DNA of 58,277 bases, taken from the sequence record SRR20825019_1533; one strand, 5' to 3'. Under the pieces are notes generated by a model, which had not been told where the DNA came from, did not search any database, and was given only the letters and a program-made list of their open reading frames with translations. Each line of letters starts with the position of its first letter. Position 1 is the stretch's first letter. The position numbers and the translations under genes were made by a program. Positions 1-58,277 of the stretch are shown here, piece by piece.

Positions 1-25
1 GGCGGAGATGAAAGAGCAACAGGCC

Positions 26-1441
26 CTAATGTTTGCGGCTGCGTCTTGGCGGTCTTTGTGACTTTTTCTCGTTGCTTTCCGGTGGCTTAGACTGTCTGTC
101 ACGAAATGGATTGTCACTGGTTTTGAATTCAATCATAACCGGCGTGCCCTGCAATTTGAGTGCTTCCCTGAAAAAATTTTCCAGGTAGCGTTTGTAGCTG
201 TTCGGGGTCGCTTCAGTCTGATTGCCGTGAATAATAATGCGTGGCGGGTTCTTGCCCCCCAGGTGGGCATAGCGGAATTTAATCCGACGCCCTCTCACCA
301 GCGGAGGCTGATGGTCCGCAACGGCATCTTCCAGTACCCGCGTCAAGCGCGAGGTCGGCACTTTAGTCATTGCTGACTGGTAAGCCTGCCTGACCGTCTT
401 CAATAATAAACCCACACCACTACCATGTAATGCAGAAATAAAGTGGGTTTTGGCGAAATTCATGAAAGGCAAGCGTCTTTCCAGGGTTGTTGCCACCCAT
501 TCACGTTCACTTTTTTCCAGCCCGTCCCATTTATTGACTGCGAGCACGACGGCACGGCCGCTTTCAATAATAAGACCTGCAAGGTGTAAATCCTGTTCTA
601 CAATGCCTTCATGCGCATCCAGAACCAGCATAACCACATTGGCATCTTCCAGTGCCTGCAGCGTTTTAAGCACACTGAATTTTTCCAGCTTTTCCGAGAC
701 CTTGGAGCGGCGTCTGACACCGGCTGTATCAATCAAGGTGTATTTGACGCCATCTTTTTCAAATGGAATATGAATACTGTCTCGAGTGGTTCCGGGCTCA
801 TCAAAGGCGACAACGCGTTCTTCACCCAAAAGACGATTAATCAGAGTGGATTTGCCGACATTCGGGCGACCTAAAACCGCTAAGCGGATATCATCCTCTT
901 TGTCGTCAGTCTCGTTGAGTTCCGCTTCACTGAGCTCAACGACCTCGGCTTCAGGGACTGCATCACGAATCTCACTGAAGACAGCAGTCATACCCCGCCC
1001 CTGCGTGGCTGAAATCACCAGTGGTTCACCAAGAGCCAGGGCATAAAATTCGGCAGCTACCAGTTCCCGCTGTTCACCTTCGGTTTTGTTGATCACAAGC
1101 CTAATCGGTTTGCCCTGATTACGCAGTTGCTGGGCAATATCATGATCAGCTGGCATCAGGCCAGCGCGGCCATCCACTATGAAGAGCACGAGATCAGCTT
1201 CATCAATTGCCAGTTGAGCCTGCTTACGCATCAGTTCTGCCATATTGTCAGACTGATCAGTCAGACCACCGGTATCGATAAGAATAAAGTCGAGGCCTTC
1301 TTCGCGTACTGTGCCGTAGATACGATCACGTGTGAGACCCGCGAAGTCAGCAACAAGGGCATCACGACTGTGTGTCAGACGATTGAATAGCGTCGATTTG
1401 CCGACATTCGGTCGACCTACCAGAGCAATAACGGGTTTCAA
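26..1441 (-). CDS. der: Ribosome biogenesis GTPase Der (EngA)
   Basis: Two tandem G domains (GRPNVGKS twice, DTGG/DTAG, NKxE/NKWD) and a C-terminal KH-like domain; TTG start. Confidence 0.97.
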   Translation of the reverse strand: MKPVIALVGRPNVGKSTLFNRLTHSRDALVADFAGLTRDRIYGTVREEGLDFILIDTGGLTDQSDNMAELMRKQAQLAIDEADLVLFIVDGRAGLMPADHDIAQQLRNQGKPIRLVINKTEGEQRELVAAEFYALALGEPLVISATQGRGMTAVFSEIRDAVPEAEVVELSEAELNETDDKEDDIRLAVLGRPNVGKSTLINRLLGEERVVAFDEPGTTRDSIHIPFEKDGVKYTLIDTAGVRRRSKVSEKLEKFSVLKTLQALEDANVVMLVLDAHEGIVEQDLHLAGLIIESGRAVVLAVNKWDGLEKSEREWVATTLERRLPFMNFAKTHFISALHGSGVGLLLKTVRQAYQSAMTKVPTSRLTRVLEDAVADHQPPLVRGRRIKFRYAHLGGKNPPRIIIHGNQTEATPNSYKRYLENFFREALKLQGTPVMIEFKTSDNPFRDRQSKPPESNEKKSQRPPRRSRKH

Positions 1442-1443
1442 AA

Positions 1444-2613
1444 TCAGGGTACCTGTACAGCAGCAACAGTCCCGTCAGCAGCTGTCACATACAGCTTGCC
1501 GTCACGGACAAAAGGTTTGCTGACGATGGCGCTGTCAGCGATTTGCTGTCTGGCGACAAAACGACCGTCATTGCGGGCAATCCAGTGCAGATAACCTTCA
1601 AAATCACCCACTACCACGTAGTCGCCCGCAACAGCAGGACCGCTGACCTGACGACGTACCAGTCGGGTTTGACGCCACAGCGCGTCGCCACTGCCATCCT
1701 GCACTGCCCAGACATTGCCTTCATCATCCGTCACATAAACCGCTTCTCCCGGGACGGCATCCAGTCCTGCCTGTGAAGACATCTCACGCGTCCAGTAAAC
1801 CTGACCGGAGGTCAAATCCACACCGGCTACATTGCCCTGATAGGTAACGACATAGACGGTTTCGTTAATGATAACGGGCTCGGCATCGATATCAACCAGA
1901 CGATCCAGTTCGGTACGACCACTGGGCACGGCGATGCTTTTTTCCCAGATCACACTGCCGTCGGTAATCGATAAGGCCACCAGTTTACCGTTGTCATAAC
2001 CGGCAATAACTTTTCCATCAGCAATGACCGGTGCACCGGCACCGCGAAGGCTAAGCAAAGGCACCGCGCGCTGGTATGACCACAGCACTTCACCGGACTC
2101 TGATGACAGGCCACTGACTCGTCCATCTGCTGTTCTGGCCACAACTACCCCTTCGGCGGCACTGGGTGGTGCCAGCACTTCGCTGGTCAGACGTGTACGC
2201 CATAACTCTTCGCCATTTTCTGCAGACAATGCGACAACCTGAGCGTTTTTAGTACCGATAATGGCCATATTCAAACCACCACCGGCACCGGTAACGACCG
2301 GCAGGTCAAGTTCGGTTTCCCACAGACGACGACCGGTTTCAGCATTAAACGCGCTGACTTCACCTTCATAATCGACGGCGAAAACTTTGCCATCGTGCCA
2401 TGAGGCAGCCAGTTCATTACCGGTTTCATCCGCGCCATCACCAGCCTGATTGTCCCAGAGGATTTTAGGTTCAAACTCCGGTGTAAATTCAGTCAGTTCA
2501 CTGGGTGGGGCTTCGTAAACATCCTCAACAAAAAAATATTCGACAGCGCTGCAGCCTGTCACCAGCAGTGACAGCGGCAGTAACAGTACTGGAAAGAAAT
2601 GTTTAACCTTCAT
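1444..2613 (-). CDS. bamB: Outer membrane protein assembly lipoprotein BamB
   Basis: Lipobox LVTGC, PQQ-type beta-propeller repeats, RTELDRLVDID motif, position between yfgM and der. Start moved to MKVKHF. Confidence 0.93.
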   Translation of the reverse strand: MKVKHFFPVLLLPLSLLVTGCSAVEYFFVEDVYEAPPSELTEFTPEFEPKILWDNQAGDGADETGNELAASWHDGKVFAVDYEGEVSAFNAETGRRLWETELDLPVVTGAGGGLNMAIIGTKNAQVVALSAENGEELWRTRLTSEVLAPPSAAEGVVVARTADGRVSGLSSESGEVLWSYQRAVPLLSLRGAGAPVIADGKVIAGYDNGKLVALSITDGSVIWEKSIAVPSGRTELDRLVDIDAEPVIINETVYVVTYQGNVAGVDLTSGQVYWTREMSSQAGLDAVPGEAVYVTDDEGNVWAVQDGSGDALWRQTRLVRRQVSGPAVAGDYVVVGDFEGYLHWIARNDGRFVARQQIADSAIVSKPFVRDGKLYVTAADGTVAAVQVP

Positions 2614-3244
2614 TCGGTTTCGCCACGTCATCAAGTTTGATTTCTATCAGGGATTGTCTTGGCTCGCCCGGAGCAAGCTGCGTCAGCGCCTGCTGATAGG
2701 CGGCATGCGCTGCATTTCTGTCACCCTGTGCCAGTTTGATATCCCCTTCGAGTTCAGCAAACAGGGAACTGAAAGCCGCTGAATCCGCTTCAGCAATCAG
2801 GCTCAGTGCTTCATCCAGTTTGTCCTGACTATAATAGACCCGGGCCAGACGCAGTCTCGCTAACTCGCGATGACTTTGCAGTTCGGCTTCATCTTTAACC
2901 CAGTTCAGATAGTTCGCTGCAGCCTCAGCCTGGCCGTCCTCAAGCTTGTTTTCCGCCATTTCCAGTGCCGCAAAAACCGCATATGCTGTGGATGAGTAGT
3001 CTTGCATCAGTGTTTCAACCGTGCGCTCAGCATCGGCTGGTTGAGACTGGGACAATTGGATCGAAGCCTGCTGATAAATGATCGCGGCCTGCTGTGTCTG
3101 CACCTGCTGATAATTCATCCAGTAACGGAAACCGAAAATCGCTGCCAGGCCGAGGATGATGCCGGCCACGACTGAGCGACCATTATCCCGCCACCACTGC
3201 TTTATCGCTTCTGCTTTTTCTTCATCAGATGCATAGATATCCAT
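2603..3244 (-). CDS. yfgM: YfgM family TPR membrane protein (ancillary SecYEG subunit)
   Basis: N-terminal EEKAEAIKQWWRDNG, one TM segment, TPR-like helices with LARLRLARV. Confidence 0.9.
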   Translation of the reverse strand: MDIYASDEEKAEAIKQWWRDNGRSVVAGIILGLAAIFGFRYWMNYQQVQTQQAAIIYQQASIQLSQSQPADAERTVETLMQDYSSTAYAVFAALEMAENKLEDGQAEAAANYLNWVKDEAELQSHRELARLRLARVYYSQDKLDEALSLIAEADSAAFSSLFAELEGDIKLAQGDRNAAHAAYQQALTQLAPGEPRQSLIEIKLDDVAKPNEG

Positions 3245-3346
3245 GCTTTCTCCTTGCGCTGTCTATTCGCAGACCAGTTTATTCAAAACCTGAGATTATA
3301 CGTTTTTCTTAACAGCTTGTGGATCTTGTCTGCAATTGATCGCAAG

Positions 3347-3394
3347 CGCACCTGGATGGTGCGGAAAAACATGCTGCCGCACCATAAAAAGGCA
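3347..3394 (+). promoter_or_regulatory. Tandem NtrC-type enhancer sites upstream of amt
   Basis: CGCACC-N5-GGTGCG (3347-3363, perfect dyad) and CGCACC-N5-AAGGCA (3378-3394), 31 bp apart; they match the TGCACC-N5-GGTGCA consensus. Confidence 0.75.
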
Positions 3395-3456
3395 CATTAA
3401 TGCACAATTTTTGCACACGTCAATCGTAGGCTATTGATTTATATGGCTTGTCTGTT

Positions 3457-3473
3457 TTGGTGCAACTCTTGCT
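3457..3473 (+). promoter_or_regulatory. Sigma54 (-24/-12) promoter of amt
   Basis: TTGG-TGCAACTCTT-GCT gives GG-N10-GC spacing, about 40 bp before the start codon and downstream of the NtrC sites. Confidence 0.7.
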
Positions 3474-3512
3474 ATTTTGGTGCTCTACCCATAACAAAAG
3501 AAGGACAAGATT

Positions 3513-4697
3513 GTGCAAACCTCAGCTGATGTTTTATTCATACTACTGGGCGCCATCATGGTCTTAGCCATGCATGCCGGCTTCGCATTCCTGGAAGTGG
3601 GCACGGTGCGTAAAAAAAATCAGGTCAATGCGCTGGTCAAAATCATCGTCGATTTTGCCGTCTCCAGTATTGCTTATTTCTTTATCGGCTATGGCATCGC
3701 CTACAGCCTCAACTTTTTTGATGCGGCGCCTTCCCTGACCGAAAGCAACGGTTACGCATTGGTTAAATTCTTCTTCCTGCTCACCTTTGCTGCCGCAATT
3801 CCGGCCATTGTCTCCGGTGGTATTGCCGAGCGGGCCCGTTTCAATCCGCAACTGATCGCGACTTTTTTTATTGCGGGTTTTGTCTACCCCTTTTTCGAAG
3901 GCATTACCTGGAACGGCGCGTTCGGTATTCAGGACTGGCTCGCCAGTCAATTCGGTGCCGGCTTCCATGATTTTGCCGGCTCGGTCGTCGTACACGCTGT
4001 CGGCGGCTGGATAGCGTTGGCAGCGGTATTGCATCTGGGGCCGCGAAACGGCCGCTATGGGAAAGGCGGCGAAATGTATGCCCACCCGCCTTCCAGTATT
4101 CCATTCCTGGCGTTGGGTGCCTGGATCCTGACTGTGGGCTGGTTCGGCTTTAATGTGATGTCTGCTCAGGAAATTGATGGTATCAGCGGACTGGTTGCGG
4201 TGAACTCATTGATGGCTATGGTCGGTGGTATTCTCGCCGCCTGTCTGGTCGGACGAAATGACCCGGGTTTTGTTCACAATGGTCCCTTGGCAGGCTTAGT
4301 AGCGATCTGCGCCGGCTCTGACATCATGCACCCACTTGGTGCGCTGACCACAGGTCTGGTTGCCGGTGCGCTGTTCGTCTGGACCTTCACACTGACTCAG
4401 AACAGATGGAAAATCGATGATGTCCTGGGCGTCTGGCCACTGCACGGTCTGTGTGGTGTCTGGGGCGGTATCGCGGCCGGTATTTTCGGTCAGCTGGCCC
4501 TGGGAGGAATGGGCGGCGTCAGTCTTAGCTCGCAGCTGATTGGCACTGCATTGGGTGTGATTGTGGCCTTCGTCGGCGGTTTTATCGTTTACGGCGTGTT
4601 GAAGCTGGTAATGGGACTGAGACTGACTCAGGAAGAAGAATATCAGGGTGCCGATTTAAGTATTCACAAAATCAACGCCTCACCCAGTAACGACTGA
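3513..4697 (+). CDS. amt: Ammonium transporter (Amt family)
   Basis: Multi-TM protein with GFAFLEVG, DFAGSVVVH, GWFGFN and IDDVLGVWPLHG motifs; GTG start after the AAGGA RBS. Confidence 0.95.
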   Translation: MQTSADVLFILLGAIMVLAMHAGFAFLEVGTVRKKNQVNALVKIIVDFAVSSIAYFFIGYGIAYSLNFFDAAPSLTESNGYALVKFFFLLTFAAAIPAIVSGGIAERARFNPQLIATFFIAGFVYPFFEGITWNGAFGIQDWLASQFGAGFHDFAGSVVVHAVGGWIALAAVLHLGPRNGRYGKGGEMYAHPPSSIPFLALGAWILTVGWFGFNVMSAQEIDGISGLVAVNSLMAMVGGILAACLVGRNDPGFVHNGPLAGLVAICAGSDIMHPLGALTTGLVAGALFVWTFTLTQNRWKIDDVLGVWPLHGLCGVWGGIAAGIFGQLALGGMGGVSLSSQLIGTALGVIVAFVGGFIVYGVLKLVMGLRLTQEEEYQGADLSIHKINASPSND

Positions 4698-4708
4698 TCA
4701 ACCGGGTT

Positions 4709-4736
4709 TCCGGTAGCTGGTTGAACAGCTACCGGA
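4709..4736. terminator. Hairpin between convergent amt and lpxA
   Basis: 11-bp perfect stem TCCGGTAGCTG/CAGCTACCGGA with a 6-nt loop, overlapping the lpxA stop; no clear U-tract. Confidence 0.45.
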
Positions 4737-5499
4737 TAATACCGCCTTCCTGTCTATCCAGAAACGAGAATAAAAGCTCAAGCTCTTGGTCTTGCTGTTC
4801 CATTGAGCGCAGTTTCTGTTCGGCCTCTTCCATGCGTAAACCCGAGCGATAGAGATACTTGTAGGCCTGACGAATATTCCTGATCTGGCTGTCGTTGAAC
4901 TGCCGACGTCGTAGCCCTTCGACATTGACGCCCACCGGTTTGGCCATATGCCCGGAAACCAGAACATACGGCGGCACATTGCGGGAAATCACACTTCCCA
5001 TCGCACTGAAGCTGTGTGAGCCCAGATAATTGAACTGACTGACCAGGGTAAAGCCGCCCAGAATCACATAATCATCAATCAGTACATGACCAGCCAGTGA
5101 AGCGTTGTTGGCAAAAATATTGTCGTTACCGACAATGCAATCATGGGCGATATGAACATAGGCCATGATCCAGTTATTATTGCCAATCCGGGTCACACCA
5201 CCACCACCGACCGTACCGCGGTTGATAGTCACAGACTCACGAATCAGATTGTTATCACCGATTTCAAGCCGGGTATCTTCACCGTGGAATTTCTTATCCT
5301 GTGGTTCTTCACCAATTGAAGCGAACTGGAAAATACGATTGTTGTTACCGATGCGGGTTGGGCCGTTAATGACAACATGCGACATGATTTCACAGCCGGA
5401 ACCGATTTCTACCTTGGGTCCGATGACCGTGAAAGGGCCGATTTTGACGTCATCTGCAATGATGGCGCTGGGATCGATAATGGCGCTGGGATGAATCAC
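4729..5499 (-). CDS. lpxA: UDP-N-acetylglucosamine O-acyltransferase
   Basis: Hexapeptide repeats, PQDKKF and HIAHDC motifs; follows fabZ. Confidence 0.97.
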
Positions 5500-5945
5500 T
5501 TGGGCATTTCTTGGTTAACACACATGATATCAGCGCTGACGACAACTTCACCGTCAACGCTGGCTTCGCCACTGAACTTCCATAAATTGCGTTTATTTTT
5601 AATCAATTTGACTTCCAGTTTCAATTGATCACCGGGCTCAACCGGCTTTTTGAAGCGGGCATTGTCAATGCCGGCCAGGTAATAAAGTGCTTCATCGGAA
5701 CGGATTGCATCAGCAGTTTTGAAAGCCAGCAAGCCGGTAGCCTGTGCCAGCGATTCAAGGATAAGGACACCGGGCATGATCACACGCTGGGGAAAGTGAC
5801 CGGTAAAATGCGGCTCGTTGAAGGTGACATTCTTGATGCCGACCAAGTGCTCACCGGGTGTAAATTCAATCACTCTGTCAATCAGCAGGAATGGATACCG
5901 ATGCGGTAACAGACGTTGAATTTCGTGTATATCAATCGTGTTCAA
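5496..5945 (-). CDS. fabZ: 3-hydroxyacyl-ACP dehydratase FabZ
   Basis: [13 protein letters not shown] and [14 protein letters not shown] motifs. Start probably the TTG at 5945, after the AAGGG RBS. Confidence 0.96.
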
Positions 5946-6043
5946 ACCAATACCCTTGGACTTATCGTGGTAACAAAAGACCAACAATCTTACTGTGAGT
6001 CACTCTGCCGGTAAAGTAAAAAGGCAGCACCACAGTCGGATCC

Positions 6044-7060
6044 TCAGTCTTTCAGCCGTTTTTCCAACAGGGTTACCCGCTCAAATAACTTATCCATCTG
6101 CCGATGGCGGATCACATTTTTATGCCATTGCCGGGCTGGTTCAACCGGGATACCCGATGAATAAACGCCTGCTTCAGTAATGGATTTAGTTACCATACTC
6201 ATGCCGGTAAGCTGAACACCGTCGGCAATGTCGATATGACCAGCAATGCCAGTGCCACCACCAATGGCACAATAGCTGCCAATATGGGTACTACCAGCAA
6301 TACCAACGCAGCCGGCGATCACTGTATGGTCACCTATGGTCACGTTATGGCCGATTTGAATCTGGTTATCCAGTTTAACGCCCTGACCAATAACGGTGTC
6401 ATCAATCGCGCCGCGATCAATGGTCGTGTTGGCACCAATTTCGACATCATCACCGATAATGACACGTCCCAACTGCGGGACTTTAATCCAGCGTCCCTGG
6501 TCATTGGCAATACCGAAGCCGTCTGCCCCGATAACGACACCGGGATGAATCAGAACCCGTTCACCAATCTGCACCTCACGACACAGGGTAACGTTTGCCC
6601 TGATAACAGCATCGCGACCGATATGTACATTCGCCTCAATCACGCTGCCGGGACCAATAGAGGCCCCTTCATCAATGACGGCGCCTTGCTCTACTGTGAC
6701 CTGCGCTGCAATACTGACGTTATCTGCAATACGCGCTTCAGGATGTATCCAGGCTGCAGGATGAATACCGGCTTCTGCTTTGGTAAGCGGGTGCATTAGC
6801 GTGGCCGCCCGGGCATAGGCAACGTAAGCATCTGCAACCACAATCAGGTTGGTATTGGCGCCTGCTTCCACCTCTGCCCCAACGATAACGGCGCCGGCAT
6901 TGGTGGTAGCAAGGAATTTTTTATATTTGTTATTGGCCAGAAAACTGATTTGTTCCGGACCCGCATGCGTCAGGGTGCCAACGCTTTGAATACGATATTC
7001 CGGGTCACCGACAACCTGACCATTAACATGCTGAGCGATCTGCGCTAATGTCCAGCTCAC
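6044..7060 (-). CDS. lpxD: UDP-3-O-acylglucosamine N-acyltransferase
   Basis: Hexapeptide repeats, GADGFG, TIDRGA and KLDNQIQIGHN motifs. Confidence 0.97.
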   Translation of the reverse strand: MSWTLAQIAQHVNGQVVGDPEYRIQSVGTLTHAGPEQISFLANNKYKKFLATTNAGAVIVGAEVEAGANTNLIVVADAYVAYARAATLMHPLTKAEAGIHPAAWIHPEARIADNVSIAAQVTVEQGAVIDEGASIGPGSVIEANVHIGRDAVIRANVTLCREVQIGERVLIHPGVVIGADGFGIANDQGRWIKVPQLGRVIIGDDVEIGANTTIDRGAIDDTVIGQGVKLDNQIQIGHNVTIGDHTVIAGCVGIAGSTHIGSYCAIGGGTGIAGHIDIADGVQLTGMSMVTKSITEAGVYSSGIPVEPARQWHKNVIRHRQMDKLFERVTLLEKRLKD

Positions 7061-7069
7061 GCCCTGGCT

Positions 7070-7579
7070 CTATTTCGCTTTAGCTTTCAGTTTTTCCAGC
7101 ACCTTGTCGGTCAGATCGACTTTGTCGCTGGCAAAAATCACACCCTGATACAGAATCAGGTCAAAGGATTCCTGTTTGGCCAGATCGACAATGGTTTCAG
7201 CAATATCTTTTTCCAGTTCACGCAGTTCTTCATTGCGGCGGATAGACAAATCTTCGCTGTACTCATCCTGTAAACGCTGCAGCTCACGCTGGTCACTGAG
7301 AATATCACGCTCTTTGTCACGACGTTCTTCAGCACCGAGAATCGCGCCGTCTTTATTCAGTTTTTCCTGTGCAGCTCGGAGTGCTCTATGCTTGGCTTCA
7401 AGAGACTGGCTTCTGGATGCGAATTCTTTTTCCAGTCGGGCCAGTGCCGCTGCCTTTTGTGGAGATTTATCCAGCACAACGCCTGCATTGACAACACCGA
7501 TCTTCAAATCTGCCGCATAACTGGCAGGTGCAGCAATCATCAAAGCGAACAACAGCCAAATAAACTTCATATTTTTCAC
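7070..7579 (-). CDS. skp: Periplasmic chaperone Skp/OmpH
   Basis: Signal peptide, KIGVVN, coiled coil and DLTDKVL motif; lies between bamA and lpxD. GTG start after GGAG. Confidence 0.92.
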   Translation of the reverse strand: MKNMKFIWLLFALMIAAPASYAADLKIGVVNAGVVLDKSPQKAAALARLEKEFASRSQSLEAKHRALRAAQEKLNKDGAILGAEERRDKERDILSDQRELQRLQDEYSEDLSIRRNEELRELEKDIAETIVDLAKQESFDLILYQGVIFASDKVDLTDKVLEKLKAKAK

Positions 7580-7598
7580 ACTCAACTCCAATGGTTAA

Positions 7599-9890
7599 TT
7601 AAAACGTCGATCCTAACGAGAACTGGAATGCTTCCGTCTCGTCACCATCTTCTTTACTAAGCGGGGCAGCAATGCTGAATGTCATCGCGCCGAATGGTGA
7701 AATCCAGATAGCTGACAGACCTGCTGAATATCGGAGCAGACCGGCATCGAAATCCTGGTTCACATCGTAGACGTTACCGAAATCAGTAAAGGCGCTGAGA
7801 CGGAACGATTTAAGGGTTTTATCCATAAACGGGACTGGGAAAATAACTTCTGCACCACCCGAAACAAGAAGATTACCGCCTACAGGCTCTTCATCCCCAT
7901 CTGATGTGCGTTCTTTAACACCCAGTGTGTTCGCTTGGAAACCACGAACACTTCTGATGCCACCCGCATAGAAATTTTCAAAGAACGGGAATTCGTTGGT
8001 ATCGCCATAGGCGTCACCATAACCAAACTCACCACGAATCGCAAAGGTCAGATCCTCGGTAATGGGTCTGTAGGCATTTGCCTTGTAGCGTAATTTATAG
8101 AACTGCAGCGACGGACCAGGTATGGCGACTTCAGCGTTGACGCTTTGTGCAATACCGCTGGTCGGCAGAATCGCACTGTCACGGCTATCACTGGACCAGC
8201 CGGCATTCAAGGTGACGGTATCAAAGCTGTCGCCTTCGCGATCGATAAATTCTTCATAGCGGAGAATTCTGTCCCTGCTGGGCAAATCAATCTCAGTGTG
8301 TTCATAACCAAAGCCCAGATCGATCCTATTCTCTTCAGAGATAGGAATACCGTAGGTGAAATCACCACCGAAGGCATCCAGTGTATAGCGTGCAATGTTG
8401 GCCTCGTCTGCATCCGTTTTACGGTAGTAGGCGTTAAAGCCCTGGCTGATACCGTCTATCGTCGCATAAGGGTTGGTATAACCAAAGCTGTATACTGTGT
8501 TGATACTGCTGTTATTGAAGCCGAATCGAATGTGTTTACCACTACCCAGGAAGTTTTTCTGAGTCACATTGGCATTGAAAATGATACCGTCTGACTGGGA
8601 ATAACCAACACCGGCAGACAAGCTGCCCGATGGCGTTTCGGTCACACCATAGTTCAAATCAACCTGGTCCTGCACGCCGGGTACCGGAATAGTCTCCACG
8701 TTGACGTTTTCAAAATAGCCTAACCGCGAGATTCGCGCTTTGGACTGTTCCACCTTGTCGGTCGCAATCCAGGCGGATTCCTGCTGGCGCATTTCTCGAC
8801 GCAGCACTTCATCACGGGTTTTACTGTTACCGGCAATCTGAATCCGTCTGACATAAGCACGGCGCCCCGGATCCACAAAGAAAGTCAGATCGACTTCTTT
8901 GGCTTCACGATCAATTTCCGGCACCGCATTGACGTTCGCAAAGGCATAGCCGTCATTGCCCAGTCGATTGGTCAGGTTTTCAGTACTCTTGGTGATCGCT
9001 TTTCGCGAGAACACCGAATTCTGTTTAATCGTCACCAGGTCGAACAACTCCTCTTCCGGCACAATCAAGTTACCGGCTAGACGGACTTCATCGATCTTGT
9101 ATTTCTCACCTTCAGTGATATTGATGGTGATGAACATGTTTTTCTTGTCATCACTGATCGACACCTGGGTCGATTCCACCGTGAAGTCGACATAACCACG
9201 GTCAAGGTAAAAAGAACGCAGCGTTTCCAGATCCGCTGACAGTTTCTGACGCGAGTATTGATTATCTTTAGTGATGAACGACAGTAAGGTGCCGGTGGTG
9301 GTCTGGAATTCCTCGGTCAGTTCCTCCTGCTCAAAAGAATCGTTACCGACGATGTTGATATCTTTGATGGTGGCAACAACGCCTTCGGCCATGGTGATGC
9401 GGATAGCGACGCGGTTACGGGACAGTGGCGTCACTTCTGATTCAATCGCCACACCATACTTACCGCGGCTGAAATACTGGCGTTCCAGTTCCAGTTCGAC
9501 CCTTTCCAGCATGGCCTGTTCGAATACCTGGCCTTCACCGAAACCGATGTCACGCAAAGACTTGAGCAGTTCTGCCGAGTCCATGTCCTTATTACCCACC
9601 AGTTCGATACTGGAGATGGCCGGTCTTTCCTGAACTTTGATAACCAGGACATTATCCTGACGTTCAACCTGAACGTCTTCAAAATACTTGGACTTATAGA
9701 GGGAGCGAATGATACCGCGGGCATCATTGTCGGTCATTTCATCGCCGACTTTGACGGGAAGGTAATTGAACACGGTACCAGCTGAAATACGCTGCAGTCC
9801 TTCTACCCGAATATCTTCAATCGTAAAAGTCTCTGCCATGACTGCTGCAGAGAGACATAACATGACCAAAACTTGCAGTAATTTTCTCAT
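7599..9890 (-). CDS. bamA: Outer membrane protein assembly factor BamA
   Basis: POTRA domains (IRVEGLQRIS), ENFYAGG..VRGF motif, C-terminal Phe. Confidence 0.98.
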   Translation of the reverse strand: MRKLLQVLVMLCLSAAVMAETFTIEDIRVEGLQRISAGTVFNYLPVKVGDEMTDNDARGIIRSLYKSKYFEDVQVERQDNVLVIKVQERPAISSIELVGNKDMDSAELLKSLRDIGFGEGQVFEQAMLERVELELERQYFSRGKYGVAIESEVTPLSRNRVAIRITMAEGVVATIKDINIVGNDSFEQEELTEEFQTTTGTLLSFITKDNQYSRQKLSADLETLRSFYLDRGYVDFTVESTQVSISDDKKNMFITINITEGEKYKIDEVRLAGNLIVPEEELFDLVTIKQNSVFSRKAITKSTENLTNRLGNDGYAFANVNAVPEIDREAKEVDLTFFVDPGRRAYVRRIQIAGNSKTRDEVLRREMRQQESAWIATDKVEQSKARISRLGYFENVNVETIPVPGVQDQVDLNYGVTETPSGSLSAGVGYSQSDGIIFNANVTQKNFLGSGKHIRFGFNNSSINTVYSFGYTNPYATIDGISQGFNAYYRKTDADEANIARYTLDAFGGDFTYGIPISEENRIDLGFGYEHTEIDLPSRDRILRYEEFIDREGDSFDTVTLNAGWSSDSRDSAILPTSGIAQSVNAEVAIPGPSLQFYKLRYKANAYRPITEDLTFAIRGEFGYGDAYGDTNEFPFFENFYAGGIRSVRGFQANTLGVKERTSDGDEEPVGGNLLVSGGAEVIFPVPFMDKTLKSFRLSAFTDFGNVYDVNQDFDAGLLRYSAGLSAIWISPFGAMTFSIAAPLSKEDGDETEAFQFSLGSTF

Positions 9891-9947
9891 TGTAATTAGT
9901 ACTAACGATCCGTCGACGAAGTTGTAAGTGTACCTGCAAAGGCAGCA

Positions 9948-11285
9948 TTATCCAAACAGTCTTGATAAATCATTGAAAAAGGCCAGAAACATCAGCATTA
10001 GCAACAGGAACAGCCCGATCTGCTGCCCTCTTATCTGTACTTCATCAGGCAAGGGTTTGCCACGAATGGCTTCAATCATAAACATCATCAAATGACCGCC
10101 GTCGAGCATCGGGATCGGCAGCAAATTCAAAATACCCAGGGTAATACTGATCATGGCCAGAAAGCTGACAAAACTAATCAATCCCTGCTCGGCTGAACTG
10201 CCTGCAATCTGGGCAATACTGATTGGGCCGCCCAGATTATCCGTGGAGACCTCACCAGTCAGCATGCCTCCCAGACTTTTCAATGTGGAACTGGTAAATA
10301 ACCAGGTCTGAACCACGGCCTCTTTGACGGCAGCAACAGGACCATAACGCAGCTCAGACCGGAGTTCCTCAGGCAGGCTGCTATAATCGGTGTCGACGCC
10401 GGCACCAATCCGGCCTTTGCCACCGTCTCCGGCTTCTGGTGTCAGAGACAGCTCCAAGGTTTGCTGGCCCCGCTCTATGGTTATTAATAGGGTTTCACCG
10501 GCTTTTTGCTGGATCAATTGCACCCAGTCATTCCAACTGCCCGGTTGACGACCATCGACTGAGACCAGTCTGTCGCCTTCCTGCAACCCAGCTTGCTGAG
10601 CCGGAGAATCAGGTACAACTTGTCCCAGCACGGGGGCAATTTCCGGTCTGAGTGGCGTGATACCCATCTCAATGAGCAAAAGACCGGTCTCGTCGAGCGC
10701 GACTTGCGGTACTTTTATGCTGAGTGTCTGCCTGGCTCCTCCTGATGCGACGGTGAGTTCAGCCTGATCACCCTGCTCAGCATGTCTAAGCAGGGCTTTG
10801 AACACACTGTTCCAGGTCGGCGTATCACGACCGTCGACTTGCACAATTTCATCGCCGCCGACCAGTCCTGCCTCAGCCACTATTGATTGCGGTTCAACCT
10901 CAGCCACGATCGGTTTAATACCGGGAATACCGATAATCAGCAAAAACCAGTAAGCCAGCACGGCAAAAGCCAGGTTGGCAACGGGTCCGGCCACGACAAT
11001 CGCCATACGTTTGGGCAGGGACTGGCGATTGAAAGCCTGATCAAGCTCGTTTTTGGGGACTTCGCCCTCCCGCTCATCAAGCATTTTGACATAGCCGCCC
11101 AGCGGAATCGGTGCAATCACATATTCCGTGCCGTCACGACCGAACTTGCTCCAGATCGGTTTACCAAACCCGACCGAGAAGCGCAGTACCTTGACGCCAC
11201 AGCGACGGGCTACCCAGAAATGACCATACTCATGAATAACAATGAGTAATGACAGGGCAATCAGAAAATAAAATAAAGACAGCAT
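9948..11285 (-). CDS. rseP: RIP metalloprotease RseP
   Basis: HEYGH motif, two PDZ domains, NLLPIPMLDGG. Confidence 0.97.
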   Translation of the reverse strand: MLSLFYFLIALSLLIVIHEYGHFWVARRCGVKVLRFSVGFGKPIWSKFGRDGTEYVIAPIPLGGYVKMLDEREGEVPKNELDQAFNRQSLPKRMAIVVAGPVANLAFAVLAYWFLLIIGIPGIKPIVAEVEPQSIVAEAGLVGGDEIVQVDGRDTPTWNSVFKALLRHAEQGDQAELTVASGGARQTLSIKVPQVALDETGLLLIEMGITPLRPEIAPVLGQVVPDSPAQQAGLQEGDRLVSVDGRQPGSWNDWVQLIQQKAGETLLITIERGQQTLELSLTPEAGDGGKGRIGAGVDTDYSSLPEELRSELRYGPVAAVKEAVVQTWLFTSSTLKSLGGMLTGEVSTDNLGGPISIAQIAGSSAEQGLISFVSFLAMISITLGILNLLPIPMLDGGHLMMFMIEAIRGKPLPDEVQIRGQQIGLFLLLMLMFLAFFNDLSRLFG

Positions 11286-12460
11286 CAGTTGACAAGCTCC
11301 CGGGCAAGGTCGCGGGCAGCCATATCGTCAGCGAGGATCTGCTCCAGGCTGTCAGCCGGTTTGGCTGGCAATGTTTGCAGTACCTGTTCAATAAGCCGGG
11401 CAATATCGGTAAAACGGATTTGTCTTTCTAAAAAAGCTTCGACCGCGATCTCATTGGCTGCATTGAGAATCGCAGTACTGGTACCGCCGGCTTCCAGGGC
11501 TTGATACGCCAATCGCAGACAGGGGAAACGTGCAAAGTCGGCTTTAGCAAAATCCAGACGTCCGGCCGTAACCAAATCCAATGGCGCCACACCGGAGTCA
11601 ATACGCTGTGGCCAGGCCAGCGTATTGGCAATCGGGGTACGCATATCGGGATTCCCCATCTGCGCTAAAACGCTGCCATCATCATAATCGACCATGGAGT
11701 GAATAATGCTCTGGCGGTGCAGAATGACTTCAATCTTATCGCTGGGCAAGCCAAACAGCCAGTGGGCTTCAATCACTTCCAAGCCTTTATTCATCATGGT
11801 CGCCGAATCGACCGAAATCTTCTGTCCCATCGACCAATTGGGATGGGCCACAGCCTGCTCTGGGGTGACTTCATCCAGCGATGACAATTCGGCATCACGG
11901 AAGGGTCCGCCGGAAGCAGTCAGAATAATACGGCGTACACCTTTGTCACTGAAATCATATTGCTGCTCACCCGCCAGCGGCATGCACTGCCAGATCGCAT
12001 TGTGCTCACTGTCCACCGGCAACAAGGTGGCCTTGTTTTGCTGCACTTCATGCATAAACAAGGCACCGCTCATCACCAGTGCCTCCTTGTTAGCAAGCAG
12101 AATACGCTTACCAGCGCGCGCTGCAGCCAAGGTCGGCAGCAGTCCGGCAGCACCCACAATCGCAGCGACCACATAATCGGTATGCTCACTGGCAGCTACT
12201 TCCTGCAATGCGCTTTCACCGGCCATGACCTGTGTGCTACAGTCATATTCCTGTAAACGCTGTCTGAGGGTGTCTGCTGCATCGGCATCAAGCATGACAG
12301 CAACGTGCGGTTGATACTCCAGGCATTGCTTGAGCATCACTTCAACCGAACCATTAGCGGTCAATGCATAAACAGAAAATTGATCACGGTGACGACTCAA
12401 CACATCCAGAGTGCTGACACCAATCGACCCGGTAGAGCCCAGGATCGTTACCGCTTTCAT
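11285..12460 (-). CDS. dxr: 1-deoxy-D-xylulose-5-phosphate reductoisomerase
   Basis: [19 protein letters not shown] and [17 protein letters not shown] motifs. Confidence 0.98.
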
Positions 12461-13288
12461 TTATTGCGCTCCGAGGATAAGCAGGCTGGCTGTGAATACC
12501 GGGATCGCTGCTATCAGACTGTCAATACGATCGAGCATACCGCCATGGCCGGGTAACAGTTGGCCGCTGTCTTTAACCTGAAAACTGCGTTTGAATACAC
12601 TTTCCAGCAAATCACCGACAATGGAAATCAACACAACAAAAGCCGTCAACAATAACCAGCTGTACAACTCCTGTAGCGGGTTGCCGACAATAAAGTGAAA
12701 GCCTGTAGCCCAAATCAGCGCCAGTGCCAGGGCACCATAAACACCTTCCCAGGTTTTATTGGGACTGATGGCGACAGCCAGTTTGTGTTTGCCGAAGCGC
12801 TTACCGGCAAAGTACCCACCACTATCAGCGAGCCAGACGGTCACCAGTACATATAACAACAGTGCAGGGCCCTGCGGCCAATGACTGTGAAGCAATCCGG
12901 CACTGGCAACAAAGCCGGTCAAAATTAACAGCATGCTGATAAACACAAACAGCTTTGACTGGAACAGATGAACCAAGGCAGGACTCAATGGCTTGTTGGC
13001 GAAAAATAGCACCAGCAAGGTCGCGGAGAGCCAAACGCAGAGACTGATCGACAATATCACCAGAATCGGCAGGTAAAACAGGGCCAGTCCGCCAAGCAGG
13101 ACCAGCAGACTGACGAGAGCTATCTTAAGCCCGTTGTTTTGCAGTCCAGTCAGACTCAGCCATTCCCACGCGGCCAGTACAGAGACAGCCGTAAACAGTA
13201 AAGTGACTATGCCGCTCTGTAAATCCAGCAGCGCCCAGACAACCAGTGGAATAAGAACAGCGGCTGTAATCAGGCGTTGTTTAAGCAT
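12461..13288 (-). CDS. cdsA: Phosphatidate cytidylyltransferase
   Basis: ISPNKTWEG and KDSGQLLPGHGGMLDRIDS motifs; start at MLKQRL overlaps the uppS end. Confidence 0.96.
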   Translation of the reverse strand: MLKQRLITAAVLIPLVVWALLDLQSGIVTLLFTAVSVLAAWEWLSLTGLQNNGLKIALVSLLVLLGGLALFYLPILVILSISLCVWLSATLLVLFFANKPLSPALVHLFQSKLFVFISMLLILTGFVASAGLLHSHWPQGPALLLYVLVTVWLADSGGYFAGKRFGKHKLAVAISPNKTWEGVYGALALALIWATGFHFIVGNPLQELYSWLLLTAFVVLISIVGDLLESVFKRSFQVKDSGQLLPGHGGMLDRIDSLIAAIPVFTASLLILGAQ

Positions 13289-14024
13289 CAGAATCATCCT
13301 GCAGTTGTTCTGAAGTTCGACCAAAACGCCGCTCACGGCGGGAAAAGGAATCGATGGCTTTATTCAATTGGCCGGTATCAAATTCCGGCCACAATACATC
13401 GGTAAAAAAGAACTCAGTATAGGCCATCTGCCAGAGCAGAAAGTTACTGACGCGCTGCTCTCCCCCGGTGCGGATAAACAAGTCCGGCTCAGGCAGTGAT
13501 GCGGTCATCAAATGGCTGTTAATCATCTCTTCTGAAATCGCTTCCGCTGCCAGCTCACCACGGGCCACCTGCTCAGCCAGCTGTCTGACTGACTGGGTAA
13601 TATCCCAGCGGCCGCCGTAGTTGGCAGCAATATTCAGAATCAGGCCGGTATTATGCTGGGTGAGTTCATGCGCCTTGGCAATTTGTGTTTGCAGCGAGGT
13701 TGAAAAGCCGCTTATATCGCCAATGACCTGCAGCCTGATATTGTTCTCATGCAGTTTTTTGACTTGATTGTTCAGGGCATGGCTGAACAGTTCCATCAGT
13801 AATGAAACTTCTTTGCCAGGGCGGCGCCAGTTTTCACTGCTGAATGCGAACAGGCTCAGAACCTCAACGCCGAGCTGAGCACAACGTTTAACAATACCCT
13901 CAACCGCTTTAACACCGGCCCGGTGTCCCATAAAGCGTGGTTGCAGGCGTTGCTTGGCCCAGCGGCCGTTGCCATCCATGATGATGGCGATGTGTTTAGG
14001 GATTTTGGCAGTCGGCTCACTCAT
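13281..14024 (-). CDS. uppS: Undecaprenyl diphosphate synthase
   Basis: HIAIIMDGNGRWA, FSSENW and IRTGGEQRVSNFLLWQ motifs. Confidence 0.98.
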   Translation of the reverse strand: MSEPTAKIPKHIAIIMDGNGRWAKQRLQPRFMGHRAGVKAVEGIVKRCAQLGVEVLSLFAFSSENWRRPGKEVSLLMELFSHALNNQVKKLHENNIRLQVIGDISGFSTSLQTQIAKAHELTQHNTGLILNIAANYGGRWDITQSVRQLAEQVARGELAAEAISEEMINSHLMTASLPEPDLFIRTGGEQRVSNFLLWQMAYTEFFFTDVLWPEFDTGQLNKAIDSFSRRERRFGRTSEQLQDDSDA

Positions 14025-14043
14025 ACGAGTGTAAGAGAAATGG

Positions 14044-14065
14044 AGTGTAACCGGAGGGTTACACT
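14044..14065 (-). terminator. Hairpin overlapping the frr stop codon
   Basis: Stem AGTGTAACC/GGTTACACT with a 4-nt loop, followed on the minus strand by pyrimidine-rich CCATTTCTCTT. Confidence 0.35.
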
Positions 14066-14616
14066 TCCATCAGATCCGATTCTTTATCCGAAAGGATATG
14101 GTCGACTTCCTTAATAGTTGCGTCGGTCAGTTTCTGAATTTCTTCTTCTGCACCGCGCTCTTCATCTTCAGAGATTTCTTTCTCTTTCAGTAGCTCTTTC
14201 AATGTGCTGTTAGCATCACGGCGGATATTACGCACTGCAACACGGGCATGTTCTGCCTCTGCTTTCGCCACTTTTACGAGGTCACGGCGACGTTCTTCTG
14301 TCAGTGGCGGAATCGGAATACGAATCGTCATACCGGCGCTCATCGGGTTAACACCCAGATCGGATGTCATGATGGCTTTTTCAATCACTGACACCATGTC
14401 TTTTTCCCAAGGCGTTACTGACAGCGTACGGGAATCCTCAACACCGACATTAGCCACCTGATTCAGCGGCACATTTGAACCGTAATATGGCACCTGCAGG
14501 TGATCCAGCAGGCTGGTGTGTGCCCGACCAGCACGGATTTTTGCCATTTGCGAACTCAGAGCCGAGATGCTTTTCTGCATTCTGTCAGCGGCATCTTTTT
14601 TTATTTCTTCGATCAT
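14059..14616 (-). CDS. frr: Ribosome recycling factor
   Basis: [17 protein letters not shown] and VRNIRRDAN motifs. Confidence 0.98.
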
Positions 14617-14624
14617 GATCCGTC

Positions 14625-15350
14625 CTATTTCACTAATGTGCCAACATCTTCACCATAGATGATTTTGGTCAGATTACCGGCTTTATGCACATCAAATACA
14701 CGCAAAGGAATTTTCTGCTCCTGACACATAACCACCGCAGTGGTATCCATCACAGCCAGGCGATTATTGATCACTTCATCATAACTCAGTTCGGTATATC
14801 GAACGGCATCGGCATTCTTGCGCGGATCATCGGTGTAGACACCATCGACCTGGGTCGCTTTGAGCATCAGTTCAGCACCGATTTCCACCGCACGCAAACT
14901 AGCTGCTGAGTCGGTCGTGAAAAATGGATTGCCGGTGCCTGCCGCAAAAATCACCACACGGCCTTTTTCCAGATGCCGGATGGCACGACGACGAAGATAA
15001 TCTTCGCAGACTTCGTGAATACGAATCGCAGACATTACACGGCAGAAAGTGCCGTTTCGCTCCAGGGCATCCTGCAAAGCCAACGCATTCATCACTGTTG
15101 CCAACATGCCCATATGATCGGCACTGACCCGATCCATACCACTGGCAGCAAGACCAGCGCCACGGAAAATATTACCACCGCCGATGACGATGCCGAGCTC
15201 AACACCCTGGGCGTTGAGCTCGGTGATCTCTTTGGCAAAGCGGGAAATGACTTCTGGCTGGATGCCGTATTCGGCATCCCCCATTAAAGCCTCGCCACTC
15301 AGTTTGAGCAGAACGCGCTTAAAAACTGGTTGACTTCCCGTTGTCATCAA
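14625..15350 (-). CDS. pyrH: UMP kinase
   Basis: [17 protein letters not shown] and [10 protein letters not shown] motifs. Confidence 0.98.
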
Positions 15351-16229
15351 TTATTTACCTCTGGCTTGAGCCATCACTTCTTCAGCAAAGTTGTCTTCTG
15401 CTTTCTCGATACCTTCACCGACTTCATAGAAAGCAAAACCTTCTACTGTGGCACCGGCCTGTTTGACCAGTTTTTCTACAGTCAGGTCAGGATCTTTAAC
15501 GAAAGGCTGACCCAGCAGGCTGATTTCGTTAACGAATTTCGCCATCCGGCCTTCGATCATTTTCTCAATGATGTTATCCGGTTTGCCACTGTCTTTCGCC
15601 TGAGTCGCAACGATGTCACGCTCTTTATCAAGCAGTTCCTGAGACAGGTCATCCGGAGAAACGGCTTGCGGACGGCTGGCTGCAACATGCATGGCCAGGT
15701 CTCTTGCCAATTCTTCGTCACCACCTTTGATGTTAACCATCGTACCGATGCGGTCACCGTGACGGTAGAAACCGATAATGCCATCGGTTGACATGGTGGT
15801 GAAACGACGGATCTGGATGTTTTCACCGATTTTAGCGACCAGCGCCTGGCGCTTGGTTTCAACGGTTTCACCGGAGTCCAGCGTCAGTACTTTTAATGCT
15901 TCCAGATCAGCCGGTTGTTCAGCCAGTGCTTTCTGGGCAACCTGGTTAACAAAGTCGACGAAATCATCGGCTTTAGCCACAAAGTCAGTTTCAGAGTTGA
16001 CTTCCAGCATGATCGCATTCTTGTTATCACTGCTGACTTCGATAGCAATGATACCTTCAGCGGCAACGCGATCGGCTTTCTTGTCAGCTTTTGCCAGACC
16101 GGCTTTACGCATTTCTTCGATAGCCAGTTCGATATCGCCGTTTGCTTCAACCAGTGCTTTTTTGCACTCCATCATGCCTGAGCCGGTACGCTCACGCAGT
16201 TCTTTTACTAAAGCTGCAGTAATTGCCAT
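15351..16229 (-). CDS. tsf: Elongation factor Ts
   Basis: [19 protein letters not shown] and [10 protein letters not shown] motifs. Confidence 0.98.
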
Positions 16230-16292
16230 TGTTATCACCCTTCAAATCAATTCAGTTTGTGCCGGCCTGATTATTCAGACCACACATACAAC

Positions 16293-16320
16293 ACAGGCCC
16301 GCCCTCACGGGCGAGCCTGT
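16293..16320 (-). terminator. rpsB-tsf intergenic hairpin (attenuator-like)
   Basis: ACAGGC-C-CGCCC/GGGCG-A-GCCTGT stem with a 4-nt loop, in the position where E. coli has an rpsB-tsf attenuator. Confidence 0.55.
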
Positions 16321-16338
16321 TGAGTTTCTCAGTAGAAA

Positions 16339-17091
16339 TTACTCGGCTGCTTTTTCAGCACTGTCTTCAGCAACTTCTACAAATTCTTCGCCAGCATCTG
16401 CGGTAGTCACAGAGGCACGACCTTCCAGAATGGCGTCGGCAATGTTCGCGGTATAGAGGCGAATCGCACGCATGGAGTCATCGTTACCTGGAATGACATA
16501 GTCGATGCCGTCAGGATTACTGTTGCTATCGACAACGGCAATCACAGGAATACCCAGTTTCTGCGCTTCTTTGATTGCAATGCTTTCATGTTCAACGTCG
16601 ATAACAAACATCGCATCTGGCAGGCCACCCATTTTGCGGATACCACCGATGCTCTTTTCCAGTTTTTCCTGCTCGCGTGTCAGGTCCAGCACTTCTTTCT
16701 TTTTCAGGCCTTCGGTTTTGCCTGACTCGACCATATCCTGGATGTGATCCAGACGTTTGATTGATGCACGAACGGTCTGGAAGTTGGTCAGCATACCGCC
16801 CAACCAGCGACGGTTAACAAAAGGCATACCGGCGCGCTCTGCGTCTTCACGGATTGCATCCTGGGCAGCACGCTTAGTGCCGACAAACAGGATTTTGCCT
16901 TTTTTGGAAGCCAGTTTGCTGACGTAGTTCAACGCATCGTTGAACAGGGGCAGGCTTTGTTCCAGGTTGATGATATGAATATTGTTGCGTTTACCAAAAA
17001 TGAAAGGGCCCATTTTTGGATTCCAGTAGCGGGTCTGGTGACCGAAATGTACGCCTGCTTCAAGCATTTGGCGCATTGTTGTTTTAGCCAT
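16339..17091 (-). CDS. rpsB: 30S ribosomal protein S2
   Basis: [27 protein letters not shown] and IPGNDD motifs. Confidence 0.99.
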
Positions 17092-17232
17092 GATTATACC
17101 TTTAGAGTATGGGGTTTAGCCTCCACGTACCCCAGTTGTCGACTGTTCGAGTCTTATCGACAGCACCCCGACAACTGTGTCGGCACATGTGTGATTTTGC
17201 TCCGCATGCTCAATTAAAGAGCATCAGCGGGC
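17092..17232 (-). ncRNA. rpsB 5' leader (t44 / S2 autogenous operator)
   Basis: The minus strand contains CACACATGTGCCGACAC..CGGGGTGC..[hairpin]..GGGTACGTGGAGGC-TAAACCCC, which matches the conserved gammaproteobacterial rpsB leader. Ends approximate. Confidence 0.8.
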
Positions 17233-17249
17233 GCGCATATTATTCCACA
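17228..17249 (-). promoter_or_regulatory. rpsB extended -10 promoter with GC-rich discriminator
   Basis: TGTGGAATAAT followed by ATGCGCGCCCG, similar to the E. coli rpsB promoter (TGTG-extended -10 plus GCGCGC). Confidence 0.6.
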
Positions 17250-17374
17250 AATAGGATGTAAAACAAAGCCAAATCATCTACCCACCTGTTTTGCCAAAGC
17301 ATCACTGGTGACCAGACCGGATTTCCGGCAAACTATGGTCTTGGCTTACAACATTATTTAATTGGGAATTGTAC

Positions 17375-18145
17375 ATGGCAGTCAGTATTAAAACTGCAGA
17401 CGAAATCGAAAAAATGCGAATTGCCGGTAGGCTCGCCGCTGATGTGTTGATGATGATCACCCCGCATGTCCAGCCCGGCATCACCACGGACGAACTGAAC
17501 CAGATCTGTCACGATTACATCGTCAATGAGCAAAAAGCGATTCCAGCGCCGCTCAATTATCATGGCTTTCCCAAATCGGTCTGTACGTCGGTCAATCACG
17601 TTATCTGTCATGGCATTCCCGGTGATAAGAAACTGAAAGACGGTGACATCATTAATATTGATGTGACAGTCATTAAAGACGGCTATCACGGCGATACCAG
17701 TAAAATGTTCCATGTCGGCAAGACCTCTATCCTGGCCCAGCGCCTGTGTCGTATTGCCCGTGAATCCATGCTGATCGGGATCGATATGGTGAAGCCCGGT
17801 ATTCGTCTGGGCGATATCGGTCATGCCATCCAGCAACACGCTGAAAAGGAAAACTTTTCCGTGGTACGTGAATACTGCGGTCACGGCATCGGCACCGTCT
17901 TTCACGAAGAACCACAGGTACTGCACTACGGCACGCCCGGCACCGGTATGGAACTCAAACCCGGTATGACGTTCACAATTGAACCCATGATTAATGCGGG
18001 TAAACGTCACGTCCGGCAGTTACCGGATGGCTGGACCGTGGTCACCAAGGATCGCTCTCTATCCGCACAGTGGGAACACACCATACTGGTCACTGAAAAC
18101 GGCCATGAAGTTTTGACCCGTCGCGAAGAGGAGGACGATCTCTGA
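17375..18145 (+). CDS. map: Methionine aminopeptidase type I
   Basis: CTSVNHVICHGIP, DGYHGDTS, YCGHGIG..FHEEP and SAQWEHT motifs. Confidence 0.98.
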   Translation: MAVSIKTADEIEKMRIAGRLAADVLMMITPHVQPGITTDELNQICHDYIVNEQKAIPAPLNYHGFPKSVCTSVNHVICHGIPGDKKLKDGDIINIDVTVIKDGYHGDTSKMFHVGKTSILAQRLCRIARESMLIGIDMVKPGIRLGDIGHAIQQHAEKENFSVVREYCGHGIGTVFHEEPQVLHYGTPGTGMELKPGMTFTIEPMINAGKRHVRQLPDGWTVVTKDRSLSAQWEHTILVTENGHEVLTRREEEDDL

Positions 18146-18189
18146 TCCAGGATGAGCCAATATCCCAACAAGCCACTTCTATCTGGGAA

Positions 18190-20778
18190 GTGGGCAACCT
18201 TGTAATGCCCTTTGACGCCGAAGTTAGCAGTGAACTATGCCGGCACGCGCTGAAACAAAGTCAACAACACCTTAAACAGCAATTCGATCAGGGCGTACCG
18301 GTTGCGGATCTGGTCTATCAACGCGCCGCTTTTGTCGATGAAATCCTGCAACAAATCTGGCAGCAGTTTATTGATGAAAAAACGCCGGTCAGCCTGGTTG
18401 CGGTCGGTGGCTATGGCCGCGGCGAACTACACCCCTACTCCGATGTCGATCTGCTGATCCTGCTTGATGAATCAGTTTCTGCTGAACCGCCAACATCACT
18501 CTCGGACTTTCTAACCCAATTGTGGGATATCGGGCTGGAAATCGGCCACAGCGTCAGAACCATTCAGGAATGCCGGCAGCAGGCGGAAGAAGACATCACG
18601 ATTGCCACCAATCTGCTGGAAGCCCGGTTTCTATGCGGTAACGAAAGTTTGTTTGAGTCACTGGAGCAACTGACGGTCGAAAACAAAACCTGGGATACCC
18701 GCCGCTTTTTCGAGCTGAAACGTCAGGAACAGTTTGACCGTCATCAGAAATACAACGACTCTGCCAGCAACCTGGAACCGAATTTAAAAGAATCACCCGG
18801 CGGCTTGCGAGATATACAGGTCGTGACCTGGGTGGCGCAGCAGCACTTTGATGTGCGTAATCTGGAAGGACTCAGGCAAAAAGGCTTTCTCGCCAACAGC
18901 GAATTTGAGACGCTGCATAAAGCTCAGCAATTTCTCTGGACAATTCGTTTTGCTCTCCACCAGCTGGCCGGTCGCAAACAGGAAAAGCTGATGATTGACC
19001 ATCAGCGTGAACTCGCGAAACAACTGGGTTATTTCGACAATGAGTCGCGTCTCGCTGTCGAGCAGTTCATGAAGGATTACTATCGCTGTGCCCGCGCGGT
19101 CGGTCAGATGAACAGTCTGCTTTTGCAGTTGTTCGAAGAAACCATCATTCTCGCTGATGAGCCGCGTGACATCAGAATCCTTAACCGCCGCTTTCAGTCT
19201 CATAACGGTTATCTTGAAACCATTAATCCGGGCATATTTGCCTATTACCCCTATGCCCTGCTGGAAGTGTTTCTGGTACTGGAGCAGAATCCGCAGCTCA
19301 AAGGTGTCCGCGCCTCGACCATTCGCCAGATCCATGCGCATTTGCACTTGATTGATGATAAATTCCGGGCCGACCTGCGTAACCGCAGCTTGTTTATGGA
19401 AATCATCCGTCAGCCCAAAGGGGTAACACACGAATTCCGTCGGATGAATGAGCTGGATGTGCTCGGCGCCTATCTCCCTGAGTTTGGCCGCATTGTCGGC
19501 CAGATGCAGCATGACCTCTTCCATGCCTATACCGTGGATGAACATACGCTGTTTCTGGTCCGTAATCTCCGTCGTTTCTCCTGTGAGGAATACCGTGACG
19601 AATTTCCCCTGTGCTCAGAAGTGTTTAACCAGTTACCCAAACCTGAACTGCTTTATATCGCCGGTATCTACCATGATATTGCCAAGGGCCGTGGTGGTGA
19701 TCACAGTGTACTGGGCGTGATTGATGCCAAGGCCTTCTGTGAACGTCACAGTTTGAGCAGCTATGACACCGACTTAATCTGTTTTCTGATCCGTCATCAC
19801 TTGGCGATGTCCTCAACGGCGCAAAAAAGCGATCTGGAAGATCCGGATGTCATCAAAAAATTTGCCGATCTGGTGCAAACCACCGACCGGCTGAATTACC
19901 TGTATCTCCTGACCGTGGCCGATATTCGCGCCACTAATAACAACCTCTGGAACGGCTGGCGTGACTCGCTACTCAAACAGCTCTATCACAGTACGCGTCA
20001 GTGGATTGAACACACTGAAGCACAAGCAAAAAGTACCCGTGAGAAAAGCTATAAAAAATACCAGGAAGCGATGCAGAAATTGCAGGAAAAAGGCCGTCTT
20101 CAGCAGGATATCAGCCTGCTCTGGCAGGACTATGATCTGGAGTACTTCCTGCGCCACTCGGTTGATGAGCTTATCTGGCAAACTGAAGAGAGACTGGACC
20201 ACGCCGGTGAAGATCCGCTGATAGCTTTGCGAACTCATAATGAGCGTCAGACTCTGGAAATCTTTGTTGTCACCAAAGACCGGCCCGGTATTTTCGCCGC
20301 CATCACCTCAGCACTGGAGCAATGCCAACTCAACGTGCTGGACGCCAAGATCAACGTCACCAGCGAACTGGATGCGCTTAATACCTTCATCGTCAACGGC
20401 GACACGCTGGAATCCCGCGAGATCATCAAGGCACTTCAGAAACAGCTTGCCAATACCGGCGATATCAAGGCCTATTGCCCGGTGATTACCCCCAGAACCA
20501 TGAAGCTGTTCAAGACACAACCTAATATCGAATTTGAGACCAATCCGCAGCAAAACCACACGGTCATGTCTCTTTATACGCACGACCGACCGGGTCTGGT
20601 TTCTGCCGTAGCCCAAGTCTTTCTGGCCTGCAATATTCAGTTGATTAACGCCAAAATCAACACCCTCGGAGATCAGGTGGAAGACGTTTTCTTTATCACC
20701 ACACAGGAAGATGGTGCCCTGTCTGAAGCCGAAGAAGACGAACTCAAATCGCGTCTGGTCGAGAGCCTGTCACATTAA
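18190..20778 (+). CDS. glnD: PII uridylyltransferase/uridylyl-removing enzyme
   Basis: AVGGYGRGELHPYSDVDLL NTase motif, HD domain (HAYTVDEH, HDIAKG), C-terminal ACT domains. Start uncertain (18190 or 18205). Confidence 0.97.
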   Translation: MGNLVMPFDAEVSSELCRHALKQSQQHLKQQFDQGVPVADLVYQRAAFVDEILQQIWQQFIDEKTPVSLVAVGGYGRGELHPYSDVDLLILLDESVSAEPPTSLSDFLTQLWDIGLEIGHSVRTIQECRQQAEEDITIATNLLEARFLCGNESLFESLEQLTVENKTWDTRRFFELKRQEQFDRHQKYNDSASNLEPNLKESPGGLRDIQVVTWVAQQHFDVRNLEGLRQKGFLANSEFETLHKAQQFLWTIRFALHQLAGRKQEKLMIDHQRELAKQLGYFDNESRLAVEQFMKDYYRCARAVGQMNSLLLQLFEETIILADEPRDIRILNRRFQSHNGYLETINPGIFAYYPYALLEVFLVLEQNPQLKGVRASTIRQIHAHLHLIDDKFRADLRNRSLFMEIIRQPKGVTHEFRRMNELDVLGAYLPEFGRIVGQMQHDLFHAYTVDEHTLFLVRNLRRFSCEEYRDEFPLCSEVFNQLPKPELLYIAGIYHDIAKGRGGDHSVLGVIDAKAFCERHSLSSYDTDLICFLIRHHLAMSSTAQKSDLEDPDVIKKFADLVQTTDRLNYLYLLTVADIRATNNNLWNGWRDSLLKQLYHSTRQWIEHTEAQAKSTREKSYKKYQEAMQKLQEKGRLQQDISLLWQDYDLEYFLRHSVDELIWQTEERLDHAGEDPLIALRTHNERQTLEIFVVTKDRPGIFAAITSALEQCQLNVLDAKINVTSELDALNTFIVNGDTLESREIIKALQKQLANTGDIKAYCPVITPRTMKLFKTQPNIEFETNPQQNHTVMSLYTHDRPGLVSAVAQVFLACNIQLINAKINTLGDQVEDVFFITTQEDGALSEAEEDELKSRLVESLSH

Positions 20779-20815
20779 AAAAGCGGCATGACTGCAAGCC
20801 AGTCATGCCGCTTTT
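20779..20815. terminator. Bidirectional rho-independent terminator (glnD/comEA)
   Basis: 16-bp perfect stem AAAAGCGGCATGACTG/CAGTCATGCCGCTTTT with a 5-nt loop and A/T tracts on both sides. Confidence 0.9.
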
Positions 20816-20830
20816 CTCTGAATCCTGACC

Positions 20831-21097
20831 TTATTCTGTCACGGTCACATCATCAGACAGGCTCTGCAACTTCTTGTCGCCAATGCCTTTCACGCTTTTA
20901 AGTTCATCAACACTGTCAAAGCCACCGTTTGCTTCACGGTATTCAATAATAGCCGAGGCTGTAGACGGACCGACGCCGTCAAGCATCTGAAGCTGTTCCG
21001 CCGAAGCGTCATTGAGATTGATTTTGTCGGCCGCAAAAGCTGAGCCAAAAGACAAGAATAACGCTGCAAACGCAGCAATAAGCATTTGTTTCAACAT
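20831..21097 (-). CDS. comEA: ComEA family helix-hairpin-helix DNA-binding protein
   Basis: Signal peptide, KINLNDASAEQL..LDGVG and FDSVDEL..VKGIG HhH motifs. Confidence 0.9.
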   Translation of the reverse strand: MLKQMLIAAFAALFLSFGSAFAADKINLNDASAEQLQMLDGVGPSTASAIIEYREANGGFDSVDELKSVKGIGDKKLQSLSDDVTVTE

Positions 21098-21193
21098 GAT
21101 ATCTTCCTTGTTATTAGTCCTTTAAATCACTCACCCTGAGTGACAATTAGAGCCTACTTTATCCTGTCAATATTTTGCAAGTCGCATCTAAAA

Positions 21194-21215
21194 AATCGTG
21201 AAATGCCTCACATTT
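21194..21215. promoter_or_regulatory. CRP-like binding site upstream of comEA
   Basis: AATCGTGA-N6-TCACATTT versus the consensus AAATGTGA-N6-TCACATTT. Confidence 0.55.
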
Positions 21216-21263
21216 TTTAGATCAGCCTGTGCTTGAGCCGAGCCAAACGGCCCGAATCAAAAG

Positions 21264-22223
21264 TCAGCCGTAATGCTGTTCCATTAAATCAATCAATAAT
21301 GGAATCTCTTCCTCTTTCAAGTTATTAATCCCCGCAGCGCCTTTTCGACCGCCTCCGGTTTTGAATCGCCCTGCCACTTCATCGGCGCCTTCCAACTGAC
21401 TGAGTGGTGCACGAATACTGACCAGATAATCACCATCCGCTTTCTCAGTAAGAATCGCATGAGCACGGTCCGGATGTTCATTGCTGAGCTGGTTGCTGAA
21501 CACTCCACTTACCCGTCTCGCCCATTTTTCAGCGGGAAGGCGCAATGCAGCAACGGCATCTGTTTCATGAAATGTTTTCTGAGCCCTGGCGGAATCGATA
21601 TCCTCATGATATCCCTCACGCAAAGTTTCAAAAATCGTGCTGTTCTGTGTAATGAAATCAAATGGAGTATGGTGCTTCACACAAGCCTGATATAAATCGG
21701 CCGGATGGAAAAACAAATCATCCAGACTCGCGCCGTAACCATTGTAGTTGAGGTAAATCCCAAGCTTTTGCAATGCTGAAGTCTCTTCAGCATCCAGTCC
21801 CTGTTCTCTCGCCAGCTTGTTGGCAACCGTGGTCAAATTATCACCAAAGGCGGCTGTGATGGCCCATAAATGAAACTGACCATTAAGGTATTTATCCACA
21901 ATCAAGGCAGTACACATTGATTGTGAAGTATCGATATAAGCCTGTAACCCAGGATGATTTACTCTCTCACCCGGATTGTGGTGATCGGCGTAAAAGACTG
22001 TTGCCCCTGCTGAAAGGACACGCTGCAGATCGTCATGATTATTTTTCATCGAAATATCCAGCACCGTGATTGTATCGCCTGCTGACGATTTAACATGCTT
22101 CAAAAGATTAATCTCACGCTTGATGCCGGTCAGCAGTTTCGATTCTAAGGGCAGTGCGAGTCGAAGCTGTACCAGCGAGCAGATGCCATCAGCATCACCA
22201 TTAAAAACGTCTATATACGCCAT
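21264..22223 (-). CDS. DHH family phosphoesterase
   Basis: NGDADG, VLDIS, ADHH, and C-terminal GGGRKGAAG (DHHA1-like) motifs. Confidence 0.8.
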   Translation of the reverse strand: MAYIDVFNGDADGICSLVQLRLALPLESKLLTGIKREINLLKHVKSSAGDTITVLDISMKNNHDDLQRVLSAGATVFYADHHNPGERVNHPGLQAYIDTSQSMCTALIVDKYLNGQFHLWAITAAFGDNLTTVANKLAREQGLDAEETSALQKLGIYLNYNGYGASLDDLFFHPADLYQACVKHHTPFDFITQNSTIFETLREGYHEDIDSARAQKTFHETDAVAALRLPAEKWARRVSGVFSNQLSNEHPDRAHAILTEKADGDYLVSIRAPLSQLEGADEVAGRFKTGGGRKGAAGINNLKEEEIPLLIDLMEQHYG

Positions 22224-22226
22224 GAA

Positions 22227-22826
22227 TTAATTGTGGATAATCTTTTTTTGTTTGAGATAAGCAATCACTTTGTAAGCACAAGCCTCAACATCACACTCAG
22301 CTGTATTCAAAATAATTTCCGGTGACTCTGGCTCTTCGTAGGCCGAATCAATACCGGTAAAATTTTTGATTTCACCCTCACGAGCCTTTTTGTAAAGCCC
22401 TTTTGGATCCCGCTGCTCACAGACGTTCAGCGGCGTAGACATATGAATTTCTACAAACTCACCTTCTTCAACCAAGTCACGCACCATCTGTCTGTCAGCC
22501 CGGAAAGGTGAAATAAAGGCACTCAAAACAATCAGGCCGGCATCGGCAAACAGTTTTGCCATTTCACCGATACGCCGAATATTCTCTACCCGGTCTGTGT
22601 CACTAAAGCCCAGGTCCTTATTCAAACCATGTCGGACATTATCACCATCCAACAGGTAGGTATGGTGACCCAATTCGAATAACTTCTGCTCTACAGCATT
22701 AGCAGTCGTAGATTTCCCGGAGGCACTCAGCCCGGTAAACCAGAGAATACAGGGTTTCTGGCGCTTTTGTTCTGACCGCGTCGCCTTGTTTATTTGATGG
22801 TGGTGCCAAACAATCCCATCCGTCAT
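22227..22826 (-). CDS. cysC: Adenylyl-sulfate kinase
   Basis: [22 protein letters not shown] and [10 protein letters not shown] motifs. Confidence 0.97.
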
Positions 22827-23383
22827 GACTTTACTCGATCTCCCCGCCCTTTGCCCGTTACAGTCATCAGTATATATTTCCAGTAGGTTATAACTGAGAG
22901 TTTGTCGATCATTTTTTTATCAGTTTCAGCAAGCAATACGGGAGTTGACATATCAATATCACTAACCTGGGCCAGGCCAGTGATACCTGGTCTGACACTA
23001 AAAACTCCGTGTTTTTCACGTGCCTCAATCAATTCCTTCTGACTCAACAGACATGGTCTTGGCCCAACTAAACTCATCTCTCCTTTCAAAACATTCCATA
23101 GTTGGGGCAGCTCGTCCAACTTGGTTCTGCGGAGAAAATTCCCTAGCGGCGTGATCGATGAACGATTAGCAAGATGGGAGGCGACATGAGCAGTGTCAAG
23201 CCTCATGGTTCGGAACTTTACCAAAGTAAATGGCTTTTTATGACGACCAACTCGCTGTTGCGTGAAAATAGGTGAGCCTGTATCCAGAATCCCCAATATT
23301 ATGATTAATAATAAAAATGGCAGGGTGACTATAAGCCCAATAAGAGCGAGAAAAAAGTCCATCAAACGAATAACTACGACCAT
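22823..23383 (-). CDS. Initiating polyprenyl-phosphate sugar transferase (bacterial sugar transferase family, WbfU-like)
   Basis: [32 protein letters not shown] and RPGITGLAQ motifs. Start approximate. Confidence 0.9.
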
Positions 23384-23445
23384 AGAAAAATTAAGTTCCT
23401 TAGACAAATTAAGGCTATGCAATAAGCTCAGCTAATCTTATGAAT

Positions 23446-24606
23446 TTATTGAGTTGGTTTAGTTTCACTGAGACAGGCATCACCCTTATGCCATACAGTT
23501 CTGTTGATGTAACTCGTATAACTGGCAACAACCGTAGCAACCTTTTTAGAAACACAGCCTCCGAAATAATCCATCGGTAATTTCGGTTTACTGCCATCTT
23601 TTCTTAGTCCGATAGCAAACTCAACATGACTAATGACGTGATCAGAATTGAGCGAAGACATGGTGACAATGCCTTCATCCATACCTTCTGGCCGTTCATG
23701 ACAATCCCGAATCATCACGGCCGGAAACCCCAATAATGCAGCTTCCTCAGTCAAAGTTCCACTGTCTGAGATGACGCAGCGGGCGGACTGTTGCAATTTG
23801 ATATAGTCAAGAAAACCAAATGGCGGCATAAAACGTACTCTTGAGGTTATTTGAGCCCCTCCCTCAAGGTTTGATAGTCTTTCACGTGTACGCGGATGGG
23901 TAGATACCACGACATCCAACTTAAATTGATTGACGAGTCGCTCAAGTACCTTCAGTAAATGCCTCAATGTTTTAGGGTTATCTACATTTTCCTCACGGTG
24001 AGCACTCACCACAAAGAATTTGTCAGGCTTCAGTGAGAGTTCGGAAAGCGCCTGGGATTGTTTTATTTCTGACTCATAATATTCCAGCACCTCCGGCATA
24101 TGCGAACCGGTTTTGATGATAGTTTCGGGCTTGAGTCCTTCTGCAATCAAATACCGCCGTGCATGCTCGGTCAAAACCATATTGATATCACTTAGATGGT
24201 CAATAACCTTCCGGTTAAGCTCTTCAGGTACACGCTGGTCAAAACATCGATTACCCGCTTCCATATGAAAAACAGGAATTTTTCTTCGCTTAGCTGCGAT
24301 CACCGCCATGCCGGTATTTGTGTCTCCATAAATTAACAATGCATCCGGCTTTTCGCTGGCAAAGAGTGCATCCGATTTGCTAATTACATCAGCAATTGCA
24401 GTTGCGGGTGAGTCTCCTTTCACGCCGAGAAAGTGGTCAGGCTGTCTTATACCAAGTTGTTCAAAAAAGATCTGATTCAACTCATAGTCATAATTCTGGC
24501 CGGAATGAACCAGAACATGTTGGAATCGTTGATCAAGTTCAGCAATGACACGACACATTTTTATCAATTCAGGCCGGGTGCCTACCAGCGTCATTACCTT
24601 AAGCAT
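23446..24606 (-). CDS. Non-hydrolysing UDP-sugar 2-epimerase (FnlC/WbjD/QnlB-like)
   Basis: GTRPELIK, HMEAGNRCFDQRVPEE and SDSGTLTEE motifs; follows the FnlA-like gene. Confidence 0.88.
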   Translation of the reverse strand: MLKVMTLVGTRPELIKMCRVIAELDQRFQHVLVHSGQNYDYELNQIFFEQLGIRQPDHFLGVKGDSPATAIADVISKSDALFASEKPDALLIYGDTNTGMAVIAAKRRKIPVFHMEAGNRCFDQRVPEELNRKVIDHLSDINMVLTEHARRYLIAEGLKPETIIKTGSHMPEVLEYYESEIKQSQALSELSLKPDKFFVVSAHREENVDNPKTLRHLLKVLERLVNQFKLDVVVSTHPRTRERLSNLEGGAQITSRVRFMPPFGFLDYIKLQQSARCVISDSGTLTEEAALLGFPAVMIRDCHERPEGMDEGIVTMSSLNSDHVISHVEFAIGLRKDGSKPKLPMDYFGGCVSKKVATVVASYTSYINRTVWHKGDACLSETKPTQ

Positions 24607-25609
24607 GCATGGCCATCTTTAGTGCATCAATTTTCATCAGCAGCCGCTCAACATCCTGTTGATTGAGTCTCTGTGTATTATGCGAAGTGTAGTCCTCCGC
24701 CATCGCAATTCCAGACTCTCCATACTCAAAGAAATTTTCATAATTAAGGTCACGGTCATCGACCGGTATCCGGTAAAAACCATCATTTTCCTCAGCACGT
24801 GCCATTTCCTCTCTTGAGATCAGCGTTTCATATAACTTCTCGCCGTGCCTGATGCCGATGAATTTCTTTTCTACCTCGCTTTGCAGCAAACTCTGAAGTG
24901 CATCAGCGAGCACATCGACTGTTGCTGCAGGGGCTTTCTTAACAAAAATGTCGCCCTGCTCACCATGCTTGAAAGCATGTAAAACCAGTTCAACTGACTC
25001 ATCCAGTGACATCAAAAATCGCGTCATACCGGGCTCTGTAATCGTAACAGGCCGTCCTGATCTAATTTGATCTATGAATAAGGGAATAACCGAACCTCGT
25101 GAAGCAATCACATTACCGTAGCGCGTACAGCACATAATGGGGCCATTCTCTCCCTTCAAACGAGCCTTCGCTACCACCGTCTTTTCAGCCATGGCCTTGG
25201 ATATGCCCATTGCATTTATGGGGTAGACCGCCTTATCCGTGCTCAGAACGACAACCCTTTCCACGTTGCAGTTGACTGCAGCGTTGAGCACATTCTCCGT
25301 TCCCAGCACATTCGTTTTTACAGCTTCAATAGGGTAGAACTCGCAGGACGGAACCTGCTTGAGTGCTGCAGCATGAAATACATAGTCAACACCAAACATT
25401 GCTTGAGATAGGCTTCCGAAATCACGTACATCGCCAATATAAAATTTGAGGCGAGGATCATGATATTTGAGGCGCATATCATGCTGTTTTTTTTCATCCC
25501 GGCTGAAAATACGAATCTCAGCAACGTTTGTCTTGAGAAAACGCTTCACCGAAGCATTACCGAAGGAGCCCGTACCTCCGGTTATCATAATAACTTTGTT
25601 ATCCAGCAT
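24599..25609 (-). CDS. fnlA: UDP-GlcNAc 4,6-dehydratase/5-epimerase (FnlA/WbjB-like)
   Basis: ITGGTGSFG, FSRDEKKQ, AALKQVPSCEFYP, STDKAVYPINAMG and RYGNVIASRGS motifs. Confidence 0.9.
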   Translation of the reverse strand: MLDNKVIMITGGTGSFGNASVKRFLKTNVAEIRIFSRDEKKQHDMRLKYHDPRLKFYIGDVRDFGSLSQAMFGVDYVFHAAALKQVPSCEFYPIEAVKTNVLGTENVLNAAVNCNVERVVVLSTDKAVYPINAMGISKAMAEKTVVAKARLKGENGPIMCCTRYGNVIASRGSVIPLFIDQIRSGRPVTITEPGMTRFLMSLDESVELVLHAFKHGEQGDIFVKKAPAATVDVLADALQSLLQSEVEKKFIGIRHGEKLYETLISREEMARAEENDGFYRIPVDDRDLNYENFFEYGESGIAMAEDYTSHNTQRLNQQDVERLLMKIDALKMAMHA

Positions 25610-26477
25610 AATTGTATTGGTAATCCTGGTGAAGTCGTTCAATTAATGCCTTCCATGTTGGCGCTACATAGCCTGTAGCCTGATTGAATCGAATGGCATT
25701 TAAAGAGCGATCAATGACAATTGAATTATCAGCCTCAATTTCAATGGTTTTCTGGTATTGCTCAGCAACCAGTTTCAAAAGCGCATATTTATTTATTGGC
25801 TCAGCGGCGACATGATAGAGTCCCTGGAGCCGTGGATTGCTAATAACATAATGACCGATAACTTCAGCAAGCTCTATTGCCGGCAGTCCTGAAAAAATCG
25901 CTTTTCCATACCCTTTTATTTTTCCTTGCTGAGCGAGAAACCAATCAATGAGTGAAAGTGACGAGTCCAGTTCATGACCAATTATTGAGGTCCTTAACGT
26001 CACTGTGTTTTCGTAACTTATCAATTCCCCAATAGACTTGGAGCGGCCATAAAGATCACTGACGTCGGACACATCATCTTCTGTGTAACCACCTTTATTA
26101 CCTGAGAAGACACAGTCAGTGCTAATGTGAATGACACGAATTCCTCTTGGGTCACAAAAGCGGGCTAATTGGTGAGGAAACAGCGCGTTAACCGGCAAAA
26201 TAGCCAAAGGGTCACCTGCTTCCTGAGATTGCTTGATCATACCGATACAGTTGATAACCACATCTGGCTGAAGCTTCTTGATCAAGTGGTACATTTTTTC
26301 AATAGATGTCGCCTCAAGATCATCAAACAATCGGTCCTGCATTGACTCCGGGAAAAACTGTCGTTTGTCCGGTGAACGCACTGTTCCCCAGACTTCTGAA
26401 TCATCTAAACCTGAGCTTAAAAAACGAAATACTGAGTTACCCAGCATACCTGAGGCGCCTAGTACCAAAATCTTCAT
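25599..26477 (-). CDS. RmlD-like 4-keto-6-deoxy sugar reductase (QnlA/WbvR-like)
   Basis: GASGMLG, ISTDCVFSG, YGRSK and LRTSIIGHE motifs; clustered with fnlA and the epimerase, suggesting UDP-L-QuiNAc synthesis. Confidence 0.8.
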   Translation of the reverse strand: MKILVLGASGMLGNSVFRFLSSGLDDSEVWGTVRSPDKRQFFPESMQDRLFDDLEATSIEKMYHLIKKLQPDVVINCIGMIKQSQEAGDPLAILPVNALFPHQLARFCDPRGIRVIHISTDCVFSGNKGGYTEDDVSDVSDLYGRSKSIGELISYENTVTLRTSIIGHELDSSLSLIDWFLAQQGKIKGYGKAIFSGLPAIELAEVIGHYVISNPRLQGLYHVAAEPINKYALLKLVAEQYQKTIEIEADNSIVIDRSLNAIRFNQATGYVAPTWKALIERLHQDYQYNYAG

Positions 26478-27706
26478 TTTTTGGCCTCACGCTCTGCATA
26501 TAATATCTTCAACAAATTTTCAGCTTGCATATCCATTTCAAAATGTTGCTCATAATAATTCCTAGCCGCATGCCCCATCCGATCACACTCTTGTGAAGGT
26601 AAAGCTGCAAGCTTTTGAATTTGCGCTGCAAGGCTCTCACTATCTTCAGCCGGACAGGCCAAGCCCGCGCCTGATTGTTGAACTATATAAGCCCCCTCCC
26701 CATTAAGCGCAGCAATCACAGGTCTTCCTGCAGCAAGATATGCCTGTAGTTTACTGGGAATGGTATAGCTAAAGATTGTCTCGTCTCTCAATGTCATCAA
26801 CAAAGCATCAGCATTAGCCATTACTAGGGGTATTTCCTCCATGGGAAGACGACCAGCAAGAATCAGATTATCAAGACCCAAAGAATGCTTTTGTCTTGTC
26901 AGCCAATCACTCAGATGACCACTACCCACCAACGTGATTATTATGGTTGAACAAGAACGCAGGATTTGCGCCGCAGACACAATCGTATCCAGAGCCTGAG
27001 CCCTCCCAAAATTGCCTGTGAAAACAACATTAAACTGTTCATTGTTGCTGTTTGCTCGTCGTGCTTGTTTACCTGGATCAGGATATGAGTTCGGGTAGTA
27101 GAGCACCTTCGTTGAAGGAGCCAGTCTTTTAATGGGGTCACCAAATGCCTTGGAAGGCATCAACACCAAATCGCAATTCTGATACAGCCATGCCACCAGT
27201 CGGCCGCATAACCATAATAAAAACTTATTCTTAATGTAGCCTGTCGCCTGTAAGCTTTCCGGCCACAAATCCTGCACCCATAGTATCAGCGGGCAACGAT
27301 ATCGCCATTTCAGTCGAATCGCAGTTAATACTGAAGTCACTGGCGACGGGGTATAGCAAAATATGACTTCTGGAACTTGTTTGTCGGCTATCTTCGGAAA
27401 GTAACGCCAACCGTTCCAAATAAATGATAAATAATTTTGTATCAAGTCCCGGACTGATGCCTTTCCCCTCGGCTTCAGCGGGACCCTATGAATATTAATG
27501 CCATCATGTTTTTCAGTACTCAGACGTTGCTGATGATAGCCATCGTAAGTCTTTCCTTGGGGATAATTAGGTTGCCCGGTCAGAACAGTGACTTTAGCCC
27601 CGAGTTTATTCAACCGATGACACAAATCATGAATGATAAAAGGCTCCGGCCAGTAATACTGGCTGACCACAGTCACATTCAACGAAATTGGCTGATCATT
27701 CGCCAT
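26474..27706 (-). CDS. GT4 glycosyltransferase (WbuB-like)
   Basis: SQYYWPE, TGQPNYP, WVQDLWPES and PSKLQAYLAAGRP motifs. Confidence 0.9.
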   Translation of the reverse strand: MANDQPISLNVTVVSQYYWPEPFIIHDLCHRLNKLGAKVTVLTGQPNYPQGKTYDGYHQQRLSTEKHDGINIHRVPLKPRGKASVRDLIQNYLSFIWNGWRYFPKIADKQVPEVIFCYTPSPVTSVLTAIRLKWRYRCPLILWVQDLWPESLQATGYIKNKFLLWLCGRLVAWLYQNCDLVLMPSKAFGDPIKRLAPSTKVLYYPNSYPDPGKQARRANSNNEQFNVVFTGNFGRAQALDTIVSAAQILRSCSTIIITLVGSGHLSDWLTRQKHSLGLDNLILAGRLPMEEIPLVMANADALLMTLRDETIFSYTIPSKLQAYLAAGRPVIAALNGEGAYIVQQSGAGLACPAEDSESLAAQIQKLAALPSQECDRMGHAARNYYEQHFEMDMQAENLLKILYAEREAKK

Positions 27707-29148
27707 TATTTGTACTTCAACCTAAGAAATCGTTCCAGCGCAAAAATCATCAAAATGTTAAGCATGATCGAGCCTAATAACAGATAACTTTGCCCGGGTA
27801 CATAACCAAAGTTTGTGATCCTGAACACCATATTATTTCCTGATAGTCTGAATGCCGAGATTTCAAAAAGGCTGGCGCCGATTATCACAAATGTCATTGC
27901 AAAGAAAAGAAACAGATAAGAGCCAGGATAAAATAAGAATGCGATCATGCCCGGCAAATTCACAAAATGATGCTTACTTGTATCAATTGTTGTATACGCC
28001 GAGCCTATCATCTGGTCATAAAGAGATATCTGGCTATCAGAGTATTTTTCATTCCAGGCTTCCTGCCATAATTCCCAGCCCAATTCACCGTGGTGAAGCA
28101 CCCCCAGAACCCCCTCAATGCCTACCCAACGGTCAACAAAGAGAGGCTGGGTCATTATCAAAACTAACTGAAACTTATCTTTGATATCTTCAAGAATATG
28201 CGGAGAGTATTTTTCGGATTCTTGATTATTCGGCTCAGCCCCATTTGAGATTCCGGCTTGATTACTATTGTCTGTGGAAGTGCGAGACTCAATAGTGACA
28301 ATATTGTAGTTGTTTGCACGAAGATAATTGACGCTCAATACACTTAAAGCAAACAAAACAGAAAAAATAATGAATATGGTCGCAACATAACGCTTGTTCC
28401 ATGCAAATCCTTGCCGGCGGATCGTACTCAACAAACCATAGCCCAGTGCTGAAACATTAATCACCATCGCCCTGCTCATCATAGAAACACTGGACATGAA
28501 AGCTTCCAACATTGCCAGCACAGCGGGCATTAATGTGGCTTTTTTGTTAAGTTCAACTTCAAACCTCAAAATAATCGCACTGAATGAAGCCATCCCAAAT
28601 ATCAGTAGCCATTTGATAATGCCGTCAGAGCCATAAGGAAGATTCGTCTTAGGAATTTCACCTCTCTGGTAAATCCCGAATACGAAATTGATGCTCGCTA
28701 CCAAAATAAAGAAAAACAGAAACAGAGTGAGAATCACTTTTCTATGATTTTTGTATAAATCAAAGCAATGAGTCAGGGATAATGACGAACTCGAAGGATA
28801 TTTGAATATAAAGCGCTCTCTTATCCAGCTTCCTGACATGACAGCTATGAGACCTATCGTCCCTACAGTCAGCGCCTGATCAAACAAACTCGTATCACCA
28901 CCAGACTCAACAAAATAGCCGCCTCCATTTATCAATCTAAGAACCAGTTTCAACCAAAATCCCAGCCATAAAAAAATGGCCAAAAAGGTATCAAGAAACA
29001 AAGCATTGGGGCGCAGACCATATAGAAGCATAGCGTTGGCTACTACTGTAAAAAGTGCAAACAGCCATAGACTTCCGGGATAGAGTGGATATGACAGAGA
29101 AAACAGAATTGTTGCCAGTGCAACAACAAACAGAACCAAATATTTCAA
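27706..29148 (-). CDS. Polytopic membrane protein, candidate polymerase (Wzy-like)
   Basis: About 11 hydrophobic segments with a large hydrophilic loop, located in a polysaccharide cluster. Function inferred from topology and context only. Confidence 0.55.
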   Translation of the reverse strand: MKYLVLFVVALATILFSLSYPLYPGSLWLFALFTVVANAMLLYGLRPNALFLDTFLAIFLWLGFWLKLVLRLINGGGYFVESGGDTSLFDQALTVGTIGLIAVMSGSWIRERFIFKYPSSSSLSLTHCFDLYKNHRKVILTLFLFFFILVASINFVFGIYQRGEIPKTNLPYGSDGIIKWLLIFGMASFSAIILRFEVELNKKATLMPAVLAMLEAFMSSVSMMSRAMVINVSALGYGLLSTIRRQGFAWNKRYVATIFIIFSVLFALSVLSVNYLRANNYNIVTIESRTSTDNSNQAGISNGAEPNNQESEKYSPHILEDIKDKFQLVLIMTQPLFVDRWVGIEGVLGVLHHGELGWELWQEAWNEKYSDSQISLYDQMIGSAYTTIDTSKHHFVNLPGMIAFLFYPGSYLFLFFAMTFVIIGASLFEISAFRLSGNNMVFRITNFGYVPGQSYLLLGSIMLNILMIFALERFLRLKYK

Positions 29149-29183
29149 TTATTTCACCATTAACTGCATTAAAATCGAAAAGC

Positions 29184-30266
29184 CTAAATTGTTTTTGAAC
29201 GAAAAGAATAAAAAAGCAGACTGAGACCACCAGCCCAGAAATAAGCCGTGCTCACACCATGGACGCCAAACAACCAATACGTCAGAGGCACCAGCATTAT
29301 CAAGGCAAAGTTACTCAGCACATCCTGTCTGAATGTCTGAGTGTGCTCCAGTTGTATCAATCTCAGTCTTATGCGCTGAGCCAATAGCATTAACCCACCA
29401 CCCATCAGAGAATAGCCACAGGCCAACACAAAAATATTGATACTGTCATGCACGTACTGCTCCAGAACGAGTAGCAAACCAACAGCGATATGAAGGATGG
29501 TCAGGGCCACTATGGCATAACTTTCAGATTTTGCTCTGTCCAAAAAGGCTGGCCCAACAGCGTGTAGATAAATAGAAGCAATTATTCCGCCTATTGCAAA
29601 GGCTGCAAAGAGGTCACCAGCAATGGATTTGCCAACTAACCACACAATGGTGAGCCGAAAAATCAGCGTTGAAATGGCGATAGCAGTAGTCGAGCCGACA
29701 TGAGGGAAAAATGTTTTGAATTGAGCGAAAGTAATGGTGGTATGCTTGATTTCAAAGATCTGCAACTTGATAAAAACTGCCGGTAAGACGGCCCACAGCA
29801 GGCCTGCAGGCATCCAGTTCAGTTGGAAGAAAATTGCAAGCAGCACACCGAGGAAAATAACCGTATTAACTAATAGATAAGGCCAGGCAAACTTGTTGTT
29901 CTGTAGTCTTTCGTCAGAAGCGAAGCGTATATCAGCAAACCATTCAGAAGCTTTTCTCAAGAGAAGTAAGCTGAGCACGCTGATTGAAATATCTGTCAGC
30001 CAGCCAAGTAGATAACAGATCAGGATAGCCGGCAATAGTAACAACACCCTGAGCTTAAAAAATATTACCGACCATCCTTCTTCCCTGCTTAAAATCAAAT
30101 TCCTTGCGTTTGCCGACAAAGCATAAAAAACGGCCATTACAGCGGCCTGGGCAAGTGAAATTTCAGCAGCAAGGAGCTCGTTTCCCACCATTGCAGCAAC
30201 TATCACCAGCAGGTTAACTGAAAAGAAATTACTCGCAGCGATAGCAGAAAATACCAGTTTATTCAT
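29184..30266 (-). CDS. Polytopic membrane protein, candidate flippase (Wzx-like)
   Basis: About 11-12 TM segments with short loops; start at MNKLVF. Function inferred from topology and context. Confidence 0.5.
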   Translation of the reverse strand: MNKLVFSAIAASNFFSVNLLVIVAAMVGNELLAAEISLAQAAVMAVFYALSANARNLILSREEGWSVIFFKLRVLLLLPAILICYLLGWLTDISISVLSLLLLRKASEWFADIRFASDERLQNNKFAWPYLLVNTVIFLGVLLAIFFQLNWMPAGLLWAVLPAVFIKLQIFEIKHTTITFAQFKTFFPHVGSTTAIAISTLIFRLTIVWLVGKSIAGDLFAAFAIGGIIASIYLHAVGPAFLDRAKSESYAIVALTILHIAVGLLLVLEQYVHDSINIFVLACGYSLMGGGLMLLAQRIRLRLIQLEHTQTFRQDVLSNFALIMLVPLTYWLFGVHGVSTAYFWAGGLSLLFYSFRSKTI

Positions 30267-30477
30267 CCATAATCTCGGGTATAAAGGGGTAATCAGGCAG
30301 CCAAAGCACTGAGTGAGTGCCTTCAATGCAATGAAACCTGTGTCTCAGCCGCATTCATTCTATGAATAGAAATGGCAGGGCATCAGCTTTTTCTGACGAA
30401 AAACACTTAATTTGGCTGTATCACAGCCATCATATTCAATTAGCTTGTGTTTAGATGCCTAGACAAAAGATAAGTCG

Positions 30478-31452
30478 CTATCGCCTAAAACTCTCAGACT
30501 GAACATCTGTCATTTTCTGCAATTGCTCATCCATTGTTACCACCGGCGACCATTCAAGTAATTCAAGCGCCTTGCTATTGTCAACCTGAAGCGAACCGAA
30601 CAAACGATCAGCCACAGCCTTTTTGCCGAATAAACCCGCAGCCATCGTCATCAATGAGACAGGCACAGGTAGCAACCTGGCTTTTTTACCCTGAGCCTGA
30701 GCAAGCTTTTGTATTAACTCAGTCGTCGAGACATCCTGGCCATCGGATAACAGGAAAATCTCATTCGCCGCCTTCGGATGGTCCAAACAGCGGTTAATAA
30801 AATCAAGCAGATTCTCCATAGCCAGCAAAGAACGTTGGTTATTAACTGCGCCCAGCGGCAACGGTATCCCTTTACCCACCCAACGCATCATGCTGGCGAA
30901 GTTACCTTTAACACCTGGGCCATAAATCAATGGTGGCCGGATAATTACCACTTCCATCCCCGTCTCTTGTGCAATCTGCAGCAAGCCCTGCTCAGCTTGA
31001 TATTTGGAAATGCCATAGGGGTCGGTCGTATTACAAATATCTTGCTCTGTACATGATGCACCTCCTGTGGTCGATTCACCATTCACTTTTACAGAACTCA
31101 GAAATAGAAATCGTTTCACACTGGCTTCGGCAGCCAGTCGCGCCAGATTCAAAGTTGTTTCAGTATTGACTCGTCTGAATTCTTCAAGCGGATCTGCAGA
31201 GGTATCGCGCATGATATGAACCCGGGCAGCCAGATGCACCACAGCATCGACCTCTTCTAATATCGCACAGAGATTTCGGACATCACCGTCAAGATAATGC
31301 GTCAAGTCGCCGCATGCTATCTGTCTGACTGAATCAGGTAATATTGTTGAGATTTCACGCACTAAGGCTGAGACCTGATGACCATGTGTGTCTAGTACTT
31401 TCACCAGTTCCCGACCAACAAAACCTGTGGCACCTGTGAGCAGCACTTTCAT
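30478..31452 (-). CDS. NAD-dependent epimerase/4-reductase (WbpV/WbfT-like)
   Basis: TGATGFVG, HLAARVH, SSVKVNGE, YGISK and RPPLIYGPGVKGN motifs. Confidence 0.88.
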   Translation of the reverse strand: MKVLLTGATGFVGRELVKVLDTHGHQVSALVREISTILPDSVRQIACGDLTHYLDGDVRNLCAILEEVDAVVHLAARVHIMRDTSADPLEEFRRVNTETTLNLARLAAEASVKRFLFLSSVKVNGESTTGGASCTEQDICNTTDPYGISKYQAEQGLLQIAQETGMEVVIIRPPLIYGPGVKGNFASMMRWVGKGIPLPLGAVNNQRSLLAMENLLDFINRCLDHPKAANEIFLLSDGQDVSTTELIQKLAQAQGKKARLLPVPVSLMTMAAGLFGKKAVADRLFGSLQVDNSKALELLEWSPVVTMDEQLQKMTDVQSESFRR

Positions 31453-32669
31453 GTCATTACTTCTTCCAGAAAACGGGATGCCAGCTTCCTATAATCGCGA
31501 TTTTCAATCAGCCATTCATAGCCCCGCTGTCCCATAGCCCCCCGCTCCTCGTCAGTCAATTGAGCCAGTGTCTCAATTGCTTTTACAATGTCTTCAGCAT
31601 TTTCTGCTTCACAACTGATACCACAACCGCTTTCTGCAACCGGGTCATCGGGTGCATCGATGGCATAAATTACCGGCTTGGCAGCGTACATATAATCGTT
31701 CAGTTTTGTTGGACTAACACCCAACCTGTAAAACGCTCTCTTCTGGAAGCCGACATACACAGCATCCATTTGCTTAAGGAAAGCCTGGACAGCAGATTTA
31801 TTAACATTCCCCAGAAAAAAAACCTTATTTTCAACCTTTAACTGTTCTGCCAATTTCCTTAACTGGTTCACTTTTGGACCATCACCCAGAAGTAGCAATA
31901 CCACTTCATCGCTCTGCATTTTAGCCAAGCCCTCTATCAAAGGCGTCAAGGCATTACCATTATTGATACCACCAGCGTATCCCAGGATAAACTGCCCTTC
32001 GCTTTTAAGGTTTTTCAGAAGCGTTTGTATTTTCTCCGGCAAGCGTGTCTCAGTATGTTCAGATGTGGCATAACCATTCGGTATGTAACTATAACTCCTC
32101 GGATCCATGCCATGCTTGACCATATAATCTTTTGCACCAGACAACACACTCACAACATGATCTGAGTGCCGGTATGCATAATCCTCGGCTTTTTGCATTA
32201 ACCAAATAAAAGGATTCTTTGTTGAAATACTTCCAAGTTCGATGAGAGAAAGCGGCCACAAGTCTCTGACCTCAAAAACCAGTCGGGCATTGAACTTTCT
32301 GGCGAGCCGTTGTGCTGGAAAAATAGCGAAAGGATGATGCGAAGAACAAATCACAAGATCAGCCGAATCAATGGGCAAACTTTTGAGCCAGGTGCTAGCG
32401 ACGAACTGCGTAATATTCTTTACCCGACCTAAATAGCTTTGAGCTCGGTATGGACTTGTTTTTAACCAAAGATATCTAATACCGTCGATCCACTGCTCAC
32501 TTATGTCACTCTCAATCTCGGGTTGAACATTTCTTGGATGCGCATAACTGGCAGCAACAATAGTTACCTGATGTCCCATTTTCAGCCACTCCTGGGCAAG
32601 GTGGTAGTATGCGTGAACCATGCCATGCGCTGGTGAACCAGCAAAGTGCGCTATGTAAAGAATATGCAT
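31449..32669 (-). CDS. GT4 glycosyltransferase (WbuB/WbpJ-like)
   Basis: FEVRDLWP and SPTKLNDYMYAAKP motifs. Confidence 0.88.
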   Translation of the reverse strand: MHILYIAHFAGSPAHGMVHAYYHLAQEWLKMGHQVTIVAASYAHPRNVQPEIESDISEQWIDGIRYLWLKTSPYRAQSYLGRVKNITQFVASTWLKSLPIDSADLVICSSHHPFAIFPAQRLARKFNARLVFEVRDLWPLSLIELGSISTKNPFIWLMQKAEDYAYRHSDHVVSVLSGAKDYMVKHGMDPRSYSYIPNGYATSEHTETRLPEKIQTLLKNLKSEGQFILGYAGGINNGNALTPLIEGLAKMQSDEVVLLLLGDGPKVNQLRKLAEQLKVENKVFFLGNVNKSAVQAFLKQMDAVYVGFQKRAFYRLGVSPTKLNDYMYAAKPVIYAIDAPDDPVAESGCGISCEAENAEDIVKAIETLAQLTDEERGAMGQRGYEWLIENRDYRKLASRFLEEVMT

Positions 32670-32674
32670 AAAAT

Positions 32675-33739
32675 CTATATGTCAGCTAACTTGTTGACCA
32701 CAAGTTCAGCGGCTCTTCCTTTACCGTAAGGCTGAATAGACTTACCTTGATTTCGCGTTGCAGCTATTGCCTTTGTAATCACATCAGCATTAAACGGAGG
32801 CACAACCTGATTCCATCCTGCTTCAACCAGTTCTACCCACTCTGTCTCATCTCTCAGCGTGATACATGGGACATGGTAAAAGAATGCTTCTTTTTGAACA
32901 CCGCCGGAGTCTGTCATGATCAAAGCTGCATGTTTTTCCAGCATGACCATATCCAGGTACCCGACTGGATCAATAGCTATCACATTATCCGGTAAGACTA
33001 AGCTTGCTGACGCCATTCTTGCTTTTGTGCGAGGGTGAACTGGCAGAACAATTTGTTTTCCTGAGTCAGCCATACCCTCGATGATTGCCCTCAAGCGTTC
33101 AGGCGAATCAGTATTCTCAGCACGATGAACCGTAGCCAGGATATATTGTTTACTCTCTATGCCTAACTTATCCAGTATCCGGCTTTGCTGTTCTGCTTTT
33201 GCACCATAAAACAGAGCGGCATCAAACATTACATCGCCCACATTCATTACCTTGTCAGCGTTTATGCCTTCATTGGATAGGTTGGTGATAGCAGCTTCTG
33301 TGGGAGCAAAAAGCATCGTGGCTGCATGATCCGTGAGAATACGGTTTATCTCTTCTGGCATACGTCGATTAAAAGACCGTAGACCCGCCTCAACATGCGC
33401 GACCGGTATGTGCAACTTAACAGCAGCTAGAGCGCCGGCAAGCGTAGAATCAGTGTCGCCATAGACTAATAACCAGTCCGGTTTCTCTTCCATTAAAACC
33501 TTTTCAATACCTTCAAGCATACGTCCGGTATTCTGTCCATGAGAACCACCACCGATACCGAGGTTAAATGCCGGTTTTGGAATACCTAACTCATCAAAAA
33601 AAACATCTGACATATTGCTGTCAAAATGCTGTCCGGTATGCAGGATGATCTCCTGAATCCCGCGAGCCATGAAAGCATTTGATACTACCGCTGCTTTGAT
33701 AAATTGAGGTCGCGCGCCTATAACTGTAATGACTTTCAT
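32675..33739 (-). CDS. wbpI: UDP-2,3-diacetamido-2,3-dideoxy-D-glucuronate 2-epimerase (WbpI-like)
   Basis: GARPQFIK, HVEAGLRSFN..MPEE and TDSGGVQKEA motifs; co-occurs with wbpABDE. Confidence 0.8.
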   Translation of the reverse strand: MKVITVIGARPQFIKAAVVSNAFMARGIQEIILHTGQHFDSNMSDVFFDELGIPKPAFNLGIGGGSHGQNTGRMLEGIEKVLMEEKPDWLLVYGDTDSTLAGALAAVKLHIPVAHVEAGLRSFNRRMPEEINRILTDHAATMLFAPTEAAITNLSNEGINADKVMNVGDVMFDAALFYGAKAEQQSRILDKLGIESKQYILATVHRAENTDSPERLRAIIEGMADSGKQIVLPVHPRTKARMASASLVLPDNVIAIDPVGYLDMVMLEKHAALIMTDSGGVQKEAFFYHVPCITLRDETEWVELVEAGWNQVVPPFNADVITKAIAATRNQGKSIQPYGKGRAAELVVNKLADI

Positions 33740-33745
33740 AAATTT

Positions 33746-34846
33746 TTAATTTTGTTGTTGGTATAGTCTGAGCAGCTTTTTCTCTTCCTGCTGCCAGTTA
33801 TATTTTTCAAAAACTGCTTTCTGCCCATTTAGTCCCATCTGATAAGCAATCTGAGGGTGTTTATAGAGATAATTAATTGCACTCGCTATCTCTTCTGGTT
33901 TCGATGGGTCCACACAGATACCACAATTATTCCCTTCGATTATTTCCTGCCAAAGTGCAAAGCGTGAACCAATAACCGGAAGCCCAGCACTCATATACTC
34001 AAACATCTTATTAGGCTGTGCATTAATATGGTTTGGAACGGCATGAAAAGTGACGATCCCAGCAAAGCTTTTTTTCAAGACCTCAGCCACCGCTGTTCTT
34101 TCCAAAAAGCCCAATTTATTAACCTTACGCCAGCCATCAATTTTTTCTAACGTACTCTGAAAACTACTATTAGAACACTCACCCACAAGATTGAGTTTGA
34201 TTGCGTCTTTGGTTAAAGACAACGACTCCACCAATTCACTAAGCCCACGTATTGCTGAATAACCACCTACAAAGCAGACTTCATTTCTCTCGATATTTTC
34301 TCGCTCTTCAACAGCCAACTCTCCAATGATTGGGAAGTTATTTATATCAACCGTTCTAGGGTTTATAGTAAGAAACCTGTCTCTGATAAACGGCGTGGCT
34401 GCCACAATAGCGTCAAAATGCTTACAGGTCTTGTTCTCATACCACTTAGCAAATTTAGACAGAGGTTTTCTCACCCAATTACTCAAGTAGGGTTTACTTA
34501 AGAGTTGTTTAGAGAAGTCTTCATGTGCATCGAATATCACTCGTTTCCCAGCTTTTTTCAGTTTTTTAGCTACTGGGAGTAACTCCGGGTCATGAAGATG
34601 GTAAACCTCCGCATCCAACTTTTGGGCTGCCTTATAAACTCTGTTTGGTACTCGCAGAATTCGCTGCCATCTTCCTTTGGCTTTACCTACATCAACTATG
34701 TGGATGCCTGAGTTCAGTTCATTACCTTTTCCATCAGCAACAACTAAGCAAACATCATAATTATTTCTCACCAGTGAAGAACACTGTTTCAGGAAAATAC
34801 GAGTATCGTTACGTGGATGAACCGAGGTCAGATGAGCAACCTTCAT
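33746..34846 (-). CDS. GT4 glycosyltransferase (WbpH-like)
   Basis: HLTSVHPRNDTRIF, HLHDPELL and PNKMFEYMSAGLP motifs. Confidence 0.88.
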   Translation of the reverse strand: MKVAHLTSVHPRNDTRIFLKQCSSLVRNNYDVCLVVADGKGNELNSGIHIVDVGKAKGRWQRILRVPNRVYKAAQKLDAEVYHLHDPELLPVAKKLKKAGKRVIFDAHEDFSKQLLSKPYLSNWVRKPLSKFAKWYENKTCKHFDAIVAATPFIRDRFLTINPRTVDINNFPIIGELAVEERENIERNEVCFVGGYSAIRGLSELVESLSLTKDAIKLNLVGECSNSSFQSTLEKIDGWRKVNKLGFLERTAVAEVLKKSFAGIVTFHAVPNHINAQPNKMFEYMSAGLPVIGSRFALWQEIIEGNNCGICVDPSKPEEIASAINYLYKHPQIAYQMGLNGQKAVFEKYNWQQEEKKLLRLYQQQN

Positions 34847-35976
34847 GAGAGTGTTTCATTTCTAAATTTTGAGTGATAAAAACTAAGCAATTTATTTTCT
34901 TCAATTTGCCAATTGTATTTACTTTCAACTGCGCTTTTTCCTGAACGTCCCATTTTTTTAGCTTCTTCAGGATTAGAAATAATCCAATTTATAGCCTCTG
35001 CAATTTCCTCTGGCTTCATTGGATCAACTAATAAACCGCAACCGGCCTCTTCAACGATATTGCGCCATAATGGGAAGTCAGATGCTACAACAGGCAACCC
35101 TGCCGACATATACTCAAACATCTTAACTGGATAAGCGTCAGGATAATTTTTAGTTGGGTGAAGGGTAACAAGCCCCACTGAGGACCGAGATAACCAATAT
35201 TTAACATCTTGCCTACTCAACCACCCCAACTCTTCCACATATTGCCAACCAGAGAGAGAAAACAAGCTCTGTTTTAGCGATGTTGGTGAGTAACTTCCCG
35301 CAAGTGCAAGCCTTACTTCGGGGATTTTCTCTGCGCTTAGTCCTGTAGCCTGAATAATTTCACGGATTCCTCGGACTTCACTTATCCCTCCCACATAAAT
35401 CACGTATTTATACGAACCATGCTTCTCTGGCTCATCTGGCTCAACATGCGAAAGCTCTGACAATATCGGATAATTCTGGACCGTTATGGTTTTTGACTTA
35501 GGGAACCTTCCTGCTATTTTCGGTGTGGCAGCTATATAGCCCCTAAACAAAAATCTGGAGGCCCATTCCATAGACGAGAGGCATAAACTCCATATTTTCT
35601 TCATCCAATAAGGAAATCTGGTATTTAGTATTTGGCGGGGGAAATCTTCGTGGACATCATAAACAACTTTACATCCCTTTAAAGCTAGCAATAATGCGAA
35701 AGGCAAGAAAACACCATCATGAAAATGAACCCAGTCACCACGTTTCAGCCCAGACTGAGTCATAACTTGGAGCATCCTTTTCAGCCTGAACGATAATCCA
35801 CAGCCTGCAGGTACAGAACCATAATCAATGATTTCAACGTCATTTACCGTCTCGTTTCCAGCACCGTCAGCTACGTGATACTTAACCTCGTACCCTGCCT
35901 GAACTAGTGATTGAATCTCTTTTATCCAAATTCGTGTATCGAACCGAGGGTGGGCAACAGTTAGCACATGAATCAT
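34843..35976 (-). CDS. GT4 glycosyltransferase (same subfamily as the adjacent gene)
   Basis: HPRFDTRI, YDVHED and PVKMFEYMSAGLP motifs. Confidence 0.88.
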   Translation of the reverse strand: MIHVLTVAHPRFDTRIWIKEIQSLVQAGYEVKYHVADGAGNETVNDVEIIDYGSVPAGCGLSFRLKRMLQVMTQSGLKRGDWVHFHDGVFLPFALLLALKGCKVVYDVHEDFPRQILNTRFPYWMKKIWSLCLSSMEWASRFLFRGYIAATPKIAGRFPKSKTITVQNYPILSELSHVEPDEPEKHGSYKYVIYVGGISEVRGIREIIQATGLSAEKIPEVRLALAGSYSPTSLKQSLFSLSGWQYVEELGWLSRQDVKYWLSRSSVGLVTLHPTKNYPDAYPVKMFEYMSAGLPVVASDFPLWRNIVEEAGCGLLVDPMKPEEIAEAINWIISNPEEAKKMGRSGKSAVESKYNWQIEENKLLSFYHSKFRNETLS

Positions 35977-36253
35977 TTATATACCTTGGGTTAAGCGATG
36001 ATGAGCTCTTGATAAAAGAATTTATCTTTTCAGACTGAAAGGAACTGTTATGCCAGAGCAAGGTAAAATTCCAACTATACAAAAAACATTATTCTTTTAT
36101 CTTTCTCATATACTCAAGTGTCTCCTGCGAATACCCCATATTTAGGGCCAAGCATTGAGGTCTCCATCATGATCAATGGTCTTTGACGCAGCTTGAGCAT
36201 TTTTTATTTTCGATATCAAACATTCTGAACCTTCAACTATTTTGATTAATGAA

Positions 36254-37678
36254 TCATTCTGTAATTTTTTTAAAAGTATTCTTCTGGATAAAAACAAACA
36301 TTTCTTTTATTTCACCTCTAAAAACAATAATCCAGCTAACCAGCACCAATACCCAATAACACATCATCAAGACACTTAAATTTTCACCCCATAGCGTAAA
36401 CAATACTGCACCGATAACTGAAATTGCTGTGTAGATATACATTAATAATCTTGGTGTCTGCTTCCAGGAAAATATTGAAAACTCGGTTCTGAGCACGAAA
36501 AAAAACAAGAAAGAAATACAGGTACTCACTGCTGCACCGGCAGCACCAAAAATAGGAATTAAGAACCAGTTCCCAACTATGTTCACAGCAAAAGATATTA
36601 CAGCTGCCAGCATAGCGAGAGAACTGCGTCTGGAAATACCAATACCCACAACAGTTGTTTCGGACAGCGTATACAGCAGAGGATAACCAACACAAGAAAC
36701 GACAACCCACTGAACAGCAGCATACTCAACCGGCAAAAATAAGGTTATTACCCATGAAAACAAGCCAATCAGTGAAAACCCTAGAACAACCAATGCCAAT
36801 ATATAACGCCTTACTTTGAGTATATTTTCCAAGCCTTGTCCGATACTCGCCCATTTATATACAGTCGGCGCCCAAACCGTAGAAAACACACTTTGTAAAA
36901 TAACAGCCGCCCCCGCAAAACTTACTGCAACGCTATAAATCCCTAACTCTTCAAAACTTGACAGCATTTTCAAGAAAATTTTGTCCACAGTTGTAAGCCC
37001 CCAGAATGCAAGGCCACCTAGAATCAACGGCAAACCAAAATGCAGCATGCTTTTTAGTTGATCGATATCCAATTTGGCACGAACACCATCTAACCACTCC
37101 CGACGCGTATTCCATGCGTAAATTACGCAAACAAAGCTAATAACAGCAGCATTCGCCAGCACTAGGTTAGTTAAGTCTTTATCGGCACCAACAAACACAT
37201 ATACACCAATAATTGCAAGCAGAAAAAACTTCGGCAAAATTTGACTCATAGAGAAAGCGAGACCACGTTCCCTCATTCGAAGAACCAGAGATAAAAACCT
37301 CGAGATATAGCTAGTTATAAGAGCCAAGGCTATAAGTAAACTCAAATGCCCATGTGGTAATTCAAACAACCAACCGGCTAATGTGCCTCCAGTTGAAATT
37401 AATACCATTAATGTTATTACCAGCATTATCAAGCCTGGTAGCATCGCAATTTTGAGAAGTCCTGGTTTGTTTGCCGTCTCGTGAAACTCTCTAACATAGG
37501 CTTGATCTAAACCAAGACTGAAGATAATAGTACTAAAGCTTATTGCGACTTGGAGCATTGCAAATCTGCCAACATCTTCTTGGGAAAAAAACCAAGTTAT
37601 TACTGGTAATGTAATAAGGCCTAGGAATGCACCACCGATTGGGCCAATAGCGAATGCAGCTATTTGTTTTGGTGTCAC
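36254..37678 (-). CDS. wzx: O-unit flippase Wzx
   Basis: 474 aa with about 12-14 TM segments; LGLDQAYVR, DKIFL and LGIYSVA MOP-flippase signatures. Confidence 0.85.
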   Translation of the reverse strand: MTPKQIAAFAIGPIGGAFLGLITLPVITWFFSQEDVGRFAMLQVAISFSTIIFSLGLDQAYVREFHETANKPGLLKIAMLPGLIMLVITLMVLISTGGTLAGWLFELPHGHLSLLIALALITSYISRFLSLVLRMRERGLAFSMSQILPKFFLLAIIGVYVFVGADKDLTNLVLANAAVISFVCVIYAWNTRREWLDGVRAKLDIDQLKSMLHFGLPLILGGLAFWGLTTVDKIFLKMLSSFEELGIYSVAVSFAGAAVILQSVFSTVWAPTVYKWASIGQGLENILKVRRYILALVVLGFSLIGLFSWVITLFLPVEYAAVQWVVVSCVGYPLLYTLSETTVVGIGISRRSSLAMLAAVISFAVNIVGNWFLIPIFGAAGAAVSTCISFLFFFVLRTEFSIFSWKQTPRLLMYIYTAISVIGAVLFTLWGENLSVLMMCYWVLVLVSWIIVFRGEIKEMFVFIQKNTFKKITE

Positions 37679-38808
37679 TTATAAAACTCAAAAATAGCGT
37701 CTACAACCTGCTGTTGTGTCGATTGCTCAATGCCATACCACATAGGTAACCTAAGTAAACGCTCGCTCTCACTGGTGGTAAAAAGATCTCTACCATGAAA
37801 ACGTCCGAAAGTTGCCCCTGCTTTTGAAGAATGCAACGGCACATAATGAAAGACTGCAAAAATGTTCCGACACTTAAGGTGTTCCAATAAAGCACTGCGT
37901 TCTTGTAGACCAGATGTTTTTAGGTAGAACATATGGGCATTGTGTGAACAATCCTCAGGAATAGTAGCAGGGACGATGTGACCATCATCTGCTAGTGGTT
38001 TAAGCTGTTGAAAATAGAACTGCCAAGCACTCAACCGAGCTTCATTTATTTCTGTTGCGGATTCCAACTGGGCCCAAAGATAAGCCGCCTGTAACTCACT
38101 TGGCAGATAACTGCTCCCAATATCAACCCACTGATATTTGTCTACCATGCCCCGAAAGAACTGACTCCGATTTGTACCCTTCTCTCGAATAATTTCGGCA
38201 CGTTCTACAAAACTTTCGTCATTGATGATCAGCAGACCACCTTCACCACCGCTTGTATAATTCTTGGTTTCATGGAAACTATATGCACCCAAATGGCCAA
38301 TAGTACCTAAAGCCCTGCCTTTATAACTGCTCATCATTCCTTGTGCAGCATCCTCAATCACAAATAGATTATGGCTATTTGCGATAGCCATAATAGTATC
38401 CATTTCACAGGCAATGCCTGCGTAATGTACAGGAACGATAGCGCGTGTTTTTTTGGTGATTGCTTCTTCGATCAACTTTTCGTCAATATTCAAGGTGTCG
38501 GGCCGTATATCGACAAAAACGATTTTTGCGCCACGCAACACAAATGCATTTGCTGTACTGACAAAAGTGTAACTCGGCATTATCACTTCATCGCCGGGCT
38601 GGATGTCGATTAGCATAGCGGCATGCTCCAAAGCTGCCGTACAAGAAGGTGTTAGTAGTGATTTTTTACAGGGCATGGTTTCTTCAAACCATTTCTGACA
38701 TTTCTGACCAAACGGGCCATCACCAGACATTTTCGAGCTTTTAAGTACTTGTAGAATGTATTGCTCTTCATTGCCTGTAACAGGTGGCAGATTGAAGCCT
38801 ATGCTCAT
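37675..38808 (-). CDS. wecE: dTDP-4-amino-4,6-dideoxygalactose transaminase
   Basis: SGDGPF, TPSCTAALE, SFHETKNYTSGGEGG, REKGTNRSQF and GSSYLPSE motifs, typical of WecE/RffA. Confidence 0.92.
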   Translation of the reverse strand: MSIGFNLPPVTGNEEQYILQVLKSSKMSGDGPFGQKCQKWFEETMPCKKSLLTPSCTAALEHAAMLIDIQPGDEVIMPSYTFVSTANAFVLRGAKIVFVDIRPDTLNIDEKLIEEAITKKTRAIVPVHYAGIACEMDTIMAIANSHNLFVIEDAAQGMMSSYKGRALGTIGHLGAYSFHETKNYTSGGEGGLLIINDESFVERAEIIREKGTNRSQFFRGMVDKYQWVDIGSSYLPSELQAAYLWAQLESATEINEARLSAWQFYFQQLKPLADDGHIVPATIPEDCSHNAHMFYLKTSGLQERSALLEHLKCRNIFAVFHYVPLHSSKAGATFGRFHGRDLFTTSESERLLRLPMWYGIEQSTQQQVVDAIFEFYK

Positions 38809-39500
38809 TATTTGAAACTTTTCATAAATTTTTTGGCATTTGGGCCTTCATTAAAAATCAGGTCCAAGATCGTTACGCTATGCTCAAATGGTTTATGTAA
38901 CTGCTGGTATTCAGGGTAACCACTGTAATCAAACCATTCGACATGAATACCTTTTTCTTCTGCAAGGTTCATGTCAAAGTAATCCTTTGCTGCAGGGCCG
39001 CTTAGATAGACTCCAGCGCCAGCTTGTTCACAGATTCCTAGTAGTTTCTCGGTTTGTCCATCATAGAGCTCGTATTGGCTTGACAGAGTTATTTCAGTAT
39101 CTATCCCCAAAATCTGATTGATGATGGCAATCAAACTACGATTAACACGACTCAATGAGTCTTCAGTACAGTTAAAGTAGAACTCTTCAAACAACTGCTC
39201 ATATTTCGCAAAATATTTCGCTTTTGAATAGAATTGTTTGATTGTCAACCAATGTTTTTTTGCCCAATCACTTTCAGATATTTTAGTTTCGTTGATTTTT
39301 TGATGATACTTACCTTTAACTTCGACAGGGACAGTAATCCACTTCAACCCATTAGGTGTGTATATTTTGTTGCGGTTCCGCCAATCTCTCCTTGTGTACT
39401 GCATATCGTCAAAGAGAACAAATTCATCAACACTATTGACGATATCAAAATACCCTTTCCAGGGAATATAATTCGACTGAAGAATAGCGATCCGTTTCAT
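38808..39500 (-). CDS. WbqC family protein
   Basis: ILQSNYIPWKGYF, WRNRNKI, YLSGPAA and SVTILDLIFN motifs. Confidence 0.92.
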   Translation of the reverse strand: MKRIAILQSNYIPWKGYFDIVNSVDEFVLFDDMQYTRRDWRNRNKIYTPNGLKWITVPVEVKGKYHQKINETKISESDWAKKHWLTIKQFYSKAKYFAKYEQLFEEFYFNCTEDSLSRVNRSLIAIINQILGIDTEITLSSQYELYDGQTEKLLGICEQAGAGVYLSGPAAKDYFDMNLAEEKGIHVEWFDYSGYPEYQQLHKPFEHSVTILDLIFNEGPNAKKFMKSFK

Positions 39501-40411
39501 TCATTATCCAATATCGCCAGACCAAATCCGCTTTTACCGAAACCATTACCGTTATAAAGCATGTATCTCTCGCCTGCGTGATCGAACACGAATGGGTATT
39601 CGATCATATCTGAGTCCCATCCAGAAGCAGAGACATCTATCCCAGAGAGATGATCCAATCTAATCCAATTTTTTCCATCCTTGGACTCAGCATAGCCAAT
39701 ACGATATCTATGACCACGATATGAATACCACATTTTCCAAATTTCATTTTCTTTAATAACTGAAGGTCGCGAGATAGCGTATTCCTCTTGACCTTGGAAA
39801 TCTATAGCAACATGACCATTTCGTTCCCAAAAGACGCCATCATCTGACTCTGCGTATTTAATGTGATAACGGTGCTCTGGCTTTCCATTTTTCATTCGCC
39901 ACTCAGTACATGACAGATACCATATTCTCCATTTATCTTGTTCAGGTAATACACAACAGCTAGCAACAAAGTGAGGCTCTGTCATAGTGCGGTCAAGAAT
40001 TGGACCGTGCGCGTATTTCTCGAATTGCTGCGTGTGCTCGCTCACAGAAAGACCTATTGAATTTCTAAATGGTACTGTTATACCTAGGTTCCACCCGATG
40101 TAGTAAAGAAATCGTTTTCCATTGTGATGCACAAGCCAAGTAGCCATCGCTCCACTGTCATCGAACTCCCCTAGCCCGCCAGGCGCAATCACTGGAGTAT
40201 CAGAAATTTCAAGGATTTCTTGTGGCCGAGTAATGTCTATTTGTAGATAACCAGTAAAACTTTGATTGTCTTTATTCCTAGAACTGAAATAAATCTTAAA
40301 CACATCTCCTTCGAGATGTTCCGCGATAGGTACAGCAGCATGAGACTGCATCCATTCTTGTTCGCCAGAAGGGCAAAATATCAACCCAAGTTTCCGCCAG
40401 TGTTGTTTCAT
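39497..40411 (-). CDS. Five-bladed beta-propeller, glycoside-hydrolase-like protein of unknown function
   Basis: Repeated propeller blades (FDDSG, YAESDDG..W, YAESKDG..W, YPFVF, YNGNGFG). Fold inferred. Confidence 0.6.
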   Translation of the reverse strand: MKQHWRKLGLIFCPSGEQEWMQSHAAVPIAEHLEGDVFKIYFSSRNKDNQSFTGYLQIDITRPQEILEISDTPVIAPGGLGEFDDSGAMATWLVHHNGKRFLYYIGWNLGITVPFRNSIGLSVSEHTQQFEKYAHGPILDRTMTEPHFVASCCVLPEQDKWRIWYLSCTEWRMKNGKPEHRYHIKYAESDDGVFWERNGHVAIDFQGQEEYAISRPSVIKENEIWKMWYSYRGHRYRIGYAESKDGKNWIRLDHLSGIDVSASGWDSDMIEYPFVFDHAGERYMLYNGNGFGKSGFGLAILDNE

Positions 40412-41073
40412 ATTCCCTTCAATCTTGTACTGGGCACTTTTGAACGCTGAGTTGCTGTTCCTATGTAAACTCCATCGGACTCCGCACTAACCAACAACAA
40501 AGCCCCAGCCCCAATAACACATCGCTCACCTAGCTTGATGTGATCTCTCAACGTGGCATTTACGCCAATAAAGCATTGCTCTCCAATTTCAACTCCACCT
40601 GAAATGACCACCTGAGATGCAATAAATGTGTGATCACTGATCACAGAGTGATGACCAATATGATTGCCACTCCATAATGTCACATTGCTGCCAATTCGCA
40701 CGAAAGGCTGAATCGTATTATCTTCAAGGATAAAACAGTTCTCGCCAATTTTTTGATTATTAAGGACAGTTGCATGCGAACTAATAAAACTAGCAAGTTT
40801 ATATCCTTTCTTTTTTGCAGCGAGAAATTTTTCTTTGCGAATCGCATTAAGCTTTGAATAACTTAATGCGACGAAAAAATCGTTCTCATTTGGAGGATAG
40901 CTCTCTTCTATATCTTCAAATGGGACAACCGGTAAGCCGCAAAAGATATGTTCTTTAAGGTAGCTGGCGTCGACAGTGAAAGCGACGACTTCGTAATTTG
41001 AATCAGTAGAGAAGTAATAATGAGCCAACTCAGCAATATCACCTGAGCCAAATACTACAAGTGGTTTTTTCAT
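40408..41073 (-). CDS. NeuD/PglD-family sugar acetyltransferase
   Basis: Rossmann-like N-terminus (VVFGSGDIA) and hexapeptide repeats with HIGHH. Confidence 0.88.
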   Translation of the reverse strand: MKKPLVVFGSGDIAELAHYYFSTDSNYEVVAFTVDASYLKEHIFCGLPVVPFEDIEESYPPNENDFFVALSYSKLNAIRKEKFLAAKKKGYKLASFISSHATVLNNQKIGENCFILEDNTIQPFVRIGSNVTLWSGNHIGHHSVISDHTFIASQVVISGGVEIGEQCFIGVNATLRDHIKLGERCVIGAGALLLVSAESDGVYIGTATQRSKVPSTRLKGI

Positions 41074-41711
41074 GGCATCTTCCTAACCAGAATTGTGAAT
41101 TCGTAAAGACCGTAATCGTGAAGCAAAGCAACCTCAGAGGAATAGCGACGCTTACATAGATCGAATAACTGACAGGGGTCAGCATAATAGAGATAGTCGC
41201 GTTTCTTATCTTCGTCAGAGTAGGAAGTAAGGCAATTAAAAGAAAAACCAAGGTTGCTAGTCCGATCGAGCACATCTAAAGTTGACTGTAGGTATTCATA
41301 CCATTCAGCATCGGTTCTATTGAGACGAACATTGAAAATGCCGCTTGCCACGCCATAATCACTAATAACGTCAGGAACTGATGCATTGATGAATCTTGCG
41401 GAGGGAACTGCTACATTGCGTAACTTAGCTGCCTGAATCATTTCCGCCGATACATCTATTCCAGAGTATGTACAATCCGATTGTTTAATAGATAAATAAT
41501 CAAACAAAGCACCATAGCCGCACCCCAAATCATTAATAGAAAAGTGAGGTATCCTCGGGTCAATTATTTTGCATAGTTGTTCAAATCTCGCTCTCTGGCT
41601 TTCTTCACCATTCCAATCAACTCCATGAGGCGTATTCCCATGCTCGGCAAGTTTTGCAGAATAGTAATTTGATACCTCTGATAAAATTCCACGCTTATCA
41701 CTCTGACTCAT
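41070..41711 (-). CDS. Class I SAM-dependent methyltransferase
   Basis: GVDW, INDLGCGYG, YSGIDVS, ASGIFN and HDYGLYEFT motifs. Confidence 0.9.
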   Translation of the reverse strand: MSQSDKRGILSEVSNYYSAKLAEHGNTPHGVDWNGEESQRARFEQLCKIIDPRIPHFSINDLGCGYGALFDYLSIKQSDCTYSGIDVSAEMIQAAKLRNVAVPSARFINASVPDVISDYGVASGIFNVRLNRTDAEWYEYLQSTLDVLDRTSNLGFSFNCLTSYSDEDKKRDYLYYADPCQLFDLCKRRYSSEVALLHDYGLYEFTILVRKMP

Positions 41712-42745
41712 TGAATCCATTTCTCTAAACTTTTAACCAGTGCTGATTTAGAAAATTCATTCTGAATAATACAGTAATTTTTTTTTGCCACATTCGTGTC
41801 GATTGGTTCAAGATTGATCTGTTGTGAGTCATAGACAGTAACTCCTAAGCTTTCAAATACTTCATTGAGGGTGGACTCTTTTCTGATAAAGACCTTTTTA
41901 CCAAAACCAAGTAGCGCCAGGGTATTTCCAAAGCCTTGCTGCCTTTTATGGTTAAATATGGCAATATCAATAGTCCTTAGAAAGTTTCGATAATCTTCTA
42001 ATGACATAAACTGGTTCATTTCGATAAATTTATTTCCCAAAACCGAGCGACCATATTCTGCTATTTGTTTGGCGTTGTTCTGATCTCCATAAGAAAGCGG
42101 ACAAAAGACTTGAATATCCTGCTGTTCGTATATTTTTAACTTGTCTAAAACTTCTTTGTGATTGTTACTGGGGTTTGCTGAGTTGCCTACAAGGATTCGA
42201 AGTCCAGAATGCTCATCGCATAATTCACTTATATTTTCATCGAAAACGTTGTTTGGATAATTAAAGCAACGTATATATTGACCTTTGGAACTGTACCACT
42301 GTCTTGCTAAGGCTACATCACCGGGCGTACCTGTAACCAGATAAGCAATATTTTTTATAATGCGTCGTCTAAAAAATTCTTTTATTTTCCACTTCCGGTT
42401 TTTCTCGCCTAACTGGTAGACATAAAGATCACCACCCCAAATTATCCAATAACCTTTTTTTAAAAGCCACGGCATGAAAAACAAGAGCACTGTCACCCTT
42501 GCATTAAAGAGGCCATGCAGTATGATTTTTTGTGCAAAGTGCATTTGATAAGCCAGCTTGACATACGCCTTGATCCTTCCAAGAGTATTGTCCTCGGAAA
42601 TATATAGATCAGTTTCTTCCTCCATTCCGCAATCATGTGAAAAAGCAGAGAACCAGAAGCGATGCTCCTGTTGAGGAAATTCAGCTTTTATAAGTCTTCG
42701 GAAAGGACCTATAAGTATATTGGAACTGCAAACATGTAAAATCAA
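41708..42745 (-). CDS. TDP-Fuc4NAc transferase family (WecF/RffT, GT56)
   Basis: WIIWGGDLY, ILVGNSA..SNNH, PLSYG and NHKRQQGFGN motifs; TTG start. Confidence 0.85.
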   Translation of the reverse strand: MILHVCSSNILIGPFRRLIKAEFPQQEHRFWFSAFSHDCGMEEETDLYISEDNTLGRIKAYVKLAYQMHFAQKIILHGLFNARVTVLLFFMPWLLKKGYWIIWGGDLYVYQLGEKNRKWKIKEFFRRRIIKNIAYLVTGTPGDVALARQWYSSKGQYIRCFNYPNNVFDENISELCDEHSGLRILVGNSANPSNNHKEVLDKLKIYEQQDIQVFCPLSYGDQNNAKQIAEYGRSVLGNKFIEMNQFMSLEDYRNFLRTIDIAIFNHKRQQGFGNTLALLGFGKKVFIRKESTLNEVFESLGVTVYDSQQINLEPIDTNVAKKNYCIIQNEFSKSALVKSLEKWIQ

Positions 42746-43272
42746 AGAACTAAACCCATTAGTTGATCATAAGCTTTGGCATTGAGATATTCGCCGTTAT
42801 GTTTTCTTAACACTAAAACCTGTCTTTTAATATCTTCATTAGTTAACTAGGTCTAAATTAGAATTCGTACCTTTCAAGCAAACTTCTATTCTCGCTGTTA
42901 TCTGTTGGTTCCCAAAAAAAACAGCATCTACGCCATTTCAAACAAAGCCTTCATGACACCAATCTTTAGAGTCTTTAGCCAAGTGGTAGCAAAAACCAGT
43001 TTATTATTCAATTCTATTGCTCCCAGTAAAGGCTTCTCACGTCAATCATTCTCTGTTCCCTTGAAGCATCCAGGCTCAATGACTTTAGTAATTTTTCATA
43101 CTTCAAGTAGAAATTTAGTTCGAACCAAAAATATAATTTGGATGTTTATGGCTTTTTCAAAGGGATGAACTTGAACACGTCGTCAAAACCTAGTCCATAA
43201 TGGACCCGAAATTTACTCGGCAATATTTTTGTTAACTCAAAACTTGTATTGATGTGAGATAAAATACCTCAT
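42742..43272 (-). pseudogene. Probable degraded gene remnant
   Basis: The ~560-bp gap in a tightly packed operon has protein-like fragments broken by stops. The last fragment's TGA overlaps the TTG start of the wecF-like gene. Confidence 0.4.
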
Positions 43273-43303
43273 TATTTATGGCAAGGTAGCTGTTAACTTA
43301 ATT

Positions 43304-44449
43304 TTATTCTTGCAATGCTTTTAATAAACTCCATTGCTCTGGGACTTTCAAGTAAGGATGCATCGGCAAACTCATCACCTCTTCAGCGACTTTGTCACCA
43401 ATAGGCAGGGCTGCTTTTACATCGGCAACCGCCGGTTGTTTATTCAAAGGTATAGGGTAATGAATTGCAGTCGGTATGCCAGCCGTATTGAGCTTTTCTT
43501 GTAAAACGTCTCGGCCTTCACTTCTAATGGTGTATTGCGCCCAGACGCTGGTGTTGTGTGGCTCGATGATCGGGGTGATTACTTTGCCACGGAAATCACT
43601 GACATCCACGGAAGAAATATTATTTATATCTTTCTGTGATTTTTCGTGTTGTTCTGTGGCATTAAACAGTTCTGTATATCTTGAGGCCACTTGATTGCGG
43701 AGTTTGATTTCTTCATCGAGGATTTCCAGCTTGGGCAGTAGTATGGCCGCCTGCAAGGTATCTAAACGGCTGTTAATGCCTACTCGGATATGGTGGTAAC
43801 GTTTATCCTGGCCATGACGGGCAATTTGTCTGATGACCTTAGCCAGTTCTTCATCATTGGTGAAAACAGCACCGCCATCGCCATAGCAGCCTAACGGCTT
43901 ACTCGGGAAAAAGCTGGTGCAGCCAATGGTGCTCAGATTGCAGGATTTACGGCCTTTGTATGTCGCCCCGAAGCTCTGCGCGCCATCTTCGATGACTGCA
44001 AGATTATGTTTTTCTGCTATTGCATTAATGGCATCAAAGTCTGCACATTGTCCGTAAAGTGAGACGGCAATAATGGCTTTAGTTCTTGGGGTAATGGCGG
44101 CTTCGATGTTTTCCGGGTCGATATTGAATGTGACCGGGTCAATATCCACGTAAACGGGTTTTGCGCCAAGAACTGCTGGTGTTTCTGCTGTGGCGATATA
44201 GCTGAAGCCGGGCACGATAACTTCATCACCAAAGCCAATGCCGAGGGCCATCTGAGCGATTTGTAATGCATCCGTACCGTTGGCCACTGAAATGCAGTAT
44301 TTTGCGCCGGTGTAAGCTGCGAGCTTGTCTTCCAGTTCGTCGACTTCAGGGCCGAGGATGTATTTGCCGTGTGCAAGTACTGCCTGGATATTGGCATCGA
44401 TTTTATCTTTGATGCGGGCTTGTTGTGCGGCGAGATCGATGAATTGCAT
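43304..44449 (-). CDS. wbpE: UDP-3-keto-GlcNAcA aminotransferase (DegT family) with an in-frame repeat insertion
   Basis: MQFIDLAAQQ, NGTDALQIA, SFFPSKPLGCYGDGGA and NSRLDTLQAA motifs. Confidence 0.9.
   Translation of the reverse strand: MQFIDLAAQQARIKDKIDANIQAVLAHGKYILGPEVDELEDKLAAYTGAKYCISVANGTDALQIAQMALGIGFGDEVIVPGFSYIATAETPAVLGAKPVYVDIDPVTFNIDPENIEAAITPRTKAIIAVSLYGQCADFDAINAIAEKHNLAVIEDGAQSFGATYKGRKSCNLSTIGCTSFFPSKPLGCYGDGGAVFTNDEELAKVIRQIARHGQDKRYHHIRVGINSRLDTLQAAILLPKLEILDEEIKLRNQVASRYTELFNATEQHEKSQKDINNISSVDVSDFRGKVITPIIEPHNTSVWAQYTIRSEGRDVLQEKLNTAGIPTAIHYPIPLNKQPAVADVKAALPIGDKVAEEVMSLPMHPYLKVPEQWSLLKALQE
43585..43661. repeat. 77-bp palindromic element of the CACGGAA repeat family inside wbpE
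   Basis: TGCCACGGAA-ATCACTGAC-ATCCACGGAA ... TTCTGTG-ATTTTTCGTG-TTGTTCTGTGGCA; same arms as at 44468-45286. Confidence 0.85.
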
Positions 44450-44520
44450 GGTTATTTACTCAATTTTTTGCCACGGAAGGTCACGGAAGTACACGAAAAA
44501 ATTATTCATAAAGTAGTTTG

Positions 44521-44859
44521 TTGCCTTATGCCACGGAATCCACGGTAATGCTCGGAAATCATATTCATTGAATAAGGCTGTTTTTATTTTTTCCAACATC
44601 GTCCCTTACATACACCGGGCATTTTCTCTAACTAAAATCAAAAAAGATAACAACAAATTCTTTTCCGTGTAGGTCCGTGTTTTCAGTGGCTTGCCTTTTT
44701 TTCACGGAATCCACGGAAGCACACAGAAATTTATTCATATAAAAATTCGTTTCAATTTTCCCCAACATCAGCACAACCGTTGATTGCCCATTTCTCTAAC
44801 TATAATTAAAGGAAATAACAATATAATTATTTTCCGTGTGGTTCTGTGTTTTCCGTGGC
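44521..44859 (-). repeat. Two tandem ~170-bp hairpin units with variable 19-nt cores (candidate ncRNA array)
   Basis: Units 44521-44690 and 44691-44859 both start with TTGCCTT, have triple CACGGAA/TTCCGTG arms and share CCAACATC and TTTCTCTAACTA blocks. Confidence 0.85.
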
Positions 44860-44888
44860 TCGTATCATTTGCCAGTAAAATAAACCGC

Positions 44889-45251
44889 TCAAAAAACCAG
44901 ACGCTTAATCGTGGCTTTGGGCTGGGCGAAATTCACAAGCAGTCCGACTTTGAATCCTGTTGCTTTTAAATAATTAATCACTTGCGCTTCATATGCAGGA
45001 TGAAGTGCTTTTACAGCTTTCAACTCAATCAACACCCTGTTCTCCACGACAATATCTGCTCGAAACTCACCAACCGCCAGGCCTTTATAGGTGACTTTCA
45101 GCGGCACTTCCGATTCGGTGCCAATGCCCAACATATCAAGCTCGTGAACCAATGCTTTTTGATAGACGCTCTCCAAAAAGCCATGGCCCAATTGTCTGTA
45201 GACTTCAAATATGGCACCACGAATCTTGTAAGTTAGTTCTTCCTCTTGCAT
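44889..45251 (-). CDS. GxxExxY protein (PD-(D/E)XK nuclease superfamily)
   Basis: 120 aa with GFLESVY (GxxExxY), AD-IVVENRVLI-ELK catalytic-type motif, and AQVINYLKATG..GLLVNF. Confidence 0.93.
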   Translation of the reverse strand: MQEEELTYKIRGAIFEVYRQLGHGFLESVYQKALVHELDMLGIGTESEVPLKVTYKGLAVGEFRADIVVENRVLIELKAVKALHPAYEAQVINYLKATGFKVGLLVNFAQPKATIKRLVF

Positions 45252-45307
45252 TTAACTTCCGTGTCTTTTGTTGTCTTCCGTGGCAACTCATTTTTGGGTA
45301 ACGCCTT

Positions 45308-45886
45308 CTATGTCAATTTTGAGAGATTGCCATCACTAAGCTGATATTTATCGCCGGTGTGTGGGCAGGTTGTTTCAGCATCACCACTTAGCGGCAGGTC
45401 CAGTTGTTCGCCATATTCACTCATCCAACCGATTTGTTTGGCCGGTACGCCTACCATGAGGGCATAGGGTTTGACGTCTTTGGTGACAACGGCGCCAGCA
45501 CCGACAAAGGCAAACTCACCGATGGTCGTACCGCAGACGATGGTGCAATTTGCACCCAGAGTCGCCCCCTTTTTTACCAGCGTGTCGCGGTATTCATCTT
45601 TTCGTTCGATGAGTGAGCGGGGGTTATGCACATTGGTAAACACCATGCTCGGACCGCAGAAAACGCCTTCTTCCAGGTGAACATTGTCATAGACTGAAAC
45701 ATTGTTCTGAATTTTGCAGTTATCGCCGATGGTGACTTTGTTGCCGACGAACACATTTTGTCCCAGGGAGACGCCTCGGCCGACTTTGGCACCACTGCAA
45801 ACGTGCACCCAGTGCCAGACGCGTGAATCGTCGCCTATCTGGGCGCCTTCATCGACGATAGCGGTTTCATGTTGATAAAAGCTCAT
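45308..45886 (-). CDS. wbpD: UDP-2-acetamido-3-amino-2,3-dideoxy-glucuronate N-acetyltransferase
   Basis: [24 protein letters not shown] and [14 protein letters not shown] motifs. Confidence 0.93.
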
Positions 45887-46833
45887 TGCTGAACCACCTT
45901 GTGAAGCAAGGGATGGGCTGTTTCTGTTGCAGTGACTAAAGGTGCGGTTCGAATTGACTCAACGGTTTCAATAGCAACCCGGTTTTCTTCAAGACCATAA
46001 CCTTTGCCATCCAGAATCCGCTGGTAGCTCTGCGTGTGTAAGTCAGTGAAGCCCCCTGAAAATTCCAGTTCTTCACCTTCAATCGTAATGCTGCGATAGG
46101 TCAGCTTCTCGCCTTGTATGGCATTTTCCGGGAGATTGCTAGCATCGATAGATAAGAACCAGCGAACCCGGGCTTTTTCATATTCCAGATAGCCGGAACA
46201 GGTTTTTTCATCACGATAATGGACTTCATTTTTAGTGATCCTGCCAAAAATGAAATGCAACATATCGTAGAAGTGAACGCCGATATTAGTGGCGACACCG
46301 CCGGATTTGTCGCTAACCCCCTTCCAGGACTTCAGATACCATTTTCCTCTTGAGGTCATGTAGGTCAGTTCGACATCAAAGATTTTATCCGCCGGCGCCT
46401 GCTCAACCTTTTCTTTTAACGCCAGGATGGCTGGATGCAACCTAAGTTGTAATATCGAGTTAACTCTGGCGCCATATTGTTGCTGGTATTTTTCCAGCAC
46501 TTCCAGATCTGAGGAATTAAGCACCAGAGGCTTTTCACAAATCACGTCAATGCCGTTCTTCAGAGCATATTTCATGTGTGGCGCATGCAGGTAGTTGGGT
46601 GAACAAATGGCAATGTAATCCAGTTTGTTACCCTGCAGTTTTTGGTCCTCGACATAGGCTTCAAACTCTTCAAACTCAGTGAAGAATTCGGCATCAGGAA
46701 AATGACTGTCCATGATTCCCACGGAGTCATTTACATCCATGGCGACGGATAGCGTATTACCCGTTTCCTTAATCGCTTTTAGATGTCGTGGCGCTATATA
46801 TCCAGCAGCACCGATGAGGGCAAATTTTTTCAT
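45883..46833 (-). CDS. wbpB: UDP-GlcNAcA 3-dehydrogenase (Gfo/Idh/MocA family)
   Basis: [22 protein letters not shown] and [14 protein letters not shown] motifs. Confidence 0.93.
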
Positions 46834-46842
46834 TTTTGCGGC

Positions 46843-48147
46843 CTAGGCTTTGGTGATTTTGGAATCCGGATCGAGGTATTTACCGCGAGAGTCAATGATG
46901 AGACGGGCATGGGTTTTGAGCTCGTCATAATCAAAACGGTCATGATCGGTTGCCAGGATCACGCAGTCAAATGCAGCCAGATTTTCTTTTGTCAGCGGGA
47001 CGCTCTTCAACTCAAAATGATGCTCACGCATTTTCGGGAATTTGGGGATATGCGGATCGCTGTATTGCACATCAGCGCCTAGATCTCTCAGTTTTTCCAT
47101 CAACGCAACTGATGGGGATTCACGCATATCATCGACATTCTTCTTGTAGGCAATACCCAACACCAGCACTCGGCTGCCATTGATAGATTTCTTAGCCTGA
47201 TTGAGTGCATGGGCGACTTTGCCAATAACAAAATCGGGCATGGATGAGTTGACCTCACCGGCCAGTTCGATAAAGCGGGTATGAAGACCGTACTCACGTG
47301 CTTTCCATGTCAGATAGAAAGGGTCAATAGGAATACAGTGTCCACCTAAACCCGGCCCAGGATAATAAGGCACAAAACCAAAGGGTTTGGTGGCAGCCGC
47401 ACGAATCACTTCATGGATATCCACCCCCATCTTGTCGGAAACGACTTTCATTTCATTCACCAGGCCGATATTGACGGCACGATGGATGTTTTCAAGCAGT
47501 TTAGTCATTTCAGCGGCGCGTGTTGAGCTGACGGGGACGACCTGATCAATAACCTGACCGTACAATGCCAGCCCGACTTCCAGACAGGCTTCGGTCATAC
47601 CGCCACAGACTTTAGGAATGGTGCGGGTGACAAAGTCGGGGTTACCCGGATCTTCACGTTCCGGTGAGTACACCAGAAAAATATCTTCACCGGCTTTCAG
47701 GCCACTCTTTTCCAGTCTTGGTGCCAGTTCTTCATCAGTTGTACCCGGATAGGTGGTGCTTTCGAGAGAGAAAACCTGCCCTTTTCGAAGATAAGGCACC
47801 AATGAATCTGTTGTGTCAGTAACAAAACTCAGGTCTGGCTCGCGATATTTATTCAGCGGGGTTGGAACGCAGATAATTAGAGCGTCGGCTTCTGCAGCTT
47901 CAGAGAAATCCGTAGTCGCACTGAAACCATGTTGTGTTGCATAACTGATAGTGTCAGACGAAATATGTTCAATATAGGAACGGCCTGCATTCAAGGCATC
48001 GACCTTTTCCTGATCAATATCAAAGCCTAGCACTTTGTAACCAACTTCAATATATCTCAACATCAGTGGCAGACCGACATAGCCGAGTCCGACAATCCCT
48101 ATCACAGCATCCTTGTTGTTCAGTTTGTTCAGCAGTTCATTTTTCAT
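46843..48147 (-). CDS. wbpA: UDP-GlcNAc 6-dehydrogenase
   Basis: [31 protein letters not shown] and GGHCIPIDP motifs. Confidence 0.92.
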
Positions 48148-48488
48148 CTTTGTTGACTTTTGTTGGTTGATTTTTGAGCTTCTTGACGTAGAAATTCGAT
48201 TTCAGATTTCAGTGATTCGTACTCTGTCATTTTTTGTTTGAGAAAACGCACCGTAACATTGCTTTTTTCTTCAATGCCCTTCGGCGTCAGTTTGTACACA
48301 TAGGCCATTTTGTTTTTGCTGTTACGGAAGTTACCGGCTTTCAGAAGACCTTTCTCAATCAGAGCTTTAAGACAGTAATTGGCTTTGCCCAGACTGATAC
48401 CGAGCTCACGGGCAAGCTCTCTCTGGCTGATCTCAGGATGAGCTTCAACCAGTTTGAATATTTTATAGCGGTATTCGTCAGTCAGCAT
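48144..48488 (-). CDS. MarR family EPS-associated transcriptional regulator
   Basis: [26 protein letters not shown] wHTH and [13 protein letters not shown]; its stop overlaps the wbpA start. Confidence 0.92.
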
Positions 48489-48504
48489 GAGCGAGGCAAC
48501 TAGC

Positions 48505-48548
48505 GTTCAATGATTGAACACTGTATGCAAATAAAGGCGAAAAGTAAA
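48505..48548 (-). promoter_or_regulatory. Sigma70 promoter with palindromic operator upstream of the MarR-EPS gene
   Basis: Minus strand TTTACT-N17-TACAGT, immediately followed by the dyad GTTCAA-N3-TTGAAC (48505-48519). Confidence 0.65.
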
Positions 48549-48613
48549 TGCTTTGGAAGTATTAAGTGTTGTAGAAGCAGTCAGAACATGACGCTCATAG
48601 AAGTGAGGCTTAT

Positions 48614-48690
48614 GGCATGGATGCCTAACAACACAATCGTCCCACCATCCTTGGAAGTGACTTTTGTATGGTTACTCTGGCATCCATGCC
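48614..48690. repeat. 12-bp inverted repeat element
   Basis: GGCATGGATGCC (48614-48625) / GGCATCCATGCC (48679-48690) with a 53-nt spacer. Confidence 0.7.
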
Positions 48691-48950
48691 GAGAATTAAA
48701 GTAGCAATTTCTTAGTCAGCAACCAATGGGGGATTTTCCTCTTTTGTGATGAAGTCGAGGTTTTAAGGTTTTTCGTTTGGATGTGCTCCTTCGGCAAGCT
48801 CAGGGTGACTGGAAAATGGAAGCATTGGTTTGAATCATTAGATCACGCTATGTCCAACGGTCAAAGGCAGCTTCAAAACGGCTTCGCGTCATGCCCTGTG
48901 ACTTGGAAACCAGATTGCTTCGCTGCGCTCGCAATGACAAGAGTATGGGG

Positions 48951-50321
48951 TCAGTCCTGGCCGAAAAGATCTCTTGTGTAGACTTTTTCCCGGATATCTA
49001 CGATGTCATCAGTTACTCTGTTAGCCAGCACGACATCGGCTTTTCGTTTAAATTCGTCCAGGTCTTTTATGACTGCTGAGCGGAAGAAAGTATCTTCTTC
49101 GAGTACAGGTTCGTAGACTACGACCTCAATACCCTTAGCTTTGATACGCTTCATTACACCCTGTATCGCGGAAGCACGAAAGTTATCAGATCCTGATTTC
49201 ATTACCAGTCGATAGATCCCCACTACCTTTGGATTTCTTTTGATGATGGAGTCAGCAATGAATTCTTTACGGGTTGTATTGGCGTCGACAATTGCTTTGA
49301 TCAGATTGTTGGGTACATTCTGATAATTAGCAAGTAGTTGTCGGGTATCTTTGGGAAGGCAATAACCACCATATCCAAAGGATGGATTGTTGTAATGACT
49401 CCCGATTCTGGAGTCTAACCCTACCCCTTCAATGATCTGACGGGTATCAAGACCATGCGTTTCAGCATAGCTGTCCAACTCATTGAAATAGGCCACCCGC
49501 ATGGCAAGATAAGTGTTCGAAAACAGTTTGATTGCCTCAGCTTCTGTAGGACCGGTATAAAGAACTGGGATATCAGTTTTGATGGCACCCTGAGTCAATA
49601 AAGCAGCAAAAGCCTTAGCTTCAGGACTGCGTTCCCCAACTACAATTCTTGAAGGGTAAAGATTGTCATAAAGCGCTTTACCTTCCCTCAGAAACTCCGG
49701 AGAAAAAATGATACTGGGCTGTTTTTCCACGAAGTTTTGTCTATGAGTTTCGTTTAATTCGAGCTCGCAGATAGTTTGCTGGAGTTGCGTCGATAAATGC
49801 CAGACTTGGTTGCCGGGTGATGGCTTTTTCTGACCGCGTTCATCACCAATCATCACTCTGGATTGAACCTTGTTTTGAACACCATCAGACAACTGCCGGC
49901 TCAAACCGCGAACAAAATGCCTTGCGCTGTATTTTTGTTTGACAGACTCAGTGTAACCAACTGGCACTGTTGACTTAATAATCATTGTTGCGCCCGGGTT
50001 GATACTTAGAACATCTTCAATGACCGTCTCAACATTCTGGGTATTGAAGTAATTCGTATCCGGGTCGTAATCAGTAGGGGTTGCAATAATCACAAACTCA
50101 GCATCTCGATAGGCCTGATGCTTGTCCAGAGTTGCTCTAAGCCTGAGAGATTTATTGGCAAGAAAGTCGCTTATCTCGACATCGCTGATGGGGGATTTTC
50201 GAGCATTAATCAGATCAACTTTACGTACATCAATGTCCAGTGCTGTCACTTCGTTATTTTGTGCCAGCAGCACTGCCAGTGACAAACCGACGTATCCAGT
50301 TCCGGCAACGGTAATTTTCAC
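48951..50321 (-). CDS. ugd: UDP-glucose 6-dehydrogenase with a ~68-aa in-frame insertion
   Basis: [30 protein letters not shown] and [10 protein letters not shown] motifs. GTG start at 50321. Confidence 0.93.
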
Positions 50322-50416
50322 TTTACGTTTCCCGTATTGTGGAAAACTAAAGTGTCGCAAGTCAGCTTTGCATTAAGGTGACAGTTTTATGAAGTTTTTT
50401 TGAAACTGTACTCGCT

Positions 50417-52360
50417 TTATTCCACTGTCACTGATTTTGCAAGATTACGAGGCTGATCGACGTCCGTTCCCTTGATCAGTGCCACGTGATAACTCAACAG
50501 TTGTAATAATATGTTGTAGGTAATGGGCGCGGTAATCCGGCCGACATTGGTGGTAGCCTTTACAACTTTAAAGCTGGTTTCAGAGCTTATATCGCTGCGC
50601 TCATCCTCAAACACAATCATTTGTCCACCACGTGCTTTAACTTCCTGCAGGTTGGATTTGAGCTTTTCCAGTAAATCATCCAGTGGCGCGATGGCAATCA
50701 CTGGCATCATTTCATCAATCAGCGCTAATGGCCCATGTTTGAGTTCACCGGCCGGATAGGCCTCAGCATGGATATAACTGATCTCTTTCAGCTTGAGCGC
50801 ACCTTCCAGTGCAATCGGATACATGGTGCCCCGGCCCAAAAACAAAGCATGCTGCTTGTCAGCAAAGTCCTCTGAAATCTGGCGGATTTCTTCTTCGTGT
50901 CCCAGCGCCATGGTGATGAGATTGGGCAGTTTCTGCAGACCACCGGCTATCAGGGCTTCACGGCCATCATCCAGGCGATTCTGCACTTTACCGATACTGG
51001 TCAGCAATAGAGCCAGAGCAACCAGTTGTGTAGTGAATGCTTTAGTGGAGGCAACACCAATTTCAGGTCCGGCATGAGTCAGAAAAACCAGATCGGCTTC
51101 GCGGGTCAAGCTACTTTCTGCGACATTGCAGATACTCAGCGTGGGGATATTCAAAGCTTCTGATTCTGCACCGACGAGATCAGGTTTATTGAGATGCGCC
51201 TTAGGATCATCACTGGCACGCCGACGCAAGGCCGTTGTTTTGTTTTGACGCAAGGCATTGATTTGTTGCAGAGCAGCAAGGGTGTCAGCAGTTTCGCCGG
51301 ACTGGCTGATGGTGACAAACAGAGTGTGATTTTCAATCACCGGGTTTCGATAACGGAATTCACTGGCGACTTCGACCTGACAGGGCATGCCGATAATATC
51401 TTCAGCCCAGTATTTAGCCACCATGCCGGCATGATAGCTGGTGCCACAGGCAATGATGTGGATACGGTTGACACTGGCAAACACAGACTCTGCATTATGA
51501 CCGAAGCTCGATACCAGAATCTGATCCTGAGTCATACGTCCTTCGAGCGTGTCGATAACCGCCTGTGGCTGTTCGAAGATTTCCTTGTGCATGTAATGCC
51601 GATGGGCGCCAAGTTCGACTGAGGTCAGATTCAGGTTGGAATGTTTGATCGGACGCTCAACCCGTTCGCCGGTCAGCACATTAAAGATCTCAACCCTGTC
51701 ACGTGTCAGCCGGGCTACATCGCCATCTTCCAGAAAAATGAAGTTCTGGGTGACAGGCAGCAATGCCGAAACATCGGAAGCAATAAAGTGTTCACCGATA
51801 CCAATCCCGATCACCAATGGACTGCCCTTTCTGGCAGCAACCAGTGTGTCAGGGTTATTGGTTGCCATTACACCCAGCGCATAAGCACCTTCGAAGGATT
51901 TCAGCGAAGCCATCACAGCTTCCAATAGGTCATCCGTGCTTTCCAGTTGCTCGAAAATTTCATGAGCAACGACTTCGGTATCCGTTTCAGAAGTAAAACG
52001 ATAACCTGATTCGAGCTGACGTTTTTTCAGTGACTGGTAATTTTCGATAATGCCATTGTGAACAACCGCCACTTTGTTGTTACAAACATGTGGGTGAGCA
52101 TTATTTTCTGAGGGAATGCCATGTGTCGCCCAGCGTGTGTGAGCAATGCCTAGCTGACCGGAAAAAGGCGCTTCAAGCGCATCCATTTTAGCTTCGAGTT
52201 GCTTGATTTTACCCATGGACCGCACGCGTTGAAGCGCATTGTCTGAATCAAGCAAGGCAATACCGGATGAATCATAACCTCGATATTCAAGCCGTCTGAG
52301 CCCTTCAATAAGGATGGGGGCAACATTACGCTCGGCAATTCCTCCGACGATTCCACACAC
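50417..52360 (-). CDS. glmS: Glutamine--fructose-6-phosphate transaminase
   Basis: N-terminal CGIVG, HTRWATHG, SQSGETAD, VASTKAFT and PRNLAKSVTVE motifs. Confidence 0.98.
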   Translation of the reverse strand: MCGIVGGIAERNVAPILIEGLRRLEYRGYDSSGIALLDSDNALQRVRSMGKIKQLEAKMDALEAPFSGQLGIAHTRWATHGIPSENNAHPHVCNNKVAVVHNGIIENYQSLKKRQLESGYRFTSETDTEVVAHEIFEQLESTDDLLEAVMASLKSFEGAYALGVMATNNPDTLVAARKGSPLVIGIGIGEHFIASDVSALLPVTQNFIFLEDGDVARLTRDRVEIFNVLTGERVERPIKHSNLNLTSVELGAHRHYMHKEIFEQPQAVIDTLEGRMTQDQILVSSFGHNAESVFASVNRIHIIACGTSYHAGMVAKYWAEDIIGMPCQVEVASEFRYRNPVIENHTLFVTISQSGETADTLAALQQINALRQNKTTALRRRASDDPKAHLNKPDLVGAESEALNIPTLSICNVAESSLTREADLVFLTHAGPEIGVASTKAFTTQLVALALLLTSIGKVQNRLDDGREALIAGGLQKLPNLITMALGHEEEIRQISEDFADKQHALFLGRGTMYPIALEGALKLKEISYIHAEAYPAGELKHGPLALIDEMMPVIAIAPLDDLLEKLKSNLQEVKARGGQMIVFEDERSDISSETSFKVVKATTNVGRITAPITYNILLQLLSYHVALIKGTDVDQPRNLAKSVTVE

Positions 52361-52499
52361 GTTAAATAATTCCTCGTTCGTTCAAAATTGCATTATACAG
52401 AACAACGGTTTTTTTATAGTTGAAATGGTTCTGAAAGAAGTCATATGTGAATTTTTAGTCACAGGCTAATTCGCTTTGTCAGGCTGACGTTATTTATTT

Positions 52500-52565
52500 T
52501 GTCATCGTGAGTTTGCCTAAGGATCTTTCCGGGCATGAGATACCTCGCTAGCGCTCGGCATGACA
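52500..52565. repeat. Degenerate REP-like palindromic element
   Basis: TGTCAT..GAG...AAGGATCT / AGATACCT...CTC..ATGACA imperfect inverted repeat just downstream of the CapD-like gene. Confidence 0.55.
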
Positions 52566-52573
52566 TAGTTTGG

Positions 52574-54550
52574 CTATTCTCTGATGCGTTCCTGCAACTT
52601 TTCAGACTCAGGCAGCTCACTCTGTAACCAGTCATTCAAATCACACTGGGGCTCGAAGCCCTCAATAGTTGATAGCAGCAGATTACGAGACTGGACACTA
52701 TCGTCAGTTTCATTAGCTTGGGACATAGATTGCAGAATCGTTTGTAGAGTTTGCCATGGAATCACGCTCTCTTCCGCCCGCATGATTTTGGGATGCGCCG
52801 TTTGGGTTACATTGTCGCCTATCAGTAACTCTTCGTAGAGCTTCTCGCCGGGCCTGAGACCTGTGAACTGAATTTCGATATCACCATCTGGGTAGCTCTG
52901 GTCCCTGACACTAAAACCACTCAGATGAACCATTCTCCTGGCCAGTTCCAGAATTTTGACCGGCTCGCCCATATCCAGCACAAAGACATCACCACCCTGC
53001 CCCATGGCACCGGCTTGTATCACCAGCTCTGCAGCTTCCGGTATAGTCATAAAATAGCGGATAATTTCGGGATCTGTAACGGTTACCGGCCCACCAGTAG
53101 CAATTTGCTCGCGAAACAGCGGCACGACCGAACCGGATGACCCCAGTACATTACCGAAACGAACCATGGTGAAACGGGTTTCTTGATGTAACTCTGGAGA
53201 CTGTGCGAGTGCCTGCAACACCAATTCGGCCATCCGTTTGGTAGCTCCCATGGTGTTGGTCGGCCGCACCGCCTTGTCAGTGGAAACCAGTACAAAGGTT
53301 TCGACGCTGCATTTAATCGCAGCCTGGGCGGTGTGCAAAGTACCGAAGACATTATTTCGAATACCTTCGTTGGTATTTCTTTCCACAATTGGTACGTGTT
53401 TGTAGGCTGCAGCGTGATAAATGGTCTGGACGTGAAAATGTTTGCAAACCGATTCAACCCGGCTCTGATTTAACACCGAGCCTAAAACTGGTCTCAACGG
53501 CACGGTTGAACTGAACCTTTCCAGCTCTTTTTCAATTTGATACAGACTGAATTCACTGATTTCATACAGGATCAGTGCTTTCGGCCCCAAATGTATGATT
53601 TGACGGCATAACTCAGAACCGATAGAACCGCCGGCTCCAGTCACCATGACGATCTTGCCTCTGATATTACTGTGCAAGAGTGTTTGGTCGGGTCTGACAG
53701 GCTCCCTGCCCAGCAAATCGCCAATATCCACTTCCTGAATATCGGAGACTTCTATTTTACCTTCGGCAATATCCATCAAGTCTGGCAAGGTGCGGACATG
53801 AACCGGGTATTTCTCCAGCCGCTGTAAAATTTCACTTCTTCGCCTGCGCGAAGCTGAAGGCATGGCTAACAAGATGTCCCTGACATGATAACGCTCGATC
53901 AGACCGACCAGTTGGTCAAACGAATAGACGGTAAGGCCGTTAATTTGTTGATGTAATAAAGTCAGATCATCATCAATAAAGGCGACCGGCCGCATCTGAT
54001 TGCTCATTTTAAGCATCGCAACCAACTGTGCACCGGCTTGACCGGCACCATAAACCAGCACAGGCGGCACAAAACGTTCGGTGTTCAGTACAGCCCAGTT
54101 CTGCTGCTGACTATGCGTAAAAAGCCAGCGCGCCAACATCCTACTGCCGCCGACAAACAACATGACAATAACGGCATTAATCCCATAGACCGTTCTCGGC
54201 ACAAGACCAGCGAGATCACCGGCCGTCAGTACAATCACAGCAAAAATCAGCGTAAAAAGAATCACCGCCCGGCTGATCGCCCACAAAGCATCAATGCCGA
54301 TATAACGAATGACCGCTCTATAGAGACCCAGTTTTATAAAGATGGGAACAGCTATCGCCGGTGCTAACAGAAAGATCCAAAGCTGCTGTGTAGGAGGAGA
54401 ATAGAACTCGCCAAGACGTAATGAAAACGCTGCCCATAAAGCAACAATGACCACCAAGATATCTACACTGAGACTGATAAGCCGTTTCACTTTGCGTGAA
54501 CGGTTTAAAAACCACTGACCGAGCGCGGCGAATGCTGCTGATTGCGTCAA
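52574..54550 (-). CDS. Membrane-bound UDP-GlcNAc 4,6-dehydratase (CapD/WbpM/PglF family)
   Basis: Four N-terminal TM segments; YGAG, TGAGGSIGSEL, HAAAYKHVP, STDKAV and RFGNVLGSSGSV motifs. Confidence 0.93.
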   Translation of the reverse strand: MTQSAAFAALGQWFLNRSRKVKRLISLSVDILVVIVALWAAFSLRLGEFYSPPTQQLWIFLLAPAIAVPIFIKLGLYRAVIRYIGIDALWAISRAVILFTLIFAVIVLTAGDLAGLVPRTVYGINAVIVMLFVGGSRMLARWLFTHSQQQNWAVLNTERFVPPVLVYGAGQAGAQLVAMLKMSNQMRPVAFIDDDLTLLHQQINGLTVYSFDQLVGLIERYHVRDILLAMPSASRRRRSEILQRLEKYPVHVRTLPDLMDIAEGKIEVSDIQEVDIGDLLGREPVRPDQTLLHSNIRGKIVMVTGAGGSIGSELCRQIIHLGPKALILYEISEFSLYQIEKELERFSSTVPLRPVLGSVLNQSRVESVCKHFHVQTIYHAAAYKHVPIVERNTNEGIRNNVFGTLHTAQAAIKCSVETFVLVSTDKAVRPTNTMGATKRMAELVLQALAQSPELHQETRFTMVRFGNVLGSSGSVVPLFREQIATGGPVTVTDPEIIRYFMTIPEAAELVIQAGAMGQGGDVFVLDMGEPVKILELARRMVHLSGFSVRDQSYPDGDIEIQFTGLRPGEKLYEELLIGDNVTQTAHPKIMRAEESVIPWQTLQTILQSMSQANETDDSVQSRNLLLSTIEGFEPQCDLNDWLQSELPESEKLQERIRE

Positions 54551-54614
54551 ACTATCATTCCGTCGATTAAGAATATTCGGCCATTATTCCATGCCTGGGG
54601 AATCAACGGCAAAA

Positions 54615-55505
54615 CTATGTTTGAAAGTCCTGCAGTACCAGACTCAGGCTCTGTCGCCAATCAGGCAACCGAATGCCCAAACGATTTTCGACCAGCGAAT
54701 TATCAAGTACAGAAAACCGCGGCCGTTGTGCGGCGGTTGGATAGGCATCAGTGCTGATGGCGGTGAGAACAGGAACAGACTGATCCTTTGCTTCCAGCTC
54801 ATCAAATATTGCTTTAGCAAAGTCATGCCATGAGGTGGAGCCGGCATTGGTCAAATGATAAGTGCCATTGTTCTGCTGCCAGAATTTTTTTCCTTCACGT
54901 GTTGCCATCGCGACAACTGCGGCTACCGCCTCGGCAATATGCCTTGACCAGGTGGGTGAGCCAATTTGATCACTGACGATATTTAAACTCTCTCTTTCGG
55001 TAGCCAGTCGCCGCATCGTGTTAAGAAAATTAGCTCCACGCAGACCATAAACCCAGCTGGTTCTGAAAATGCAATGCATGGCCTGACTTTTCCGGATTGC
55101 CTCTTCTCCTGCCAGTTTGCTCTCGCCATAGACGTTGATTGGGTGAGTTAAGTCATCTTCTTTATAGGCTCGCTGCCCTTGCCCGTCAAAAACATAGTCG
55201 GTGGAGAAGTGAATCACGGGAATATCCAGTGATGCGCAGGCTGAGGCTATCGCTGCTGGTGCTCTGGCATTGATCTGCCAGGCAAGCTCGCTTTCCTGCT
55301 CAGCTTTATCAACGGCCGTATAGGCTGCGGCGTTAATCACTAAATCCGGTTGGATCTGCCGGATTTTTTCAGCGATTTGTTTATCAGACATCCGCATATC
55401 GAAGTTTTTGCGAGTGGGTGTGACAAGTTCAGCCAGAGGCCCCAACGTTCTCACCAATTCATATCCGACCTGGCCCGTCGCCCCTAAGAGTAATACCCGC
55501 TTCAT
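54615..55505 (-). CDS. rmlD: dTDP-4-dehydrorhamnose reductase
   Basis: GATGQVG, NAAAYTAVDKAE, STDYVFDG, YGESKLAGE and DQIGSPT motifs. Confidence 0.96.
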   Translation of the reverse strand: MKRVLLLGATGQVGYELVRTLGPLAELVTPTRKNFDMRMSDKQIAEKIRQIQPDLVINAAAYTAVDKAEQESELAWQINARAPAAIASACASLDIPVIHFSTDYVFDGQGQRAYKEDDLTHPINVYGESKLAGEEAIRKSQAMHCIFRTSWVYGLRGANFLNTMRRLATERESLNIVSDQIGSPTWSRHIAEAVAAVVAMATREGKKFWQQNNGTYHLTNAGSTSWHDFAKAIFDELEAKDQSVPVLTAISTDAYPTAAQRPRFSVLDNSLVENRLGIRLPDWRQSLSLVLQDFQT

Positions 55506-56050
55506 GGGTAAGTCTCAGCCTTTGATAACGGCATGCCTCGTTGATCTTTGTCCGACAATATCGGCTGCGAGGTCAATGGCCACTCAATAGCCAGCTCAGG
55601 ATCATTCCACAACAAGGTGCGTTCATGCTCGGGCGCATAAAAATCAGTGGCTTTATAGAGAAACTCGGCTTTTTCACTCAACACCAGAAAACCATGGGCA
55701 AAACCGGGCGGTATCCACATCTGCTCATGATTATCAGCCGTCAGAACGGTGCTGACCGCTTGGCCGAAGTGGGGAGAACTTTTTCTCAGATCCACCGCGA
55801 CATCAAAAACTTCGCCACGAGTGACCCGGACTAGCTTGCCTTGCGGCTGCTGGATTTGATAGTGAAGGCCTCTGAGTACATTTTTTGTTGAAGCAGAATG
55901 ATTATCCTGCACGAATTCAATGTTGTTACCGACCAGTTCATTGAAAACACGGCGGTTATAACTTTCCATAAAAAAACCACGCTCATCTTGAAAAACGCGT
56001 GGCTTGAGAATTTTGACTTCGGGTATCGCGGTTTCTATAACATTCATCAA
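55502..56050 (-). CDS. rmlC: dTDP-4-dehydrorhamnose 3,5-epimerase
   Basis: DERGFF, FVQDNHS, LRGLHYQ and GFAHGF motifs. Confidence 0.97.
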
Positions 56051-56934
56051 TAAAGTCTTTCTTTCACTATTTGCAGCAGATAATCACCATAGCCACTTTT
56101 CAAAAGCGGGTTGGCCAGCCGTTCAAGCTGCTCTGCTGAAATAAAACCTTGTCGATATGCAATCTCTTCAGGACACATCACTTTCAGGCCCTGCCGTTTT
56201 TCAATCGTTTGAATAAACTGCGAAGCTTCCAGCAGCGAATCATGGGTACCGGTATCCAGCCAGGCCATGCCCCGCCCCATCATCTCGACGTTGAGTTCAT
56301 TTTTATCAAGATAGGTCTGGTTAACGTCGGTAATTTCCAGCTCGCCCCGGGCTGAGGGTTTGAGTGATGCGGCAATATCCACCACGCTGTTATCGTAGAA
56401 ATAAAGACCCGTGACTGCATAGCGGGACTTGGGTTCTGATGGTTTTTCTTCAATCGATAAAGCTTTGCCATCGGTATCAAACTCAACGACGCCATAACGC
56501 TCGGGATCAACTACCGGATAGGCAAACACAGTGGCGCCAGTTGTTCGCGCATCAGCACTTGTCATTAAGTGTTCAAGATCATGACCGTAGTAAACATTAT
56601 CCCCGAGTATCAGTGCCACGGAATCGGAACCGATGAAGTCACTGGCCAGCGTAAATGCCTGAGCAATGCCTTCCGGCTTTTCCTGAATAACATAACTCAG
56701 CGTCAGTCCCCACTGCTCTCCATCGCCAAGCAATTGCTGGAGTCTTGGGGTGTCCTGTGGCGTCGAGATGATGCAGATTTCGCGAATCCCTGCCAGCATC
56801 AATGTGGACAGCGGATAGTAAATCATCGGTTTATCGTAAACCGGCAGAAGCTGTTTGCTGATTGACTGTGTGACAGGATGCAACCGAGTGCCGCTGCCAC
56901 CGGCAAGCACAATCCCTTTACGTTTTGCCATCAT
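56047..56934 (-). CDS. rmlA: Glucose-1-phosphate thymidylyltransferase
   Basis: [31 protein letters not shown] and WLDTGT motifs. Confidence 0.98.
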
Positions 56935-57997
56935 TTCCCCCAAGCCCTAATCTTTGCTGCTGGTAGCTGCCATCTATAATATGCTGGTTCCATTCGCGAT
57001 TGTTCAGGTACCACGCCACTGTCTTGCGTAGACCGGAATCAAATGTTTCACGTGGCTGCCACCCCAGTTCATTTTGTATTTTTGTTGCATCAATAGCGTA
57101 GCGCAGATCATGACCTGGTCGGTCTGTCACAAATTCCAGCAGATTCTTATGCGGCCTATATGCAGAGTCTGGAAGCAGTTCATCCAGAATTTCACACAAC
57201 TTGTTAACGACATCCAGATTGGAATGCTCATTAAAGCCACCGATGTTGTAACACTCACCAACTTCCCCTTTTTCCAGCACCAGATGCAAGGCCTCAACGT
57301 GATCATCCACATAAAGCCAGTCCCGAATATTCAGTCCATTGCCATAAACCGGGAGTTTTTTCCCCATTAGAGCATTATTGATCATCAGCGGAATCAATTT
57401 TTCAGGGAATTGATAAGGACCATAGTTATTGGAACAGTTAGTCAGAACAACAGGCAAACCATAGGTGTGGTACCAGGCACGAACAAGATGATCACTGCCG
57501 GCTTTAGTGGCCGAATAAGGTGAGCTCGGTTGGTAGGGACTGGTTTCCATAAACAGCCCCGTTTCGCCGAGTGAGCCGTAGACCTCATCGGTAGAGATAT
57601 GATGAAACCGGAATGCCTGCTTGTCTTCATCAGCTAGCGCCGACCAGTACTTTCTGGCCGCTTCCAGCAAGGTATAGGTGCCGACAAGGTTGGTTTGGAC
57701 AAACTCAGCCGGACCATCTATGGAGCGATCGACATGGGATTCTGCCGCCAGGTGCATAATTCCGTGAGGGCGAAATTCAGAAAAGATATCTGCCATTTTT
57801 ACCGCATCGCAAATATCCGCTTGAATAAAGCGATAATTGGCATGGTTTTCAACCTCTGTCAGTGACTCAAGGTTGCCTGCGTAAGTCAGCTTATCGATGT
57901 TTATTACACGATAGTCGCACGCACGAAGTAAATAACGAATAAGTGCAGAACCGATAAAACCGGCGCCGCCAGTAACAAGGAGTGTTTTTTGAGTCAC
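56918..57997 (-). CDS. rmlB: dTDP-glucose 4,6-dehydratase
   Basis: [34 protein letters not shown] and DRPGHD motifs. Confidence 0.98.
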
Positions 57998-58111
57998 AGC
58001 TAAGATTCAATCTTTCAGTTGGAGTAATGCCAAGCGAATGTAGCACTGAGCAGACGCAGAGACAACTGAATCTATTTTTTGAGATAAAATGGGGAATTTG
58101 AAACAAGCAAG

Positions 58112-58188
58112 TGGCGCGCCCGGCAGGACTCGAACCTGCTACCCTCGGCTTAGAAGGCCGATGCTCTATCCAGATGAGCTACGGGCGC
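58112..58188 (-). tRNA. tRNA-Arg (TCT)
   Basis: GCGCCCGTAGCTCATCTGGATAGAGCATCGGCCTTCTAAGCCGAGGGTAGCAGGTTCGAGTCCTGCCGGGCGCGCCA: cloverleaf, anticodon TCT, CCA end. Confidence 0.97.
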
Positions 58189-58236
58189 ATCGTGACATTT
58201 GGTCTAAGCGAGGACAATGAAAATAAGTGAGGGAAG

Positions 58237-58277
58237 TGGTCGGGGCAGAGAGATTCGAACTCCCGACCCTCTGGTCC
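58237..58277 (-). tRNA. tRNA, 3' half only (probably tRNA-Pro), cut by the window edge
   Basis: GGACCAGAGGGTCGGGAGTTCGAATCTCTCTGCCCCGACCA shows a T-arm and a CCGACCA acceptor end typical of Pro; the anticodon is not fully visible. Confidence 0.85.

Follow-up and report, generated by a model that had tools for sequence, protein, structure and literature searches.

RAYTs are HUH/Y1 enzymes that cut and rejoin single-stranded DNA, and each of the REPs that accompany them is one short palindrome marked by a conserved 5' tetranucleotide. Homing endonuclease genes can do without terminal inverted repeats and have one cognate target site, and integron cassettes can be compared through the consensus of the attC core site. 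PD-(D/E)XK enzymes are hydrolases that on their own cannot rejoin DNA, as is established for the superfamily, and we know of no insertion sequence (IS) family that uses this enzyme class alone. The intervening sequences (IVSs) of 23S rRNA are described as elements of 428–444 nt with a 28-bp terminal stem and one small ORF that are excised by RNase III, and as horizontally acquired, then vertically maintained and of unknown origin (PMC4990558).

The locus compared with these systems lies in a 58,277-nucleotide stretch of DNA (sequence record SRR20825019_1533), analysed as a whole and referred to as the window. A minus-strand gene for a GxxExxY/PDDEXK_3 protein of 120 aa (44889–45251) is found there between two host genes on the same strand, a wbpD-like hexapeptide acyltransferase gene upstream (45308–45886) and a wbpE-like DegT aminotransferase gene downstream (43304–44449). 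The acyltransferase is 64% identical to a Chromobacterium homologue, and the aminotransferase matched WbpE (E 8e-170) in a search against solved structures. On the Diaphorobacter plasmid pDCB1 wbpD and wbpE directly abut (0 bp between them), and on a Pseudomonas frederiksbergensis plasmid they overlap by 4 bp; because both operons are related to the window (~72% identical at the DNA level), its 858-bp interval is an insertion. The wbpD–wbpE junction of Chromobacterium aquaticum is arm-free, and a related cassette, likewise with CACGGAA arms, occupies the next junction upstream in the same type of operon. The original prediction had read the interval as an autonomous selfish or mobile unit, for which relatives should possess empty wbpD–wbpE junctions, and the junctions of both plasmids and of C. 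aquaticum uphold it on this point. None of 5,426 complete E. coli genomes contained any DNA match to the cassette, and promoter and terminator scans gave no excess over shuffled sequence.

The insertion is bounded by a perfect 12-bp inverted repeat, TTGCCACGGAAG at 44468–44479 and CTTCCGTGGCAA at 45275–45286, and both ends carry the triple CACGGAA arms that had been proposed. In a scan for three CACGGAA-like words spaced 9–11 bp apart and scored out of 21, the upstream (forward) arm (45257–45286) has a degenerate middle word between two CACGGAA copies (45257–45282, 18/21, spacing 9 and 10 bp), and its outer 12 bp form one half of the perfect repeat. Its partner, the distal (reverse) arm (44468–44498; 20/21 over 44472–44498), continues into a stub of ~30 bp that ends at 44529 and is similar to the inner left end of the gene-less units described below. 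Only 5 bp separate the forward arm from the ATG of the GxxExxY ORF, and the final word of this arm (GGAAG), 4 nt upstream of the ATG, may double as the ribosome-binding site. By the ungapped inverted-repeat score used for the other loci, the outer pair reaches ~10–12 and is therefore a rather degenerate example.

The two predicted arms are real, but the window contains eight, and what had been taken for a single 819-bp cassette is a composite: the outer pair (44468–45286) encloses the gene together with two complete gene-less arm pairs of ~160 bp, located between the gene and the distal arm. One of these (44530–44690, 161 bp) has arms at 44532–44557 and 44663–44688 that score 19/21 each; the other (44701–44859, 159 bp), which is MITE/REPIN-like, has arms at 44703–44728 and 44832–44857 scoring 20/21 each and an inverted repeat of 33 nt that is 79% complementary. 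They are tandem copies of ~169 bp (start-to-start 169–171 bp, segments 76–86% alike), and the downstream arm nearest to the GxxExxY gene (44832–44857) has the orientation of the upstream arm instead of being inverted. A fourth pair of 75 bp (43586–43660, arms 19/21 and 18/21) is located beyond the 819-bp unit originally noted, within the wbpE coding sequence. All eight arms fall within 43588–45282, compared with 0–1 arms in each of ten mononucleotide shuffles, and the window has 18 exact copies of CACGGAA (12 of them in 43588–45282) where 6.4 are expected, a count that none of 100 shuffles reached; a chance origin of the arms is thus excluded. The original observation was real but incomplete, and is partly confirmed in this form.

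The protein matches TIGR04256 with 148.3 bits (cut-off 35, covering residues 5–119) and PF13366 with 141.3 bits (cut-off 22), its only family matches being GxxExxY and PDDEXK_3, in agreement with its first identification. The D...ExK motif is kept, as D66, E76, and K78 are invariant in an alignment of 36 homologues, and the predicted structure (pLDDT 95.5) has the order helix-helix-strand-strand-strand-helix-strand-strand, in keeping with the alpha-beta-beta-beta-alpha-beta core of the superfamily. Best structural matches of the model are Cas4, Hjc resolvase, and lambda exonuclease (E 1e-4 to 1e-2, TM ~0.5), so that the protein is predicted to be a minimal PD-(D/E)XK nuclease fold with intact catalytic residues. 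A sequence search of solved structures gave no match, and in a defence-system library one of four proteins produced a weak Cas4 match (E 0.008), with none for the window protein. A 2012 survey of the PD-(D/E)XK superfamily listed the role of PF13366/TIGR04256 as unknown. The family is very large, with 6,935 of 7,022 candidates qualifying as homologues at E<=1e-10, and our searches of the GxxExxY literature found nothing on repeats. Likewise, neither the arm sequence strings nor a transposon combining a PDDEXK protein with terminal inverted repeats were found in the literature searched, where the cassette family is undescribed; it has the appearance of an as yet unreported type of selfish DNA cassette.

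The association of arms and gene extends far beyond the window. We compared at least 80 loci from many phyla, among the matches listed relatives of 46–63% identity; the window's own genome and relatives of 69–92% identity are left out of this set. A flanking inverted repeat scoring >=14 was present at 40 of 72 testable GxxExxY genes and at 1 of 195 positions drawn at random from these loci, so the predicted association of arms with GxxExxY genes elsewhere withstood the comparison. Correctly oriented word arrays occurred on both sides of 30/73 genes (controls: 0/290) and on at least one side of 55/73 (controls: 13/290), and 18/73 genes had no word array under the search pattern used. The canonical cassette measures ~0.43–0.74 kb (433–739 bp in 48 cassettes) and has a single GxxExxY gene between a forward and a reverse arm, the latter typically 0–110 bp past the stop codon. 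Each arm is ~25–35 bp long and usually has three CRCRGA-type heptamers at intervals of 9–11 bp (about one helical turn) behind a GCCAC-like terminus. This word family is common to Pseudomonadota, Planctomycetota, Chloroflexota, Acidobacteriota, Bacteroidota, and archaea; conservation is much lower in the inter-word spacers than in the flanking GC terminus, the words themselves being the selection criterion. The window contains one such element, extended by its gene-less pairs, and a Marinobacter locus (L001) has ~24 arms within 20 kb.

The type of arm goes with the clade of the protein, even across host phyla. Mapped on the protein tree, arm class changes 30 times, compared with a mean of 44.2 after shuffling, and none of 200 shuffles was as low. 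The nine cassettes with CAGGAT arms form a single clade (support 100) from three host phyla; to this clade belongs one copy from a Geobacteraceae genome whose two copies differ in their arms. The contexts of the cassettes are mutually unrelated and include tRNA synthetase, cofactor and isoprenoid, polysaccharide, and restriction genes, with the neighbours mostly on the cassette strand (upstream 60/73 loci, downstream 54/68, both 42/62).

Arm pairs and whole cassettes are also tolerated in frame inside coding sequences. The 75-bp pair in wbpE adds ~22–24 residues that are missing from homologues: residues 264–291 of the window WbpE do not align to solved homologues, and the Chromobacterium homologue has a 24-residue gap at this position. 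Judging from the sequences, entire cassettes are embedded in RecG and, apparently, in LeuRS. The RecG homologue P0138 has an insertion of 148 residues where solved RecG has 7, and in P0134 an embedded GxxExxY domain is visible in the sequence, as it is in the LeuRS protein P0140; for P0139 and P0141 it is the listed order of Pfam domains alone that agrees. Small nuclease genes between or inside conserved genes resemble free-standing homing endonuclease genes, and P0134 and P0138 share one RecG insertion site, with P0139 joining them by Pfam domain order alone. Unlike homing endonuclease genes, however, the cassettes occupy very many unrelated and overall very diverse sites, and the family is absent from 50,697 phage records. 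Integron cassettes differ as well, since the arms here consist of heptamers in direct arrays, the cassettes are scattered singly among housekeeping genes, and the scan of the window ORFs gave no integrase.

On balance, we think it probable, if by no wide measure, that the interval is an insertion of a widespread inverted-repeat cassette family in which the GxxExxY nuclease is the partner that binds and cuts the arms, that is, a REP/RAYT-like or IVS-like genome-resident element. The proposed sequence of events begins with copies of the protein binding the word arrays of both arms and cleaving at or near the arm termini. As a stand-alone PD-(D/E)XK hydrolase does not rejoin DNA, transposition chemistry would need other factors, and host repair or replication may finish the reaction. 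In this manner the protein would maintain, and occasionally spread, its own cassette and the gene-less arm pairs; binding, cleavage, this route of mobilization, and the autonomy of the unit are what we infer. Cassettes sit immediately past the stop codon of the gene upstream and shortly ahead of the ribosome-binding site of the next gene, mostly on the operon strand, and at such sites they would be co-transcribed, tolerated, and long-persisting.

The relation of GxxExxY to its arms would then parallel that of RAYT to REP/REPIN, the analogy drawn in the original prediction. Both systems have one small gene flanked by repeats that also lie scattered, without a gene and frequently in inverted pairs, between the genes of operons, and repeats flank the gene in the window, in the Marinobacter locus, and across the other loci. 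Both are chromosomal and largely vertical and have repeat classes that track protein clades, and as in RAYT systems no sign of target duplications was found across 48 cassettes; the near-absence of the GxxExxY family from plasmids (8/72,556 records, none >48% identity) and its absence from the phage records further fit the analogy. In contrast to RAYTs, GxxExxY proteins have a PD-(D/E)XK hydrolase fold and not the HUH/Y1 fold of IS200/IS605-like enzymes, and a cassette arm strings together three heptamers in direct orientation at intervals of 9–11 bp. The first interpretation, a selfish or mobile unit, is partly supported: insertion and cross-genome association bear it out, but recent transposition was not seen and some cassettes are vertically conserved. 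An all-against-all blastn comparison found no near-identical cassettes at separate sites (DNA identities 65–81%), the sole pair as high as 92% being two adjacent tandem cassettes at one locus (L032), and two copies within one genome were 79% alike. At two loci (L022 and L036) the cassette context is unchanged in related taxa, which indicates vertical descent of these cassettes.

The strongest competitor, which we nevertheless regard as unlikely, is an RNA element resembling the rRNA IVSs, in which the arms pair in the transcript as a ~30-bp stem and RNase III cuts there, releasing or insulating the cassette from the operon mRNA, while GxxExxY is a passenger and the element spreads through the host or along some other route. 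In size and anatomy the cassettes agree with the IVSs as described, with ~430–500 nt, terminal inverted repeats of ~28–30 bp, an ORF of ~120 aa, and sporadic occurrence followed by vertical inheritance (PMC4990558). The sense transcript of 44464–45290 folds with the two outer arms paired (z = -4.99 relative to 20 shuffles), the neighbours lie mostly on the cassette strand, and genes of the four-helix-bundle (IVS-protein) family at two loci (L013 and L018) lie in analogous inverted-repeat cassettes. However, an RNA stem requires neither internal words at helical-turn spacing nor the conservation of these words across phyla, and arm mismatches have no wobble bias (43 G:T-type and 43 A:C-type). 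Excision from RNA would destroy the message where arm pairs or cassettes lie in frame within coding sequences. No Rfam family matched at E<=1 within 43000–46000, and in the whole window t44 RNA and one tRNA alone reached the gathering score. Moreover, by the available description the IVSs interrupt helices of the rRNA and RNase III cuts them out (PMC4990558), whereas the cassettes are found between or inside protein genes and not in helix 25 or 45 of 23S rRNA. The ORF family also differs, and the arms of the two four-helix-bundle loci use another word.

Less probable still is that the arms are ordinary MITEs moved in trans by an unrelated transposase, for example of the DDE type, with GxxExxY as a passenger or with arms that merely insert beside it. 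MITEs such as the Rickettsia palindromic elements and Chunjie are described as short inverted-repeat elements at operon junctions, and the former insert in frame into protein genes as does the 75-bp pair in wbpE (PMC10969869, PMC3184786). The gene-less pairs of 75, 161, and 159 bp have the MITE traits of small size, terminal inverted repeats, and no coding capacity. MITEs are defined, however, as non-coding derivatives of transposase-bearing IS, and the gene-bearing unit encodes as its sole product the 120-aa nuclease-fold protein. The scan of 44 window ORFs brought up no transposase or integrase family, and of 69 upstream neighbours scanned at other loci one was a transposase, of the DDE type; a DDE transposase adjoins the gene at locus L015. 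Many cassette termini read TA-GCCAC...GTGGC-TA, which favours this alternative; the terminal TA also simply extends the palindrome.

A possible target duplication bears on the same alternative. Immediately outside the left end of the window insertion, CTCAATTTT (44459–44467) matches CTCATTTTT (45287–45295), which adjoins the right end, in 8/9 positions. This match may represent a 9-bp duplication, in low-complexity sequence and as a pattern not reproduced elsewhere. By its description the Geobacter element Chunjie (178–235 bp) is found in operons and has 21-bp terminal repeats and direct repeats of likewise 9 bp (PMC3184786, PMC10969869). The flanks of the 161-bp arm pair also match in 8/9 positions, but there the tandem duplication explains the match. 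Across 48 cassettes of other loci no target duplications were found, as the best 9-mer flank match (with <=3 bp slack) was distributed like that of 2,000 random flank pairs. The association of gene and arms across phyla and the tracking of protein clades by arm class would not result from a lineage-specific transposase. Finally, strong purifying selection (31 alignment columns invariant among 36 sequences, mean column identity 66%), long vertical persistence, the near-absence from plasmids and phages, and one locus within a BREX-type defence cluster (L075) could point to a host-serving module, with GxxExxY as a sequence-specific DNA or RNA binder or nuclease in repair, defence, or operon regulation and the arms kept as operators or substrates and not for mobility, but this is very improbable given the unrelated genomic contexts, the lack of regulatory logic in gene-less pairs and in-frame insertions in WbpE and RecG, and the failure of the defence-system library to yield a match for the window protein.

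The association of a word array with the gene gives a very large family without an assigned role a concrete and testable substrate. Should the protein prove to act on these arms, we would know of no self-contained element, mobile or genome-resident, that is smaller than the cassette. It would also account for unexplained operon insertions, including those in polysaccharide loci, for extra segments in WbpE, RecG, and apparently LeuRS, and for fused or over-long gene calls in metagenomes. More speculatively, and with considerable doubt, GxxExxY/PDDEXK_3 could be the enzyme of unrecognized pan-prokaryotic minimal mobile elements of ~0.5 kb, with iteron-like arms, MITE/REPIN-like derivatives, and in-frame copies in essential genes, which use a chemistry distinct from that of the DDE, HUH, serine, and tyrosine classes; a cassette of this design, with a different protein and a different word, might underlie the 23S rRNA IVSs. 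The parallel with the four-helix-bundle cassettes offers a route into the question of IVS origin.

The four-helix-bundle genes at the two loci mentioned above are enclosed by inverted repeats in the same manner as GxxExxY genes, with different words, and arms of a similar kind occur beside PIN and HepT toxin–antitoxin genes. Repeat arms may thus be a general feature of such cassettes and not a signature of the nuclease.

The GxxExxY gene lies in a wbpA/B/D/E-type gene set (nucleotide-sugar dehydrogenase, Gfo/Idh/MocA oxidoreductase, hexapeptide acyltransferase, and a DegT aminotransferase matching the solved WbpE with an E-value of 8e-170), in which wbpD and wbpE are separated by 858 bp. Its 120-aa ORF (44889-45251, minus strand) matches TIGR04256 with 148 bits and PF13366 with 141 bits, bearing out the original family assignment, and the perfect 12-bp inverted repeat claimed for the ends of the interval was confirmed at 44468-44479 and 45275-45286. 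A scan for arms, i.e. three CACGGAA-like words spaced 9-11 bp apart, found eight in the 58-kb window, all of them within 43588-45282, versus zero or one in each of 10 mononucleotide shuffles. Exact CACGGAA occurs 18 times in the window (6.4 expected), a count reached by none of 100 shuffles, and 12 of these copies fall in the 1.7-kb arm stretch.

Along the coding (minus) strand, the wbpD stop codon is followed after 21 bp by the outer forward arm F1 (45286-45257) and, 5 bp further, by the GxxExxY gene. A gene-less arm pair (pair 3, 44859-44701) begins 28 bp after this gene, followed by another (pair 2, 44690-44530), a stub of ~30 bp, and the outer reverse arm R1' (44498-44468), which ends 18 bp ahead of the wbpE start. 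Since pair 2 repeats pair 3 in tandem inside the interval, at a period of 169-171 bp, the 819-bp cassette originally predicted at 44468-45286 retains its outer inverted repeat and is a composite, not one simple unit. The outer pair scores below the inverted-repeat threshold of 14 set for other loci, and the window element is a degenerate, interrupted member of the cassette family. The coding sequence of wbpE contains, in frame, a fourth arm pair (75 bp, 43586-43660); solved homologues leave residues 264-291 of the window's WbpE unaligned, and the homologue from Chromobacterium lacks 24 residues at just this site. The 558 bp 3' of wbpE (42746-43303), with neither arms nor an ORF of at least 100 aa on the operon strand, may be a decayed gene or the junction of two polysaccharide gene blocks.

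Empty-site alleles, by which the predicted insertion was to be checked, were found among related operons when plasmid DNA was queried with positions 43304-46000 of the window. The acyltransferase and aminotransferase genes are 0 bp apart on Diaphorobacter pDCB1 and overlap by 4 bp on a Pseudomonas frederiksbergensis plasmid. In Chromobacterium aquaticum (locus L010; wbpD 64% and wbpE 55% identical to the window), the wbpD-wbpE junction is arm-free, and one junction upstream, after a Gfo/Idh/MocA gene, sits a cassette of 481 bp whose arms are likewise built of CACGGAA. Filled and empty junctions thus occur reciprocally within one operon type; judged from these junctions, the wbpD-wbpE interval of the window is an insertion.

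The predicted association of repeats with GxxExxY genes was also found in other genomes. A profile of 36 homologues searched against genome_contigs yielded at least 80 loci (46-63% protein identity to the window), the 80 listed being drawn from outside the window's closest relatives and its own genome. With 10 genes set aside for too little flank, 40 of the 72 testable genes at the listed loci had an inverted repeat scoring at least 14 (best ungapped repeat, 250 bp upstream to 400 bp downstream of the gene), versus 1 of 195 positions drawn at random from these loci. Word arrays (C[AG]C[AG]GA, ACAGGA, CACGAA, or AACGGA; two or more correctly oriented copies at a spacing of 9-11 bp) occurred on at least one side of 55/73 listed genes versus 13/290 controls, and on both sides of 30/73 versus 0/290. 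The 48 clean cassettes measure 433-739 bp, typically ~500 bp, and their reverse arm usually sets in 0-110 bp past the stop codon. The forward arm ends at most 20 nt from the start codon in 19 of these 48, as counted from the cassette listing. As the innermost F1 heptamer (45257-45263) likewise gives GGAAG four bases ahead of the ATG (45249-45251), the purine-rich arm word may double as a ribosome-binding site.

Arm words differ between taxa. Among the listed loci, CACGGA(A/T) is found in most of those from Pseudomonadota and Planctomycetota, and CACAGAC or CGCAGA in many from Thermodesulfobacteriota and Myxococcota. Chloroflexota and Acidobacteriota have CAGGAT, and a few loci have CACGAA. Mapped onto a quickly built maximum-likelihood tree that covers 81 of 83 proteins, arm class changes 30 times, versus a mean of 44.2 in shuffled data (0/200 shuffles that low), and the nine CAGGAT cassettes form a single clade (support 100) across three phyla. 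Two copies with unlike arms share a single Geobacteraceae genome, each clustering with relatives bearing similar arms. Together with the clustering of arm class, this shows, on the evidence of the tree, gene and arms to be inherited and transferred as one unit. The clustering falls short of proving recognition, as it could arise from shared descent alone.

The protein has 31 invariant columns in 36 sequences, including E16, E27, Y30, D66, E76, and K78. Its AlphaFold model is of high confidence (pLDDT 95.5) and resembles Cas4, Hjc resolvase, and lambda exonuclease (TM ~0.5), and a sequence search of solved structures found no relative. To our knowledge, the PD-(D/E)XK fold hydrolyses DNA but cannot rejoin ends. 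Because word-array arms accompany a single small, conserved nuclease across phyla, we lean, by analogy, towards a REP/RAYT-like relationship, in which GxxExxY is the putative cognate protein that would bind and cut its own arms. No account of repeats surrounding GxxExxY genes was found in a literature search, and a 2012 superfamily survey lists PDDEXK_3 as 'Unknown'.

The cassettes could instead be RNA elements akin to the intervening sequences (IVSs) of 23S rRNA, at least those described as 428-444 nt long with a 28-bp stem and one ORF (PMC4990558). Folded as sense RNA, the complete interval pairs its outer arms (z = -4.99), as any inverted repeat would, and arm mismatches showed no RNA wobble bias (43 vs 43). 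Across 38 CACGGAA-group arms, which were selected by the words themselves, the spacers are ~40-55% conserved versus ~90% for the GC ahead of the first word. With a conserved word recurring about once per helical turn, spacers that vary, and a terminus that is conserved, the arms have, as sequence features, the look of a protein-binding end, and an RNA stem needs no such array; an IVS-like element is rather unlikely. Less likely still, the arms could be MITEs of an unrelated transposase, bacterial elements of which reviews describe Chunjie of Geobacter and the Rickettsia palindromic elements (PMC3184786, PMC10969869). Among 69 upstream neighbours scanned, seven are polysaccharide genes and one encodes a DDE transposase. 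These neighbours are otherwise very diverse (Dus, NAD synthase, chorismate synthase, PdxJ, PheS, ThrRS, CarA, RecO, IspF, Hsp90, restriction and ABC genes), and a module serving the host is improbable.

The cassettes look old and stable. No recent copies were found among the compared loci, some cassettes (L022 and L036) have the same context in related taxa, the family had no match in phages and is rare on plasmids, and flanking direct repeats were not in excess in the 48 cassettes. The outer flanks of the window unit match at 8/9 positions (CTCAATTTT vs CTCATTTTT), are T-rich, and are not repeated at other cassettes. With the closest long ORFs crudely taken for neighbours, the one upstream shares the strand of the cassette gene at 60/73 listed loci having one, the downstream neighbour at 54/68, and both at 42/62.

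Arms also occur around other genes. At the Marinobacter daqiaonensis capsule locus (L001, 2690-14270), nearly every intergenic junction is occupied by near-perfect arms, ~24 in all and some of them nested, whose words come in two flavours, CACGGAA and CGCGGAA. PIN, HepT, and NusG-like genes lie between arms, and the gene-less pairs of this locus have nothing but the arms in common with those of the window. Nitrosomonas halophila (L075, 1134-2985 and 9747-10006) has four tandem gene-less pairs of ~150 bp immediately upstream of its GxxExxY gene, two short pairs within a 608-aa ORF that belongs to no known family, and a further pair separating PglZ from BrxL in a BREX-type cluster. At L013 (4364-4905), inverted arms of another, CAGAGGT-like word enclose a four-helix-bundle gene (TIGR02436) in a unit of ~540 bp, and L018 (~6427-8042) is arranged similarly. 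TIGR02436 is the protein family to which Avd and the proteins of 23S rRNA intervening sequences belong; its cassettes parallel the GxxExxY cassettes but differ in gene family and word. Single-gene cassettes with repeat arms therefore extend beyond GxxExxY, and every gene family observed comes with a word of its own.

Longer homologues (E ≤ 1e-8, 1,393 candidates) include 22 proteins with PF13366 embedded in or fused to host proteins. RecG-type Pfam domains are found in P0134, P0138, and P0139 and LeuRS-type domains in P0140 and P0141, P0139 and P0141 being known from Pfam domain lists alone and the other three from their sequences. Residues 409-556 of the RecG protein P0138 form a 148-residue insertion where Thermotoga RecG has seven residues, and P0134 carries the GxxExxY domain at the same site; the domain thus lies in frame inside essential host proteins. 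The peptides bordering the embedded domain look like translated arms. P0129 is an epimerase fused to a GxxExxY domain. In the window, a Ugd-like protein (UDP-glucose dehydrogenase; 469 aa; ORF 48951-50360, minus strand) has an in-frame segment of 71 residues (145-215; 49716-49928) where a solved homologue has ~3; this segment contains no CACGGAA arms, and a nearby inverted repeat is weak. The t44 RNA upstream of rpsB (17114-17211) and the tRNA at the window end (58115-58188) are both ordinary.
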